From Flavobacteriaceae bacterium (GTDB lineage Bacteria; Bacteroidota; Bacteroidia; Flavobacteriales; Flavobacteriaceae), in NCBI GenBank assembly GCA_949511625.1, contig CATFEX010000046.1:42651-106650 (forward strand): a stretch of DNA of 64,000 bases, written 5' to 3'. Positions 1-64,000 of this stretch are shown here, piece after piece. Position 1 is the stretch's first letter. Each line of letters begins with the position of its first letter. A model generated the notes under the pieces. The model did no database searches. It was not told the origin of the DNA and saw only the letters and a program-made list of their open reading frames with translations. A program made the position numbers and the translations under genes.

Positions 1-1
1 G

Positions 2-1525
2 TTGGTTCTGGGTAAGCGGGCAGATCGAAGTGCTTTGAAGAATAACGAAAAAAAATGCATCATCGAAGCGGAGTTCAATATTACTTCTTATGGTTTGCAA
101 TCTTTTTTTGACAAACAACAGTTGGATTATGCCAGCACTACAATCATTCGTCGGGAGATTAATCCTTCTGGGAAGTCTCGAGCTTTTGTCAATGACACTC
201 CTGTAAATTTAGATGTCTTGGAGCGCTTGGCCAACGACCTGATTGACATTCATTCTCAACATCAAACCCTAACGTTGACCAAAACAGAGTTTCAATTCCA
301 AGTATTGGATGCCTTGGCTGGAAACCTTCCTTTGGTGGAAGAGTATCAAAAAATTTTGGCGAGGTATCGGCAAGAGCAAAAAGAGTTGGAACAGCTTCAA
401 GTACGGAGTTCTCAGGCACAGAAAGACCGCGATTATAATCAATTTCTGTTTGACGAATTGGAATCTGCGGCCCTGGAACCCGATATGTTGGCTCCTCTGG
501 AAGCACGGGTAGAAGAGTTGTCTAGCATACAAGACATTCAGCAAAGTATTTCCGGAGGTTTGCAAAGAATTGAGGCCGAGGAGATTGGATTGCTTCACGT
601 GCTGAGTCAGTTGCGGATGGAACTAAAAATAGCTACACAGAAATCTTCTAGCTTAGAAGAACTTCCCATTCGATTGGAAAACGTGTATGCAGAGCTGACC
701 GATATCCATTCCGATTTACAGCTTAAATTGGCGGAATTGGAAAACGACCCTCAGGCACTCAACTTAGCCGAGGAACGATTGCAAACTCTCTATTCTCTAC
801 TCAAAAAACATCAAGCCACCCATATTGCTGACCTGATTGAGAAGAAGAAATTTTTGGGTACCCAACTCGAGGATACCGAACACCAGCAAGAACGGTTATT
901 AGAACTTGAAAAAAGGACTACGTCACTCAACAAGAATCTCGTTGAAATGGGGCTTCAGCTCCGGAAAAACCGATTACAAGCCCTGCCTAATCTCGTTGAG
1001 AAAATGGAAAGTATAATCGCTAAAATGGGGATGCAAGACGCACGCTTTCAGATTGAATTATCTCCCTCTACTTCGTTTCTATTACAAGGCCAAGACGAAA
1101 TGCAGTTCTTTTTTTCAGCCAACAAAGGAGGGAAATTTGGCTTGTTAAAAAATGTGGCTTCTGGAGGAGAACTATCTCGTATTATGCTTGCCATTAAGGC
1201 TCTTTTATCCCAATACAAAAAGCTTCCCACTATCATTTTTGATGAAATAGACACAGGCGTATCGGGTGCTATATCCGATGAAATTGCTCATATTATGTCA
1301 CAAATGGCCAGCTATATGCAGGTATTTACCATCACTCATTTGCCCCAGGTGGCCGCAAAGGGAAACCAACACTTTAAAGTGTATAAAACACTTTATAATG
1401 AGGGAACACAAACTCAAATCAAGGAACTGAATAGAGATGACCGCATCGCTGAAATTGCTAAAATGGTATCAGGAAAAGAACTGACCACGACCGCTCTGGA
1501 TCATGCCAAAGAATTATTAAACTGA
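2..1525 (+). CDS. recN: DNA repair protein RecN, C-terminal ~507 aa (5' end outside window)
   Basis: Long coiled-coil region followed by the SMC/RecN signature 'ASGGELSRIMLAIK' and Walker B 'TIIFDEIDTGVSG'. The frame is open to the window edge. Confidence 0.9.
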   Translation: MVLGKRADRSALKNNEKKCIIEAEFNITSYGLQSFFDKQQLDYASTTIIRREINPSGKSRAFVNDTPVNLDVLERLANDLIDIHSQHQTLTLTKTEFQFQVLDALAGNLPLVEEYQKILARYRQEQKELEQLQVRSSQAQKDRDYNQFLFDELESAALEPDMLAPLEARVEELSSIQDIQQSISGGLQRIEAEEIGLLHVLSQLRMELKIATQKSSSLEELPIRLENVYAELTDIHSDLQLKLAELENDPQALNLAEERLQTLYSLLKKHQATHIADLIEKKKFLGTQLEDTEHQQERLLELEKRTTSLNKNLVEMGLQLRKNRLQALPNLVEKMESIIAKMGMQDARFQIELSPSTSFLLQGQDEMQFFFSANKGGKFGLLKNVASGGELSRIMLAIKALLSQYKKLPTIIFDEIDTGVSGAISDEIAHIMSQMASYMQVFTITHLPQVAAKGNQHFKVYKTLYNEGTQTQIKELNRDDRIAEIAKMVSGKELTTTALDHAKELLN

Positions 1526-1538
1526 GAAAAAAGAATCC

Positions 1539-2357
1539 ATGGATTACACAATTTTACAAGGAAAAAAAGGAATTATTTTTGGTGCATTAGATCAAGAATC
1601 CATTGCTTGGAAAACAGCAGAAGCGGTGCATGCAGCCGGAGGCCAGTTCGTATTGACCAATGCCCCTGTTGCAATGCGAATGGGAACAATCAATACCCTG
1701 GGAGAACAAACCAATGCTCCTGTAATTCCTGCAGATGCCACTAAATTGGAGGATTTAGAAAATCTAATTGACCAAGCCCAAGAACACCTTGGGGGTAAAC
1801 TCGATTTTGTGCTGCATTCCATCGGGATGTCGGTGAATGTTCGAAAAGGAAAACACTATACCGATCTAAATCACGACTGGATGGCCAAAGGATGGGATGT
1901 TTCTGCGGTTTCCTTTCACAAACTCATGCAATGCTTGTATCAAAAAGATGCCATGAACGAATGGGGAAGTATCATTGCTTTGTCCTACATCGCTGCTCAA
2001 CGTACTTTCCCAAACTACAATGACATGGCAGACAACAAAGCCTATTTGGAATCCATCGCTAGAAGTTTTGGTTATTTCTTTGGGAAGAATAAAAAAGTTC
2101 GAGTCAACACCATCTCCCAATCCCCAACACTCACAACGGCGGGTAAAGGTGTAGAGGGGCTGGACGGCTTTTTGACATATGCAGAAAAGACAGCTCCCTT
2201 GGGCAATGCTTCTGCAGTAGACTGTGCCCATTATACCGTCATGATGTTTTCAGACTACAGCCGTAAGGTAACACTACAAAACCTTTTCCATGACGGTGGA
2301 TTTTCTAATGTAGGGGTGAGTGAGGAAGTCATAGAAGCATTGACCGACCCCTCTTAA
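1539..2357 (+). CDS. fabI: enoyl-[acyl-carrier-protein] reductase (NADH) FabI
   Basis: 272 aa SDR fold. It has the N-terminal 'KGIIFGALDQESIAW' and the Tyr/Lys catalytic region 'SYIAAQRTFPNYNDMADNKA', both typical of FabI. Confidence 0.9.
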   Translation: MDYTILQGKKGIIFGALDQESIAWKTAEAVHAAGGQFVLTNAPVAMRMGTINTLGEQTNAPVIPADATKLEDLENLIDQAQEHLGGKLDFVLHSIGMSVNVRKGKHYTDLNHDWMAKGWDVSAVSFHKLMQCLYQKDAMNEWGSIIALSYIAAQRTFPNYNDMADNKAYLESIARSFGYFFGKNKKVRVNTISQSPTLTTAGKGVEGLDGFLTYAEKTAPLGNASAVDCAHYTVMMFSDYSRKVTLQNLFHDGGFSNVGVSEEVIEALTDPS

Positions 2358-2367
2358 GGAAAAGCCA

Positions 2368-3333
2368 ATGCCAGGATCTTTCATTCGTTTTAAACAATGG
2401 GCCAACCGATGGGTTCCTGAAAAAAGTAAGGTCCAGTTTTTTTTGGTTTTTATTGGAATATCAGCATTGTTTTGGGGGCTCACTCGATTATCCAATAGCT
2501 ATACCACTACGGTCGTACTTGACATGAATTATGATAACATTCCAGAAGACGTAATTCTAAAAAAAGCTCCTACTTCAGTAGTAGCGACATTGGAAGCATC
2601 CGGTTTTCAACTATTGTTATATCAGACTTTTGGTCAAGAAATAACCGTTGATCTTGAAAGTGCATTATTTGACGAGACTACCGCCAAGGTAGATTTGCTT
2701 TTGCAACGTAACTTTTTGGAAACTCAATTATTTGAGAACGGACGCATCACCTTACTAAACCCCTCTACTGTTGGTTTAGAAATCCAACGTTTAGAGACCA
2801 AGAGAGTTCCTGTTTCACTCGTTTCTCAAATAGAATTTAAGAAAGGCTTCAACTATACAGCGTTGCCTTCGCTACAACCAGATACTGTATCTGTTATTGG
2901 GACACCAGTAGTTTTGAATGAAATAGCTTCTATCCGAACAATTCCATTGGTCAAAAGCGGCTTGGATCGGAATTTTTCGGAAACCCTTCGCTTGGAAATT
3001 CCTAATGGAGTGAATGCGCTTTCTCACCGCGTGGTTGTGGTCACTGCCAAAACCACTAAATTTACAGAGATGACCTATGAAATTCCTATTCGAATCACTA
3101 ATACAGCTGTTGGTCAGACTATTCGCCTGTTTCCACAACGCATAAAGATTAGAGGCCGAGTTCCCCTAGCATTGGTAGATTCTGTGCGAGCCTCAGATTT
3201 TAGTGCCTATACAGATATCAGTCAAGTTGAGGGAGATTCAGAAACATTACCAGTTTTCATTGAGAAACAGTCTCCCCTTTTGCGCTCCATGCGGTGGTCA
3301 CCCAAACAGGTAAACTTTTTGATACGGCAATGA
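2368..3333 (+). CDS. YbbR-like domain-containing protein (CdaR-like)
   Basis: 321 aa with an N-terminal TM segment (FFLVFIGISALFWGL) followed by repeated beta-rich YbbR-type modules. Family assignment is from memory of typical sequences. Confidence 0.7.
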   Translation: MPGSFIRFKQWANRWVPEKSKVQFFLVFIGISALFWGLTRLSNSYTTTVVLDMNYDNIPEDVILKKAPTSVVATLEASGFQLLLYQTFGQEITVDLESALFDETTAKVDLLLQRNFLETQLFENGRITLLNPSTVGLEIQRLETKRVPVSLVSQIEFKKGFNYTALPSLQPDTVSVIGTPVVLNEIASIRTIPLVKSGLDRNFSETLRLEIPNGVNALSHRVVVVTAKTTKFTEMTYEIPIRITNTAVGQTIRLFPQRIKIRGRVPLALVDSVRASDFSAYTDISQVEGDSETLPVFIEKQSPLLRSMRWSPKQVNFLIRQ

Positions 3334-3929
3334 AAATAATTGGACTTACTGGTGGGATTGGAAGTGGGAAGTCCAAAGCACTTACATTTTTTAAAGAGAA
3401 GAACATCCCTTGCTACCAAGCCGATGTTGCTGGCCATAAAGTATTAAATCAAGACCCAACAATTAAGAAACAGTTGACAAGCTATTTTGGTTCTGACATC
3501 TATGTCAATGGTGTTCTAGATCGGAAGGCGCTAGGGCAATTGGTATTTAACAATCCCCAAGCATTGGACTATTTGAATGGTTTGGTGCATCCAGCTGTGC
3601 GAAAAGATTTTCAAGAATTTGTGGGCCAACAAGATGCCCCTTTTGTAATCAGTGAAGTGGCTATTTTATTCGAAAACGAGGGACAACACCGTTATGATAA
3701 AATAATCCTAATAACTGCCCCAGAGTCCCTGCGAATAGAAAGGGTCTTGGAACGGGATGAAACGAGCAAAAATGAAGTGCATTTGAGAATGAAAAAACAA
3801 TGGCCCGATTCAAAAAAAATACCTTTAGCAGATTATGTTATCGAAAATATAGACTGGCCAGAAACAGAAAAAGCTTTACGTGCGGTTTTAAGTGATTTAG
3901 AAGACCAGTACCCAGCCAAGGAGACTTAA
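3330..3929 (+). CDS. coaE: dephospho-CoA kinase
   Basis: P-loop 'MKIIGLTGGIGSGKS' sits at the internal ATG at 3330. That ATG overlaps the upstream stop (ATGA), so the track ORF start at 3294 is probably too early. Confidence 0.9.
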   Translation: MKIIGLTGGIGSGKSKALTFFKEKNIPCYQADVAGHKVLNQDPTIKKQLTSYFGSDIYVNGVLDRKALGQLVFNNPQALDYLNGLVHPAVRKDFQEFVGQQDAPFVISEVAILFENEGQHRYDKIILITAPESLRIERVLERDETSKNEVHLRMKKQWPDSKKIPLADYVIENIDWPETEKALRAVLSDLEDQYPAKET

Positions 3930-3987
3930 CAATCTCTTAGGAAAATTAATAGTATATTTTATTCAATTTTGTAGTTCAAAACCAGCC

Positions 3988-5604
3988 ATGGCATTGAAAA
4001 AAAATAGATTTCTGATTTTAGTGTCCCTAATGATCACTTCCATTTTTGGAATTGTGGCTGTGCAGGCTTTTTGGATTTCTTCTTCTTGGGAAAATAAAGA
4101 GGAAGAGTTCTCTTTGGCGGTAAATCAAACCTTAAAATCAGTAGCACGAGAAATTCAAAATCGTGAGTTATCAGATTACATTAGTGCATATCAAAAATTA
4201 ATTGATTCAGTAGGCAAACCTACCGAGTCTAATTTTACCGATATCTTCCTCTTTCTAGACGAAGACAGACCCAATAACCTTTCTACTTTTTTTGCCTTTG
4301 GAATCTTGGAAGAAGACTACAATATTGAAGGGGGCTACTTTGATCCTGTTCTGGGCGAACGGGATTCTGCCACAACGCTGAGAGACTATAAAGGAGTTCG
4401 AACAACCACCATTCTAAAAAAAGAAGTATTCAACCGTGAAAACCGTTTGTCCAGTTCCATTCAAAAGTTAAAGCGAATTGATCGATTAAATAGTTATGAT
4501 GAAGCCAAGTACCGTGATGCCTATATGGACTATGCCAATACTTTGCCCATTCATAGAAGGCTTAGTAATCAAGAAGTTGCCTTATTACTAGATATGGAAT
4601 TCCAAGAGCGTGACATCCAAATTCCCTATCAATTTGGTGTATATAATGACGGACTAGGAACCAAAATAAAATCTACGAATTATCAGGAAATGCAGCTCGG
4701 AGCCTCCTACAGCGCTCCTATTTTCTTGAACCAACAAGGCAACAGTCCCTATGAGTTGCGAGTGAGTTTTCCCACACGGGATAAATACGTGATGTCCTCG
4801 ATTATGGGTGTTGCTGGTTTATCATTGGTTTTAACGATCTTCATTATCTTGGTTTCTACAAGTGCTTTGTATCAAATCATTCAACAGAAGAAGATCTCTG
4901 AAATCAAATCTGATTTTATCAATAATATGTCTCATGAATTTAAAACACCCATTGCCACTATTAATTTGGCTTTGGATGCTATTGCCAATCCAAAGACCAT
5001 TGACACCCCCACTAAAATTTTACAATACACCAAAATGATTCGTGAGGAGAATACTAGAATGTTAACTCAGGTCGAAAATGTCCTAAAAATTTCACAATTG
5101 GAAAGAGGAACAACACTGCTGGATTGGGAAATTATAGCCCTTCACGAATTAATTACCGAGGCGGTGAATCATGTCAGCCTGATTGTTGAAAATAAAGCAG
5201 GGTATATCAAAACTCATTTCGATTCAATTACCCCAGTATTTGAGGGTGATTTTAACCATTTTACGAACTTGGTTGTTAATATTTTAGACAATGCCATAAA
5301 ATACACCGATGGCCCTCCAAAAATAGACATCTACACTGAGTACAGTGACAAGCAGGCTCAACTCATCATTGAGGATCAGGGTATAGGGATGGATTCGTCT
5401 ACACAACGAATGGTTTTTGAGAAGTTTTACCGTGAAGAAGGGGGAAATATTCACAACATCAAAGGACATGGCCTTGGACTTTCTTATGTAAAGAAAATAA
5501 TTGAACTCCACCGATGCAAAATCCAGATTGATAGTAAGAAAGGCACGGGTACTAAATTTATCATTTCAATTCCATTAAAACCCCAACACCAAACCGCAAG
5601 CTAA
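3988..5604 (+). CDS. sensor histidine kinase (two TM segments, HisKA + HATPase_c)
   Basis: H-box 'NMSHEFKTPIATI', N-box 'NILDNAIKYT', G-boxes 'EDQGIGM' and 'GHGLGLSYV'. There is an N-terminal TM and a second TM around residue 275. Confidence 0.9.
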   Translation: MALKKNRFLILVSLMITSIFGIVAVQAFWISSSWENKEEEFSLAVNQTLKSVAREIQNRELSDYISAYQKLIDSVGKPTESNFTDIFLFLDEDRPNNLSTFFAFGILEEDYNIEGGYFDPVLGERDSATTLRDYKGVRTTTILKKEVFNRENRLSSSIQKLKRIDRLNSYDEAKYRDAYMDYANTLPIHRRLSNQEVALLLDMEFQERDIQIPYQFGVYNDGLGTKIKSTNYQEMQLGASYSAPIFLNQQGNSPYELRVSFPTRDKYVMSSIMGVAGLSLVLTIFIILVSTSALYQIIQQKKISEIKSDFINNMSHEFKTPIATINLALDAIANPKTIDTPTKILQYTKMIREENTRMLTQVENVLKISQLERGTTLLDWEIIALHELITEAVNHVSLIVENKAGYIKTHFDSITPVFEGDFNHFTNLVVNILDNAIKYTDGPPKIDIYTEYSDKQAQLIIEDQGIGMDSSTQRMVFEKFYREEGGNIHNIKGHGLGLSYVKKIIELHRCKIQIDSKKGTGTKFIISIPLKPQHQTAS

Positions 5605-5606
5605 CT

Positions 5607-6314
5607 ATGGACAATAAAAAAATACTAATAGTGGAGGATGATCCCAATTTCGGAAGCATACTCAAAGATTATCTCTCCTTAAATGAGTACGACATAGTAC
5701 TGGCCAAAAATGGTATAGAAGGCTATGAAAAGTTTAAAAAAGACAATTTTGATCTTTGTATCCTCGATGTAATGATGCCATTTAAAGATGGATTTACCTT
5801 AGCCAAGGAAATTCGAGAAAAAAATGATTTCGTTCCAATTATATTTTTGACCGCTAAGAATTTGAAAGAAGATGTTCTGAAAGGATTTAAACTCGGAGCA
5901 GATGATTACATCACCAAACCCTTTGATTCAGATGTGTTATTGGCAAAGATTAAAGTTTTTCTAAATCGAAACCAAAAGCCAGCAATTAAAGAGTCAGACG
6001 AATTTTTATTTGAAATAGGCGCTTTTGCTTTTAATTCGAAACTACGAACGCTTTCTATTAAAAATAGCGAGCCCTATAAGTTGTCCCCCAAAGAAAGTCA
6101 ACTTCTTCGAATGCTGGCGCTTCACATCAACGATTTATTGCCAAGAGAAATCGCCCTAAATAAAATATGGCGGGATGATAATTATTTTACATCACGGAGC
6201 ATGGATGTCTACATCGCCAAATTACGAAAGTATCTGAAAGAAGATCCCTCCGTAGAAATACTCAATATCCACGGAGAAGGATTTCGATTAGTAACTTCCG
6301 ACGAACAAGTCTAA
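5607..6314 (+). CDS. OmpR/PhoB-family response regulator transcription factor
   Basis: Receiver domain 'ILIVEDDP...DLCILDVMMP...TAK' plus a winged-helix C-terminus. It starts 3 nt after the kinase stop. Confidence 0.9.
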   Translation: MDNKKILIVEDDPNFGSILKDYLSLNEYDIVLAKNGIEGYEKFKKDNFDLCILDVMMPFKDGFTLAKEIREKNDFVPIIFLTAKNLKEDVLKGFKLGADDYITKPFDSDVLLAKIKVFLNRNQKPAIKESDEFLFEIGAFAFNSKLRTLSIKNSEPYKLSPKESQLLRMLALHINDLLPREIALNKIWRDDNYFTSRSMDVYIAKLRKYLKEDPSVEILNIHGEGFRLVTSDEQV

Positions 6315-7207
6315 AGTCGAGGATGAAACTTTTCCATCACTTTTCTCAAATAACGCGTATCGATATGGGTGTAGATTTCGGTGGTGGTAATGCTTTCATG
6401 GCCAAGTAGAACTTGAATCGTTCTTAGGTCTGCCCCATTTTCTAATAGATGCGTTGCAAAAGAGTGTCGAAAGGTATGTGGGCTTACTTTTTTTTTGATT
6501 CCAGCCTTTTCTGCAGCCTGCTTTACAATAAGAAAAATCATCGTTCGGGTTAGTGCTTTTCCTCTCCGATTTAGAAATACAAAATTTTCATAGCCCTTTT
6601 GAATACTTCGATGAATCTGTATTTCTTTTAGATAGGTGTTAATCTGTTGCATGGCATAGTCACCAAGTGGTACCAGCCGTTGCTTGTCTCCTTTTCCAGT
6701 CACTCGCAGCAATTTTTCTGTTGAATAGATATCTGATTTTTGAAGATTAACCAACTCACTCACACGCAGGCCGCTTCCGTATAATGTTTCTAAAAGCGCT
6801 TTGTTACGGTGACCCTCTGCTTTGCTTAAGTCAATAGTGTCTAATATTTTTTCTACTTCTTCAACACTTAGGGTATCTGGTAATTTACGTCCCAGTTTGG
6901 GAGCCTCCAGCCATTGTGTAGGGAGGTCGTCTCGGTATTTTTCAAAAACCAAGTATTTAAAAAAGCTTTTCAATCCAGAGATTCTTCGGCTCTGAGAATG
7001 GGCACTTTTCTCCTTGGCTTCTTGATAAATAAATTGTTGAATAACGGTGGCGTCAATTTGGATAGGGGAGATTACAATCTTGTGCGTTTCTAAAAAGCGC
7101 ATCAAAGTTAAGACGTCTGTTTTGTAGCTGGTAATTGTGTGCTCAGACAAGCCCCTTTCGATACTCAAGTAAAAACCGAAATCTTCAAGTGCTTTGCTCC
7201 ATTCCAT
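6311..7207 (-). CDS. xerD: site-specific tyrosine recombinase XerD
   Basis: 298 aa with the C-terminal catalytic region 'HTFRHSFATHLLENGADLRTIQVLLGHESITTTEIYTH'. Length and N-terminal SAM-like domain are typical of XerC/D. Confidence 0.85.
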   Translation of the reverse strand: MEWSKALEDFGFYLSIERGLSEHTITSYKTDVLTLMRFLETHKIVISPIQIDATVIQQFIYQEAKEKSAHSQSRRISGLKSFFKYLVFEKYRDDLPTQWLEAPKLGRKLPDTLSVEEVEKILDTIDLSKAEGHRNKALLETLYGSGLRVSELVNLQKSDIYSTEKLLRVTGKGDKQRLVPLGDYAMQQINTYLKEIQIHRSIQKGYENFVFLNRRGKALTRTMIFLIVKQAAEKAGIKKKVSPHTFRHSFATHLLENGADLRTIQVLLGHESITTTEIYTHIDTRYLRKVMEKFHPRL

Positions 7208-7280
7208 ATATAAATGTACTAGCTTCTATTATCTGGTCAAGCAAAGTACTTAAAAGATATGTATTTTTGTAAAAAACAAA

Positions 7281-7703
7281 ATGAATCTAGCCATTGTCAA
7301 CGGTCCCAATCTCAACCTATTAGGAACCCGAGAGCCGGGTATTTACGGAGCAGAAACCTTCGAGTCCTATTTTGAGAAATTGAAAGAGGCCTATCCACAA
7401 GTTCAATTGAGCTATTTTCAATCCAATGTGGAGGGAGAACTCATTGATGCCCTTCAAGATTTTGGCTTCCGAATGCATGGTATTTTATTGAATGCTGCGG
7501 CTTATACCCATACTTCCGTGGGCCTTGGGGATTGTATCAAAGCCATTGATGCTCCAGTGATTGAAATACATATCTCCAATACTTTTGCACGAGAAGATTT
7601 TCGCCACAAATCCTTTATCACACCAGCAGCAAAAGGTCTAATTATTGGTTTTGGCCTGGATAGTTATCGCTTGGCTATTGAAAGCTTCTTAAAAGAGGCT
7701 TAA
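7281..7703 (+). CDS. aroQ: type II 3-dehydroquinate dehydratase
   Basis: 140 aa with 'IVNGPNLNLLGTREPGIYG' and 'NAAAYTHTSVG...EIHISN', classic AroQ motifs. Confidence 0.95.
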   Translation: MNLAIVNGPNLNLLGTREPGIYGAETFESYFEKLKEAYPQVQLSYFQSNVEGELIDALQDFGFRMHGILLNAAAYTHTSVGLGDCIKAIDAPVIEIHISNTFAREDFRHKSFITPAAKGLIIGFGLDSYRLAIESFLKEA

Positions 7704-7705
7704 AT

Positions 7706-8947
7706 TCAAATCAGATTTATTTTTCTAAACCGATAACTAGCCCAAAGGCCGATCAGCGAAAAAAAAGCTAAAAAGAGAAATAATTGCTGGTGCCCTCGAA
7801 GCCCTTCAGATCCATCCAGTAGAACTCCCATAATAGGACCTACAAATATATCAGGAGTATAGCCAACCAAAGAAATTAAACCTACCGCTGTCCCTGTAAT
7901 AGTGAAAGGAATCTTTCCTTCTTCCATGGCTGCAAAATAGACTGCTCGCAGCGAATAGGTTCCCACAGCGGTAATTAAAAGGGTCAATAGGAATAAGCCA
8001 ACAGAAGGCGCGGTAACCCAACCCGAAGCAAAAAGCAGGGCTCCTGTGAACATAAAGAGAAAGGAATATTGTAATACTGAAGCATTGGTGGTTCGATCTG
8101 CAAAGACTCCTACAAAAACACAAATAAAAGGACGTAGATACATCTGATAACTACCAACTTTTGCAGCCTCTACTTCATCAAAAAGCATGGCTTCGGCTGC
8201 ATAGAGCGAAAAAACATCAGTGACTTTGTACCCAATATAGGCAGAAAGAACAATCAACATTAGGTAGCGAACACTCCGAAGGCGGAGTGCGGTTTGGATG
8301 TCTTCCCAAGAGCCCATTCTTTTTTTTGGAATTGTTTCTTTGATTTCGAAATCTTTAAAAAAAAAGAAAAGAAGTAAGGCAATACTGACACAAAAAACGG
8401 CGGCAGAAAAGATAACAAATTGAAAAGCTTCTTTTCGTTTAAAAATTGAAATGGTCTCAATTTCGTTGGGGAGAATCCGAGCAAACAAGACCACTCCTAG
8501 GGCTCCCAAACTAGCTGCAATAAAACCCCGACCTCCTTCTAAAAAGCCAAAAGCCTTTCCTTGAGCACTGACACCCCCCCATGCTCTTGTGGCTTTGATC
8601 ATGGCGGACCAAAATAAAAACACAGTTGTAAACCCCCAATAAGCGTAAAGCCATCTAAGCGCATAAACATTGGGAATCGTTGCCATAAAAAATCCACCCG
8701 CGGCAGTGAGCAATAAAGCCGTAGCCATAAGTTTACCTGGGGCGATTCGATCGGCTAGTGTTCCACCGAATAAATAGGAAGCCAAGGCCACAAATCCATA
8801 AACTGAATAACAACTGCCTAATTGGGTGTTGTTTAACTGAAAAACAGATAGAAAAGTGGGACGAAATACGCGGGCCAATACAAAGGGTAATAAAAAGGTA
8901 GCCTCCCCAGCGAGAATAAGTAAAACAATCCGTAGGGGGTTTTTCAT
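7706..8947 (-). CDS. MFS transporter
   Basis: 413 aa, about 12 hydrophobic segments, MFS-like loop 'GGTLADRIAPGK'. Confidence 0.8.
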   Translation of the reverse strand: MKNPLRIVLLILAGEATFLLPFVLARVFRPTFLSVFQLNNTQLGSCYSVYGFVALASYLFGGTLADRIAPGKLMATALLLTAAGGFFMATIPNVYALRWLYAYWGFTTVFLFWSAMIKATRAWGGVSAQGKAFGFLEGGRGFIAASLGALGVVLFARILPNEIETISIFKRKEAFQFVIFSAAVFCVSIALLLFFFFKDFEIKETIPKKRMGSWEDIQTALRLRSVRYLMLIVLSAYIGYKVTDVFSLYAAEAMLFDEVEAAKVGSYQMYLRPFICVFVGVFADRTTNASVLQYSFLFMFTGALLFASGWVTAPSVGLFLLTLLITAVGTYSLRAVYFAAMEEGKIPFTITGTAVGLISLVGYTPDIFVGPIMGVLLDGSEGLRGHQQLFLFLAFFSLIGLWASYRFRKINLI

Positions 8948-9020
8948 CTTATTCTAAAGATAGTGGCTTTTGAATATAAAAAAACACCCCAAAGACTTTT
9001 TGTTTTTTGAGATGAGGCGA

Positions 9021-10412
9021 TTAGAGGTGAATGACTTCGTCATACGCATCGGCCACAGCTTCCATGACCGCCTCACTCATGGTTGGGTGTGGATGTACGG
9101 TTTTTAATATCTCATGACCTGTGGTTTCTAACTTACGCCCAACCACTGCTTCCGCAATCATATCCGTCACACCAGCTCCAATCATATGGCATCCAAGCCA
9201 TTCTCCGTATTTGGCATCAAAAATTACTTTAACAAAGCCATCAGAGGTACCGGAAGCTTGTGCTTTTCCCGAAGCAGAAAAGGGGAATTTACCTATTTTA
9301 ATATCCAATCCTTTGTCTAAAGCTTGCTTTTCTGTTAATCCAACAGATGCAATTTCGGGGGAACAATAGGTACAGCCTGGGATATTTCCATAATTAAGGG
9401 GTTCTACCTCCATACCCGCAATTTTCTCCACACAAATAATTCCCTCGGCAGAGGCCACGTGAGCTAGTGATGGGCCAGCAGTAATATCCCCAATGGCATA
9501 ATATCCAGGTTGATTAGTTTGGTAAAAATCATTGACTAATATTTTGTCTCGATCAGTAGCAATCCCCATATCATCAAGACCCAAATCTTCCAAATTTGTT
9601 TTAATCCCTACAGCCGAAAGGACAATATCCGCTTGAAGGGTCAATTCTTCTTTTCGAGTTTTCACTGTGGCTTTTACTCCTTTTCCTTTCGTATCTACAG
9701 CTGTGACCTCAGCACTGGTCAGTATCTGAATGCCACTTTTCTTGAAGGTGCGCTCCAATTGTTTCGATACTTCTTCATCTTCAACAGGAACAATCCGATC
9801 TTGGTATTCCACTATGGTAACTTCAGTTCCCATGGCATTGTAGAAGTACGCAAACTCTATTCCAATAGCCCCTGAACCCACAACAATCAATTTCTTGGGT
9901 TGTTTGTCTAATGTCATCGCTTTGCGGTAACCAATCACTTTCTTTCCATCCTGAGGCAGATTGGGAAGTTCTCGCGAACGGGCGCCTGTAGCAATTATAA
10001 TATGTTTGGCTTCATATTCAGTCTCTGTCTTACCCCGAGCAACAACTACTTTTTTTCCAACCATCACCTTCCCATGGCCTTCTAATACATCAATTTTATT
10101 TTTTTTCATCAAAAACTGAACTCCTTTGCTCATGCCTGCGGCAACCTCACGGCTTCGATTGACGACTGCATCAAAGTCTTTATCGTATTCTTTCACAGTC
10201 AAACCATAGTCTGAGGCATGTTTTAAATAGTCGAATACTTGTGCTGATTTTATAAGAGCTTTTGTGGGGATGCAACCCCAATTCAGACAGACACCTCCTA
10301 AACTCTCTTTTTCAACAACCGCTGTTTTGAATCCCAACTGGGAAGCACGTATGGCGGTGACGTAACCTCCAGGGCCACTTCCAACCACTATAATATCATA
10401 TGAATTTGCCAT
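9021..10412 (-). CDS. lpdA: dihydrolipoyl dehydrogenase (E3)
   Basis: FAD motif 'VVGSGPGGY', redox-active disulfide 'GGVCLNWGCIPTK', C-terminal 'HPHPTMSE'. Confidence 0.95.
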   Translation of the reverse strand: MANSYDIIVVGSGPGGYVTAIRASQLGFKTAVVEKESLGGVCLNWGCIPTKALIKSAQVFDYLKHASDYGLTVKEYDKDFDAVVNRSREVAAGMSKGVQFLMKKNKIDVLEGHGKVMVGKKVVVARGKTETEYEAKHIIIATGARSRELPNLPQDGKKVIGYRKAMTLDKQPKKLIVVGSGAIGIEFAYFYNAMGTEVTIVEYQDRIVPVEDEEVSKQLERTFKKSGIQILTSAEVTAVDTKGKGVKATVKTRKEELTLQADIVLSAVGIKTNLEDLGLDDMGIATDRDKILVNDFYQTNQPGYYAIGDITAGPSLAHVASAEGIICVEKIAGMEVEPLNYGNIPGCTYCSPEIASVGLTEKQALDKGLDIKIGKFPFSASGKAQASGTSDGFVKVIFDAKYGEWLGCHMIGAGVTDMIAEAVVGRKLETTGHEILKTVHPHPTMSEAVMEAVADAYDEVIHL

Positions 10413-10466
10413 AAATCATCTTTAAAATCAGACCAAAATTACAAAATGAAAGGGAGCTTTCCTTAT

Positions 10467-10874
10467 TTATTCTTCGCGGGCTTTGAAATCAATACTAACT
10501 GAGTTAACACAATATCGCATGCCCGTTTGAGTGGGGCCATCATGGAATACATGACCTTGATGAGAACCGCATTGTGAACATACAATTTCGGTGCGTAGCA
10601 TTCCATGGCTGCTATCTTTAATATATTCAATAGCTCCGGGAAGGGAGGCATCAAAACTGGGCCATCCACACCCACTGTCAAACTTATTATTACTTGTGTA
10701 TAACTTTTCACCACAGGCTTTGCAATAGTAATCTCCCAACTCAAAGTGTTGGTCATATTCCCCTGTAAAAGGGCGCTCGGTTTCTTGTTGACGTAAAACG
10801 GAGTAGGAGAGGGGATCTAGCTGATTGCGCCATTCTTGTTCAGACTTTTCTACAGGATATTTAGTTTTTTTCAT
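10467..10874 (-). CDS. msrB: peptide-methionine (R)-S-oxide reductase MsrB (cytoplasmic form)
   Basis: 135 aa with two CxxC zinc motifs (CKACG, CSQCG) and the catalytic 'RYCVNS'. Confidence 0.95.
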   Translation of the reverse strand: MKKTKYPVEKSEQEWRNQLDPLSYSVLRQQETERPFTGEYDQHFELGDYYCKACGEKLYTSNNKFDSGCGWPSFDASLPGAIEYIKDSSHGMLRTEIVCSQCGSHQGHVFHDGPTQTGMRYCVNSVSIDFKAREE

Positions 10875-11346
10875 TGGTTGGGATAAATTGAAGTGCTGCT
10901 GAATTAATGCAATGTCTTATTCCTGTCGTATTTTGAGGACCATCGTTAAACAAATGTCCGAGGTGCCCTCCGCATTTGTTGCATTTGAGCTCAGTACGAG
11001 CATACCCCAACTTGTAGTCTACATCATATTCAATATTGGAGTCATTCCCCCGATCAAATGACGGCCATCCGGTGCCAGAATCAAACTTATGGTCTGACTC
11101 ATAAAGTGTGGCTCCACAACCTTGACAAACATAAGAACCCGATTTGTAATTTTTGTTGTATGGATTGGAGAAAGGACGTTCTGTTCCCGCCTGACGCAAT
11201 ACATAGTATGAGAGGTCCGACAGTTGTTCTTGCCATTCGGCATCTGTTTTCTCCACCATATAGGTCTTAAGTTCTTTTTGGGGTTGTGCTTTACTCTGGC
11301 AGGAAAAACTACCAACAAGGAGTAGACTCAGGAAAAACTTTTTCAT
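10861..11346 (-). CDS. msrB: peptide-methionine (R)-S-oxide reductase MsrB with N-terminal signal peptide (exported form)
   Basis: 161 aa with signal sequence 'MKKFFLSLLLVGSFSCQSKA', CxxC pairs (CQGCG, CNKCG) and catalytic 'RHCINS'. It overlaps the downstream msrB by 14 nt. Confidence 0.9.
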   Translation of the reverse strand: MKKFFLSLLLVGSFSCQSKAQPQKELKTYMVEKTDAEWQEQLSDLSYYVLRQAGTERPFSNPYNKNYKSGSYVCQGCGATLYESDHKFDSGTGWPSFDRGNDSNIEYDVDYKLGYARTELKCNKCGGHLGHLFNDGPQNTTGIRHCINSAALQFIPTNEKN

Positions 11347-11492
11347 TTTTTATTTAAAAGTATAAATAAATAAAGCAATCCTAAAACAATCTTGGTTTGG
11401 ATTTTCGCAACTAACTAATAATTAAATAGTAAGAATAAATACAGAGAAAAACCGATTTAAAATGCTATTTTGACGATCTATTTTTTTTGCAA

Positions 11493-12827
11493 ATGCTAAA
11501 CAAACTAAGACCCCCACTTGAAAAAGGAAGCAAGAAGTTAATCAACGCCTGGGCATTCTATGATTGGGCCAATTCGGTTTATTCTTTGGTCATTTCCTCC
11601 GCAATTTTCCCTATTTATTATGGACTCATATTTAGTGACAGCAACACAATTCCTTTTCTAGGATATGATGTGAAAAATACGGCAATGATTAGTTTTGTTA
11701 CAGCTACTGCTTTTGTATTTGTTGCGTTTATTTCTCCATTACTTTCTGGGATTGCGGACTACATTGGTAATAAAAAACGTTTCATGAAGTTGTTTGTCTA
11801 CTTGGGTTCCGTCTCTTGTTTTGGGCTGTACTGGTTCGAAATGGATACCATCTACATGGGACTGTTTTTCTATTTCTTGGCAATGATTGGCCTTTGGTCT
11901 AGTTTGGTTTTTTACAATTCCTATTTACCCGATATCGCGCATCCTCATCAACACGATCGAGCCAGCGCTAGAGGGTTTTCAATGGGGTATGTCGGGAGTG
12001 TTTTGTTGTTGTTATTCAATTTAAGCATGGTGATGAAACCAGAGTGGTATGGAATCACTGGAACAGAATTAGAGGCTTCTCTAAAAGCGATGAAATACTC
12101 TTTCATATCTGTTGGTATTTGGTGGGCAGGTTTTAGTCAAATTTCATTTTATTATCTCCCCAAAGGAAATTCCAATGCTCAAAAAATGACAAAAGACATT
12201 TTTTGGAATGGCTTTAAGGAGCTGCGTTCGGTATGGTGGGAATTGAAAGATAATTTCAAGTTAAAAAGATATTTAGGGGCTTTTTTTGTCTACAGCATGT
12301 CCTTGCAGACTGTTCTTTTAGTTGCGGCATATTTTGGCGAAGAAGAAATTGCTTGGTCTAGTACAGCTGAGAAAACAACAGGATTAATTATCAGTATTCT
12401 TTTGATTCAATTGGTTGGGATTCTGGGGGCAGTATTAACTTCAAGAAGTTCAGAGCGTTTTGGAAATATTCCAACCCTGGTTGGTGTGAACCTAATTTGG
12501 GCAGGTCTCTGTGTCTATGCTTATTACATTCAAACGCCCTTTCAGTTTTATTGTATTGCCGGTTTGGTGGGTATGGTGATGGGAGGCCTTCAAGCATTAT
12601 CGCGCTCTACTTATTCAAAGTATTTGCCGGAAACCAAGGATACCACATCCTATTTTAGTTTCTATGATGTTACTGAAAAAGTTGGTATCATCATTGGAAT
12701 GTTACTTTTTGGTTCTCTAGATCAGATTACGGGAAGCATGCGATCTGCAATTCTTTTCTTTTTCTTTTCATTCATAATTGGAGCATTATTGCTGTTGCGT
12801 GTTCCCCGAGCAACCTCTAAAGTTTAA
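11493..12827 (+). CDS. MFS transporter, UMF1 (Atg22-like) family
   Basis: 'AWAFYDWANSVYSLVISSAIFPIYY' is the typical UMF1 N-terminus, with multiple TM segments. The ATG at 11493 is preferred over the TTG at 11487. Confidence 0.8.
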   Translation: MLNKLRPPLEKGSKKLINAWAFYDWANSVYSLVISSAIFPIYYGLIFSDSNTIPFLGYDVKNTAMISFVTATAFVFVAFISPLLSGIADYIGNKKRFMKLFVYLGSVSCFGLYWFEMDTIYMGLFFYFLAMIGLWSSLVFYNSYLPDIAHPHQHDRASARGFSMGYVGSVLLLLFNLSMVMKPEWYGITGTELEASLKAMKYSFISVGIWWAGFSQISFYYLPKGNSNAQKMTKDIFWNGFKELRSVWWELKDNFKLKRYLGAFFVYSMSLQTVLLVAAYFGEEEIAWSSTAEKTTGLIISILLIQLVGILGAVLTSRSSERFGNIPTLVGVNLIWAGLCVYAYYIQTPFQFYCIAGLVGMVMGGLQALSRSTYSKYLPETKDTTSYFSFYDVTEKVGIIIGMLLFGSLDQITGSMRSAILFFFFSFIIGALLLLRVPRATSKV

Positions 12828-13044
12828 TAAATTTAGTTTTTCCACTTCCTGAATTTTGGATATCTACTTCAGAAGGATCACCGTAAACGGCGATTTTACC
12901 CGAACCACTTAGATTTGAAACTAATGATTTTAATGACTGTATTTTTACTGTACCCGATCCAGAAACTTTCGCGTCTGCATGATTGGATTTTAATGCATGA
13001 CAATCTATGAGACCAGAGCCAGACAGTTTATTGATTGTGGTCAT
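12817..13044 (-). pseudogene. C-terminal fragment of a DUF2807 / head-GIN-domain protein (N-terminal part missing)
   Basis: Only 75 codons, built of the repeated 'SGSG-x-(I/V)' beta-helix units (LSGSGLI, VSGSGTV, LSGSGKI, NSGSGKT) that form the C-terminus of much longer DUF2807 proteins. It abuts a truncated sigma factor gene. Confidence 0.5.
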
Positions 13045-13477
13045 ATCCCTCTAAATAGTACAACCGGAGCAACAATTGATCTTTGGAACGTAATTGTTCC
13101 ATGGCCCGAAGGAGTGTTTTTACCCGATCCTCATCTTCAATGATCGAATTGGAGACCTCCTCTTGTACAATTTCCTTGGTGTTATCTAGGCGTTGGAGCT
13201 TGAATTTTTCTTTATAGTATTCATAGCTTTTTCGGGCAACAATTTTTTTCAACCAACCTCCAAAACTGTTTTCTTTCTCGAATTGATGTAATTTACGAAA
13301 GGCGAGGATAAAGCCTTCTTGAGTTGCCTCTTCTGCTAATACCACATCGTTTGTTATACGTAGGGCCGTGTTATACATCGCTTTATTATATCTTCTATAA
13401 ATTTCAAACTGTGCCTGCTGGTCATTGTTGCGACATAAGGCAATAAGTTCATTGCTATTTAATAATTCAAGACTCAA
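13028..13477 (-). pseudogene. ECF-type RNA polymerase sigma-70 factor, truncated inside region 4
   Basis: Region 2 is present ('EEATQEGFILAFRKLHQF...SFGGWLKKIVARKSYEYY'), as is the start of region 4 ('LLLRLYYLEGYDHNQ*'). The frame stops before the HTH recognition helix (about 40 aa short). TTG start. Confidence 0.6.
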
Positions 13478-13665
13478 GGGACAACGTTTTCATTGTTAAG
13501 AGGTAGGTGAACCCAATATGTTACACTTTAGGTAAAAATACACAACTGGCACAATGATTGAACTTATTAAATCAAATAGTCAAAAGGATCATTATATTTC
13601 ACGAGAGCCAATCTTATGAAGAAATTTCATGAATATAAATGACAACTTGACTTGAAATATACACC

Positions 13666-16116
13666 ATGGCGAAATCTATTTTCAATTCCCTTGACAACAT
13701 GTCACTTCAAGATATCGAATCTGATGCGGATCTCATTCCTTTGATGACTTCTGAAGATGAAGAAGAACTTCAAAAAGAATCGCTGCCTGCTTCAGTACCG
13801 ATCCTTCCGCTTCGCAATACAGTATTATTTCCAGGTGTGGTGATACCCATTACAGCAGGGCGGGACAAGTCTATTCAATTAATCAAAGACGCCAACAAAG
13901 GGAGCAAGGTCATTGGGGTGGTTGCTCAACAAGACCCGGATGAGGAAAATCCTATTGCCAAAGACCTGTACCCCTTAGGTACGGTTGCCCAAATTCTTCG
14001 TGTTCTTAAGATGCCCGACGGGAATACTACCGTTATCATCCAAGGGAAAAAACGTTTTGAGATCGATGAAATTCTTATTGAAAATCCTTACTTAACAGCT
14101 AAAATCTCTGAGGTCAACGAATCCTTTGAAGATATCAATAATGAGGAGTTTTTGGCCATTATTGATTCAATCAAAGAAAAAGCCCTTCAAATCATACAGG
14201 AAAACCCCAACCTTCCCTCTGAAGCTTCGTTTGCAATCAAAAATATACAAAGTCCTTCTTTTTTGATCAATTTTGTTTCCTCAAACCTCAACATTGGAGT
14301 TGTAGAAAAACAATCCATTCTGGCCATGGAAAGTTTGAAAGATCGAGCACTTGCTTGCCTAAAACAGATGGATTTGGAATATCAAAAGTTGGCTCTCAAA
14401 AATGACATTCAGTCCAAAGTCCGTAACGATTTGGATCAACAACAACGGGAATACTATTTGCACCAGCAACTCAAAACCATACAAGAAGAGCTGGGGGGGG
14501 TATCCTACGAAGAAGAGGTAGAAGAGATGCGTGAGCGGACGATGGAAAAGAAATGGGATAAGGAAACTCAGACTCATTTCTTTAAAGAATTGGGACGTAT
14601 GCAACGAATGAATCCACAGGTAGCCGAATACTCCATCCAACGCAGTTATTTGGATTTGTTTTTGGACCTGCCGTGGAATGAATTCTCAAATGATCAATTC
14701 GACCTAAAAAAAGCTCAAAAGATTCTGGATCGGGATCATTCTGGTTTGGAAGAAGTGAAAAAACGAATTTTGGAATACTTGGCTGTACTCAAGTTACGCA
14801 ATGATATGAAATCACCCATTTTGTGTTTGTATGGACCTCCGGGGGTTGGTAAGACCTCCTTGGGAAAATCCATTGCAGAAGCTTTGGGGAGATCATATGT
14901 GCGAATTGCCTTAGGGGGTATGAGAGACGAAGCTGAGATTAGAGGACATCGTAAAACCTATATTGGAGCTTTACCCGGGCGGATTATTCAAAGTTTGAAA
15001 AAGGCCCAAACAGCCAATCCAGTTTTTGTATTGGATGAAATTGATAAATTGAATCAAAGTATGCAGGGCGATCCGGCAGCAGCTCTTTTAGAAGTTCTAG
15101 ACCCGGAACAGAATAATTCATTTTACGACAACTATTTGGAACATGGGTTTGATCTATCAAAGGTCATGTTTATTGCTACGGCAAATAATTTGGGACCCAT
15201 TCATCCTGCCCTACGAGATAGGATGGAGATCATCAATGTGAGTGGATATACACTGGAAGAAAAAATTGAGATTGCTCAAAAGCATTTATTGCCCAAACAA
15301 CTCAAGGAGCATGGTTTAAAGAAAAATCAATTCAAAGCTAGTAAAGCAACTATTACATCAGCCATTGACGGGTACACTCGCGAATCAGGAGTTCGTGGTT
15401 TGGACAAACAGATGGCTAAAATGGTTCGTTATGTAGCCAAGTCCATCGCTATGGAAGAAACCTATATCGATACCCCTAAACCTTCAGATTTACCTGCCAT
15501 CCTAGGGCCTGCCAAAGTGCACAGAGACCTTTATGAAAATAACCAGACAGCTGGAGTCGTAACTGGACTGGCTTGGACAGCCGTTGGAGGGGATATACTC
15601 TTCATTGAATCGGCCTTATCCCCAGGCAAAGGGAATTTAAACATTACGGGAAATTTGGGTAAAATCATGAAAGAATCTGCAACGATTGCACGGGAATATT
15701 TAAAAGCTAATGCAAGTCGTTTGGAATTGAAAGATTTTTCTTTTGACAAATACGACATTCACATTCATGTACCCGAGGGAGCGACCCCCAAAGATGGCCC
15801 TAGCGCTGGGGTAACCTTGCTTACTTCATTGGTTTCGCTCATCACACAACAGCGCGTTAAAAGTAAACTTGCTATGACTGGCGAGATAACACTCCGCGGC
15901 AAGGTACTTCCCGTTGGTGGGATTAAAGAGAAAATTCTTGCAGCCAAACGAGCTAAGATAAAAGAGATTATTTTATCCGAATCCAACCGAAAGGATATTG
16001 AAGAAATTAATGAACGTTACCTAAACGGACTCCAATTCCATTTTGTCAAAGAAATGGAAGAAGTCATAGATCTGGCGATTACCAAACAAAAGGTTAAATT
16101 CGCTAAAGCTCTATAA
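13666..16116 (+). CDS. lon: ATP-dependent endopeptidase La (Lon protease)
   Basis: 816 aa with Walker A 'GPPGVGKTS', Walker B 'VFVLDEIDK' and the catalytic Ser motif 'PKDGPSAGVT'. Confidence 0.97.
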   Translation: MAKSIFNSLDNMSLQDIESDADLIPLMTSEDEEELQKESLPASVPILPLRNTVLFPGVVIPITAGRDKSIQLIKDANKGSKVIGVVAQQDPDEENPIAKDLYPLGTVAQILRVLKMPDGNTTVIIQGKKRFEIDEILIENPYLTAKISEVNESFEDINNEEFLAIIDSIKEKALQIIQENPNLPSEASFAIKNIQSPSFLINFVSSNLNIGVVEKQSILAMESLKDRALACLKQMDLEYQKLALKNDIQSKVRNDLDQQQREYYLHQQLKTIQEELGGVSYEEEVEEMRERTMEKKWDKETQTHFFKELGRMQRMNPQVAEYSIQRSYLDLFLDLPWNEFSNDQFDLKKAQKILDRDHSGLEEVKKRILEYLAVLKLRNDMKSPILCLYGPPGVGKTSLGKSIAEALGRSYVRIALGGMRDEAEIRGHRKTYIGALPGRIIQSLKKAQTANPVFVLDEIDKLNQSMQGDPAAALLEVLDPEQNNSFYDNYLEHGFDLSKVMFIATANNLGPIHPALRDRMEIINVSGYTLEEKIEIAQKHLLPKQLKEHGLKKNQFKASKATITSAIDGYTRESGVRGLDKQMAKMVRYVAKSIAMEETYIDTPKPSDLPAILGPAKVHRDLYENNQTAGVVTGLAWTAVGGDILFIESALSPGKGNLNITGNLGKIMKESATIAREYLKANASRLELKDFSFDKYDIHIHVPEGATPKDGPSAGVTLLTSLVSLITQQRVKSKLAMTGEITLRGKVLPVGGIKEKILAAKRAKIKEIILSESNRKDIEEINERYLNGLQFHFVKEMEEVIDLAITKQKVKFAKAL

Positions 16117-16121
16117 GCGAA

Positions 16122-16781
16122 ATGAATAGAACCCGTGTCATCGCCATTGATGGATTTGCTGCTACTGGTAAAAGCACCATAGCCAAAAAACTAGCCCGTA
16201 CGCTTGATTATCGTTATTTGGATACGGGATCCATGTTTCGAACGCTGACCCATCATGCAATGCAGCAAGGTTTTCTTTCGGAAGAAAAATTAGATGATAC
16301 GGCTTTTCAAGTTTTTTTGGAAAACAGCCATTTTCATTGGCTAGGCACCGCCCTCGGATTTAATGGTCAGGCATTAGGGAACGAAATTCGAAGTCATGAA
16401 GTAGCAGAAAAAGTTAGCTACATGGCCGCAATACCCTTTGTACGAGCTTTTACACTAAAAAACCAACACGAACTGGCTTCTGGACAGTCCATAGTAATCG
16501 ATGGAAGGGATATTGGAACAGTAGTTTTTCCAGAGGCTCATCATAAGTTTTTTTTGAACGCCGCCCCTGAAGTACGCGCTCAAAGACGCTGGGAGGAACT
16601 GAGGGAACAAGGACAAAAGGTTGATTTACAGGATGTCCTTCAGAATGTGCGAGATCGAGATAAAAAAGACAGCGACCGTATTGTTGCTCCTTTGCGCAAG
16701 GCTGACGATGCAGTTTTAATCGATACGTCTGAATTGAGTATCGAAGACGTTTTTCAAACAATGCTATCCCATATACAATAG
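16122..16781 (+). CDS. cmk: (d)CMP kinase
   Basis: P-loop 'IAIDGFAATGKST' and 'DGRDIGTVVFP', 219 aa. The cmk-rpsA arrangement is the usual one. Confidence 0.93.
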   Translation: MNRTRVIAIDGFAATGKSTIAKKLARTLDYRYLDTGSMFRTLTHHAMQQGFLSEEKLDDTAFQVFLENSHFHWLGTALGFNGQALGNEIRSHEVAEKVSYMAAIPFVRAFTLKNQHELASGQSIVIDGRDIGTVVFPEAHHKFFLNAAPEVRAQRRWEELREQGQKVDLQDVLQNVRDRDKKDSDRIVAPLRKADDAVLIDTSELSIEDVFQTMLSHIQ

Positions 16782-16798
16782 GTTTTTTTAAGGAAGCA

Positions 16799-16828
16799 TT
16801 GCAAATCAAGCAAATACCCTTACATTTG
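16799..16828 (+). promoter_or_regulatory. putative Bacteroidota sigma-A promoter for rpsA (-33 TTG, -7 TAcaTTTG)
   Basis: TTG at 16799-16801 and a perfect TAnnTTTG (TACATTTG) at 16821-16828 with a 19-nt spacer, about 110 nt upstream of the rpsA ATG. Confidence 0.45.
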
Positions 16829-16940
16829 CGCTCTCTTTGGTGAATGAGAAGTAGCAAGAGAAATGAACAATAATTAAACAGCTTTCAAGGATCTCACCGT
16901 AAAGCCACTTCAAATCCTTGAAATACAAAACCAATCAGCT

Positions 16941-18764
16941 ATGGCTGAAGCAAAGAAAACCGAAGCACCACAAGAAGTGGAAGAAGCTCCGAAAAAAAAA
17001 GCACCTAAAACTCCTGAAACCACGCCCCAAGAATTTCTTGCCAATTTTAATTGGCACCACTACGAAGAGGGAATTGATGTGGTAGAAGACAAACAATTAA
17101 ACGAATTTGAAACGCTTGTCAAAGAAAACTTTGTCGATACAGCCGATGAGGATGTTATCGAGGGAGAGGTCGTTTACTTGACCGACCGCGAAGCGATTAT
17201 CGATATCAATGCCAAATCTGAAGGAGTTATCTCCTTAAATGAATTCCGCTACAACCCCGACTTAAAAGTGGGGGATAAAGTAGAGGTGATCGTTGATACC
17301 CGTGAAGACCGCACTGGTCAATTGGTACTATCTCACCGAAAGGCAAGAGTCATTAAAGCTTGGGATCGTGTAAATCATGCCCATGATAATGGTGAAATTG
17401 TAAATGGCTTTGTTAAGTGTCGCACTAAAGGGGGAATGATTGTCGATGTTTTTGGAATTGAAGCATTTTTACCTGGCTCACAAATAGATGTGAAGCCCAT
17501 CCGTGATTACGATCAGTATGTCAACAAAACGATGGAATTTAAAGTGGTGAAAATCAATCACGAATTCAAAAATGTAGTGGTTTCCCATAAAGCATTGATC
17601 GAAGCAGACATTGAAGAGCAGAAAAAAGAAATTATCGGCCAGTTGGAAAAAGGACAAGTACTGGAAGGGACTGTGAAAAACATTACCTCCTACGGGGTCT
17701 TTATTGATTTGGGTGGTGTTGATGGTCTTATTCACATTACTGATCTTTCTTGGAGCCGTATCAATCACCCCAGTGAGATATTGGAACTAGACCAGCAACT
17801 CAATGTAGTTATCCTGGATTTTGATGATAATAAATCTAGAATTCAATTGGGTCTCAAACAATTGAGTGAACATCCATGGGATGCCTTGGGTGACAATATC
17901 AAAGAGGGTGAAAAAGTCAAAGGAAAGGTCGTAGTCATTGCCGACTATGGTGCTTTTGTTGAAATAGAAGACGGTGTTGAAGGTTTGGTTCATGTTTCAG
18001 AAATGTCTTGGTCTACGCACTTGCGTTCTGCACAGGACTTTGTCAATGTGGGAGACGAAGTGGAAGCCGAAATATTATCAGTTGATCGCGAAACTCGAAA
18101 AATGTCATTGGGAATCAAGCAATTGTCTCCCGATCCATGGACAGATATTACTTCCAAATATCCTGTTGGTTCAAAACACACAGGAACGGTTCGTAACTTC
18201 ACCAACTTTGGTGTCTTTGTTGAACTTGAGGAAGGCATTGATGGATTGGTATATATCTCCGATTTATCTTGGACTAAAAAAGTGAAGCATCCATCAGAAA
18301 TGATGACCATTGGTGACAGTCTAGAGGTTATTGTCTTGGAATTGAATGTTGAAGGACGTAAGCTGAGTTTGGGTCATAAGCAGACTAAAGACAATCCTTG
18401 GGACAAATACCAAGACGAATTTGCTGTGGATACTGTTCACAAAGCGGCCATTACAGAGATTGTAGATAAAGGAGCTACTATTCAATTCAACGAGGATATC
18501 GTTGCGTTTGTTCCTCAACGTCATATGGATAAAGAGGATGGGAGTAAGCTTTCTAAAGGAGAAGAAGTAGAATTCAAAGTAATCGAATTCAGTAAAGACT
18601 TCAAGCGTGTGGTTGTTTCTCACACCGCAATATTCAGAGAGCAAGAGCGTTCCAATATGAAAAAAGCCGCCAAAAAAGTTGCTGCGTCCAATAATGACAA
18701 AACGACTTTAGGTGATTTGGATGCTTTGGCCGATCTGAAAAAGAAAATGAAAGACAACGAATAA
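16941..18764 (+). CDS. rpsA: 30S ribosomal protein S1
   Basis: 607 aa with six S1 OB-fold repeats ('G.V...T.YGVFIDLGG.DGL.H.S'). Confidence 0.97.
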   Translation: MAEAKKTEAPQEVEEAPKKKAPKTPETTPQEFLANFNWHHYEEGIDVVEDKQLNEFETLVKENFVDTADEDVIEGEVVYLTDREAIIDINAKSEGVISLNEFRYNPDLKVGDKVEVIVDTREDRTGQLVLSHRKARVIKAWDRVNHAHDNGEIVNGFVKCRTKGGMIVDVFGIEAFLPGSQIDVKPIRDYDQYVNKTMEFKVVKINHEFKNVVVSHKALIEADIEEQKKEIIGQLEKGQVLEGTVKNITSYGVFIDLGGVDGLIHITDLSWSRINHPSEILELDQQLNVVILDFDDNKSRIQLGLKQLSEHPWDALGDNIKEGEKVKGKVVVIADYGAFVEIEDGVEGLVHVSEMSWSTHLRSAQDFVNVGDEVEAEILSVDRETRKMSLGIKQLSPDPWTDITSKYPVGSKHTGTVRNFTNFGVFVELEEGIDGLVYISDLSWTKKVKHPSEMMTIGDSLEVIVLELNVEGRKLSLGHKQTKDNPWDKYQDEFAVDTVHKAAITEIVDKGATIQFNEDIVAFVPQRHMDKEDGSKLSKGEEVEFKVIEFSKDFKRVVVSHTAIFREQERSNMKKAAKKVAASNNDKTTLGDLDALADLKKKMKDNE

Positions 18765-18786
18765 TTGTCCTTTTCATCCCAATAAA

Positions 18787-18812
18787 AGCCTTCCCTTGTG
18801 GAAGGCTTTTTT
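18787..18812 (+). terminator. Rho-independent terminator after rpsA
   Basis: AGCCTTCC-cttgt-GGAAGGCT hairpin followed by a T6 tract. Confidence 0.7.
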
Positions 18813-18847
18813 ATTTCCCAAACTTTTTTTTGATATTTTTGTACCGC

Positions 18848-19399
18848 ATGTCCAACGCTTCTAAAATATTGCTTACTTCTACCAAGCTCACCCTTATCCT
18901 ACAGCGTCTGGCTTGCCAACTAGTAGAAAACCATCCGGGTTGCGAAAACACGGTTCTTATTGGTCTCCAACCGCGAGGCATTCATCTGCTGGATCGCTTG
19001 GTTGCGATTTTAAAAGAGGAGTATGCTCTGGAGACAATTGAAAGTGGTTATCTCGACACGACTTTTTTTCGTGATGATTTTCGACGTACCCAAAAAATTT
19101 TGGCTGCAAGTCCCACCGATTTGAATGTCCAAATTGAGGGAAAATCGGTAGTACTCATTGATGATGTTTTATTTACAGGGAGAAGCATTCGTGCGGCTCT
19201 CACCGCAATCGACTCCTACGGACGCCCCAGTAACATTGAATTACTTACCCTCATCGATCGTCGTTTTAGCAGACATCTTCCCATTCAACCAGATTATTTG
19301 GGAGCCCAGATAGACGCTTTGGAAGGAGACAAGGTTCGTGTAAAGTGGGGAGATCGTCCAGCAGATAGTATGGTGTATTTGGAAAATAAAGACGCATGA
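18848..19399 (+). CDS. pyrR: bifunctional pyr operon regulator / uracil phosphoribosyltransferase PyrR
   Basis: PRPP-binding motif 'VVLIDDVLFTGRSIRAA'. The ATG at 18848 (MSNASKILL) is preferred over the track TTG at 18830. Confidence 0.9.
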   Translation: MSNASKILLTSTKLTLILQRLACQLVENHPGCENTVLIGLQPRGIHLLDRLVAILKEEYALETIESGYLDTTFFRDDFRRTQKILAASPTDLNVQIEGKSVVLIDDVLFTGRSIRAALTAIDSYGRPSNIELLTLIDRRFSRHLPIQPDYLGAQIDALEGDKVRVKWGDRPADSMVYLENKDA

Positions 19400-20334
19400 G
19401 TAATTTAAGTGTCAATCACTTATTGGGAATTAAAGGTCTAACAGAGGCTGACATTCGGTTATTATTTGAAACAGCGATGCAATTCAAAGAAGTAATCAAT
19501 CGCCCAATCAAAAAAGTACCGAGCCTACGTGACATTACCATTGCCAATGTATTTTTTGAGAACAGCACACGAACCAAACTCTCCTTCGAATTGGCAGAGA
19601 AACGACTAAGTGCCGATGTAATTAATTTCTCAGCCAACCAATCCTCTGTTTTAAAAGGGGAAACATTGGTAGATACAGTTAACAATATCCTAGCGATGAA
19701 AGTAGATGTGGTAGTGATGCGACATCCCCACCCTGGTGCTGCTCAGTTTCTATCTGAACGTGTTGATACCTGTATCGTTAATGCGGGTGATGGAACCCAT
19801 GAGCATCCCACTCAGGCTTTGTTGGACGCCTTTTCACTGGAAGAAAAACTAGGAGATCTTCGTGGAAAGCGGGTTACTATAGTAGGAGATATTCGCCACA
19901 GTCGAGTAGCTCTTTCTAATATCTATGCCCTTCAATTACTCGGTGCTGAGGTGCAGCTTTGTGGTCCCAAATCACTGATTCCCAAACATGTAACTTCGTT
20001 AGGGGTTAGTGTGGAAACGGATCTCATTAAGGCCTTAAAAAGTTCAGATGCTGTCAATATGTTACGTGTGCAACATGAACGGATGGAATTGAGTTATTTT
20101 CCATCGACCAGAGAATATGCTCAACTCTATGGATTGACCTTGGACAAGTTGCAAACTATCAAGAAAGAACTTGTTATTTTACACCCTGGTCCCATCAATA
20201 GAGGAGTAGAAATCACTTCTGAGGTGGCCGATTCCGATCAGGCTATTATCCTCGATCAAGTTGAAAATGGAGTGGCCATTCGAATGGCAGTCCTTTATCT
20301 ATTGGCCTCAAAAATTTCAACTCCTGCTACCTAA
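19396..20334 (+). CDS. pyrB: aspartate carbamoyltransferase catalytic subunit
   Basis: Motifs 'ENSTRTKLSFE', 'HEHPTQALLD' and 'LHPGPINRG'. Its start overlaps the pyrR stop (ATGA). Confidence 0.95.
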   Translation: MSNLSVNHLLGIKGLTEADIRLLFETAMQFKEVINRPIKKVPSLRDITIANVFFENSTRTKLSFELAEKRLSADVINFSANQSSVLKGETLVDTVNNILAMKVDVVVMRHPHPGAAQFLSERVDTCIVNAGDGTHEHPTQALLDAFSLEEKLGDLRGKRVTIVGDIRHSRVALSNIYALQLLGAEVQLCGPKSLIPKHVTSLGVSVETDLIKALKSSDAVNMLRVQHERMELSYFPSTREYAQLYGLTLDKLQTIKKELVILHPGPINRGVEITSEVADSDQAIILDQVENGVAIRMAVLYLLASKISTPAT

Positions 20335-20639
20335 TGGATCCTTTACTGCAGCCTATAGAAACATATAAACTTGCCATTGCTTTCAAAGCAGCTGATATTT
20401 TCCTTCCACCAAATCAGGATTGGATTTTCGAAATGGAAAAAGAAGTTGTTTCTTCTGTTTTTATTATAGAATATCAAAATTTGATGATGCAATTAGCCTC
20501 GGAACAGTATTCAAGAGTTTTGGTAGTTCCTGCCAATTATTTGGATGCATTTCCCGAGGACTGCCATGTTGTTCCCACCCATGGCGAAGCGAAAGACTTA
20601 ATAGAAATGGAACGGATACAACGCGATTTAGGTTTTTGA
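20334..20639 (+). CDS. hypothetical 101-aa acidic protein, translationally coupled between pyrB and rnz
   Basis: The ATG overlaps the pyrB stop (TAATG) and the stop lies 1 nt before the rnz ATG. I recognise no family motif. Confidence 0.5.
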   Translation: MDPLLQPIETYKLAIAFKAADIFLPPNQDWIFEMEKEVVSSVFIIEYQNLMMQLASEQYSRVLVVPANYLDAFPEDCHVVPTHGEAKDLIEMERIQRDLGF

Positions 20640-20640
20640 T

Positions 20641-21546
20641 ATGCAGTTGACTATTCTTGGCTGTCATGCAGCAACCCCTCGTAAAAACGGACAGACAACC
20701 GCGCAGCTTCTAGAAATTAGGGGACAATTGATCCTTATCGACTGTGGAGAGGGTACCCAAATGCAATTGCGTAAGTTGGGGGTTAAGTTTGCTCGCATCC
20801 AGCATATTTTTATTTCTCATCTGCACGGGGATCATTTTTATGGCTTGATTGGGTTGATTTCTACTTTCCGATTATTGGGTCGTTCGGCGGATTTACATAT
20901 TTATGGCCCAAAGGGAATTAAAGAAATCATCACCCTACAATTGAAACTCGCCAATTCCTGGACCGATTACGCTCTCTATTTTCATGAACTGGACCATTCC
21001 GAGCCAGAACAGCTATTGGATCATGAAAAATTTGCCGTAACAACCTTGCCTTTAAAACACCGAGTATACACCAACGGCTTTTTGTTTCGTGAAAAAAAGA
21101 GTCCTCGTAAAATCAACCAAGACGCCGTAGTGACCTATGGGATAGATATTGCTGATATGGAAAATCTAAAACAAGGAAAAGACATTCGTCTGGCGGATGG
21201 AACATTATTGGCCAACGCCCTGTTGACATTAGATCCAGAGCCTTCAAAATCCTACGCTTTTTGTAGTGACACCGCCTATTTACCCAAATTAGCAGACTGG
21301 GTGTATGGAGTTAATTATCTCTACCACGAAGCTACTTTTTTGGATATGCATCAAGACTTGGCTAAAAAAACTCAGCATAGCACCGCTGCAGAAGCTGCAC
21401 AAATTGCTGCTACCGCTAAGGTGGGACAATTGATTCTAGGTCATTTTTCCTCTCGGTATCCCGATCGGAATGAATTTATTACTCAAGCACAAAAGCATTT
21501 TAATAATGTTCATCTAGCCGAAGATGGGAAACGGTTTGATTGGTAG
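20641..21546 (+). CDS. rnz: ribonuclease Z (metallo-beta-lactamase fold)
   Basis: 'ILGCHAATP...LIDCGEGTQ' and the 'HLHGDH' zinc motif, 301 aa. Confidence 0.9.
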   Translation: MQLTILGCHAATPRKNGQTTAQLLEIRGQLILIDCGEGTQMQLRKLGVKFARIQHIFISHLHGDHFYGLIGLISTFRLLGRSADLHIYGPKGIKEIITLQLKLANSWTDYALYFHELDHSEPEQLLDHEKFAVTTLPLKHRVYTNGFLFREKKSPRKINQDAVVTYGIDIADMENLKQGKDIRLADGTLLANALLTLDPEPSKSYAFCSDTAYLPKLADWVYGVNYLYHEATFLDMHQDLAKKTQHSTAAEAAQIAATAKVGQLILGHFSSRYPDRNEFITQAQKHFNNVHLAEDGKRFDW

Positions 21547-21574
21547 TTGGTTTGGATTTTTCTGAATAAAAATC

Positions 21575-22243
21575 TTATTGGTTTTCTTTCATTCCTCTTA
21601 TTCGGGCCTTGTGTTGTTCCACATCCCATATTAGGTTCCAATTTTTTAGATATTCCTCTATGGGTTCCAGTCCCATTTTGGCTCTTCTATCGTTAACTTT
21701 ATCGGGTTCAGTGAGGGGGAGCACATAATAGGTGTCGGTCTCTGGATCTTTTTTCATTTGGCTACCATAAATCTGTCCATTGCCTTGTCGTATAGCAACG
21801 CGATCCTCTAGGAGTGCCAAAGCAGCGTTTTCTGCTTTTCCACTAGATACTGCCTCCCGCATGAGTGGAAGGTATTGGAGCTGGGTAGAAAGGTCTGCCT
21901 TTTGAATCACTAGAAATAAAGCCAAATTGCCTTTTTCCCTTATGACACCTGTTCCAAGCCATCCTCTGCTGTCCAATACATTTTTGATTTCGATTAAATT
22001 AAGAGAATCCCAGACTCTTATATTTTTGTTGTTGGCTTGCATTTCTTTTGATTTGGTCCCGTATTTTTCAATGATCTTTTTTCTTTCGTTTCGGGCGTTT
22101 TGATCCAATTCAAAAATCACTTCCAATTCTGCGGCCAGTTCTAAATCAAAGGTAGCCACGGAAGAAGAAGTACCAGCGGATTCTTGACTGTAGCATATAG
22201 CTATAGAGATAGAGAAGAAAAGAATAATTAGATTTATTTTCAT
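21575..22243 (-). CDS. hypothetical secreted protein
   Basis: 222 aa with an N-terminal signal peptide (MKINLIILFFSISIAICYSQ). I am not confident of any family. Confidence 0.55.
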   Translation of the reverse strand: MKINLIILFFSISIAICYSQESAGTSSSVATFDLELAAELEVIFELDQNARNERKKIIEKYGTKSKEMQANNKNIRVWDSLNLIEIKNVLDSRGWLGTGVIREKGNLALFLVIQKADLSTQLQYLPLMREAVSSGKAENAALALLEDRVAIRQGNGQIYGSQMKKDPETDTYYVLPLTEPDKVNDRRAKMGLEPIEEYLKNWNLIWDVEQHKARIRGMKENQ

Positions 22244-22335
22244 AAGTTTTGGGTACAGTTCTTAAGGAAGTATTTTAATTAATTTAGGACATTTTATAAA
22301 TTCATTCTTTTAGGTGGGATTTGTACCTTGCATAT

Positions 22336-22989
22336 ATGAAAGAAAAACAAGATTTGGGTAGCTTGCGAAAGTCTTATGAAAAGGGAGGACTCAGCGATAG
22401 GGAAAAGACGCAAAATCCAATGAATTTGTTTGCACGTTGGTTTACCGAAGCCGAGGCTACGCCTGCTATTGAAGAAGCCAATGCGATGTCCTTGGTGACT
22501 CAAGGCTTGGACGGATATCCCAAAGCAAGGGTCGTGTTGTTGAAGCATTACGATACGGAAGGCTTTGTGTTCTACACCAACTATGAGAGTGAAAAAGGGC
22601 AAGCGATTACCGCCGATTCTCGCGTAGGAATTTCATTCTTTTGGCCGGCCTTGGAACGGCAAGTGATTATCAAGGGAATTGCTGAAAAAATAACTTCGGC
22701 TGCCTCAGATGCGTATTTTGATTCTCGCCCTTTGGGCAGTCGCTTGGGTGCCTTGGCCTCTCCACAAAGTCAAGTGATTGAAAGCAGAAGTGTATTGGAA
22801 GACAATCTCAATATTTTGAAAGGGAAACACAAAGAAAATGATCCCAATAGACCAAACAACTGGGGTGGATATTTGGTGCGGCCTCATGAAATTGAATTTT
22901 GGCAAGGACGTCCTAACCGCCTGCATGACCGCCTCCGATTTGGTTTGTCATCAGATAAACAGTGGACGGCGCAACGTCTGGCTCCCTAA
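22336..22989 (+). CDS. pdxH: pyridoxamine 5'-phosphate oxidase
   Basis: 'RVVLLKHYDTEGFVFYTNYES.KG', 'IEFWQGRPNRLHDRL' and the C-terminal 'RLAP'. ATG at 22336. Confidence 0.93.
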   Translation: MKEKQDLGSLRKSYEKGGLSDREKTQNPMNLFARWFTEAEATPAIEEANAMSLVTQGLDGYPKARVVLLKHYDTEGFVFYTNYESEKGQAITADSRVGISFFWPALERQVIIKGIAEKITSAASDAYFDSRPLGSRLGALASPQSQVIESRSVLEDNLNILKGKHKENDPNRPNNWGGYLVRPHEIEFWQGRPNRLHDRLRFGLSSDKQWTAQRLAP

Positions 22990-23477
22990 TGAAAAATTTA
23001 GTACTCCTTCGTCATGCCAAATCATCTTGGGATTATGATGTGGCCGACCGCAATCGCCCTCTGGCCAAAAAAGGAATTCAGCGTATTCAGGCCATGGCTA
23101 AAGTATGCGAAAGCACCTTTACAAGCGTACAACAATATTATAGTAGTCCAGCCAATCGGGCCTTGCATACTGCGACAATTCTATTTCATGAATTACAGCT
23201 GCCAATGAAACGATTGCAACTCGATGAAGCACTCTATACCTTTGAAGCTTCAAAAGTATTAACAGCTATTGATCGCCTTCCCGATGAATTGGATTCGGTC
23301 TGTTTTGTGGGGCATAACCCTGCACTAACGTATGTAGCAGCCAAACTTACCGATAACTTAATCCAACATATGCCAACCGCTGCTTGGGTAAAGATTATAT
23401 TTGCACAAGACAATTGGAAGTCACTTTCCAGTGGAACGGCGAAATGGGGGCATCCAAAAGTACTTTTGACCAAATAA
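22989..23477 (+). CDS. sixA: SixA-type histidine phosphatase family protein
   Basis: Catalytic 'LVLLRHAKSSW' (RHG-type) motif, about 162 aa. The ATG overlaps the pdxH stop (TAATG). Confidence 0.8.
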   Translation: MKNLVLLRHAKSSWDYDVADRNRPLAKKGIQRIQAMAKVCESTFTSVQQYYSSPANRALHTATILFHELQLPMKRLQLDEALYTFEASKVLTAIDRLPDELDSVCFVGHNPALTYVAAKLTDNLIQHMPTAAWVKIIFAQDNWKSLSSGTAKWGHPKVLLTK

Positions 23478-23479
23478 GC

Positions 23480-25543
23480 ATGGAGAACCAATACATTAAT
23501 CGAGAAATCAGTTGGTTAGACTTTAATGCACGAGTCCTCCAAGAAGCAGCGGATTCAAAAGTCCCCTTAATAGAGCGTCTTCGGTTCTTAGGTATTTTCT
23601 CCAATAATCTTGATGAATTTTTTCAAGTCCGTTATGCTACAGTTCGTCGAATCGCTCAATCAGAAAAATCAGGAAAAAAAGTATTAGGAGGTGTGAGTGC
23701 ACAAGTTTTATTGGAGCAGATTACACAAAGAGTTATTCAATTGCAAAAACAAAGTGTAGAAATCCTTAATGCAATCGAAGCGGCATTGCAGGAAGAAAAC
23801 ATCTACTTTATTAATGAAGAACAAGTTCCAAAGCAACAGCACGAATTTCTTCGAGAGTACTTTTTAGAACATGTGAGTCCGGCTTTAGTCACTGTAATGC
23901 TTTCCAAAAAACGAGCACAAGACTTTACAGACAACACAGCCTTTCTCACAGTTAAAATGAAACGGCGAAAGACACCAGAAGGCAAAGATCCCCATGCCTA
24001 TGCTTTGATTGAGTTGAATCCTGAATTGGATCGTTTTATTGTTCTCCCCAAAATTGGAGACCGTCAAAACATAATGCTACTAGACGACTTGATTCGTTAT
24101 CATTTTCATTTGATTTTCAGTTTTTTCGATTACGAAACCATTGAAGCCCATATGATAAAAATCACAAGAGATGGCGAATTGGATTTGGAAGAAGATGCCT
24201 CGAAAAGCTATATTGAAAAAATTGCTGAGAGCGTGGAGGATCGAATGGTCAGTGATCCTGTTCGGATGGTGTATGACAATACCATTGGCAAAGATACTTT
24301 GAGTTTTGTAATGAATAAATTAGGTATTGATACCACAGATAGCCTCATTCCTGGAGGACGCTACCATCATCGCCGTGACTATATGAAGTTTCCCAGTTTG
24401 GGACGCACCGACTTACTGTATAATACGATTGATCCCCTTTCCATTGCTGGATTGAGTTTGGAAAAACCCCTATTTGAATCGATACAAAAGAAGGATTATT
24501 TATTACATACACCCTATCAAAACTTCTCCTATGTGATTAAGTTCCTTAGGGAAGCCGCTCTAGATCCTCAGGTTCAAACGATTAAGTTAACCGTCTATCG
24601 ACTAGCGAAAGTTTCTCATGTTGTAAGTGCATTGATCAATGCCGCCAAAAACGGCAAGAAGGTTTTGGTTCAAATCGAATTGCAGGCACGATTTGACGAA
24701 AAAAATAATATTGATATGGCGAGTCGACTTGAAGCTGCAGGCATCCAATTGATCTTTGGAGTACCGGGACTGAAAGTACACGCCAAACTATGTCTTGTGG
24801 AACGACTAGAGGGTAAGAAAACACGTCGTTACGGCTTTATCAGTACAGGAAATTTCAATGAGGCGACAGCAAAAATCTATACAGACTATACCTTGTTTAC
24901 CTACAATCAAAAAATATTAAAGGAAGTCAATAAAGTATTCAATTTCTTAGAGGTTAATTACAAGATTAAAAAATACAAACACCTTATCGTATCCCCACAC
25001 TATACCTTCAGCACCATCAGTCGATTGATAGATCAAGAAATTACCAATAAAAAAGAGGGTCGCCCAGCTGGAATAAAAATGAAATTGAACAATATGACCT
25101 CTTATAAGATGGTTGATAAACTTTATGAGGCTAGTAGCGCTGGCGTTCCGGTTCAACTAATGATTCGAGGAATTTGTTGTTTGATCCCTGGAGTCAAAGG
25201 AATGAGTGAGAACATTGAAGTGGTTGGTGTCGTTGATCGTTTTCTTGAACACTCCCGGGTCTATATTTTTGAAAACGATGCATCGCCACTAATTTATATT
25301 TCTTCAGCAGATATGATGACTCGTAATATAGAGAATCGTGTTGAAGTTGCTTGCCCCATCTACGATTCCGATTTGCAAGAACAAATTATAAATGCATTTG
25401 CTATTGGCTGGGAAGACAACATTAAAGGCCGAAAAATCAACGGTTCTGTTCAAAACCAATTGAATTCTAATAATAAGGAACCCTTGCGTTCTCAAGAGGC
25501 TTTGTACCAGTATACCCAAAACCTTGTTTCCCAGTGCGATTAG
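23480..25543 (+). CDS. ppk1: polyphosphate kinase 1
   Basis: 'YINREISWLDFNARVLQEA...PLIERLRFLGIFSNNLDEFF' is the canonical PPK1 N-terminus, and two PLD-like HKD regions are present. The ATG at 23480 lies 2 nt after the sixA stop. Confidence 0.95.
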   Translation: MENQYINREISWLDFNARVLQEAADSKVPLIERLRFLGIFSNNLDEFFQVRYATVRRIAQSEKSGKKVLGGVSAQVLLEQITQRVIQLQKQSVEILNAIEAALQEENIYFINEEQVPKQQHEFLREYFLEHVSPALVTVMLSKKRAQDFTDNTAFLTVKMKRRKTPEGKDPHAYALIELNPELDRFIVLPKIGDRQNIMLLDDLIRYHFHLIFSFFDYETIEAHMIKITRDGELDLEEDASKSYIEKIAESVEDRMVSDPVRMVYDNTIGKDTLSFVMNKLGIDTTDSLIPGGRYHHRRDYMKFPSLGRTDLLYNTIDPLSIAGLSLEKPLFESIQKKDYLLHTPYQNFSYVIKFLREAALDPQVQTIKLTVYRLAKVSHVVSALINAAKNGKKVLVQIELQARFDEKNNIDMASRLEAAGIQLIFGVPGLKVHAKLCLVERLEGKKTRRYGFISTGNFNEATAKIYTDYTLFTYNQKILKEVNKVFNFLEVNYKIKKYKHLIVSPHYTFSTISRLIDQEITNKKEGRPAGIKMKLNNMTSYKMVDKLYEASSAGVPVQLMIRGICCLIPGVKGMSENIEVVGVVDRFLEHSRVYIFENDASPLIYISSADMMTRNIENRVEVACPIYDSDLQEQIINAFAIGWEDNIKGRKINGSVQNQLNSNNKEPLRSQEALYQYTQNLVSQCD

Positions 25544-26427
25544 ATAAATTTGCTGCAATTGATATCGGTTCCAATGCTATTCGTATGTTGGTTGCCAATG
25601 TAGTTATCGATAAAGACCAACCGACTCAATTTCATAAAAACTCGATTGTGCGGGTGCCTATCCGTCTTGGTGAAGATTCTTTTACTGTAGGGGAGATTTC
25701 CTCTAAGAATGTAAAGCGTTTGACACGAGCCTTTAAGGCCTTCAAGCAAATCATGAAAGTTCATGAGGTATCACGATACAGGGCCTATGCAACCTCCGCT
25801 CTTCGGGAAGCGAGTAATACTCCTTGGGTATTGGATAAAATTAAAGAGAAAACAGGAATAAGCGTAGAAGTTATCGATGGTCGTAAAGAAGCTAAAATTA
25901 TTTCAACAAATACGGGTCTTCAAAATATAAATATTAGGAATAAAACATTTCTTTTTGTTGATGTTGGGGGAGGGAGTACTGAATTTAGCATCATTCGCAA
26001 TGGAGAACTATTGGCTTCCAAATCTTTCAAATTGGGAACTGTCCGTTTATTAAATGATTTGGTACCTGATCGGGTATGGAAAGAAATAAAGAAGTGGGTA
26101 GTCGGTCATACTAAAGAATACAAGAAAATTGCGGTCTTAGGGACAGGAGGAAATATTAATAAACTAGTAAAGCTGACTAGCACCAAAGAGGGTAAGCCAC
26201 TTTCTTTGGTTGCTCTAAGCAGTATTTATCATCAGCTTCAATCTCTCACATATGAGGAACGTATCCTTCAATTTGAATTGAATCCCGATCGTGCCGATGT
26301 AATATTACCTGCCACTCGAATATACCTTCGCGCCATGGGCTGGTGTGGCGCCACTCGCATCTACATTCCAAAGGCCGGCTTGGCTGATGGAATGATTCAA
26401 GAAATGTTTGAATCCATGTATGCTTAG
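25534..26427 (+). CDS. ppx: exopolyphosphatase (Ppx/GppA family)
   Basis: ASKHA motifs 'AAIDIGSNAIRMLV' and 'VDVGGGSTEF'. The GTG start overlaps the ppk1 end by 10 nt. Confidence 0.85.
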   Translation: MRLDKFAAIDIGSNAIRMLVANVVIDKDQPTQFHKNSIVRVPIRLGEDSFTVGEISSKNVKRLTRAFKAFKQIMKVHEVSRYRAYATSALREASNTPWVLDKIKEKTGISVEVIDGRKEAKIISTNTGLQNINIRNKTFLFVDVGGGSTEFSIIRNGELLASKSFKLGTVRLLNDLVPDRVWKEIKKWVVGHTKEYKKIAVLGTGGNINKLVKLTSTKEGKPLSLVALSSIYHQLQSLTYEERILQFELNPDRADVILPATRIYLRAMGWCGATRIYIPKAGLADGMIQEMFESMYA

Positions 26428-27008
26428 CCGTGGATGGTCTCTTCTTTACAGAGAGACTTCATAATATCGGCTTCAAAATGCAGTAGCCCATTCCATTTTT
26501 CTTCAACATCTATACCTTCTGGGGCATATTGACGTGCCAGTTTTAAAAACAGGGTATAATGATGGGCTTCACTAATCATTAACTTTCGATAGAATTTACA
26601 AAGTTCGGGATCTTCCAGCTCTTCAGAGAGCAGGCGAAAACGTTCACAACTCCGTGCTTCGATCAAACCAGCGATAAGAAGTTTATGCACCAAGTGGGTC
26701 TCTCTAGACCCTCCTTTAGGAAAATAGGTTTGAAGTTTACGGACATATTCATCTTTACGTTCCCGTCCCAAAGACAATCCGCGCTTCAGAATCAGTTCAT
26801 GTACCATTTTGAAATGGCTTATTTCTTCTTCTGCCAAGTCGATCATCGCTGTAACTAATTCACTCTTTTCAGGAAATCCGATAATAATGGAAATGGCACT
26901 ATTAGCTGCTTTCTGTTCACAATAGGCATGATCGGTTAAAATTTCATCAATGTTTTTTTCAACGATATTAACCCAGCGGGGGTCGGTAGGAAGTTGGAGT
27001 CTTAGCAT
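26424..27008 (-). CDS. miaE: tRNA-(ms2io6A37)-hydroxylase MiaE (diiron)
   Basis: 194 aa. The N-terminus 'LQLPTDPRWV...ILTDHAYCEQKAANSA' and the ExxH pairs ('EEEISHF', 'ISEAHHY') are typical of MiaE. Confidence 0.85.
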   Translation of the reverse strand: MLRLQLPTDPRWVNIVEKNIDEILTDHAYCEQKAANSAISIIIGFPEKSELVTAMIDLAEEEISHFKMVHELILKRGLSLGRERKDEYVRKLQTYFPKGGSRETHLVHKLLIAGLIEARSCERFRLLSEELEDPELCKFYRKLMISEAHHYTLFLKLARQYAPEGIDVEEKWNGLLHFEADIMKSLCKEETIHG

Positions 27009-27017
27009 CGCAATAAT

Positions 27018-27665
27018 TTAAAATTCTAAGTCTAATTTCTTACGAAGATCGGAGATTGCAGGATTAATTTCAAGGAGCTTCTGGTATTTCTCTTCTCGGG
27101 AAACTAGATATTCTTTGTTTTGTTCGGGAGTTACCTCTACCTCAAAATTTATTTGGTTGTTTCCTAAAGCTTTTGTGAGGTGTCCTTTTAAGTCAACCCA
27201 TTCTCTTTCGAGTTCTACTTTATTGATGTCACTGGGTACTTTAATATGGATGAGTTGGTCTCCTTTGGGAGTTAGTTGGGCAATAGAGAACAGTGCAGCG
27301 ATATTGCTCTTCCCTTCTTTTTGTTTTTGTTGGGCGTATTGATTCCAAGCTTTTTCAAATTCTTCAAAAGCAAAATGGTTTTTTTGAACTTTCTCTGGTT
27401 TTTTTTGAGCTTGGGTTTGTTGGGCCTCTTTTTTTAAGCGTATACTGGAAAGAGATAAACTGGATACGCCCTCTCCAATAGGGTTTTTTATTTGTATTTT
27501 TTGGGAGGGTTCAACATCTTTTTCTGGTTCCGAGTCATAGGAAATTTCACCTTCTTCAACGATCTCTTTCGGAGTCGCTTTTAGAGGAATCGCCTTTTGA
27601 CTGGTTTCGATTTCAGGTTTAGAAGAAGCAGCTTGTTTATACTGACTGCTAGGAATCAGGCGAAC
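27018..27665 (-). CDS. dnaX: dnaX tau-specific C-terminal extension, in the -1 frame relative to the upstream dnaX ORF and with no start codon of its own
   Basis: My own translation shows 215 sense codons (VRLIPSSQYK...NPAISDLRKKLDLEF) with no ATG/GTG/TTG, ending at TAA 27018-27020. A K/E/P/Q-rich linker is followed by a globular domain, as in full-length tau. It is absent from the ORF track only because it lacks a start codon. Confidence 0.7.
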   Translation of the reverse strand, partial: VRLIPSSQYKQAASSKPEIETSQKAIPLKATPKEIVEEGEISYDSEPEKDVEPSQKIQIKNPIGEGVSSLSLSSIRLKKEAQQTQAQKKPEKVQKNHFAFEEFEKAWNQYAQQKQKEGKSNIAALFSIAQLTPKGDQLIHIKVPSDINKVELEREWVDLKGHLTKALGNNQINFEVEVTPEQNKEYLVSREEKYQKLLEINPAISDLRKKLDLEF

Positions 27666-28747
27666 TTTTTTTTTTCACCCCCTGCGCGAGCGGAAGCTAA
27701 TTGCATCAAGCATAACTCGAGATGCAGGCGTTTGTTGCGAACATTTTTGTAGGTTGATGCAGCTTCTTGAATCCGATCTAATATGAGTAATACATAGGGC
27801 ACTTCTAATTGGCTAGATTGTTTCTGAAAACGTTCTTTATTTGTTTCAGAAGCTGATAATAAAGCTAAAGTTTGTTCATCTTTACATACTAAAAGCTCTC
27901 GAAAATGTGCAGCCAAACCCTCTAAAAACTGCCCCCCATCATAGCCACTGCTTAATACCTGGTCAAGGGTGACCAAAAGCAAGGGGATTTGTTGCTTGAT
28001 AATGAGATCAACCAATTCAAAATAGGTTTCTGTATCAACGATGTTGAGATGCGTTGCAACTAATTTGGCGGTGACTTCAGTATCACTATAAGCAATCATT
28101 CTATCAAACAGGGACAAGGCATCACGCATGGCACCATCCGACTTTTGGGCGATTAATTGTAGCGCTTCCTCTTCAACCTTGATTCCTTTGTCTTTGGCAA
28201 TGGCGGCGAGGTGTTTTTTTGTATCCTCAATTGTCATACGCTTGAAATCGTAAATCTGGCAACGGGACAATATGGTTGGAATGATTTTGTGTTTTTCGGT
28301 AGTGGCAAGTATAAATATGACGTGGGCTGGAGGCTCTTCTAATGTTTTCAAAAAAGCATTGAAAGCAGCAAGGGAAAGCATGTGAACTTCATCTATAATA
28401 TAGACTTTGTAGGATCCTACCTGAGGCGGAATACGCACCTGATCATTGAGACTGCGAATGTCTTCTACGGTATTATTGGAAGCGGCGTCCAGTTCAAAAA
28501 TATTGAATGCAAAGTCATCGTTTACATTGGCTTGGTTCCCTTCATTTATTTTTTTAGCCAGTATTCGAGCGCAGGTGGTTTTGCCTACTCCTCTAGGGCC
28601 ACAAAACAATAGGGCTTGCGCTAATTTATTTTGAGCAATGGATTTTTCAAGAGTAAGTGTTATGGCCTCTTGCCCCACAACATCAGAAAACTCCTGAGGG
28701 CGGTACTTTAAAGCAGATACAATATAGGAATCGTTCGTATCAGACAT
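27656..28747 (-). CDS. dnaX: DNA polymerase III subunit gamma/tau, 0-frame product (domains I-III, 363 aa)
   Basis: 'YIVSALKYRPQEFSDVVGQE', Walker A 'GPRGVGKTT', 'YIIDEVHML' and 'TILSRCQ'. The ATG at 28747 (MSDTND) is preferred over the TTG at 28819. Confidence 0.92.
   Translation of the reverse strand: MSDTNDSYIVSALKYRPQEFSDVVGQEAITLTLEKSIAQNKLAQALLFCGPRGVGKTTCARILAKKINEGNQANVNDDFAFNIFELDAASNNTVEDIRSLNDQVRIPPQVGSYKVYIIDEVHMLSLAAFNAFLKTLEEPPAHVIFILATTEKHKIIPTILSRCQIYDFKRMTIEDTKKHLAAIAKDKGIKVEEEALQLIAQKSDGAMRDALSLFDRMIAYSDTEVTAKLVATHLNIVDTETYFELVDLIIKQQIPLLLVTLDQVLSSGYDGGQFLEGLAAHFRELLVCKDEQTLALLSASETNKERFQKQSSQLEVPYVLLILDRIQEAASTYKNVRNKRLHLELCLMQLASARAGGEKKKFA
27665..27675 (-). other. candidate recoding site: A10-G run containing the heptamer A AAA AAG
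   Basis: The minus strand reads GGU GAA AAA AAA AAG UUC GCC UGA. The plus-strand T run is 27666-27675 and the 0-frame stop is at 27656-27658. Confidence 0.6.
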
Positions 28748-28802
28748 TAAACAAATATACACATTGCACGTTGCGGCTCTTGTGAAGCGAGCTAAAATCT
28801 TC

Positions 28803-28831
28803 TTTGAAATTATCAACAATCAGTACCTTTG
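28803..28831 (+). promoter_or_regulatory. putative promoter of rnpB (-33 TTTG, -7 TAccTTTG)
   Basis: TTTG at 28803-28806 and a perfect TAnnTTTG at 28824-28831. The predicted RNA 5' end at 28836 lies 5 nt downstream. Confidence 0.45.
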
Positions 28832-28835
28832 TACC

Positions 28836-29130
28836 AAGCAGGCTATCTTATCGCTGTTCGTCTTTTGGACGAAGAGAGGAAAGTCCGGACACCATAGAGC
28901 AGTATAGCGGGTAACGCCCGTCCTTTCTTCGGAAAGCGGACCAGTGCAACAGAAAGCAAGTACAGTTCGGCTGTAGTGAAATCGGTAAACTCTATACGGT
29001 GAAACGCCAAGTAAATCTGTATTTTTGGGTGGCTCGCCCAACGCAGAAGGGTAGGCGGATGGAGGCGTTCAGTAATGTGCGTCCTAGATAAATGATAAGA
29101 CCCGACAGAATCCGGCTTATCGGCCTGCTT
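28836..29130 (+). ncRNA. rnpB: RNase P RNA, bacterial type A
   Basis: Universally conserved blocks are present: 'GAGGAAAGUCCGGAC', 'GGGUAACGCC', 'CAGUGCAACAGAAAG', 'GGUAAACUC' and 'ACAGAAUCCGGCUUAUCGG'. P1 pairing is AAGCAGGC (28836-43) with GCCUGCUU (29123-30). About 295 nt. Confidence 0.9.
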
Positions 29131-29133
29131 TTT

Positions 29134-29679
29134 TTATTTGTTTTTAAAAAAACTAAAACAGCTACTCCCATACGTTCTTGTATCTATCCAAAGCGGATGA
29201 TCGTTATATGTGATTTGCGGTGGGTGTTCAAGAACTAAAAGTCCTTCCTTAATCCATTGATTTTTAAAAACTAATTCGATAACTAGAAGACAGGCGTCTT
29301 TGGGTAGGGCATAGGGGGGGTCTATAAATACCAAATCATAGGGGACTCCTACTTTACTGAGAAAAATAGAGACCTCCGATAGAATAGCGGTTACCGGCAA
29401 TTCCAGCTGGTCTGCCGTATTGCGAATAAATGATATACACTGTTTATTGGAATCAACTGCGGTACTGCTTGCTCCACCGCGAGAGGTGAATTCATAACTG
29501 ATGTTTCCAGTCCCCGCATATAACTCCAACAATCGAGCCCCTTCAAAGTCCAATTGATGCGTTAGAATATTAAATAAGGATTCTTTGGCTCGATCCGTTG
29601 TTGGTCGTACGGGAAGTTTTTTTGGAGCTTGTATGCGACGTCCCTTGCAATGCCCCGATATGATTCGGAAACTAAGCAT
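29134..29679 (-). CDS. rsmD: 16S rRNA (guanine966-N2)-methyltransferase RsmD
   Basis: 'RIISGHCKGRRI', 'LELYAGTGNIS' and the 'FIDPPYA' motif. The internal ATG at 29679 is the likely start. Confidence 0.85.
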   Translation of the reverse strand: MLSFRIISGHCKGRRIQAPKKLPVRPTTDRAKESLFNILTHQLDFEGARLLELYAGTGNISYEFTSRGGASSTAVDSNKQCISFIRNTADQLELPVTAILSEVSIFLSKVGVPYDLVFIDPPYALPKDACLLVIELVFKNQWIKEGLLVLEHPPQITYNDHPLWIDTRTYGSSCFSFFKNK

Positions 29680-30436
29680 TCCAGAAAGGGACAGGATCAT
29701 TGACATCTAGCTCAGTGCCTTGATGGGTATCGATGAATTGAATGTCTTTTTGAAAGTTTTTCGTCCCTTCATAATAGGAAGTATATTGTTCAAATTCTCC
29801 CAAAAAATAAAGGGTGCTATTGTTTTCGGAAATCTTGAGTTGTTCTGCGGCATAAAACAAATAGTACATAAAATCTTCTTCATTTTGTTGTGAGTAACTG
29901 TTGGACATCAATAGGCGAGTTCCTTGTGTAATGAATAAATCAAAATGATGAGTATAGAGGTGGACGTAGATTTGTGTATTAAAGTTGGATTGAGATTGTT
30001 CCATGATTCTATCATAAAGCAAAGCAAAAGAGGGGATAACTATAGGATTGGAAAGGATATCTGCTAATTTTTGAGGATAAGGGTAGACAAATCTGACCAG
30101 CCCATTGCTACTAATGTGGCTTTTGAGGGGATTTGTTGTCTTGACTGAAAAAGACTCCCAATAGGAGTTTTGAAGTTCTTCTTCATAGTTAAGTGATGGA
30201 ACAACTGCGGTGGGGGCATTCATAACTATCCATTGCACCTGATCAGAAAGCGATTGTTGTTGGACGAAAGAAGCTAAATTTTCTTCTAGATTGCCTGTGA
30301 AATCCGAAAACGGATAATATTTTTTTTGTCCTGGGGCACAAAAACAAAATCCATCCCCTAGTAAGAGAATGGATTCTTTAGAAAGAAAGGGTTTGTTAGG
30401 GTTGTTTGGCATCGAAGATTGTCGGCCAGTTGCCAT
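29672..30436 (-). CDS. DUF3822 family protein
   Basis: About 250 aa located immediately upstream of rsmD, as is usual in Bacteroidota. The start is uncertain (30436 or the ATG at 30412). Confidence 0.6.
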   Translation of the reverse strand: MATGRQSSMPNNPNKPFLSKESILLLGDGFCFCAPGQKKYYPFSDFTGNLEENLASFVQQQSLSDQVQWIVMNAPTAVVPSLNYEEELQNSYWESFSVKTTNPLKSHISSNGLVRFVYPYPQKLADILSNPIVIPSFALLYDRIMEQSQSNFNTQIYVHLYTHHFDLFITQGTRLLMSNSYSQQNEEDFMYYLFYAAEQLKISENNSTLYFLGEFEQYTSYYEGTKNFQKDIQFIDTHQGTELDVNDPVPFWNA

Positions 30437-31043
30437 TTGTACTTACCTCTGTCATAGAACCGAGTATAATCTCCGCACCATTGACACCATCTACCGAAAC
30501 GGTTTCATTTTCTTGCTTGAGTAAATCTTCGTTTTGGTCATGCAGGACAATCTTTTTTGCAACTTTGACCTCGAATACGGGGACACGGTAGCCATTTTTG
30601 CTAATGATATCTGCTTTGAGTCCAAATTCTGCATCCACCCCTTCTACCGGTACTTGGCTCATTATTTTATAGGAATTATCTTTTTTGAAAAGCGAATCTA
30701 ATACGGGAACAAACCCCAAGGTGTCTACCACCACCACTTCTCGCAACATATCAATCCGATAGGTTCGGTCGTACTCCAAATAGGAAGAATCTCTTTTTTC
30801 AATTAGGGTAAAAATACCATTCTCTACAAAGCTAACTAGGCTGTCAAAGTTATTAGCGTAGAAGCCTTTGACATCTTTGTGTGCTATTTGTGCTTTGCGA
30901 ATGGTTTTCAAGCGATTGATCACTTGGGCGTAGCGCTCGTTTTTGGTTTTATTGAAACTGATGGGACCATTAATAGAGTCATAGATTTGATAGCTGAAGA
31001 CTGCACATAATACCCAAAGAATCGCTTGTATCGCTATTTTCAT
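30396..31043 (-). CDS. hypothetical membrane-anchored protein
   Basis: 215 aa with a single N-terminal TM helix (IAIQAILWVLCAVFSYQIY). I recognise no family motif. Confidence 0.5.
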   Translation of the reverse strand: MKIAIQAILWVLCAVFSYQIYDSINGPISFNKTKNERYAQVINRLKTIRKAQIAHKDVKGFYANNFDSLVSFVENGIFTLIEKRDSSYLEYDRTYRIDMLREVVVVDTLGFVPVLDSLFKKDNSYKIMSQVPVEGVDAEFGLKADIISKNGYRVPVFEVKVAKKIVLHDQNEDLLKQENETVSVDGVNGAEIILGSMTEVSTNGNWPTIFDAKQP

Positions 31044-31137
31044 TTAGCTAGAATTTTTGACGTGTCAACAAATCTACAATTTTTTTTTATTCAGAAAAGC
31101 CTTCCTTTTGGTATCTTACCCCAAAGTCCCCTATTGG

Positions 31138-32562
31138 ATGTCTGCAAAGGAATTACATGCCGAAATTATTAAAAACAGTGCCTTTGCCTTAACGCATTCG
31201 CAAGAACAATGGGCGGAGGCTATTTCAACTTTTGTTTCTCAGAAAAAAAAAGACAATTTATTCATTTTACAGGGCTACGCTGGAACAGGAAAGTCATCTA
31301 TGGTCGCCCTATTAGTGGCTGCCCTTCCTCGAATCGGACAACGAGCCGTATTGCTTGCACCCACAGGTAGAGCGGCAAAAGTATTATCAAGTTACGCGAG
31401 AAAAAAAGCCTTCACTATACACAAGAAAATATATTTCAGTAATGCGGAGAGTGGTAAACTGCGTTTTAGGTTAAAAAACAATTCGCATCGCAATACACTT
31501 TTTATTGTAGATGAATCTTCGATGATTGGTGAAGACACTTCTGTTGGTCGTCTTTTTGAAAGAGGTTCACTGCTTCACGATTTGGTTAATTATGTGGAAG
31601 AGGGGGACAATTGCAAGTTGATTTTTGTAGGAGATACTGCCCAATTGCCTCCAGTTTCTCTGGTGTTGAGTCCAGCCCTTGACCCCAATAAACTGAATTA
31701 TGAATTCAATAAAGCTGTTGCTGTGACCGTATTGGAGGAAGTTGTTCGCCAACAATTGGACTCTGGAATACTTTTCAATGCCACTCAGTTGAGAGAGCAG
31801 ATTGCTGCGGAAGACCCCAATCAATTTACATTTTCTCTAGAGGGTTATACCGATGTAATCCGGTTACAAGACGGCAATGAGTTTTTAGAATCGCTTTCTC
31901 AAGCACTACATGAAGATAAAGAGGATGCTGCTGTTCTAATTGTGCGTTCCAATAAACGTGCAAATCAATACAACCGGAGCATTCGAGAACGGATTCTTTT
32001 CTTGGAGTCAGATCTTGCTGTGGGAGATAGCCTGATGGTGGTGAAAAATAATTATCATTGGTTGTCTGAAGAAGATCCGGCAGGTTTCATCGCCAATGGG
32101 GATACGCTTCGCGTTCAGAAAATTCATGGATACAAAGAACTGTATGGGTTCAAATTTGCCGAAGTTACTGTGCAAATGATTGATTATCCAGATCAACCTC
32201 CCTTTCAAACAACACTATTGTTAGACACCTTACATAGTAACACGGCTTCTTTGAGTCAAGACCAATCCCAACAACTTTATGAAAAAGTCAATGAAGACTA
32301 CGCACATTTGTCTTCCAAATTCAAACGGTTACAAAAAGTGAGATCCAATCCTTATTTTAATGCACTTCAGGTGAAATACTCCTATGCGATTACCTGTCAC
32401 AAATCTCAAGGGGGACAATGGCGGGAAGTTTTTGTAGAGATGCCCTACCTTCCCGATGGCCCAACTGTAGATTTTTACCGCTGGCTCTATACAGCGATCA
32501 CTCGTGCTCAGGAAAAACTATATCTTATCGGTTTTTCTAAAAATTATTTTTTGGGCAATTAA
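31138..32562 (+). CDS. RecD-like ATP-dependent DNA helicase (AAA_30 / UvrD_C_2)
   Basis: Walker A 'GYAGTGKSS', Walker B 'LFIVDESSM', 'GDTAQLPPV' and the C-terminal 'AITCHKSQGGQW'. ATG at 31138. Confidence 0.85.
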   Translation: MSAKELHAEIIKNSAFALTHSQEQWAEAISTFVSQKKKDNLFILQGYAGTGKSSMVALLVAALPRIGQRAVLLAPTGRAAKVLSSYARKKAFTIHKKIYFSNAESGKLRFRLKNNSHRNTLFIVDESSMIGEDTSVGRLFERGSLLHDLVNYVEEGDNCKLIFVGDTAQLPPVSLVLSPALDPNKLNYEFNKAVAVTVLEEVVRQQLDSGILFNATQLREQIAAEDPNQFTFSLEGYTDVIRLQDGNEFLESLSQALHEDKEDAAVLIVRSNKRANQYNRSIRERILFLESDLAVGDSLMVVKNNYHWLSEEDPAGFIANGDTLRVQKIHGYKELYGFKFAEVTVQMIDYPDQPPFQTTLLLDTLHSNTASLSQDQSQQLYEKVNEDYAHLSSKFKRLQKVRSNPYFNALQVKYSYAITCHKSQGGQWREVFVEMPYLPDGPTVDFYRWLYTAITRAQEKLYLIGFSKNYFLGN

Positions 32563-32592
32563 ACAAATCGTTTGTGATCCAATATCTCTTAA

Positions 32593-33309
32593 TTATGCGC
32601 TTAGATCAAGCGTGTGGTATACGTTTTGGACGTCATCATCTTCCTCAATTTTCTCTATAAGTTTTTCTACTTCTTCTTGTGCCTCTTTGCTTAGTTTTTT
32701 AGTGACTTGAGGAATACGCTCAAAGCCAGAAGATAGAATTTCAATCGATCTGTTTTCTAATTCCCTTTGAATGGTTCCAAAACTTTCAAAAGGAGCATAA
32801 AGCAGCATTCCGTCCTCATCGATAAAGACTTCCTCCACCCCGTAGTCAATAAACTCCAATTCAATCTCTTCAGGGTCAAGGCCCTCGGAGGGAATGCGAA
32901 AGTTGCAACTATGATCGAACATAAACTCTACTGAACCCGAGGTTCCCAAGGTTCCACTGCCTTTGTTGAAATAGCTACGAATATTTGCCACTGTCCGGTT
33001 GTTATTGTCAGTAGCGGTTTCTACCAATACTGCTACACCATGGGGCGCATACCCTTCATATAGAATCTCTTTGTAGTTTTCCGTATTTTTATCGGAGGCT
33101 TTTTTAATGGCTCTTTCAATATTGTCTTTGGGCATATTTGCCGACTTGGCATTTTGAATTACCGCCCGTAATCGAGAATTATTTTCAGGATCTGGGCCTC
33201 CTTCTTTAACAGCCATCACGATATCCTTCCCGATTCGGGTGAAAGTCTTGGCCATGGCTGACCAGCGTTTCATCTTACGTGCTTTTCGGAATTCAAAGGC
33301 TCTTCCCAT
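32593..33309 (-). CDS. YebC/PmpR family DNA-binding transcriptional regulator
   Basis: 'GRAFEFRKARKMKRW...K.FT.IGK.I..AVK.GGPDPE.N.RLR' is the canonical YebC N-terminus. 238 aa. Confidence 0.93.
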   Translation of the reverse strand: MGRAFEFRKARKMKRWSAMAKTFTRIGKDIVMAVKEGGPDPENNSRLRAVIQNAKSANMPKDNIERAIKKASDKNTENYKEILYEGYAPHGVAVLVETATDNNNRTVANIRSYFNKGSGTLGTSGSVEFMFDHSCNFRIPSEGLDPEEIELEFIDYGVEEVFIDEDGMLLYAPFESFGTIQRELENRSIEILSSGFERIPQVTKKLSKEAQEEVEKLIEKIEEDDDVQNVYHTLDLSA

Positions 33310-33380
33310 TGGGTAAAAAGTTATTGATTACAAAAATATAAAACTTTAAGCAGCAAGAGGGTTTAAGAAGGGAGGACTCC

Positions 33381-34205
33381 TCAGATGATTTTGCGGATTA
33401 AATCCAAATCATCTAACACTTCATTATAGTTGATCTGTAAATGCGCTGGCAATCTATTTTCTTTGGGTAAGGTTGCTAGGTAACGGATTTCATTGGATGT
33501 AAATACTTGTTTGTAGCTTGCCTTTTTATGATTGCGTCGCTCTACTATTGCCTTGATAAATTCAAAATGCCCTACTAAATCTTTGCTTCCTAAATGAAAA
33601 ATACCACTCAATTGTTGGTTGATAATGAAATGGATTTGCTGGGCTAGTTTCCGGTCACTATTGACATTGATTACTGAATTTGGGAATACTTCGATGGGGA
33701 TTTGTTGTTGTACTGCCCAGTCAATTTCTCTGACTCGAGGGCTGTGCTGACCAAAAATCATTGGCAATCTTGCGATGACGTATTTGGCAGTAGGAAGGCG
33801 AAGGAGTCCGTTTTCCACACGAATTTTTAATCGGCCGTAAATACTTTCGGAAAGTGTTTTATCATACTCATACGAGGGATAATGATGAAAAGCATCAAAT
33901 ACATTAGCCGAGGAAAGGAAAAGCAGTCGACTATTATTATTTTTTACAAAATCGATTAAGAATTCATGTTCTTCCAATTGACTTTTAAAGTTTCCCCGAA
34001 GGGCTGAAATAATCAGTTTGGGTTTTACTTCTTTGAGGATGGTTTCTAATCCTCCTTCTTCCATGTTGTATTGGTAGTAATGCTGGTTCAATTTGTGACT
34101 TCGGCTACTGCAATACGTAGCATATGTATCGAAATAAGAACAGAGCTCTTTGTATAAGATTTCACCTATATAACCACTCCCTCCTAAAATTAAGATTCGT
34201 TTCAT
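33381..34205 (-). CDS. NAD(P)-binding sugar-nucleotide epimerase/reductase-like protein (RmlD-like SDR)
   Basis: Rossmann motif 'ILILGGSGYIG', 274 aa. Substrate unknown. Confidence 0.6.
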   Translation of the reverse strand: MKRILILGGSGYIGEILYKELCSYFDTYATYCSSRSHKLNQHYYQYNMEEGGLETILKEVKPKLIISALRGNFKSQLEEHEFLIDFVKNNNSRLLFLSSANVFDAFHHYPSYEYDKTLSESIYGRLKIRVENGLLRLPTAKYVIARLPMIFGQHSPRVREIDWAVQQQIPIEVFPNSVINVNSDRKLAQQIHFIINQQLSGIFHLGSKDLVGHFEFIKAIVERRNHKKASYKQVFTSNEIRYLATLPKENRLPAHLQINYNEVLDDLDLIRKII

Positions 34206-34208
34206 CGG

Positions 34209-35300
34209 CTAGTCCCTATAGAATGGCAATTTGACCACTTCTGCTTTCACCATCTTTTTTCTGATTTCAACAAAAACTGTTTGCCCTTGTTGAGCAAAGG
34301 TTGCTTCTACATAACCCAAACCAATACCCATGTTGAGACTCGGGGATTGCGTTCCCGAACTAACATATCCAATGGATTGACCTTTCTCATCGCAAAGGGA
34401 ATACTCGGCGCGAGGAATCCCACGATCGATCATCCGAAAACCCACTAATTTCTTTGGCTGAAGAATATTTTTTTGTTCTTGTAAAAAATCATAGGCCAAG
34501 TTATTTGGGTGGGGCTTGGTAATCCAGCCCAGTCCAGCAGCTAATGGATTGGTATTTTCATTGATTTCGTGACCGTAGAGGCAATATCCCATTTCAAGAC
34601 GAAGGGTGTCTCGAGCCGCTAATCCAATGGGTTTGATCCCTGCCGAAGCCCCCGCATCAATTACCTTATCCCAAACTTCTTGAGCTACTGTGTTGGGGAA
34701 ATAGATTTCGATTCCACCAGAACCAGTATAGCCTGTTGTAGCAATAATGACATTAGAAATGCCTGCAAAAGTTCCTTGCTGCACCCCGTAGTAGGGTAAA
34801 TTATGAAGTTCTATATCGGTTAGTGATTGCATTGTCTCAAGGCTACGAGGCCCTTGTATGGCAAGTAATGCGGTTTGACTAGAGACATCTTCCAATTCGG
34901 CTTCAATGTTTTCATTTTCCACAGAAATCCACTCCCAGTCCTTGATAATATTTGCAGCATTCACCACTAAGAAATAGCTGTTTTCCGCTAAACGGTACAC
35001 AATTAAATCATCAATAATACCTCCAATGCGGTTCGGGAGATAATTGTACTGGGCTTTGCCTACAGGAAGTTGAGCGATTGAATTACTGCAAACCCGCTCG
35101 AGTAGTTTCAACGCCCTCGATCCTTTAACGTAAAATTCTCCCATATGAGAGACATCGAAAACACCCAGACTCTTACGAACGGCATGATGTTCTTCTTTTA
35201 CTCCAGTATATTGAATGGGCATTTCAAAGCCTCCAAAAGGAGCCATTTTAGCTCCTAGGGCAATATGGGTTTCAGTTAGCGCAGTTTTCTTTGAATGCAT
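34209..35300 (-). CDS. gcvT: glycine cleavage system aminomethyltransferase T
   Basis: 'KKTALTETHIALGAKMAPFGGFEMPIQY...VFDVSHMGEF', 363 aa. Confidence 0.95.
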   Translation of the reverse strand: MHSKKTALTETHIALGAKMAPFGGFEMPIQYTGVKEEHHAVRKSLGVFDVSHMGEFYVKGSRALKLLERVCSNSIAQLPVGKAQYNYLPNRIGGIIDDLIVYRLAENSYFLVVNAANIIKDWEWISVENENIEAELEDVSSQTALLAIQGPRSLETMQSLTDIELHNLPYYGVQQGTFAGISNVIIATTGYTGSGGIEIYFPNTVAQEVWDKVIDAGASAGIKPIGLAARDTLRLEMGYCLYGHEINENTNPLAAGLGWITKPHPNNLAYDFLQEQKNILQPKKLVGFRMIDRGIPRAEYSLCDEKGQSIGYVSSGTQSPSLNMGIGLGYVEATFAQQGQTVFVEIRKKMVKAEVVKLPFYRD

Positions 35301-35353
35301 GCTGACAAAAATATTACATTTAGATTCGAATTAATCATTGAGAAAGAGCTTTT

Positions 35354-36961
35354 ATGAACAAGATGAGGCAATTTTTACTGCTCTATTTAAATGTTGTTTC
35401 TGTTGTTACCTTGACAGCCCAAGACATCTCCAAACAGGAATACCGTCAGCGTCGTGAACAATTACGGAAATTGCTACCCGATAATTCCCTTGCAGTCTTT
35501 TTTAGCGCACCCATTAAAAATAGATCGAATGATACTGACTATCATTACCATCCCGATCCCAATATGGTGTATTTATCTGGATGGGAAGAACCTCATGCTG
35601 TTTTGCTTGTTTTTAAAAATCTTCAGCAGGATTCGGAAGGGATATTTTCAGAAGTGTTGTATGTCAGGGATAGAGATCCCTATGAAGAATTATGGAATGG
35701 GAAAGTAATGGGTGTGGATCGCGCCCAAGATTGGGGGCTAGATCGGGTGCAAAACCGAATAGATTTCATCGAGTCCCCGTTGAATTATGATGCTTTTGAT
35801 TCTGTCTTAATTTATGAATTTCAAAATGATGTTAGAGACCGGCCACGCGACAATTATGATTTGTATGCTCTTCAAAAACATTTTAGGACACAACTTAACT
35901 ATCCTGCTCAATTCAACCCCATACGTTATGGGCTTTATCAAAAAATAAGACAACTCACTCCAAGGAATATAAAACTTCTTCAGTCCGAAATACGAAGAAT
36001 GGTGGCGTTAGAACCGGGCCTCCAAGATGACGATCTTTTACAAGAATTTTTGTCCCTAACCGATACTAGCTCATCAGAAGAACTAAAAATTCAATCTGAT
36101 TTTCTTTTGCAAAACATTCATTTTGATGTAGACCAGTTGCCCAAGTTGATGGGGCAATTACGCGAGATAAAAAGCAAGACGGAAATCCGGTTGCTAAAAA
36201 AAGCGGCACAAATTTCTGTGATGGGTCAAATTGAGGTGATGAAAGCCATTCATCCCGAAATGAGTGAACGTGAGATTCAAGGGATTCATGAATTTGTATA
36301 TAAAAAATATGGAGCAGCCGATGTAGGCTATCCCTCTATTGTTGGTGCTGGTGGCAATGGCTGTGTATTGCACTACAACCACAATGAAATGGAAAAGGTA
36401 GATAATCAAATGGTATTGATGGATGTGGGGGCAGAATACAAAGGGTATACTGCAGATGTGACTCGAACCCTTCCTGCTAATGGTACTTTTACTCAAGCAC
36501 AAAAAGAACTCTATTCGGTAGTCTTTAAGGCGCAAGAGGCTGGAATAGCTGCTGCTCAAGTAGGAGTTTCTTTTACCAGAATCACACAAGCAGTCTATGA
36601 TGAAATAACCCGAGGATTGCAAGCATTAGGACTGATTACCCAAGCTAATGAAATGTCGAAATACCTTCCCCATGGGGTGGCCCATCATATCGGACTAGAT
36701 GTCCATGATCCTGGAGAATATACCCGTTTGAAACCCAATATGGTGATTACAGTTGAACCAGGAATATACGTTCCTGAAGGAAGTCCTTGTGATCGCAAAT
36801 GGTGGAATATAGGAATTCGGATTGAGGATGATATTTTAATCACAAATGAGGGGCCAATCAATTTATCAGACGGAGCCCCGAGAACATGGGAAGCGATTGA
36901 GCAACAAATGCGGTCTGAAAGTGTATTGAATAGTTGGATACTCCCCCCTTTAGAAGATTAA
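35354..36961 (+). CDS. Xaa-Pro aminopeptidase (M24B, aminopeptidase P family), secreted
   Basis: Signal peptide, AMP_N-like N-domain and metal ligands in 'LMDVGAEYKGYTADVTRT', 'HGVAHHIGLDVHD', 'VEPGIY' and 'RIEDDI'. Confidence 0.85.
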   Translation: MNKMRQFLLLYLNVVSVVTLTAQDISKQEYRQRREQLRKLLPDNSLAVFFSAPIKNRSNDTDYHYHPDPNMVYLSGWEEPHAVLLVFKNLQQDSEGIFSEVLYVRDRDPYEELWNGKVMGVDRAQDWGLDRVQNRIDFIESPLNYDAFDSVLIYEFQNDVRDRPRDNYDLYALQKHFRTQLNYPAQFNPIRYGLYQKIRQLTPRNIKLLQSEIRRMVALEPGLQDDDLLQEFLSLTDTSSSEELKIQSDFLLQNIHFDVDQLPKLMGQLREIKSKTEIRLLKKAAQISVMGQIEVMKAIHPEMSEREIQGIHEFVYKKYGAADVGYPSIVGAGGNGCVLHYNHNEMEKVDNQMVLMDVGAEYKGYTADVTRTLPANGTFTQAQKELYSVVFKAQEAGIAAAQVGVSFTRITQAVYDEITRGLQALGLITQANEMSKYLPHGVAHHIGLDVHDPGEYTRLKPNMVITVEPGIYVPEGSPCDRKWWNIGIRIEDDILITNEGPINLSDGAPRTWEAIEQQMRSESVLNSWILPPLED

Positions 36962-38262
36962 GATTGCATCAAATAACTCTTGAGATCTTCATAGTTTTGA
37001 ATTTCTTGACTCAGTTTTTCTTTTGTCATTAGCTTTTGAATACTCTTGGGGAGGGGTACCTCTGTACTCAATGTGGATTCCACTACATCAAGAAACTTAA
37101 CGGGATGGGCTGTCTCCAGAAACACGCCATAATGCGGAGTATCTTTTTCATTGAGATAGTCTTTAAGTCCTAAATAACCAACGGCTCCGTGTGGATCTGC
37201 GATGTATTGATAATTTTTATAAAGTTCTTCGATTGCCTTTTTTGTTTCTGCATCCGAATAACTAAAACCACTTAGAATTTTTTTTAAAAGTGTCAAATCA
37301 TTATTGACAATTTTTTGGATTCGAATAAAATTTGATGGATTTCCAACATCCATTGCATTGGAGAGGGTTGGGATGGTTTTTTTTGGCTCATATACCCCTG
37401 TATTAAGGTAGTTGATTACAGCATCATTGCGATTATTTGCGGCAATGAAATGGTCAATACCTAAGCCCATTTTTTGGGCCATCATACCCGCACAGATATT
37501 TCCAAAATTACCACTTGGAACAGAAAAGACTAGTTTTTCATTTCGTTCTTGAAGTGCTCGAACAGCAATGAAGTAATAGAACATTTGTGGTAACCAACGC
37601 GCTATATTGATTGAGTTGGCAGAAGTAAGGGGACGCACTTTTTTGATTTGATCGTCTAAAAAAGCGGTCTTAACCATGTCTTGACAATCATCGAAAACCC
37701 CTTCTACCTCGAGGGCGCGTATGTTTTGTCCTTGTGTAGTTAATTGTTTTTCTTGGATGTTACTCACTTTACCTTTGGGATAAAGAATCACTACATCAAT
37801 TCCTTGAACACCGAGAAAACCATCGGCGACAGCACCACCAGTATCTCCAGAAGTGGCCACCAATACGGTAAGTTGTTCTTGTTTTTGTGAATTGAAATAG
37901 CCCAAACAACGCGCCATAAAGCGAGCTCCTACGTCTTTGAATGCTAGGGTGGGTCCATGAAATAATTCCAAAGCTCCGATTTGATTGTTTAGGTGGGCAA
38001 TAGGAAAATCAAAACTGAGGGTTTCTTCTACAATTTGAAAAAGCTTTTCCTCAGGGATATGATTTCCAATAAAAGGATGGATGGCTTCAAAACAGATATC
38101 GGGAATACTGTGTGCGGCTAAATTTCGAAGCCATTGCGAATCCAATTGTGGGATGTGTTCAGGAAAATACAAACCCCGGTCGGGAGCCAAACCTGATCGG
38201 ACAGCCGTGGGAAAATTAGTAGCAACAGAATTGTAGTTGAGGCTAGAGTATTTCATCAACAT
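36958..38262 (-). CDS. thrC: threonine synthase
   Basis: PLP-lysine motif 'GPTLAFKDVG' and 'ATSGDTGGA', 434 aa. It lies in a thrA-thrB-thrC operon. Confidence 0.92.
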   Translation of the reverse strand: MLMKYSSLNYNSVATNFPTAVRSGLAPDRGLYFPEHIPQLDSQWLRNLAAHSIPDICFEAIHPFIGNHIPEEKLFQIVEETLSFDFPIAHLNNQIGALELFHGPTLAFKDVGARFMARCLGYFNSQKQEQLTVLVATSGDTGGAVADGFLGVQGIDVVILYPKGKVSNIQEKQLTTQGQNIRALEVEGVFDDCQDMVKTAFLDDQIKKVRPLTSANSINIARWLPQMFYYFIAVRALQERNEKLVFSVPSGNFGNICAGMMAQKMGLGIDHFIAANNRNDAVINYLNTGVYEPKKTIPTLSNAMDVGNPSNFIRIQKIVNNDLTLLKKILSGFSYSDAETKKAIEELYKNYQYIADPHGAVGYLGLKDYLNEKDTPHYGVFLETAHPVKFLDVVESTLSTEVPLPKSIQKLMTKEKLSQEIQNYEDLKSYLMQS

Positions 38263-39181
38263 TCATTGTGAGTGTTCCTTGTGAATTGATAGCTGAAACA
38301 AAAGCATCGAACGGTATCGAAGTCGCTTGCATAACGTGTGCCATGGCGTTTGCTGTTTTTTGTGCTGTTTCTTTTCCTTGGGTGAGCGCAAATACAGAAG
38401 GTCCAGAACCAGAAATCCCAGCTCCCAATGCCCCTGCATCAAGAGCAGCTTGTTTTATTTCCCCGAAGTGTGGTATTAAAGGAGCTCTTTTGGGCTCTAC
38501 CAATAAATCCTCAAGACTTCGAGAAATCAAATTATAATCTGCACTGTAGAGCCCACTAACTAGGGCCCCCAAATTAGCGGATTGTTGAATACTATCCTTA
38601 AAAGCTACGGTTTTGCTTAGAACCTTTCTAGCCTCTGCGGTTTTGAGCTCAATATGAGGATGTATCACAGCCGCATAGAGTTCAGGAGGGGAGGGAATGC
38701 TAGCGATATCCATCGGATCGAGAGATCGAACGAGTGTAAATCCACCCAGTAATGCGGGTGCAATATTGTCTGCGTGTGCAGCTTGACTGGCAAGCATTTC
38801 CCCTTCTAGCGCAAAAGGCAGTAGGTCTCTTTTTGATAGCCCTAAGCCCATTAATTCATTTAAGGCATAAACAATACCCACGGCACTGGCAGAACTGCTC
38901 CCTATACCGCTTCCGGGTTTTATTCCTTTGGTCAGTGTAATTTCAAACCCACAATTTGCAGGATATTGATTCAACAACGCTTGCGCAGCAACTCCAGCGA
39001 CATTTTTTTTGGGATCGAGAGGTAATTCTTGACCAATAATTTCTTTAAACTGAATCCCTTTTTCATCTGTTTTTTTTATATGAAAAACATCTCCAACGGT
39101 CTCAAGGCAAAAGCCAAGGGCATCAAAACCGCAAGAAACATTGGCAACACTAGCAGGAGCAAAAACAGTAATTTGGTCCAT
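38243..39181 (-). CDS. thrB: homoserine kinase
   Basis: GHMP kinase motif 'KPGSGIGSSSASAV' and N-terminal 'VFAPASVANVSCGFD'. The ATG at 39181 is the likely start. Confidence 0.9.
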   Translation of the reverse strand: MDQITVFAPASVANVSCGFDALGFCLETVGDVFHIKKTDEKGIQFKEIIGQELPLDPKKNVAGVAAQALLNQYPANCGFEITLTKGIKPGSGIGSSSASAVGIVYALNELMGLGLSKRDLLPFALEGEMLASQAAHADNIAPALLGGFTLVRSLDPMDIASIPSPPELYAAVIHPHIELKTAEARKVLSKTVAFKDSIQQSANLGALVSGLYSADYNLISRSLEDLLVEPKRAPLIPHFGEIKQAALDAGALGAGISGSGPSVFALTQGKETAQKTANAMAHVMQATSIPFDAFVSAINSQGTLTMNVDEIL

Positions 39182-39185
39182 AGAT

Positions 39186-41633
39186 TTATTGCTTTCCGAT
39201 TCGAATGATGTCTGCAAAAATGCCTGATGCCGTCACATCAGCTCCAGCTCCAGCCCCTTTTACAATCAAAGGCTGTTGGGAATATCGATTAGTATAGAAT
39301 AAAATAATATTATCACTTCCTTCAAGATTATAAAAATCGTGCCCCCGGGAGATTTGTTGAAGACCAACAGACGCTTTACCCTTTTCTAATTGAGCAACAT
39401 ATTTCAGCTTGGAATCGTTTTTTTCAGCGGCTTGCAATAGCTCTTCAAAATGATTTTGATTTGCCTCAAGACTGGCAAAGAAGGATTCATTGTCCTTTGT
39501 TTTTAAACATTCTTCCGGTAAAAAAGAATTGTTTACGATGTCTTCTAGTTCGATACGCAACCCACTCTCACGCGCAAGAATCAATATTTTACGAGCAACA
39601 TCAACGCCGCTTAAATCAATTTTTGGATCAGGCTCTGTATAGCCCTCTTCTTTGGCCTGCTGTACCACAGACACAAAGGTGTTGTCTGAAGTGTAATTGT
39701 TAAAAACAAAATTGAGGCTTCCAGAAAGTACCGCTTGTATTTTTACTACTTGATCTCCTGAAGCGATTAAATTATTAAGGGTGTCGATAATAGGTAAACC
39801 AGCACCCACATTGGTTTCAAATAGAAAGGGACTGTTGAATCGTCGTGCCGTTTTTTTGAGGTGAAGGTAGTTATCGAGCTGATCGGCACAAGCAATTTTA
39901 TTACAAGTGACTACTCCCATACTGTTGGCCAAGTACTGCCCGTATTCCATAGCAATGTCTTCACTGGCTGTATTGTCAACAAATATGGTATTTCGAAGAT
40001 TGAGTGCTTTTGCATTTTCAAAAAAGGCTTTTCGATCGGAAGGAGTGCCCCCCTGATCCAATTGACTCCTCCATTCAGACAATGAGATGGGTAGGCTACT
40101 TAGTAACATTTTTCTCGAGTTGGATAGAGCCATTACTCGTATTTTTAAGCGCAGGTTGCTTTCGAGATATTCAGTCTGTTGATTAATTTGTTCCAATAAT
40201 TTACTCCCCACATTTCCTACCCCCGTGATGAAAAGATTAAGTTGCTTTATTTGTGATTCAAAAAAGCTTTCATGAAGTGTATTTAAGGCCTTCTGTGTAT
40301 TTTTGTCATCGATAATAATGGATATATTTCGCTCTGAAGCCCCCTGAGCAATAGCACGGATGTTAATATTATTGGCACCTAAACTGCTAAATAGTTTCCC
40401 GCTAATTCCTTGGTGTTCTTTCATTTTCTCACCGACCACAGCTATATTTACAAGATCTAATTCTAAACGCACAGGATAGACTTTATTGAGGGCTATTTCA
40501 AAAGCGAAGTGGTCATCAATTGCTATTTTGGCTCTTTTTGCATCCGAAGCCTTGACACCCAAACAAATAGAGTGTTCCGAAGAGGCTTGAGTAATCATTA
40601 TGATATTGATGTTTTCCGAAGAAAGAGTTTCAAAAAGCCGCTTTGAGAAACCAGGTATCCCTACCATTCCACTCCCCTCTAGGCTTACCAATGCTACCGC
40701 ATCGATATGACTGATTCCTTTGACAATTTGGCCGTTTGTGGTACTTGATTCATTGTGAATCAAAGTGCCAATGTCCTCAGGCTTAAATGTATTTTTGATG
40801 TAGGTAGGAATATTTTTTTCTACTAGGGGTTGAAGGGTTGGGGGATAGATTACTTTGGCGCCAAAATGAGATAATTCCATAGCCTCGTAATAGGTGAGTT
40901 TAGGAATTGGTTGGGCTTGAGCAACCAGTTTGGGGTTCGCTGTGTACATGCCGCTGACATCTGTCCATATTTCTAGTGACTGGGCATCTAGAACATGGGC
41001 CAAGATGGCAGCTGAAAAATCGGAGCCTCCTCGTCCAAGGGTAGTCAATTCTCCAGATTCATTCCCTGCTATATATCCAGAAACCAAGTGAATGGATTCC
41101 TTTGTTGCTTCAAAATGATGATCTGTTTGTTGCTTTGATTTTTCAAAGTCAACAACAATTTTACCGTTTTTTGTTTGGGTTGCGATCAGTTGAGTTGGAT
41201 TGTGTAGGTGATGATCAATCCCCATTTCGGTAAAGAATGCACTGATTAATTTAGCTGAAAGTATTTCACCTAAAGAAGAAACTTTGGAAAGCGTTCGTTC
41301 AGTTATTTCTTCGAGTTGAAAAACCGATTGAAGAAGATTTTCTAGTTGAATCAATTTGTCATCTAAAAAGGTAATGATGTTACTTTGGTCCTTTTTAGCT
41401 AAGTAGGATTCAACAGGCTCCATATGGCGTTGTCGAATTGTGTCTATACCATCCAAGTAGCTACTGTCTTTTTTCGCTGCCTGCTCTAAAAGATCGATGA
41501 GTAGATTGGTGATCCCGCCAAGTGCTGAAACAACAACAACCGTTTTCTGTTTTTGTGACTTTACAATGGAAATGACAGATTGTAGACTTTCGGCGTTAGC
41601 TACAGAAGTTCCTCCAAATTTTAAAATCTTCAT
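39186..41633 (-). CDS. thrA: bifunctional aspartate kinase / homoserine dehydrogenase
   Basis: 'MKILKFGGTSVAN', ACT domains, and a C-terminal homoserine dehydrogenase with 'FITGVGNVGS'. 815 aa. Confidence 0.93.
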   Translation of the reverse strand: MKILKFGGTSVANAESLQSVISIVKSQKQKTVVVVSALGGITNLLIDLLEQAAKKDSSYLDGIDTIRQRHMEPVESYLAKKDQSNIITFLDDKLIQLENLLQSVFQLEEITERTLSKVSSLGEILSAKLISAFFTEMGIDHHLHNPTQLIATQTKNGKIVVDFEKSKQQTDHHFEATKESIHLVSGYIAGNESGELTTLGRGGSDFSAAILAHVLDAQSLEIWTDVSGMYTANPKLVAQAQPIPKLTYYEAMELSHFGAKVIYPPTLQPLVEKNIPTYIKNTFKPEDIGTLIHNESSTTNGQIVKGISHIDAVALVSLEGSGMVGIPGFSKRLFETLSSENINIIMITQASSEHSICLGVKASDAKRAKIAIDDHFAFEIALNKVYPVRLELDLVNIAVVGEKMKEHQGISGKLFSSLGANNINIRAIAQGASERNISIIIDDKNTQKALNTLHESFFESQIKQLNLFITGVGNVGSKLLEQINQQTEYLESNLRLKIRVMALSNSRKMLLSSLPISLSEWRSQLDQGGTPSDRKAFFENAKALNLRNTIFVDNTASEDIAMEYGQYLANSMGVVTCNKIACADQLDNYLHLKKTARRFNSPFLFETNVGAGLPIIDTLNNLIASGDQVVKIQAVLSGSLNFVFNNYTSDNTFVSVVQQAKEEGYTEPDPKIDLSGVDVARKILILARESGLRIELEDIVNNSFLPEECLKTKDNESFFASLEANQNHFEELLQAAEKNDSKLKYVAQLEKGKASVGLQQISRGHDFYNLEGSDNIILFYTNRYSQQPLIVKGAGAGADVTASGIFADIIRIGKQ

Positions 41634-41714
41634 AAAAAAAATCTACGAAGCCGCTTGTGGGATTCATTTTTCTTCCGCAAAAATAGTATAAGTAGCGCAG
41701 GCAGGAAACAATTT

Positions 41715-41756
41715 GTATAAAAAAGAAAAGCAGGATTAGTATAAGCAAACCCTGCT
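41715..41756 (-). terminator. Rho-independent terminator after clpC
   Basis: The minus strand forms AGCAGGGUU...AAUCCUGCU (about 9 bp including one G-U) followed by UUUCUUUUUU. Confidence 0.5.
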
Positions 41757-41779
41757 ATGACTTTTAAAGATCGTTCTCA

Positions 41780-44332
41780 CTAAACAGCAGGAACCTTTTC
41801 AATTTTTAATTGGAGTTCTTCTTTATTGTCTTTATCTGTGTCGATACTGATGCTGTCTCCGTCTTTTATGGTATTAGAGACTACATTTTCCGCAATCAAA
41901 TCTTCAATATATTTTTGGATAGCACGATTCAAGGGGCGTGCTCCGTATTTTTGATCATATCCTTTTTCAGCAATAAACTCTTTGGCCTTGTTGGATATTT
42001 TTACTTGATACCCCAATTTTTCAATTCGTAAAATTAATTTTGATAATTCTAAGTCAACAATTTGACGCAAAGATTTCTTGCCCAAAGCATTGAATATAAC
42101 AATGTCATCGATTCGATTTAAAAACTCTGGCGAAAATGTTTTCTTAAGTTCTCTATTAATGATCCCTTTTTCTACATCATCCGACTGGGATTTTGTGGCT
42201 GCGGTTTCGAATCCTACACCAGTACCAAAATCTTTTAATTGTCGGGCTCCAATATTCGACGTCATAATAATGATCGTATTTTGGAAATTCACTTTTCGTC
42301 CCAAACTATCCGTTAAAAAACCATCATCCAATACTTGCAAAAGCATGTTAAACACATCGGGATGTGCTTTTTCAACCTCATCTAATAAAATGACTGAATA
42401 CGGTCTTCTCCGCACTTTCTCACTCAACTGGCCACCCTCTTCGTAGCCAACGTAGCCTGGAGGAGCACCAATTAGTCTAGAAATAGCAAACTTCTCCATA
42501 TACTCACTCATATCGATACGGATCAAGTTTTCTTCTGAATCAAAAATCTCGGTAGCAAGAATTTTGGCCAATTGGGTTTTCCCAACTCCTGTTTGTCCTA
42601 AAAAGATAAAAGATCCGATGGGTCGATCTGGACTTTTCAGCCCAGCTCTGTTTCGTTGAATGGCTTTGACTACTTTTTCAACAGCTTCCTCTTGACCGAC
42701 AACTTTAGAACCAATAACATCGGTGAGAAGTGCCAATTTGTTTTTTTCTGATTTAACAATCTTGTTGACAGGGATGTTTGTCATCATGGATACCACATCA
42801 GCAATATGGGTGTCATTGACAGTGACTCTATTTTGCTTGGAATCTTCATGCCATCTTTCTTGCGCTTCAATCAACTGCCGTTCCACTCTTTTTTCATCAT
42901 CGCGAAGCTTGGCTGCTTCTTCATATTTTTGTTTTTTGACAACTGAATTTTTGAGTTCACGTACTTTTTCCAATTCTTCTTCCAATTGGATGACTTCTTT
43001 GGGTACATTCATATTTTTTATATGAACTCGTGATCCTGCTTCGTCAAGAGCATCGATGGCTTTGTCTGGCAGGAAGCGGTCGGACATGTATCGATCGGTT
43101 AATTCTACACAAGCTTTTAGAGCTTCATCGGTATAAGCGACATTGTGATGGTTTTCATAACGCTCTTTTATGTTTCTAAGAATTTCAAGAGTTTCTTCTG
43201 CGTTGGTTTCCTCCACCAAAATCTTTTGAAAGCGTCTTTCAAGGGCACCATCTTTTTCAATATTTTGTCGGTACTCATCAAGGGTCGTTGCCCCGATGCA
43301 TTGAATTTCACCGCGTGCAAGTGCAGGTTTAAACATATTGGATGCATCCAGACTACCGGTGGCTCCACCAGCCCCAACGATGGTGTGAATTTCATCGATG
43401 AAAAGAATGATGTTATCGTTTTTCTCCAACTCATTCATAACCGCTTTCATTCGCTCTTCGAACTGACCGCGGTATTTAGTTCCTGCTACAAGACTCGCGA
43501 GGTCTAGAGTAATGACTCTTTTGTTGTACAGGACTCGGGAAACTTTCTTTTGAATAATACGAAGGGCAAGGCCTTCTGCAATCGCAGATTTACCGACTCC
43601 AGGTTCTCCAATAAGCAATGGGTTGTTTTTCTTTCTGCGACTTAATATTTGTGAAACACGTTCAATTTCTTTCTCTCGTCCAACTACGGGATCGAGCTTG
43701 TCTTGTTCTGCCAAGGCGGTAACGTCTCTTCCAAAATTGTCTAATACCGGAGTTTTGGAACTTTTAGACGATCGACTTTCAGAGGTAGGGACAAATGGAT
43801 TTTCTTTGGAAGAACCGGTTTCATCGTCCTCTTTTTCATCAGGGAAAGAGGAGGATTCAGGTATATCCATATAGTTGGAATCTTCGCTGGCAAACATCAA
43901 TTTGAATTGTTCTTTGACCGTGTCATAATCAACATCTAGATTGGAGAGTAGTTTGGTGGTGGGATCGTTTTCATTACGAAGAATACACAAAAGCAGGTGA
44001 GCCGTATTAATAAGATCACTTTGAAATAACTTCGCCTCAAGAAATGTCGTTTTAAGCGCTCTTTCCGCCTGTCGAGTGAGGTGTAAGTTTTTTTTGTTGT
44101 TAAGGGCATTGCCATTTTCTAATACCGCAGGGTTGAGAATCTCAACTTTACGTCTCAATTCTTCTAAGTCAATATCAATTGCATTGAGAATTGATATAGC
44201 TTTTCCTTCTCCATCTCGTAAAATCCCAAGCATGAGATGTTCCGTCCCAATAAAGTTGTGTCCAAGGCGGAGTGCCTCTTCTTTACTGAAAGTTATTACA
44301 TCCTTGACTCTTGGTGAAAAATTATCATCCAT
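41780..44332 (-). CDS. clpC: ATP-dependent Clp protease ATP-binding subunit ClpC (Clp/Hsp100, two AAA+ modules)
   Basis: Clp_N repeats, 'GEPGVGKSAI', 'ILFIDEIHT' and a second Walker A 'GQTGVGKTQLA'. The ATG at 44332 (MDDNFSPRV) is the likely start. Confidence 0.95.
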   Translation of the reverse strand: MDDNFSPRVKDVITFSKEEALRLGHNFIGTEHLMLGILRDGEGKAISILNAIDIDLEELRRKVEILNPAVLENGNALNNKKNLHLTRQAERALKTTFLEAKLFQSDLINTAHLLLCILRNENDPTTKLLSNLDVDYDTVKEQFKLMFASEDSNYMDIPESSSFPDEKEDDETGSSKENPFVPTSESRSSKSSKTPVLDNFGRDVTALAEQDKLDPVVGREKEIERVSQILSRRKKNNPLLIGEPGVGKSAIAEGLALRIIQKKVSRVLYNKRVITLDLASLVAGTKYRGQFEERMKAVMNELEKNDNIILFIDEIHTIVGAGGATGSLDASNMFKPALARGEIQCIGATTLDEYRQNIEKDGALERRFQKILVEETNAEETLEILRNIKERYENHHNVAYTDEALKACVELTDRYMSDRFLPDKAIDALDEAGSRVHIKNMNVPKEVIQLEEELEKVRELKNSVVKKQKYEEAAKLRDDEKRVERQLIEAQERWHEDSKQNRVTVNDTHIADVVSMMTNIPVNKIVKSEKNKLALLTDVIGSKVVGQEEAVEKVVKAIQRNRAGLKSPDRPIGSFIFLGQTGVGKTQLAKILATEIFDSEENLIRIDMSEYMEKFAISRLIGAPPGYVGYEEGGQLSEKVRRRPYSVILLDEVEKAHPDVFNMLLQVLDDGFLTDSLGRKVNFQNTIIIMTSNIGARQLKDFGTGVGFETAATKSQSDDVEKGIINRELKKTFSPEFLNRIDDIVIFNALGKKSLRQIVDLELSKLILRIEKLGYQVKISNKAKEFIAEKGYDQKYGARPLNRAIQKYIEDLIAENVVSNTIKDGDSISIDTDKDNKEELQLKIEKVPAV

Positions 44333-44451
44333 ACATCCTGATTTAGTGACAACACTTACAAAAAGCATTCCAGCTCATTATTGCAAAGCTAATTGACAAA
44401 AAAAAACAACAAATTCAAAGCTTATTAGATTAAAAATTATTAAATATTTTA

Positions 44452-44470
44452 TGTGGATAAATGTTGATAA
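44452..44470 (+). promoter_or_regulatory. two adjacent DnaA-box sequences (TGTGGATAA a TGTTGATAA)
   Basis: 44452-44460 is the exact reverse complement of the consensus TTATCCACA. 44462-44470 differs at one position. They sit in the clpC/gyrA divergent intergenic region, 84 nt upstream of the gyrA ATG. Confidence 0.4.
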
Positions 44471-44553
44471 ATCGGCCATAAAAAGTAGCGTATGAACGTT
44501 AAAAAAGCCTGTATAAATGCTATTTTAGCTCAATTCGTTAAATTTTAAGGTTT

Positions 44554-47049
44554 ATGAATGAAGGTGAAAAGCTAATCCCTATAAATATTGAGGATGAGAT
44601 GAAGTCCGCATACATAGATTATTCTATGTCTGTCATTGTGTCACGTGCTCTGCCCGATGTGAGAGATGGATTCAAACCCGTGCATCGCCGTGTTTTGTTT
44701 GGAATGCATGAATTGGGAATTCGTGCCAATACAGCCTACAAGAAATCGGCTCGAATCGTAGGAGAGGTATTGGGAAAATACCACCCCCACGGTGACAGTT
44801 CTGTATATGACACAATGGTGCGTATGGCACAAGAATGGTCTCTTCGCTATCTTTTAGTGGATGGGCAAGGAAATTATGGTTCTGTCGACGGGGATAGTCC
44901 AGCAGCCATGCGATATACCGAAGCCCGAATGCAAAAAATATCGGAAGATATGATGGCCGATATTGAAAAAGATACCGTTGAGCATCAGCTGAATTTTGAC
45001 GACTCACTCAAAGAACCCACAGTGCTTCCCACGCGAATCCCCAATCTATTGGTCAATGGAGCATCAGGAATCGCGGTTGGGATGGCCACCAATATGCCTC
45101 CGCACAACTTAACCGAAGTGGTTGATGGAATAGTACAATATATCGATGACGACGCCATCACCATCGAAACTTTGATGCAAACCATCAAGGCTCCAGATTT
45201 TCCAACTGGGGGAACCATCTATGGTTACGAGGGCGTAAGGGAAGCTTTTCTCACTGGACGCGGAAGAGTTGTCCTTCGAGCAAAAGCGATCATCGAAGAA
45301 GTTAATGGACGGGAATGTATCATTGTTACAGAAATCCCCTACCAAGTGAACAAGGCCGACATGATTCGAAAGACGGCCGAGATGGTAAACGACAAAAAAA
45401 TTGAAGGCATAAGTAATATCCGTGACGAATCGGACCGGAAAGGAATGCGAATTGTCTACATCCTTAAAAGAGATGCCATTCCCAACATTGTCCTCAATAA
45501 GCTTTACAAGTTTACCGCTCTTCAATCTTCTTTTTCAGTCAATAATATTGCACTGGTCAACGGTCGACCAGAATTATTGAATCTAAAACAAATGATTCAT
45601 CATTTTGTGGAGCATCGTCATGAGGTTGTGGTTCGCAGAACTCAATTTGAATTGAAAAAGGCAGAGGAACGGGCTCACATACTGGAAGGTCTCATTATCG
45701 CATCTGATAATATTGATGAAGTAATCCGATTGATTCGGGCCTCTGGCAATGCGGATGAAGCGCGACAGAAACTAATCGAGACCTTTAAGCTCAGTGAATT
45801 GCAAGCCAAAGCCATCGTGGAAATGCGTTTGCGTCAACTGACTGGCTTAGAGCAAGACAAGCTACGATCCGAATACGATGCTCTGGTCACAACTATTGCT
45901 GACTTGAAGGATATTCTAGAAAAGAAAGATCGGAGAATGGCCATCATCAAAGAAGAATTATTGGAAGTGAAACAGAAATACGGAGACGAACGTCGTTCGG
46001 TTATTGAATATGCCGGAGGGAATTTCCGTATCGAAGACATGATTCCTGATGAAAAAGTAGTTATTACTATTTCACACGCAGGCTATATCAAGCGAACTTC
46101 CCTCTCAGAATATAAAACTCAGAATAGAGGAGGGGTAGGGCAAAAGGCTTCTACCACTCGTAATGAGGATTTTTTGGAGCACATTTTTGTAGGGACGAAT
46201 CACCAATACATGTTGTTCTTCACTCAAAAAGGAAAATGTTTTTGGATGCGTGTTTATGAAATTCCAGAAGGTTCCAGAACCGCCAAAGGCCGCGCCATTC
46301 AAAATCTGATTAATATTGAACAGGACGATAAGGTCAAGGCGTTTATTTGTACCCAAGACCTAAAGGATGAGGATTACATCAACAGTCACTTTGTCATTAT
46401 GGCGACCAAAAAGGGGCAAGTAAAAAAGACATCTTTAGAGCAATACTCGCGTCCACGCGCAAATGGAATCAATGCAATCACGATCAAAGAAGGCGATGAA
46501 TTATTGGAAGCTAAACTCACCAATGGCAATAGCCAAATACTATTGGCGGGGCGTTCTGGAAAGGCCATTCGTTTTGAAGAAAGCAAAACACGCCCTATGG
46601 GTCGGGGGGCTTCTGGAGTTCGTGGGATCACCCTAGCAGGACCAGAGGATGAAGTAATCGGTATGGTGTCGGTAAACGATATGGACAGCAACATTTTGGT
46701 GGTGTCAGAAAACGGATATGGGAAGCGATCCGATCTTGAAGATTATCGTATCACAAACCGGGGTGGTAAGGGGGTCAAAACCATTTCAATCACTGAAAAA
46801 ACAGGACAGCTTGTCGCTTTAAAAAATGTTTCTGATGAAGATGATCTAATGATTATCAATAAATCAGGGATTGCCATTCGTATGTCTGTTTCAGATTTGC
46901 GCGTAATGGGTAGAGCCACGCAGGGGGTTCGCTTGATCAATCTCAAAGACAACGACTCCATTGCCGCAGTGGCTAAAGTGATGCCTGACGACGAATCCAT
47001 TGAAGATGTTAAAGACTTGGATGTCAACGATGGCACTGTTATTGAATAG
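44554..47049 (+). CDS. gyrA: DNA gyrase subunit A
   Basis: '[27 protein letters not shown]', QRDR '[10 protein letters not shown]' and active-site '[10 protein letters not shown]'. 831 aa. Confidence 0.98.
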
Positions 47050-47075
47050 AAAAATTAAATCAAATTTAAATTCCA

Positions 47076-48296
47076 ATGAAAAAAACCATAATTATCTTTT
47101 TGGGTATGGTTTCGACCCTAGGGTTTGCCCAAAAAAAAGAATTAAAAAAAGCTGAAAAACTATTTGCTTCTGGGGATACTGCTGGGGCGAACGCAATGTT
47201 AAATGACAATGCATCCTTGTTCGAAGCCGCCGATGAAAAAACAACGGCATCCTACCAGTTTTTACAAGCAAAAATCGCCCAAGCCACTCAGGACTTCCAG
47301 ACGGCTATGGATATGTATACCGCCCTAAAGGATGATAGTCGTTTGAAAGCTGGAGTTGCTGAACAACTTCAAAAACTTCAAAACGAATTGGTGAATGCTG
47401 CCATTGAAGACAATGAAAAGGAAGACTATATGGCTTCAGCCACGAAATTATTCATGGCCTACCAAATCAATCCTGAAAATGGTAAAGATTATCTCTATTA
47501 TGCGGCATCCAATAGTGTTAATGGTCAATTCTACGACAAGGCCTTGGAATACTATTTTCTTTTGAAAGAGATTAAATACACAGGTGTTACTACCAAGTAT
47601 CTGGTTACAGAAGTAGCAACAAATGAAGAACTAGAAGTCACCGAGGTGGAGTTCAATATTTATAAAAAATCGAAGGATTATATCAATCCTCGAGAAGAAG
47701 TGTCTGAATCCAAATATCCTGAAATTGTTAAGAATATTGCTTTGATCTATGCCCAACAGGGAAAAAATGAAGAAGCGATTGCAGCGGTTCAGGAAGCAAG
47801 AAACGAGAGCCCAGACGATCTAAACTTAATTTTGACTGAAGCTGATCTCTATATTAAATTGGGAGAAAAGGAAAAGTTTAAAGAACTCATTGGGATAGCT
47901 ATTGAACAAGACCCTAACAATGCCAATTTATATTTCAACCTAGGGGTAGTGAATAATGAGTTGGGTGAAAAAGAAGCGGCCCGCTCATTTTACGAAAAAG
48001 CCATTGCATTGGATCCCAAATTCGAATCGGCTTATCTCAATTTAGTTTCTTTAATTTTAGAAGGAGAAAGCGCTATTGTAGAAGAGATGAATAGCTTGGG
48101 AACTACTCGTGCCGACAACGTTCGATATGAAATCTTAAAAAAGAGTAGAGAATCTTTATATACAGAATGCATTCCGATTTTACGAGGACTCATTGAAAAA
48201 GTTGGAAATCAGGAAGCGATTAAGACTTTGATGAATATCTATGGGACACTAGGTGATACAGAAGGATATAAAGAGATGAAGGCACTTCAGGAATAA
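47076..48296 (+). CDS. tetratricopeptide-repeat protein, secreted
   Basis: Signal peptide plus several TPR units (e.g. 'NLYFNLGVVNNELGEKEAARSFYEKAIALDP'). Confidence 0.7.
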   Translation: MKKTIIIFLGMVSTLGFAQKKELKKAEKLFASGDTAGANAMLNDNASLFEAADEKTTASYQFLQAKIAQATQDFQTAMDMYTALKDDSRLKAGVAEQLQKLQNELVNAAIEDNEKEDYMASATKLFMAYQINPENGKDYLYYAASNSVNGQFYDKALEYYFLLKEIKYTGVTTKYLVTEVATNEELEVTEVEFNIYKKSKDYINPREEVSESKYPEIVKNIALIYAQQGKNEEAIAAVQEARNESPDDLNLILTEADLYIKLGEKEKFKELIGIAIEQDPNNANLYFNLGVVNNELGEKEAARSFYEKAIALDPKFESAYLNLVSLILEGESAIVEEMNSLGTTRADNVRYEILKKSRESLYTECIPILRGLIEKVGNQEAIKTLMNIYGTLGDTEGYKEMKALQE

Positions 48297-48317
48297 CGAT
48301 TATTTCAAATCTCATTT

Positions 48318-48346
48318 AAACCCTCTGAATTGCAGAGGGTTTTTTT
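48318..48346. terminator. bidirectional Rho-independent terminator between the TPR gene and the C40 peptidase gene
   Basis: CCCTCTG-aattg-CAGAGGG hairpin (48321-48339) flanked by AAA on the 5' side and T7 on the 3' side. Confidence 0.65.
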
Positions 48347-49094
48347 ATAAAATAGATTTGATCATCCGCAATTTGTGCGAGTGGTTCTGAATTTCCTTGT
48401 TGTAAATACCCGTTTGGTCAATCCCATCAATACGAACTTGCCCATGGGCATGGATGATTTTATGATTGGGTAGTAGAATACCCACATGAATGATGTTTCC
48501 TTCAGGGTCGTCAAAGAAAGCCAAATCACCGGCTTGACTTTCTTCTATAAAGCTGAGGGTTTGGCCTTGTTCGGCCTGTTGAGAGGCATCTCTATGCAGT
48601 TGATAGCCATTGATTCGGTAGACCATTTGACTCAATCCTGAGCAATCTATGCCCAAAGGGGATTTGCCTCCCCAAAGATAGGGGGCATTCAAGTAGAGAT
48701 AGGCTGTTTTCACCAGATCTTTTCTTTGATTTTTTTTGGCGTTTTTTTCGCCTTCGTGTTGTTGCGATAAAAGCGATTGCACTGCCAGATTGCTCCCCAA
48801 CGGAATGGGAAACAGTATCCCGTTTTGTTGATGAGAATAGCTGATTAAATCAGTTGTATAGTTTGGTTTTTTAGATCGTAGAGATTTCCATTCGGAAGCA
48901 TTTAAAGTAAAGCATTGATTTTTGGAAATCCAACCCTCGTAGGCATCTGCGTCCAAACGAATTTTACACCACTTTTTTTTCAGTTCTAGTACCGTATAGG
49001 TATCTCCGTAGAGGAGTTGAGTCACCATTTCACTTCGGTCGTCTTTGTCCGCCCGAACAGAAATAATACCCAAGTGGCAAACTCCGTATTTCAT
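48345..49094 (-). CDS. C40 (NlpC/P60) family peptidase with SH3-like N-domain
   Basis: Catalytic 'GIDCSGLSQMVY' Cys and downstream 'HVGI'/'IHAH' His residues. ATG at 49094. Confidence 0.85.
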   Translation of the reverse strand: MKYGVCHLGIISVRADKDDRSEMVTQLLYGDTYTVLELKKKWCKIRLDADAYEGWISKNQCFTLNASEWKSLRSKKPNYTTDLISYSHQQNGILFPIPLGSNLAVQSLLSQQHEGEKNAKKNQRKDLVKTAYLYLNAPYLWGGKSPLGIDCSGLSQMVYRINGYQLHRDASQQAEQGQTLSFIEESQAGDLAFFDDPEGNIIHVGILLPNHKIIHAHGQVRIDGIDQTGIYNKEIQNHSHKLRMIKSIL

Positions 49095-49196
49095 AGTTGA
49101 AGTGAGACTCAAAAGTAAATAATATAAAAACAACTATTGATATCAAGAATCGCTTTATTGCTTAATTTTTGTTTTCTTAGCTCTAAAATCCTGTAG

Positions 49197-51245
49197 TTGT
49201 TGAAACGGTATTGGCATTGGTTTTTTTACAATCAACCCCAGCTTTATAAAGGCTTTCTTTTTTTGGTCCTGGTGGGGGCTATATTGTATATGATACCGGT
49301 GGGGGGGAAGTTTCAGTATGAATACCAAAAAGGACTTCCATGGAAACATGCTGCGCTTTATGCCCCTTTTGATTTCCCAATTCTCAAAACACAAGCTGAA
49401 ATTGATCAAGAAATTACTCTATTGACTCGTGAAGCCAATAGCTTCTATCGTTTGGATTCTATTCCAATTAAAGAAGCCTTACTCAAGTATAACAAGCAAT
49501 TCGATTCGTATTTTGACAATATTCCCATTGCAATTCAACAGCAATTATTGATTTATGGCAATGGGGTACTGGATAGTATTTACCAAAAAGGAATCCTTCC
49601 GCTAGGATGGAAAACTGAGGATACTAGCTTTGTCCGATTGGTAACAGGTAATATCGAAAAATTACGCCCATCTTCCTCTTTCTATCGTTTGAGTAGACTT
49701 AATGAAGATGTTAAGGAAAGACTTCCCGATTCGTTACAACAGTTTCGATCTAACTTTTATAAGCTCTTTTTTGAAATTTTAACACCGAACTTGGTTTTGG
49801 ACTCCACTTTGCGTAAAAAAATATTAGACCAGGGTAAACAGTCCTTGTCTTTGACCCGCAGCGTAGTTAAAAAAGGAAGCTTAATTATTGCCCAAAACGA
49901 ATTGGTGGAAGGGGAGCGCTTTCAACAATTAGAATCTTTAGCTGCAGAATATCAAAGCAGTTCTTGGACGGAGAGCAAGCAATTCGTGATTACTGCTGGG
50001 TATGCTATATTAGTAGGTTTGGGTGTATTCATGCTGATGCGTTTTATTTTTATTTATCGCATTGCATTATTCAATAACAACAAAGAGCTGACCTTTATTT
50101 TCGTCAATATATTTTTGATAGTTGCCTTAACGATATTGGTATTGAATTTTGATCCGTATTTGGTATATGGGGTTCCTTTGTGTATTCTACCGCTGACTTT
50201 GAAGGCTTTTTTTGATGCTCGATTGGGTTTGTTTACTCATGTATTGACTGTTTTGCTGCTTGGGTTTGTTGTTCCTAATAGTTTTGAATTTGTTTTTCTT
50301 CAAGTTCTTGCTGGGATAGTTACCATTCAAACCAGTTCCAAACTTTATCAAAGAGCTAATTTATTTATATCTGTGGGTCAAATTGTTCTGATTTATTTAT
50401 TGGTTCATATTGCTTTTACTTTTATTCATGAGGGTAGTATTGAGAACATTTCATTGTCCACTTTGGGGCTGTTTTTACTAAATGGACTGTTGACCTTGTT
50501 TGTGCAACCCCTTATTTATTTATTTGAACGTCTTTTTTCATTGACCTCAGACGTTTCCCTTCTTGAATTATCGGATACGAATACTGCCTTATTGAAGGAA
50601 TTGTCCGATGTTGCTCCTGGGACATTTCATCATTCCCTGCAAGTAGCTAATTTGGCCGAAGCAGCTGCCAACGAAATAGGGGCCAATGGGTTGTTGGTTC
50701 GTGTTGGTGCCTTGTATCACGATATTGGGAAAATGAAAAACCCTACCTACTTTTCCGAGAATCAGAAGAATGAAACATCTCCTCATCATGAGTTAACACC
50801 CAGTCAAAGTGCAGCGATTATTGTCAGGCACGTTAGGGAGGGAATCAATCTGGCCAAAAAATTTAATCTTCCTGAACGCATTATTGACTTTATTAGGACC
50901 CACCACGGGACTTCTTTGGTATATTATTTTTATAAACAAGCACAGGACCAAAATCAAGAACAAGCTGTTGACCCTGAACCTTTTCAGTATCCTGGGCCCA
51001 AGCCTTTTTCTAAAGAAACTGCTATACTGATGATGGCGGATGCTGTGGAAGCAGCTTCGAAAAGCTTAAAGGCGGCTAATCTAAAGATTATCGAATCTTT
51101 TGTGACCCAAATTGTACAAAAACAGTTAGATGAAGGCCAGTTTAGTCATAGTAATATCACCTTATTAGAAATTGAGCAAACCAAAAAAGTCCTTATACGG
51201 AAACTGTCCAACATATACCATTTACGGATTGAATATCCCGAATAG
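49197..51245 (+). CDS. pgpH: HDIG-domain membrane phosphohydrolase (7TM-HD, PgpH-like cyclic-di-AMP phosphodiesterase family)
   Basis: Extracellular N-domain, about 7 TM helices and an HD domain ('HHSLQVANLAE', 'LYHDIGK', 'IIDFIRTHHG'). TTG start with an in-frame stop immediately upstream. Confidence 0.85.
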   Translation: MLKRYWHWFFYNQPQLYKGFLFLVLVGAILYMIPVGGKFQYEYQKGLPWKHAALYAPFDFPILKTQAEIDQEITLLTREANSFYRLDSIPIKEALLKYNKQFDSYFDNIPIAIQQQLLIYGNGVLDSIYQKGILPLGWKTEDTSFVRLVTGNIEKLRPSSSFYRLSRLNEDVKERLPDSLQQFRSNFYKLFFEILTPNLVLDSTLRKKILDQGKQSLSLTRSVVKKGSLIIAQNELVEGERFQQLESLAAEYQSSSWTESKQFVITAGYAILVGLGVFMLMRFIFIYRIALFNNNKELTFIFVNIFLIVALTILVLNFDPYLVYGVPLCILPLTLKAFFDARLGLFTHVLTVLLLGFVVPNSFEFVFLQVLAGIVTIQTSSKLYQRANLFISVGQIVLIYLLVHIAFTFIHEGSIENISLSTLGLFLLNGLLTLFVQPLIYLFERLFSLTSDVSLLELSDTNTALLKELSDVAPGTFHHSLQVANLAEAAANEIGANGLLVRVGALYHDIGKMKNPTYFSENQKNETSPHHELTPSQSAAIIVRHVREGINLAKKFNLPERIIDFIRTHHGTSLVYYFYKQAQDQNQEQAVDPEPFQYPGPKPFSKETAILMMADAVEAASKSLKAANLKIIESFVTQIVQKQLDEGQFSHSNITLLEIEQTKKVLIRKLSNIYHLRIEYPE

Positions 51246-51261
51246 ATTTTGGAGGGGGAAG

Positions 51262-51292
51262 TTGTATTATTCCCTATGAAAAGGTATTTTTG
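51262..51292 (+). promoter_or_regulatory. putative promoter of tRNA-Ser (-33 TTG, -7 TAttTTTG)
   Basis: TTG at 51262-51264 and TAnnTTTG at 51285-51292, 20 nt upstream of the tRNA 5' end. Confidence 0.4.
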
Positions 51293-51312
51293 CGCAAGTT
51301 CTTAAATGAATC

Positions 51313-51396
51313 GGAGAGGTGCCAGAGTGGTAATGGAGCAGATTGCTAATCTGTCAACGCGTAAGCGTTGCCAGGGTTCGAATCCCTGTCTCTCCG
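51313..51396 (+). tRNA. tRNA-Ser (anticodon GCU), class II with long variable arm
   Basis: Hand-folded. The acceptor is GGAGAGG/TCTCTCC, the anticodon loop is TTGCTAA, the long variable arm is CAACGCGTAAGCGTTG, and the T-arm is CAGGG-TTCGAAT-CCCTG. CCA is not encoded. Confidence 0.9.
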
Positions 51397-51403
51397 CAAC
51401 AAC

Positions 51404-51450
51404 AATCCCTTTTATATTGTAATTCAATATTTTAGGGATTTATTATTTTA
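51404..51450 (+). terminator. possible terminator hairpin after tRNA-Ser
   Basis: AATCCCT...AGGGATT outer stem with inner ATATTG/CAATAT stem, followed by a T-rich tract. Confidence 0.35.
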
Positions 51451-51489
51451 TTTATGTATAGTATTTGTACGGCTGCAATATTTAAAACC

Positions 51490-51983
51490 TAAAAACTTTC
51501 CTGCCTATCTCATTACCTGACCCGGTGCTTATTTAAAAGGATCAAACTATTGGGCTTCCTTTTCTATTCCGCGTCTTTTCAATGTAAAGCGTAATAAAGA
51601 TTTAGCCATTATAGCAAAAGACCGGTTTCATGCCTATCTAATTTTAGGAGCAGATTTTGCAGCTATAAGTAATATATATTTCAAACCATCACTAATAATT
51701 AGAAAAGTTAAAGGCCTCCCAGCCACTGCTGATTAGACAGCCATGGCAAGTTGGCAAAACCAGTTTGATTTGGGGATTTCTGTTAGAACAAATAGTTCTA
51801 TTGCTCTTATGAGTGTTGTTAGTCTAGGGAACTTTGACGTTGGATATGCTTATGAAACACCTACTGAAAACCTGCTATCACAAGTAAATTTAAAAAACAC
51901 AAGAAATCATTTTATGTTTTAAATTCGAAGGTGACTCTAAAAGCGACGATACTCAACAGGTTGAAAGCAATCCTGACCAATAG
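51490..51983 (+). pseudogene. degraded PorP/SprF-family (type IX secretion membrane protein) gene remnant
   Basis: My translation gives '..GAYLKGSNYWASFSIPRLF..RFHAYLILGADFAAISNIYFKPSLIIRKVKGLPATAD*TAMASWQNQFDLGISVR..FDVGYAYE..' and then, after a frameshift in an A6 run (51892-51897), '..TQEIILCFKF..'. There is an in-frame TAG at 51734-51736 and the N-terminal third is missing. The family match is from memory of PorP/SprF consensus blocks. Confidence 0.55.
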
Positions 51984-52280
51984 ATTTAAGCTTATATAGT
52001 TAGATCTACATGGATAACACATGGATAAAAAAATGCTAGAATAAAGTAACTTCATAAGTTAAAAATGGGTGTAATTTTTAATAAATGAGGTTATAGATTC
52101 AGTGAAGGTAAATTTAATTACTGCTCATTAAGAGTTTACAGGTTACACTAAAACTATTTATATTTGTCCCAGTTCTTTTAAAGGATAATAATAGATCATA
52201 CGTTTAGCCTTAATCTAAATATTTATTAGCTAAAGATCTAAACTATAACACCCTTTGTAAGATCTATATCATTTGTAATA

Positions 52281-52354
52281 GGTCGCGTAGCTCAGCTGGA
52301 TAGAGCATCTGCCTTCTAAGCAGACGGTCCTAGGTTCGAATCCTAGCGCGATCA
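52281..52354 (+). tRNA. tRNA-Arg (anticodon UCU)
   Basis: Hand-folded. The acceptor is GGTCGCG/CGCGATC, the D-arm is GCTC-AGCTGGATA-GAGC, the anticodon stem-loop is TCTGC-CTTCTAA-GCAGA, and the T-arm is CTAGG-TTCGAAT-CCTAG. Confidence 0.92.
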
Positions 52355-52367
52355 CAGCCAATAAATT

Positions 52368-52394
52368 AAAAACCCCAGTATTAACTGGGGTTTT
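52368..52394. terminator. bidirectional Rho-independent terminator (tRNA-Arg and the convergent BNR gene)
   Basis: AAAAA-CCCCAG-tattaa-CTGGGG-TTTT. Confidence 0.7.
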
Positions 52395-52426
52395 GTAATT
52401 ATTAAAAAAGTAAAATAATTTAATCC

Positions 52427-55400
52427 CTATTCGATAAAGGCCTCAAAAGTTTTTAATTCACTTAAATCTGCTTTACTTTTTTCCTTTAGTTTTTGAAAGG
52501 ATTTCTTAGCCTCTATAAAACGTAAATTAACTACTTCAAAGAATTCTTTTTCATTTGGAGAGGGTTTGGAATAACTCTCCGCAACCTTGGCATATAAATC
52601 CGCCATTTTTTCTCTCAATTGCGGCTCAGCGGCACCTACATAGTTGTCTCCAGTGGTTATCACTAAAGTCTCTTTTAAGTCTTGGAGTTTACTTTTCAGT
52701 CGTTTGTTTTTTTCCAACTCCAATAAAGCATCTAACTCATAAACCATATAGGCCAATTCCTGAGTCATATCGTAAAGAGTCATCGTTAGTTCGTGTTTGG
52801 CTTCGAAATACGAGGATTCCTTGCTTGTAGTTGGATCGTTGGACAAAACAAATGATTGCTCATAGGTATCTCTGCCTTTTTTAATGACAACTTTATATTC
52901 CCCAGCAGGTGCTCTAGGAGATGTAAATCCACCAAATGCTAAGGTTTTTCCCTTCGCAACTTTGGGTTGTCGTAGGGTGTAGTTCCAAGAAACGAGATTA
53001 ACCCCTTTCGATTTTTTCGGATTCAATGTGGCAATTTTATTTCCCTGATTGTCTTGAACCTCCATAGTCATTTTTCCAAAGGTGTGACGCTTTGGAAGCA
53101 AATATTTAAACTGCGCAATCCGTGTGGGGTTCTCACCAACAAATTGAGTTTCAGTTCCAAAATTTTCAACAAACCCATAGCTTTTATCTCGCATGACAAG
53201 CCCAGTAGGTTTAAAAAAGTGAAGTTTTGATGCCAATTCTTCTTCTCCAATGGAACGCAGGGGAGATATGTCGTCAATTATTATTACACCTCGTCCGTGA
53301 GTTCCCATAACTAAATCATTGGTTTGTTTTTGCAGTTCGATATGATGGATCGCCACAGGAGGTAAATTTTTAGTGAAATGACTCCACGTTTGGCCTCCAT
53401 TGTTGGTAATATATAATCCCATTTCTGTGCCTAAGAAAAGTAAATCAGGATTGATATAATCCTCCTGAATGTTACGTACAAATGCCTTTATATCCTCAGT
53501 AACGATAGAAGTCCAAGAAACTCCGTAATCAGTCGTTTTATATACATAAGGAGTTCGATCTCCTCGAGTGTGACCTTCAAAAACGGCATAGGCAGTACCC
53601 CTGTCGTGCACGCTGGCTTCTATATGATAAACCCAAGTGTTGGCAGGCAAGCTTGGAACATTCTCAATGGTATTGGTCCATGTCGACCCCCCATTTTTGG
53701 ATACTTGTACATTTCCATCATCGGTTCCTACCCATATAATTTTCTCATCCAGGGGAGATTCAGCGATAGTGAAAATTGTGGTATGGTTTTCAGCCCCAGA
53801 ATTGTCCATAGATAATCCTCCAGAGTCTTCTTGCTTTTGTTTTGCTCGGTCATTGGTTGTCAGGTCTGGAGAGATGGTTTCCCAGCTTTCTCCTCGATCT
53901 TCAGAACGGTGCAAAAACTGACTTCCAATATACAGGCGATCGGGCTGGTGTTCACTAACAGCCAGAGGAGCATTCCAATTAAAACGCAATTTAGGTTGTC
54001 CCTTTTTGGGTAGGGGTTGTATTGTTTTTATAAGTCCATTATCTAAATCATAGCGCCACACATTTTCGGCTCCTTGCATTTCGGAGTAGATGATTCTTTT
54101 ACTTGGATGTTTTAACACTCTAAACCCATCACCTTGACCAACCGAAGTCCATTCGGCCGCTTTAACGCCTCCCGCTGCTGCATTGGGACCAAACCAAGAA
54201 CCATTATCTTGCAACCCACCATAGACGTTATAAGGTTCTGCATTATCTACACTAATGTGATAGAACTGAGATAGTGGTAAGTTTTCAACAATTTCAAAGG
54301 TGGTCCCACCATTCCATGATCGGTAAACACCCCCGTCAGTGGCAGTATAGATGTAATCGGAATCCTTGACATTAAAAGCAAAGTCGTGTACATCACTGTG
54401 CATCGTACCCAAATTCTTAAAGGTCTTACCTCCATCACGTGATATAGAACCGAATAAACCTGCTTTCATAACAACATCGGGGTCATTTGGGTCAATGACT
54501 ATTCGAGAAAAATAAAACGGACGTACGGTAATTCCAAAGTCATTATTGCTTTGGGTCCATGATTCTCCTCTGTCATCACTTCGGTACAGTCCTTTTTTGT
54601 CCTGTTTTTCAGCTTCGATTACTGTGTATAAAATATTTGGATTCGACGGGGCTACAGCGATGGCCAATCGGCCCAGTTTGCCCTCTGGGAATCCATTGTG
54701 GATTTTTTTCCAGCTGGCACCCCCGTCTGTTGATTTGTATAAAGAACTCTTGTTTCCTCCAGAATTGAAAGACCAAGCTGTTCTTCTAAATTCCCACATC
54801 GAAGCATACAAGGTATTAGGATCTTCAGGGTCCATTGCAAGATCGGCACAGCCAGTAGCGGGACCATCATAAAGGATTTGAGACCATGAAGCTCCACCAT
54901 CGATAGATTTGTATACGCCTCTTTCGGAACTGTCTGACCATAAGGCTCCTAGTACACCAACATAAATCTCATTGGAATTTTCTGGATTAACGATAATATT
55001 GGCGATTCTTTCTGACCTTTCAAAACCTAATTTTGTCCAGTTTACCCCCCCATCGTTAGATCGATATAGGCCATCACCAACGGAGACGCTGTTTCGTGTC
55101 CAGGTTTCCCCTGTTCCAACATAGATGACTTTATCGGGGTTGTTGGGATCCAATTCAACAGCCCCAATGGATTGACTGTGATCATCAAATATTGGATTGA
55201 AAGTGGCTCCACCATCACTGGATTTCCACACACCACCTCCAGCGGTTCCTGCATAAAGAATGCGTGAGTTGGTCGGGTGTAATTCTAGGTCGTTGACCCG
55301 ACCACTCATAAGAGCGGGCCCGATGTGCCGTGCCCGAAGGTCGCCAAAGTAATCACTTAGTTTTTGCTGTGCTTTTACACTTGGTGAAATAATGAATATA

Positions 55401-55435
55401 GCACCAATAGCATAAAGGTAAATTCGTTTAAACAT
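52427..55435 (-). CDS. secreted BNR/Asp-box repeat protein (VPS10/sortilin-like double beta-propeller, usually annotated 'glycosyl hydrolase')
   Basis: 1002 aa with a signal peptide and about 11 Asp-box motifs (SxDxGxTW-like: SSDGGATF, SNDGGVNWT, SIDGGASWS, STDGGASWK, SDDRGESWT, SEDRGESWE, SKNGGSTWT, TNNGGQTWS ...). Confidence 0.85.
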   Translation of the reverse strand: MFKRIYLYAIGAIFIISPSVKAQQKLSDYFGDLRARHIGPALMSGRVNDLELHPTNSRILYAGTAGGGVWKSSDGGATFNPIFDDHSQSIGAVELDPNNPDKVIYVGTGETWTRNSVSVGDGLYRSNDGGVNWTKLGFERSERIANIIVNPENSNEIYVGVLGALWSDSSERGVYKSIDGGASWSQILYDGPATGCADLAMDPEDPNTLYASMWEFRRTAWSFNSGGNKSSLYKSTDGGASWKKIHNGFPEGKLGRLAIAVAPSNPNILYTVIEAEKQDKKGLYRSDDRGESWTQSNNDFGITVRPFYFSRIVIDPNDPDVVMKAGLFGSISRDGGKTFKNLGTMHSDVHDFAFNVKDSDYIYTATDGGVYRSWNGGTTFEIVENLPLSQFYHISVDNAEPYNVYGGLQDNGSWFGPNAAAGGVKAAEWTSVGQGDGFRVLKHPSKRIIYSEMQGAENVWRYDLDNGLIKTIQPLPKKGQPKLRFNWNAPLAVSEHQPDRLYIGSQFLHRSEDRGESWETISPDLTTNDRAKQKQEDSGGLSMDNSGAENHTTIFTIAESPLDEKIIWVGTDDGNVQVSKNGGSTWTNTIENVPSLPANTWVYHIEASVHDRGTAYAVFEGHTRGDRTPYVYKTTDYGVSWTSIVTEDIKAFVRNIQEDYINPDLLFLGTEMGLYITNNGGQTWSHFTKNLPPVAIHHIELQKQTNDLVMGTHGRGVIIIDDISPLRSIGEEELASKLHFFKPTGLVMRDKSYGFVENFGTETQFVGENPTRIAQFKYLLPKRHTFGKMTMEVQDNQGNKIATLNPKKSKGVNLVSWNYTLRQPKVAKGKTLAFGGFTSPRAPAGEYKVVIKKGRDTYEQSFVLSNDPTTSKESSYFEAKHELTMTLYDMTQELAYMVYELDALLELEKNKRLKSKLQDLKETLVITTGDNYVGAAEPQLREKMADLYAKVAESYSKPSPNEKEFFEVVNLRFIEAKKSFQKLKEKSKADLSELKTFEAFIE

Positions 55436-55456
55436 ATTCGAGATATTAGTTGGGAA

Positions 55457-56215
55457 TTAGTTTGAGGGTTCTTCTTCTGGAAAACTAAATTCTGAATCTG
55501 CAATCTCAGGGTTGAGTATTATTTCATCTATACCAATGACTTGACCCTCTTGATCTTTCAATCCTTGCGATTGAGAAAAGGGAAAATACAAACCACCTAC
55601 TTCTTGATAATCACTCATTTTTACCTCACTCATTTGTCCTTTCAATTCACCGGACTTGATTTCGATATGAACAACAAGAGGAACATAATTTTCGGTGTCG
55701 AAAAAGTAATAGGATACATTTTCTACTTCTTCACCATCAACCACCATTGGTTTTTTCGTTAGTTTGATTTTGAAACACTCTGTTCCATCAATAACTTCCT
55801 TACCCATTAACTCTGCCTGATAACCCAATGATTTGTAATTGAGAAAAGGATCTGGGAAATCACCCATGTCACGGATTATATTATCAGTTGTTTCTTGATC
55901 ACTTTTTTCTGCTTTTTGTGTCATAAAGTTGATGCTCCAAAGATCCTTTCCATCGAAGACCCCTTGCTTGATGACTTGCCCTTGAAAGTTAATCACCGTC
56001 ATTTGTTTTCCCGATTTCATTTCCACAATTTCTAGCGGAATTTCCATCCCTCCTTGATTTATTTTAGCCTTGTATTGAATCCCTTCTAAGGATTCCCACT
56101 GGGCTCTTCCACCGGTATTTTCAAAATAGTTTTCAATAATCTCATCCAATGTCTGTGCTTGAAGAGCGGGGAAGGATGAAAAAGTTATAGCAATTAAAAT
56201 TAGGAGCTGTTTCAT
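55457..56215 (-). CDS. LolA-like outer-membrane lipoprotein-sorting family protein, secreted
   Basis: 252 aa with a signal peptide. The 'LDEIIENYFENTGG...W..L' N-terminus and 'IDGTECFKIKL' block are typical of this Bacteroidota family (from memory). It ends 21 nt upstream of the BNR gene. Confidence 0.65.
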   Translation of the reverse strand: MKQLLILIAITFSSFPALQAQTLDEIIENYFENTGGRAQWESLEGIQYKAKINQGGMEIPLEIVEMKSGKQMTVINFQGQVIKQGVFDGKDLWSINFMTQKAEKSDQETTDNIIRDMGDFPDPFLNYKSLGYQAELMGKEVIDGTECFKIKLTKKPMVVDGEEVENVSYYFFDTENYVPLVVHIEIKSGELKGQMSEVKMSDYQEVGGLYFPFSQSQGLKDQEGQVIGIDEIILNPEIADSEFSFPEEEPSN

Positions 56216-56386
56216 TATTTGATTTTTTTTGATATTTCAAATGTACTAAAACATCCTTAATAATCTTTTTGTCAACATTGATCCAATATTCTTTTCCAAA
56301 CTAGAATAGCAGTTAAAAAAATGGATGTGTAGGCTATTAAGAAAATGAAATACTTTTTGAATAGAGTTGTACATTTGAAAAAAAAA

Positions 56387-56932
56387 ATGAAATACAATAA
56401 GCTAATCTTTTTGACACTTTCAATAGCAATCACCCTCAGCAGTTGTAACTTTTATCCCTCAAAGCCAGAGGTAAAAGTAGTCTCGCCCAGTCCACAATCG
56501 CAAGCCAATACCCTTGAAGTTACCAGGGCCTCTGACCCTATTTTAGCTGGCTACATGGCAATTAAAAATGCCATGGTAGCAGATGATAGTCTTTCGGTAT
56601 CATTGGCAATTGAAACTTTGCATTCATCAATTGAGGAAAGGATCAAAAATTCCAAACAGAGTACAGACAATGCCCTATATGTAAAAATGGAATCTCTTGC
56701 ACTAGAGATGAAGAATCAAAATTTTGAGCAGCAACGAATGAGTTTAATCGATCTTACGGCAGCCCTTCTCGATTGGAATAAATCCAACCCCTCTGCTGAA
56801 AAAATTTACCTTCAGTATTGCCCTATGTATCAAGGAGGAAACTATTGGTTGAGTATGAATGAGCAGGTACTGAATCCGTATTATGGCAGTAAAATGCTAC
56901 GTTGTGGGGTAGTGGAGAAAGTGCTTAACTAG
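56387..56932 (+). CDS. DUF3347 domain-containing lipoprotein
   Basis: Lipobox 'TLSSC' after the ATG at 56387, plus the 'YMAIKNAMVADD' block typical of DUF3347. A TAcaTTTG box lies 10 nt upstream of the ATG. Confidence 0.6.
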   Translation: MKYNKLIFLTLSIAITLSSCNFYPSKPEVKVVSPSPQSQANTLEVTRASDPILAGYMAIKNAMVADDSLSVSLAIETLHSSIEERIKNSKQSTDNALYVKMESLALEMKNQNFEQQRMSLIDLTAALLDWNKSNPSAEKIYLQYCPMYQGGNYWLSMNEQVLNPYYGSKMLRCGVVEKVLN

Positions 56933-57555
56933 TCTTTTAGGCGAACCTTAGTGTTATTGATAAATTCTTGTCGACGAGGGAGCGACACATTATACCCGTA
57001 AGATTTATTAACGACATTTTCACCTTTCAATAAGCGAGAAACGTAATCTTGATGATATTCTTCCGCAATGGTAAAAGGGGGACTCTTGGCGAGGAGTATC
57101 TCAATTTTATGCCGATCAAAAGAAGCCAAGTACGTATTTAATTCTTCCATCTGACTTTTATTTTTCGGAAAGACAATAGACCGGTATGATTTTCCGAAAT
57201 CAGGGGCTTGGCCAATAGTGTAAGGATTGGTAATATCGAAATAGACTTGCAACAGAACAGAATAACTGACCTTAGAAGCATCGTAGATTACGGCCACTGT
57301 TTCTGCGTGATTACCATGATCGTAATACGAGGGATTGGGCACGGTGCCTCCTGCGTATCCAGAAATGACCTCATTTACACCGTACACTTCTTCATAAACC
57401 CCTTCCACACACCAGAAACATCCAGAGGCGAAATAAGCTACTTCCATCCCTTCAGGAATTTCAATCGTTTTTTGAGTTAGGTTGCCCTTGTTTTGTTGGC
57501 ATTGTAGCGTAAATGCCATAAAAATAAGAATCAATAGAGTAAAACGATGTTTCAT
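56929..57555 (-). CDS. msrA: peptide-methionine (S)-S-oxide reductase MsrA with signal peptide
   Basis: Catalytic 'FASGCFWCVEG' motif and signal peptide 'MKHRFTLLILIFMAFTLQC'. ATG at 57555. Confidence 0.93.
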   Translation of the reverse strand: MKHRFTLLILIFMAFTLQCQQNKGNLTQKTIEIPEGMEVAYFASGCFWCVEGVYEEVYGVNEVISGYAGGTVPNPSYYDHGNHAETVAVIYDASKVSYSVLLQVYFDITNPYTIGQAPDFGKSYRSIVFPKNKSQMEELNTYLASFDRHKIEILLAKSPPFTIAEEYHQDYVSRLLKGENVVNKSYGYNVSLPRRQEFINNTKVRLKD

Positions 57556-57724
57556 AATTTGTTGATAACGTATATAGGGAGCGTACCAAATGTTAAACAA
57601 AAATAAATTAAATTTATAATACCAAGTCTATTTTTCAGAATTGGTTTATGGTTATGCCTCTGGGACTACTTCCCGGAGGTTTTTTTATTTAACATGTACA
57701 TTGTTCTTAAAAACACTACTAAAA

Positions 57725-58840
57725 ATGACTATAGGAATTCCACGAGAAATAAAGCCACAAGAAGCACGCGTCGCGATCACTCCATCAGGAGTATTTGAAC
57801 TAGTGCAGCAAAAAATTACTGTTTTAATTGAAGAAAATGCCGGTCTTTTGAGTGGCTTTTCTAATCGTTCCTATCAAAATGCGGGAGCGGAATTAATTCC
57901 AAATGCAAAGTCTTTGTATGAAAAATCTGACACGATCATTAAGGTAAAAGAACCACTCACAGAAGAATATCAATGGATTAAACCCCAGCATACGGTGTTC
58001 ACCTATTTTCATTTTGCATCTAGCCGACAACTCACCGAAGCGATGCTACAAAGCCAAGCCACCTGTATTGCCTATGAAACCATTAAGGTTGGAAATCAAT
58101 TGCCCCTTTTAGTCCCTATGTCTGAAGTAGCGGGGCGCTTGGCAACGCAACAAGGAGCGAAATATTTGGAAAGTCCGCAGGGTGGAGCCGGTATTCTCTT
58201 GGGGGGTGTACCTGGAACGCCTCCCGCAAAAGTTTTGGTTTTAGGAGGTGGAACAGCAGGCACGGAAGCCGCTCGAATAGCAGCAGGTATGGGTGCACAG
58301 GTCACTATACTTGACACCAACTTGGACCGCCTCAGACAGTTGAATGAAATGCTTCCCCCCAACGTTGTAGTGCTCTTTTCCTCCGCCGATCAAATCCACA
58401 AAGAGATTACTCAAAGTCACTTGATTATAGGAACCGTTTTGATTCCAGGGGACAAAGCTCCGAAACTCATCACCAAAAAAATGCTCTCCAAAATGAAAAA
58501 AGGCACTGTGCTAGTGGATGTAGCCATTGATCAAGGGGGGTGTTTTGAAACCAGTGAACCCACCACTCACAAAGACCCCATTCGCATTGTCGAGGGTATT
58601 GTTCATTATGCTGTGACAAACATGCCAGGGGCTGTACCACAAACGGCCACTGCTGCTCTCACCAATACTACGCTTCCTTATATCAAACAAATTGCACGAC
58701 ATGGATGGAAGGAAGCCTGTCGACTTAACCCCCATTTACAAGGGGGATTGAATCTTGTTAAGGGTCAGGTATTAAATAAAGAAATAGCTCATTTGTTTGA
58801 TAAAAAATACACACCTTTACAAGAAATACTACATTTTTGA
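57725..58840 (+). CDS. ald: alanine dehydrogenase
   Basis: 'MTIGIPREIKPQEARVAITPSGV' and the NAD motif 'VLVLGGGTAGTEAA'. ATG at 57725. Confidence 0.95.
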   Translation: MTIGIPREIKPQEARVAITPSGVFELVQQKITVLIEENAGLLSGFSNRSYQNAGAELIPNAKSLYEKSDTIIKVKEPLTEEYQWIKPQHTVFTYFHFASSRQLTEAMLQSQATCIAYETIKVGNQLPLLVPMSEVAGRLATQQGAKYLESPQGGAGILLGGVPGTPPAKVLVLGGGTAGTEAARIAAGMGAQVTILDTNLDRLRQLNEMLPPNVVVLFSSADQIHKEITQSHLIIGTVLIPGDKAPKLITKKMLSKMKKGTVLVDVAIDQGGCFETSEPTTHKDPIRIVEGIVHYAVTNMPGAVPQTATAALTNTTLPYIKQIARHGWKEACRLNPHLQGGLNLVKGQVLNKEIAHLFDKKYTPLQEILHF

Positions 58841-59286
58841 ATTCGGTGAGAAAATATAATTTATTCACTTTTAAAAGCTTGCCCTCCGCATTTTGGGCGG
58901 GTGTACGAGTAATTCACTTGGATGAGGAGAGTTGCACAACCACTGTGAAGCTAAATTGGTTTACAAAGAATCCCTTTAAATCAATGTTTTGGGCTATTCA
59001 AGGTATGGCAGCAGAGCTGGCAACAGGACTTCCTATCACTCTTGAAATTAGAGAGGCAGAACAACCCATTTCAATGCTTGTATTAAACAACAAGGCGAAT
59101 TTTTCTAAAAAAGCACGCGGGCGGATTCATTTCGTCTGCAAGGACCGGGCACGAGTAAAAGAAGCTGTCGCAAAGACTATTGCCACTAACGAATCTCAAA
59201 CCGTTTGGTTAACTTCTGTCGGTACTGACCAAGCGGGTGATGTAGTATCTACCTTTAAATTTGAATGGACATTAAAAGCAAAATAA
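58837..59286 (+). CDS. DUF4442 (hotdog/thioesterase-like) protein
   Basis: 149 aa. The family call is from memory of the 'FWAIQGMAAELATG' region. The start codon is uncertain (TTG 58837 or GTG 58846). Confidence 0.55.
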   Translation: MNSVRKYNLFTFKSLPSAFWAGVRVIHLDEESCTTTVKLNWFTKNPFKSMFWAIQGMAAELATGLPITLEIREAEQPISMLVLNNKANFSKKARGRIHFVCKDRARVKEAVAKTIATNESQTVWLTSVGTDQAGDVVSTFKFEWTLKAK

Positions 59287-59287
59287 T

Positions 59288-60274
59288 ATGTCAGACACTA
59301 CATCTTCCTCTTTTTTTAAAGACATTTCTTTTCCAGTAGTTGCCGCACCGATGTTTCTGATCTCGGGGCCGCAGCTAGTGATCGAGTGTTGTAAAAATGG
59401 TATTGTTGGGACTTTTCCTGCACTTAATCAACGAACGACAGAGGGTTTTGAAGAATGGATTATTGAAATTAAATCTGCTTTGGAACAATTTGAAAAAGAT
59501 ACTGGAAAAAAAGCGGCTCCTTTTGGGGTCAACATTATTGTTCACCCTACTAATCCACGAGTGCAACCCGATTTGGAGGTTTGTATGAAACACAAAGTGC
59601 CCTTAATTATTACCTCTTTGGGTGCTGTATCTGAATTGGTGACTGCTGTACATAGTTATGGCGGTTTGGTCTTTCATGATGTAATCAAAAAACGCCATGC
59701 CGAAAAAGCAGCAGAGGCAGGAGTGGACGGATTGATTTTAGTGGCTGCAGGAGCAGGGGGCCACGCCGGTACCCTTCACCCCTTTGCTTTAATCAATGAG
59801 ATTAAAACTTTTTATGATAAAACGATTTTACTGTCGGGATGCATTAGCACGGGTCGTGATGTTGCGAGTGCCCTTCAAATGGGTGCAGATCTAGCCTATA
59901 TGGGAACCCGTTTTATCAATGTAGAAGAAAGCCAAGCCGATACCGAATACAAAGAGATGATTATTAATAGTAAAGCAGAGGATATCGTATATACAGCCGC
60001 TGTTTCTGGAGTCCATGCCAATTTTTTACGTCCCAGTCTAGAATCTGTTGGCATTACAGAAGAAATGTGGAAAAATTCCAAAAAGATAGATTTCGGATCC
60101 GAGCTCGATGCGGCAAAAGCAGAAGCTAAAGCTTGGAAAACCATTTGGTCAGCGGGACAAGGCGTCACCTCAATTACAGACTCAATTCCCATTGCTTCCT
60201 TGGTGACTCAACTTCGAAAGGAGTTTCACGAAGCCCTTCAACATCAGAAGGATCATTTGGAACGGTATGGTTGA
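59288..60274 (+). CDS. nitronate monooxygenase / NAD(P)H-dependent flavin oxidoreductase (NMO family)
   Basis: 'PVVAAPMFLISGPQLV...NGIVGTFPALN' and 'GGHAG', 328 aa TIM-barrel FMN family. Confidence 0.85.
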   Translation: MSDTTSSSFFKDISFPVVAAPMFLISGPQLVIECCKNGIVGTFPALNQRTTEGFEEWIIEIKSALEQFEKDTGKKAAPFGVNIIVHPTNPRVQPDLEVCMKHKVPLIITSLGAVSELVTAVHSYGGLVFHDVIKKRHAEKAAEAGVDGLILVAAGAGGHAGTLHPFALINEIKTFYDKTILLSGCISTGRDVASALQMGADLAYMGTRFINVEESQADTEYKEMIINSKAEDIVYTAAVSGVHANFLRPSLESVGITEEMWKNSKKIDFGSELDAAKAEAKAWKTIWSAGQGVTSITDSIPIASLVTQLRKEFHEALQHQKDHLERYG

Positions 60275-61579
60275 CTATTTTTTTTCGTTAGTCAGTCGGT
60301 AAATAAGCACAGCCGTTCTCTGAATCAATGCATTAATAGTAGTTAAATCAACCGTCTCTTGTGGTGTATGAGCATCTTCTCCCATGGTTCCCAATCCGTC
60401 TACACCATTGGTATAAGGTGCAACAAATGAAATATCTGCAGCCCCTCTTTTAGAAGGATCATAAGCAGATACGGGGCCTTGTCCCATGGCTTGACTCACT
60501 TCACTTAGTTTTTCTAATATTGCCGCATTCCCCTCAGTAGGTTTCATCGATGGATAGCTATCGACAAACGATATATTGGAATCAGTGAGGGGAAGGCTTT
60601 GCGATACGATTCGCCGCATTTTGTTGCGAGTTCGAATTTTTTGCTCTTCGGTAATGAAACGCAGTCCTCCGTTGACGATAGCTTTTTGTGCGACAACATT
60701 GGATTTTCCAAACACCGTGCCTTCACTTTTCTGCTTATCGAACTCCAAAAAAGTTCCTCCTAGGATAGTCCCTGGATTAAAAGTGAGTAAGTCTTCTCCC
60801 TTAACTTCTTCATAAAACTGATGAAGTATTCGTGATAATTCAAAAATAGCCCCAGCACCAACGTCTTCTCTAAAAACCCCAGAAGAATGCGCACGAACTC
60901 CTTTGCTTTCTATCCGCCAGCTGGATGTCCCTCTTCGTGCAATTGTAGCTTGATTGAAACCAGTTGAATTCTCAAACCCGAGAGCGATATCACTGTTTTT
61001 GCCAGCATCAATCAAAGCTTTTCTTGAAATGCTCAGGGGTTTACCAGTACTTTCCTCGTCACCCGTAAAGGCAACAATAATGTGTTTGTTTTCTAGTAGG
61101 CCAAGCTCATAAAGACTTTTTAGTGCGTATAAGACAATCACATTTCCCCCTTTCATATCATTAGCCCCCGGACCAAAAGCAATGCTGTCTTGTTTAACAA
61201 ATTTTTGAAACGGACTGTTTTCTTCAAATACAGTATCTAAATGACCAATCAAAAGTAATTTTTTCCCTTCAGAGCCCGCTATGGAGGCAAACAGATGGCC
61301 TGCTCGATTCATTTCAGTAGGCATTTCTATCCATTCTGTTTCAAAACCAATGGATTCAAAAGCATTAGAAAATTCCTCTCCAACGGCTCGAACACCCTTT
61401 AGATTGAAAGTCCCACTATTGATATTGACAACTTTTTCAAGAAAATTGATAGCTTCCGTTTCGTAAGTAGCTACTTTATTTAAAATTTGTTTTTCTGTTC
61501 GATTCAATCGTTTTTGTGCTCCTACTTGGAAGGTCATTAATATTCCGAGTAGAAGTAGAAAATATTTTTTTAAGGACAT
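60275..61579 (-). CDS. M20/M25/M40 family metallo-hydrolase (carboxypeptidase G2-like), secreted
   Basis: Signal peptide, 'LLLIGHLDTVF', 'GPGANDMKGG' and 'TGDEESTG' metal-binding motifs. Confidence 0.85.
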   Translation of the reverse strand: MSLKKYFLLLLGILMTFQVGAQKRLNRTEKQILNKVATYETEAINFLEKVVNINSGTFNLKGVRAVGEEFSNAFESIGFETEWIEMPTEMNRAGHLFASIAGSEGKKLLLIGHLDTVFEENSPFQKFVKQDSIAFGPGANDMKGGNVIVLYALKSLYELGLLENKHIIVAFTGDEESTGKPLSISRKALIDAGKNSDIALGFENSTGFNQATIARRGTSSWRIESKGVRAHSSGVFREDVGAGAIFELSRILHQFYEEVKGEDLLTFNPGTILGGTFLEFDKQKSEGTVFGKSNVVAQKAIVNGGLRFITEEQKIRTRNKMRRIVSQSLPLTDSNISFVDSYPSMKPTEGNAAILEKLSEVSQAMGQGPVSAYDPSKRGAADISFVAPYTNGVDGLGTMGEDAHTPQETVDLTTINALIQRTAVLIYRLTNEKK

Positions 61580-61581
61580 GT

Positions 61582-62670
61582 TTAAAGGTCTTTGGTTAGT
61601 GATTGCACAATTTTATTTTCAGCAAAAAATTCTTTTAAAATCACTTTAGACGCTGTATACATTGGAATAGCGATGATCATTCCTACAGCTCCAAACAAGG
61701 AGCCACTAGCCAAAATAACAAAAAAGATCTCTAAGGGGTGAGACTTTACCGAACGTGAAAAAATATAGGGTTGACTAAAGAAATTATCTACCAATTGTCC
61801 AATAGTAAAACCAATAGATACCCCAAGTACGTTGGGAAGTACCTCCGCACTGAAATTCAGTTCTAGATTATTGGTCAGTGTGAGGATAATCATTAAAACA
61901 CCCCCAAAAATGGGCCCCAAGTAGGGAATCAAATTCAATAATGCACAGAGAAAAGCTATGATAAAGGAATTATTGATACCAAATACGGCTAGTACTATTG
62001 TATAAATCACCAATAGAATAGTGATCTGCATTAGCAATCCAATAAAATAACGAGAAAGAAGATTTTTGATTCGTTCAAAGGACTTTTGAATGCGTAAGTG
62101 ATAGGATTCTTTTATAAAAATAAGAACAATTCGTTCCAATAATTCACTGTCTTTGAGCAAGAAAAACGAAATAAATAGAACCGAAAATAAAGCTACAGAA
62201 AATGACCCTAGAAAGTTTAATAATCCATTGAGAAAGTCGGGAACTAAACCCAAGTTGATCGACTGCAGAATATTTTCACTTTCTAAGAGACCTAACCAAA
62301 AGGAATTGTCAACATTAAAATAATCAGACAATTCTTTAGTGAGGTAATTGAGTTTTATTTTCAATGCTTCTACATCTAGCAGTGATAGATTATTGCTTTG
62401 TTCTACTAACAGTGGAAAGAAAAGAGAAAGAATCCCAAACAAAAGACCAATGAAGGTCAACAACGTTATTGTGGCTGCCAGAAGACTGTTACATTTTAAT
62501 TTTTCTTTTAGAAATACGGCGATGGGTCGACCAATCAAACTGATCACGGCAGCGACCAGAAAATAAACTAGTAAACTAGTGAGCGAGTACAGTAAGACAA
62601 GGACCACACCAATAATAAATAGTTTTAAAAGCGCCTGAAGGATTCCGTTGGCAATTGTTTTTGGTTCCAT
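61582..62670 (-). CDS. AI-2E (PerM) family transporter
   Basis: 362 aa, about 8 TM, with the conserved 'IPYLGPIFGG' block. Confidence 0.85.
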   Translation of the reverse strand: MEPKTIANGILQALLKLFIIGVVLVLLYSLTSLLVYFLVAAVISLIGRPIAVFLKEKLKCNSLLAATITLLTFIGLLFGILSLFFPLLVEQSNNLSLLDVEALKIKLNYLTKELSDYFNVDNSFWLGLLESENILQSINLGLVPDFLNGLLNFLGSFSVALFSVLFISFFLLKDSELLERIVLIFIKESYHLRIQKSFERIKNLLSRYFIGLLMQITILLVIYTIVLAVFGINNSFIIAFLCALLNLIPYLGPIFGGVLMIILTLTNNLELNFSAEVLPNVLGVSIGFTIGQLVDNFFSQPYIFSRSVKSHPLEIFFVILASGSLFGAVGMIIAIPMYTASKVILKEFFAENKIVQSLTKDL

Positions 62671-62699
62671 TCGCTAAATATAACGAGATTCTCCCAATC

Positions 62700-63410
62700 C
62701 TAGTTTTTCACTAATGTTGCATTAACTGCAACAGTATGGCAGGCAATAATACCCGCTGTCTCAGTTCGGAATCTTTGTTGACCTAGACTAATAGTTTGTG
62801 CTTGGTTCACCAAGGCCATTTCAATCTCCTCTTTAGTAAAATCTCCTTCCGGGCCAATGAGAATAGTGCTGTGTGGAATAGAATTGGAGTAATTTAATAA
62901 GTTTATTTTTTTCCCCTCTCTACAGTGCGCAATTAGCGACTTGGGATGCTCATTAATAAATTCATTAAAAGGAGTTAGCGGATTCAAGACAGGCCTATAG
63001 ACTTGATGCGATTGTTTGGTAGCACTAAGTATGATTTTGTCTAAACGCTCCCATTTGATTTTTCTTCGCTCTGAATTTTGGCATAGGATTGGAGTGATTG
63101 TAGAGACGCCAATCTCGGTTGCTTTTTCCAAGAACCACTCAAAACGATCATTACTCTTGGTGGGAGCTATGGCTATGTGAATTGTATAAGCAGGCGGTGA
63201 AAATTGTTCGAATTCCAAAAGTGTTACAATGCTCCCTTTCGGATCTAAATAGCTGATTGAACCAGAGGCACGGCCGCCCACTCCATTAAGAATCCCTATA
63301 GTATCTCCAACTTGTTTTCGAAGCACTCGAGACAGGTGTTGACTTTCACTAGGAGACAACCTAATTTCAGGATCCTGAGCGGTGAGTTCGGAATGAAAAA
63401 AGAAATCCAT
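62700..63410 (-). CDS. rsmE: 16S rRNA (uracil1498-N3)-methyltransferase RsmE
   Basis: 'E..HL.RVLRK.VGD.I...NG.G' N-domain and a SPOUT C-domain ('LIGPEGDFT..E'). ATG at 63410. Confidence 0.85.
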   Translation of the reverse strand: MDFFFHSELTAQDPEIRLSPSESQHLSRVLRKQVGDTIGILNGVGGRASGSISYLDPKGSIVTLLEFEQFSPPAYTIHIAIAPTKSNDRFEWFLEKATEIGVSTITPILCQNSERRKIKWERLDKIILSATKQSHQVYRPVLNPLTPFNEFINEHPKSLIAHCREGKKINLLNYSNSIPHSTILIGPEGDFTKEEIEMALVNQAQTISLGQQRFRTETAGIIACHTVAVNATLVKN

Positions 63411-63411
63411 A

Positions 63412-64000
63412 TTAAAAAGATAATCGAGGATTGGCGACTGCGGTGTAATCACTGAATCGTTTTTCCTGTGCCTTCAAGTAGCCCACCATCCCAATCATAG
63501 CAGCATTATCAGTCGTGTATTCAAAGGGGGGTAGGTATACCTTCCAGCGATCTGTTTTTTCCTTTTTTTTCAATTGCTTTCGAATTTCTGAATTGGCTGA
63601 TACTCCTCCACCAAGGACAACAGCAGTAATACCTTTTTGTTCAACAGCCACATTGATTTTCTCAAAAATTGTTTTAACCAAAGCACTTTGAAGGGAAGCG
63701 CATAGATCTACTAAATTATTTTTAATGAAATCAGTTTCTTTTTGTGTATGCAGATTGATGAAATTTAGAAAGGCTGTTTTAATCCCGCTATAACTGACGT
63801 CCAAACCAGACATTTTGGGAATAGGAAATGCAAAAGCCTCGGGATTCCCTTTTTGAGCCAAACGGTCAAGCTGTGGACCTGCGGGGTAGGGAAGGCCCAT
63901 GATTTTTCCACATTTATCAAAGGCTTCTCCGATGGCATCATCTTTGGTTTCTCCGATCACTTCCATATCAAAAGGAGCCTGACAAAGGACTATTTGGGTG
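63412..64000 (-). CDS. tsaD: tRNA N6-adenosine threonylcarbamoyltransferase TsaD, C-terminal part (5' end outside window)
   Basis: 'GETKDDAIGEAFDKCGKIMGLPYPAGP', 'GGGVSAN' and 'LPPFEYTTDNAAMIG'. The frame is open to the window edge. Confidence 0.9.
   Translation of the reverse strand, partial: TQIVLCQAPFDMEVIGETKDDAIGEAFDKCGKIMGLPYPAGPQLDRLAQKGNPEAFAFPIPKMSGLDVSYSGIKTAFLNFINLHTQKETDFIKNNLVDLCASLQSALVKTIFEKINVAVEQKGITAVVLGGGVSANSEIRKQLKKKEKTDRWKVYLPPFEYTTDNAAMIGMVGYLKAQEKRFSDYTAVANPRLSF

Follow-up and report, generated by a model that had tools for sequence, protein, structure and literature searches.

The question raised by this locus is how a bacterium whose dnaX gene is divided between two reading frames could obtain tau, the essential subunit which links the clamp loader with the replicative polymerase. 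The locus lies in a stretch of 64,000 nucleotides (hereafter the window, by which the whole stretch that was analysed is meant), which belongs to an uncultured marine Flavobacteriaceae bacterium and is about 97% identical to MAG JAYQMQ01. The original prediction, made from the letters of the window alone, described a dnaX frame which runs into ten A's and soon stops, with the remainder of tau in the -1 frame, and all of its coordinates and sequence statements held to the base.

The two halves of dnaX in the window

The zero-frame dnaX ORF of 363 aa (27656..28747, minus strand) begins with an ATG at 28747, covers the clamp-loader domains I-III and encodes a gamma-like product whose translation begins with MSDTNDSY and ends with GGEKKKFA. 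The 3' end of this ORF reads GGT GAA AAA AAA AAG TTC GCC TGA. The A10 run, a candidate slippage tract (27666..27675, minus strand; T10 on the plus strand), is read in the frame GAA AAA AAA AAG and is followed directly by G27665, so that G-A10-G spans 27676-27665, and its last six A's together with G27665 make up a zero-frame A_AAA_AAG heptamer of the E. coli type (27665..27671, minus strand). The zero-frame stop TGA (27656..27658, minus strand) comes two sense codons past AAG and overlaps the tau-frame codons CTG ATT, which encode the L-I of a conserved [LI]-I-P motif.

The tau-specific extension occupies the -1 frame (27018..27665, minus strand) and comprises 215 codons followed by a TAA at 27020-27018. 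It had been described as an open frame entered at G27665 and devoid of a start codon, and the peptide proved to be exactly as quoted: ATG, GTG and TTG were all absent from its 215 sense codons, and the ORF listing contained no minus-strand ORF which ends at this TAA (27018-27020). None of 20,000 shuffles of the 645 nt of the extension was free of stops. Because a TGA in the -1 frame (27675..27677, minus strand) abuts the run on its 5' side, tau can be entered only at the run, and the two non-tau frames end shortly past the run, the zero frame after three codons and the third (+1) frame after five codons at a TAG (27649..27651, minus strand). A run of ten is not improbable in such an AT-rich window, in which about 3 A/T runs of at least 10 were expected under a first-order model for the 64 kb and 2 were seen, and the run length by itself is thus no argument; since the other run is in a 5' leader, the dnaX run is the sole coding-sequence run of at least 10 in the window. 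The tRNAs found within the window were for Ser and Arg only, with none for Lys.

The identity of both halves was supported by profile searches. The zero-frame product matched the Pfam families DNA_pol3_delta2 (PF13177, 4.6e-35), DNAX_ATPase_lid (2.8e-14) and DNA_pol3_gamma3 (4.5e-09), the two other Pfam identifiers being PF22608 and PF12169, and it scored 376 bits with TIGR02397 (dnaX_nterm) in comparison to a cutoff of 250. The extension alone matched NCBIfam PRK14971 (Bacteroidota-type DnaX) at positions 412-612 of 614 with E=1.2e-22, the conceptual 576-aa fusion scored 413.7 bits with the DnaX equivalog PRK05563 (curated cutoff 400; residues 14-545 aligned), and tblastn showed the extension to be collinear with the C-termini of DnaX proteins of 560-690 aa from 42 uninterrupted Flavobacteriaceae genes. 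Judged by these matches, the extension is the tau C-terminal region of DnaX, and the profile search which had been proposed along with the original prediction confirmed its recognition of a tau tail.

The order of a linker followed by a globular domain, which had been read from the composition of the peptide, was also recovered in the AlphaFold model. The K/E/P/Q-rich linker (extension residues 1-99; 27369..27665, minus strand) is predicted to be disordered over about residues 1-95, with pLDDT <50 over residues 1-67, and the alpha/beta domain (extension residues 100-215; 27021..27368, minus strand) is confidently modelled, with pLDDT mostly 80-93. The linker carries a conserved motif, GVSSLSLSSIRLKKEA, at 27423-27470 (minus strand), and its residues S68, S71, S73, S74, I75, K79 and E80 are invariant. 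There are 27 invariant columns in an alignment of 12 extension sequences, and this conservation at the protein level suggests that the extension is expressed.

The globular domain corresponds to DUF8439 (PF28557) in precomputed Pfam annotation; a local Pfam scan of the extension, for which the copy predates DUF8439, gave no significant family, and a search of the extension profile against PDB sequences gave chance matches only (E ~1). The top Foldseek matches of the domain were DnaA domain I (4tps, 2e0g), DciA (8a3v) and the tau C-terminal chain 5fku_E, all of them weak, with E=0.02-0.18 and none at 0.001. DnaA domain I and DciA are type-II KH folds, and they have been grouped together with DnaX domain V (PMC8216460). 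The modelled domain is likely to be the counterpart of tau domain V, with which the matches are consistent, short of proof.

Conservation of the run and movement of the tau frame

The alignment of relatives which had been suggested as a check covered 78 species-representative Flavobacteriaceae genomes with both dnaX halves, and in 36 of these dnaX was split. Among the 63 run-bearing loci, tau is in the zero frame in 42, in the -1 frame in 18 (the window included) and in the +1 frame in 3. The results showed that the run is uninterrupted in every one of the 63 (A10 in 52, A11 in 10, and A13 in 1). The two-frame arrangement with exact G-A10-G was found in all 18 run-bearing -1 loci, i.e., in 17 besides the window, with the zero-frame stop 10 nt past the run in 17 of the 18, and all 42 uninterrupted relatives retain A10 or A11 at the same site. 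Past the run, one frame is open for 196-287 codons and the two others end within 1-14 codons in the 63 loci, with the exception of L011, an indel-ridden nanopore assembly whose low protein identity stems from these indels. L011 was assembled independently of the window, to which it is 97.0% identical at the DNA level over 3.5 kb, and it carries G-A10-G as well. The same gene order, i.e., DUF3822, methyltransferase, dnaX (354-368 aa), overlapping DUF8439 ORF, miaE, ppx and ppk, was repeated on independent contigs.

The -1 frame is under coding selection, and just 3' of the run the entropy is highest at third codon positions as read in the -1 frame (1.53 in comparison to 0.99 and 1.31), with variability in the uninterrupted relatives being highest at the third codon position of the zero frame just 3' of the run. 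In codons inside the run, none of the 63 run-bearing loci uses GAG for Glu or AAG for Lys, which a mechanism based on the heptamer only would not demand, suggesting that the run is selected. Judging from these comparisons, the run itself is the element under selection, whichever frame holds tau. The synonymous sites beside the run showed no extra constraint.

An NJ tree suggested at least five changes of tau frame. L001 and L002 (A11-T, tau in +1, from two independent datasets) adjoin L008 (A10-G, -1), L086 (+1) adjoins L087 (-1), L071 (A13, +1) is placed among uninterrupted A11 genes, and L066, which is uninterrupted with A11-G, has as its sister L049, which is split with A10-G. The 18 run-bearing -1 loci, all with A10-G, trace back to only about two separate origins. 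We tentatively suggest, as a possibility short of an even chance, that the A10 cassette is ancestral to Flavobacteriaceae dnaX and that, while the run stayed invariant, tau has changed places among the frames 0, -1 and +1 five times or more. Such hopping would be tolerated only if slippage fills all three frames at comparable levels, and an essential gene would, if this is true, exist across the family as a natural series of "polarity-swapped" alleles.

An abundant marine sister clade has lost the run and keeps tau in the -1 frame after GGG GAA AAG TAA. In this clade G_GGA_AAG-like heptamers are kept at the junction site, a conserved ATG stands 46 nt 5' of the gamma stop in the C-terminal frame, whose ORF is 232 aa long, and the overlap from this ATG to the gamma stop shows extra synonymous-site constraint which resembles that of dual coding. 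RNAalifold on 18 run-less sequences gave no conserved RNA structure. The clade may have moved to ribosomal frameshifting on the heptamer only, with a -1 shift at G_GAA_AAG, or to a separate tau C-terminal protein. L019 and L059 are ordinary run-less -1 loci at the junction, with an indel or N-run present downstream.

Possible routes from the split gene to tau

We regard it as very probable that dnaX in the window is subject to real programmed recoding and is neither an error nor a pseudogene, and we lean, with modest confidence, toward transcriptional (RNA-polymerase) slippage as the main route to tau. Standard decoding of the DNA-templated mRNA would end two codons past A10 and give the 363-aa gamma-like clamp-loader subunit, and a move to the -1 frame at the run would give a 576-aa tau whose junction runs from GGEKKK directly into VRLIPSSQYK. 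RNA polymerase would slip on the T10 template and produce mRNAs with A11 (or A8, A14) which join both halves, the genomic frame being set so that the unslipped transcript gives gamma, in what would otherwise be the mechanism of Thermus thermophilus dnaX. Some tau may also come from a -1 ribosomal shift at the in-frame A_AAA_AAG, and the predicted junction peptide, GEKKKVRLIPSSQYK, would be the same for a -1 ribosomal shift and for an A11 transcript. Transcripts with A8 or A14, which slippage of the polymerase alone would supply, would yield GEKKVR and GEKKKKVR as minor variants. We infer that slippage occurs, and likewise the level at which it does so and the ratio of its products.

The family-wide evidence points in the direction of the polymerase. 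The +1 lineages could not obtain tau by a -1 shift of the ribosome, and the many uninterrupted A10-T genes would offer the poor heptamer A_AAA_AAT, which argues against the ribosomal route. The occurrence of both shift directions in the same gene is used as a criterion for transcriptional realignment in PMC3711429, in which this mechanism was proposed for Flavobacterium, Cytophaga and Chlorobium, whose two-ORF dnaX carries A10; our search of the literature found no transcript or protein evidence, or experimental work, on Bacteroidota dnaX recoding. Against slippage, sense-strand runs of A8-A9 are present in other long ORFs of the window, and Baranov et al. caution that the polymerases of AT-rich genomes which do not avoid A runs may be less prone to slip. 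As a proxy for slippage, these runs are uninformative or mildly against it.

The main alternative, which we consider possible but doubtful, is that tau arises mainly via -1 programmed ribosomal frameshifting on A_AAA_AAG, similar to E. coli but with reversed polarity. The tRNA-Lys in the P and A sites would re-pair one base back, GTT would be read next and translation would continue to the TAA at 27018-27020. The window offers a perfect heptamer in the proper frame, G-rich sequence (GGGGG or GGAG) lies 5' of the run, reversed dnaX genes were treated as candidates for ribosomal frameshifting in the review of Atkins et al. 2016 (PMC5009743), and the G_GGA_AAG-like heptamers of the run-less sister clade indicate that the family may possess a ribosomal route. 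The run is also followed by G in all 18 run-bearing -1 loci, as ribosomal frameshifting favours, but this evidence is weak because these loci have only about two independent origins. A downstream hairpin, however, was found neither in the window, where the 126 nt downstream are no more stably folded than shuffles (z=0.23; 111 of 200 shuffles at least equal), nor as a conserved element, RNAalifold having given 0 conserved pairs for 17 distinct -1 A10-G sequences. The G-rich stretch is about 5 nt upstream in comparison to about 10 nt for the Shine-Dalgarno-like stimulator of E. coli, the GGGGG about 5 nt 5' of the heptamer also encodes a conserved Gly-Gly/Gly-Glu, and Shine-Dalgarno pairing is little used by Bacteroidota ribosomes. 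A tRNA-Lys(CUU) would depress slippage on AAG. The ribosomal route also leaves unexplained why 63 loci invariably have 10 or more A's instead of 7, as well as the +1 lineages and the A10-T uninterrupted genes. Both mechanisms had been put forward in the original prediction; polymerase slippage is the one favoured by the family-wide evidence, and the ribosomal shift is the less probable of the two.

It appears highly improbable that the C-terminal part is made separately through internal or non-canonical initiation, or that it is unexpressed and dnaX merely truncated. The conserved ATG and the synonymous constraint over the overlap in the related run-less clade lend some plausibility to a separate product. 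In the window, however, all 215 codons of the -1 frame are free of candidate starts (ATG, GTG or TTG) and a TGA closes this frame right before the run, and the extension is conserved as a protein, as its invariant columns attest. Tau also needs to be tethered to the clamp-loader body, this being how it links polymerase and loader in the Pol III holoenzyme. The least probable explanation, a homopolymer sequencing or assembly error in which A10 was miscalled for A11 and the true genome holds a single 576-codon ORF, was the null hypothesis of the original prediction and draws on the error-proneness of homopolymers of 10 on some platforms and on the pair of L066 and L049, but it is rejected by the recurrence of precisely A10-G and a -1 split at 17 further loci, which come from different projects and assemblers, and by the finished genomes with A10-G at the two-ORF dnaX junction (PMC3711429, Fig. 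S3), while relatives with an identical A10 in frame argue against systematic under-calling, the spacing of the zero-frame stop is conserved and the split state is consistent by clade on the tree, so that we regard this reading as already largely refuted.

If tau is reached only via a decoding "error", the genome is predicted to depend on high-efficiency programmed slippage. Gene callers report such a dnaX as two genes, a "short DnaX" and an orphan ORF, and the orphan tau tails have already been gathered in a Pfam family of unknown function, DUF8439. With the cassette recognised, a core replication gene would be correctly annotated in a large proportion of the marine Flavobacteriaceae.

Comparison with known recoding systems

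In comparison to E. coli dnaX, for which the role of A_AAA_AAG is described in PMC3711429, the window shares the zero-frame heptamer and two products with domains I-III in common. The polarity is reversed, as the original prediction had noted, with the short product in the zero frame and tau in -1; a 3' stem-loop is absent from the window, a correctly spaced 5' Shine-Dalgarno-like element appears to be lacking, and its run has 10 A's, conserved as such, in comparison to 6 in E. coli. In mxiE of Shigella flexneri, where transcriptional slippage fuses two overlapping ORFs according to the summary in PMC1088944, a longer functional product from overlapping frames likewise requires slippage, as is predicted for the window, but the run there is of U/T, the gene encodes a non-essential regulator, and slippage is regulatory rather than the source of a fixed two-product ratio.

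The transcriptional slippage of Thermus thermophilus dnaX (Larsen et al. 2000, as summarised in PMC1088944) is closer. An A run of at least 9 at the gamma/tau boundary, stops close by in both non-tau frames and a similar upstream context of GGAG/GGGG before the run are common to both, the run being A10 in the window and A9 in Thermus. In Thermus, however, the templated frame gives tau and the slipped one gamma, whereas in the window the templated frame gives gamma and slippage would be needed for tau. Since tau is in the -1 and not the templated frame, the window is Thermus-like with reversed polarity and is not a member of the Thermus cassette.

The closest system is the two-ORF dnaX of reversed polarity reported in Bacteroidetes, Chlorobi and Verrucomicrobia by Antonov et al. 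2013 (NAR 41:6514, PMC3711429) and mentioned again in Atkins et al. 2016 (PMC5009743). Nine of the published two-ORF genes have A10, and the base after the run is G in Flavobacterium johnsoniae, F. psychrophilum, Cytophaga hutchinsonii and Chlorobium spp. (Fig. S3 of PMC3711429); the published case is bioinformatic only, and is so far a prediction. As in that type, the N-terminal ORF of the window stops just past the poly-A, the tau part is in -1 at the DNA level, the motif is A10-G and the longer product would depend on recoding. The window has the clamp-loader ORF, the A10-G junction with its stop, the tau-homologous -1 ORF and the conservation across species, and nothing essential differs. 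The two-ORF reversed dnaX with A10-G is therefore not new, and the window adds another species. Absent from Antonov et al. 2013 are the run kept in uninterrupted relatives, the +1 lineages and the clade without the run, and the family-wide flipping and the run-less clade are in neither that paper nor Atkins et al. 2016. The invariant run, the movable tau frame and the run-less clade together provide a clean Bacteroidota system in which transcriptional and ribosomal slippage can be set against each other.

Structure of the split dnaX gene

In the window, the zero-frame ORF of dnaX runs on the minus strand from ATG 28747 to TGA 27658-27656 (363 aa), and its 3' end reads ...GGT GAA AAA AAA AAG TTC GCC TGA, with the A10 run at 27675-27666 followed by a G at 27665, which is the entry base of the -1 frame. 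The -1-frame extension continues on the same strand from G27665 to TAA 27020-27018 (215 codons, VRLIPSSQYK...), and the ORF listing of the window has no ORF called for it. The original prediction of a dnaX gene divided between two frames at A10-G was reproduced in coordinates and frames by re-reading the window sequence, and so was the lack of a start codon, as no ATG, GTG or TTG occurs among the 215 codons. The -1 frame is closed directly 5' of the run by a TGA at 27677-27675 and the third frame ends at a TAG at 27651-27649, both on the minus strand. None of the 20000 shuffles of the extension was stop-free. The zero-frame stop falls within CTG ATT, tau codons belonging to the conserved [LI]-I-P motif; the zero frame divides these bases as C TGA TT.

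Profile searches showed that the upstream ORF carries the DnaX clamp-loader domains PF13177, PF22608 and PF12169 together with TIGR02397. The extension alone matched positions 412-612 of PRK14971 (NCBIfam; DNA polymerase III subunit gamma/tau, 614 positions) with E=1.2e-22, which identifies it as the C-terminal part of tau, as had been proposed, and the conceptual fusion of the two halves scored above the curated PRK05563 cutoff, aligning at residues 14-545. The expected disordered linker and globular domain were both seen in the AlphaFold model of the extension, with residues 1-95 disordered and a confident alpha/beta domain at residues 100-215. The top Foldseek matches of this domain were DnaA domain I, DciA and the E. 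coli tau C-terminal chain, and since all were weak (E=0.02-0.18), the model is consistent with tau domain V but does not prove it; the DnaA domain I and DciA folds have been grouped with DnaX domain V by Marsin et al. (PMC8216460). Within the otherwise variable disordered linker, a near-invariant motif GVSSLSLSSI-x-LKKEA (27423-27470, minus strand) was kept in 12 of 12 aligned relatives and may be a partner-binding peptide.

Searching proteins with the extension as query gave 63 matches (P0001-P0063), all of them stand-alone ORFs of 122-255 aa with PF28557 (DUF8439) and none a full-length DnaX. PF28557, which covers 27021-27368 in the window, appears to have been assembled from the orphan ORFs that lie downstream in split dnaX genes, and would therefore represent the tau C-terminal region (PRK14971 412-612) rather than an independent family of unknown function. 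Independent metagenome contigs showed the same synteny, in which the DUF8439 ORF overlaps a dnaX of 354-368 aa, with miaE, ppx and ppk coming next.

The A run and the tau frame across Flavobacteriaceae

The survey took one genome per GTDB species and returned 80 Flavobacteriaceae loci, of which 78 held both halves. Single ORFs of 560-690 codons were found in 42 of the 78 (including Kordia, Lacinutrix, Psychroflexus, Gilvibacter and Polaribacter; loci such as L016, L021, L023, L031, L033 and L035), tau in the -1 frame behind an exact G-A10-G in 16, tau in the -1 frame without an A run in 18, and tau in the +1 frame in two. The 16 loci with G-A10-G, the window and a metagenome pair identical at the junction (L003/L004, counted once as L003) make 18 loci in which the A run and the two-frame layout are conserved, and in 17 of them the distance from the run to the zero-frame stop is exactly 10 nt. 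A miscall of A10 for A11 is not tenable, because these loci share the exact split, among them L011, a Flavobacteriaceae MAG locus (1.48-Mb contig) that matches the window at 97.0% identity across 3.5 kb.

An A10 or A11 run is present at the homologous site in all 42 uninterrupted genes, as in the Kordia junction GAT GGA GAA AAA AAA AAT AGC (Kordia algicida OT-1, L065 ~2260-2300), and these relatives probably make gamma by slippage, like Thermus. Across the 63 run-bearing loci one frame is open for 196-287 codons, with L011, an indel-ridden nanopore assembly, as the exception, and both remaining frames stop within 1-14 codons, the stop in the frame one base ahead of tau sitting inside the codons of the [LI]-I-P motif. 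Just 3' of the run, variability by codon position is highest at the third position of the -1 frame among the split genes of the window's clade and at the third position of the zero frame among uninterrupted genes, so that in this clade coding selection acts on the -1 frame.

The neighbor-joining tree of the N-terminal domain placed the window inside a clade of A10-G genomes with tau in the -1 frame and suggests that the tau frame changed at least five times. L001 and L002 (A11 then T at L001:3009-3019 and L002:1225-1235; tau +1), which come from independent sources, one a JGI metagenome and the other an SRA run, are close relatives of L008 and adjoin it; L086 (+1) adjoins L087 (-1); and L071 (A13, +1) falls among A11 uninterrupted genes. 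The sisters L066 (A11-G, uninterrupted, ~2250-2300) and L049 (A10-G, split, 2422-2431) have runs that are a single A apart, and either the polarity has truly reversed or one of the MAGs contains a homopolymer error.

A monophyletic marine clade of Flavobacteriaceae has a split dnaX that places tau in the -1 frame and lacks the A run (for example L005:3001-3043; also listed are L006, L007, L014-L019, L022, L024, L026, L028, L029, L032, L034, L036, L038, L051, L054, L059 and L077). The junction is TTC GGG GAA AAG TAA, with variants G_GGA_AAG and G_GGA_AAA, two species (L024 and L077) are without a slippery heptamer, and a conserved ATG stands in the tau frame 46 nt upstream of the gamma stop. 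In this clade alone, entropy at zero-frame synonymous sites drops about threefold across the final 60 nt, from ~1.0-1.5 to 0.35-0.41. The drop suggests either dual coding, with the C-terminal protein initiated separately, or a frameshift stimulator on the 5' side. This clade could use heptamer-only frameshifting or have a truly separate tau C-terminal protein.

Transcriptional or ribosomal recoding

We hold it very probable that the dnaX site is a real programmed recoding signal, whether transcriptional or ribosomal. As to the main route, we lean toward RNA-polymerase slippage at the A10 run, which would be a length-dependent and frame-indifferent process as in Thermus thermophilus dnaX. Slippage is favored because an unbroken run of at least ten A's is invariant, with synonymous GAG or AAG never used inside it, because the following base differs (G, T or C), because both non-tau frames are closed near the run, and because +1 tau lineages exist; the arrangement of L001/L002 requires the loss of one A or the gain of two, and a -1 ribosomal shift cannot serve it. 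In addition, neither a conserved 3' hairpin (window fold and alignment of 17 distinct A10-G sequences) nor extra synonymous-site constraint flanking the run (codon-position variability analysis) was found. Ribosomal frameshifting as the main route is rather unlikely. Two points that tell against slippage are that the window site doubles as a perfect A_AAA_AAG in frame, and that a 2016 review discusses these genes in terms of ribosomal frameshifting (Atkins et al., PMC5009743).

Also counting against transcriptional slippage, A8-A9 runs are tolerated within other ORFs of the window, and avoidance of coding 9-mers is not obvious, which bears on how slippage-prone the RNA polymerase of this organism is. 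A9/T9 runs lie inside other long ORFs at 6488-6496, 8357-8365, 16992-17000 and 31243-31251, two of the four near the annotated 5' ends of their ORFs. At 40% G+C, two A/T runs of at least 10 were observed against ~3 expected, and run length by itself is unremarkable in the window. The other such run, A10 at 56378-56387 (plus strand), lies directly 5' of ATG 56388, which opens a lipoprotein-like ORF (MKYNKLIFLTLSIAITLSSC...), and is an A-rich 5' leader, not coding sequence.

Comparison with known dnaX systems

Antonov et al. described 17 genes in 12 genera that are -1-frameshifted in the DNA, nine of which have A10, and proposed transcriptional slippage for these dnaX genes; A10-G was given for Flavobacterium johnsoniae, F. 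psychrophilum, Cytophaga hutchinsonii and several Chlorobi (Fig. S3 of PMC3711429). The window shows every testable defining feature of this two-ORF class and is therefore another member. The original prediction was sound in description and interpretation, and the biology had already been published as a prediction in 2013. The universal run in uninterrupted relatives, the repeated moves of the tau frame, including to +1, and the clade without any run are absent from the 2013 (PMC3711429) and 2016 (PMC5009743) papers and may be additions to the literature. With the E. coli dnaX cassette the window has only the heptamer in common. It would work like the Thermus thermophilus cassette, in which RNA polymerase slips at an A run (PMC1088944), except that tau is not in the templated frame as it is in Thermus.
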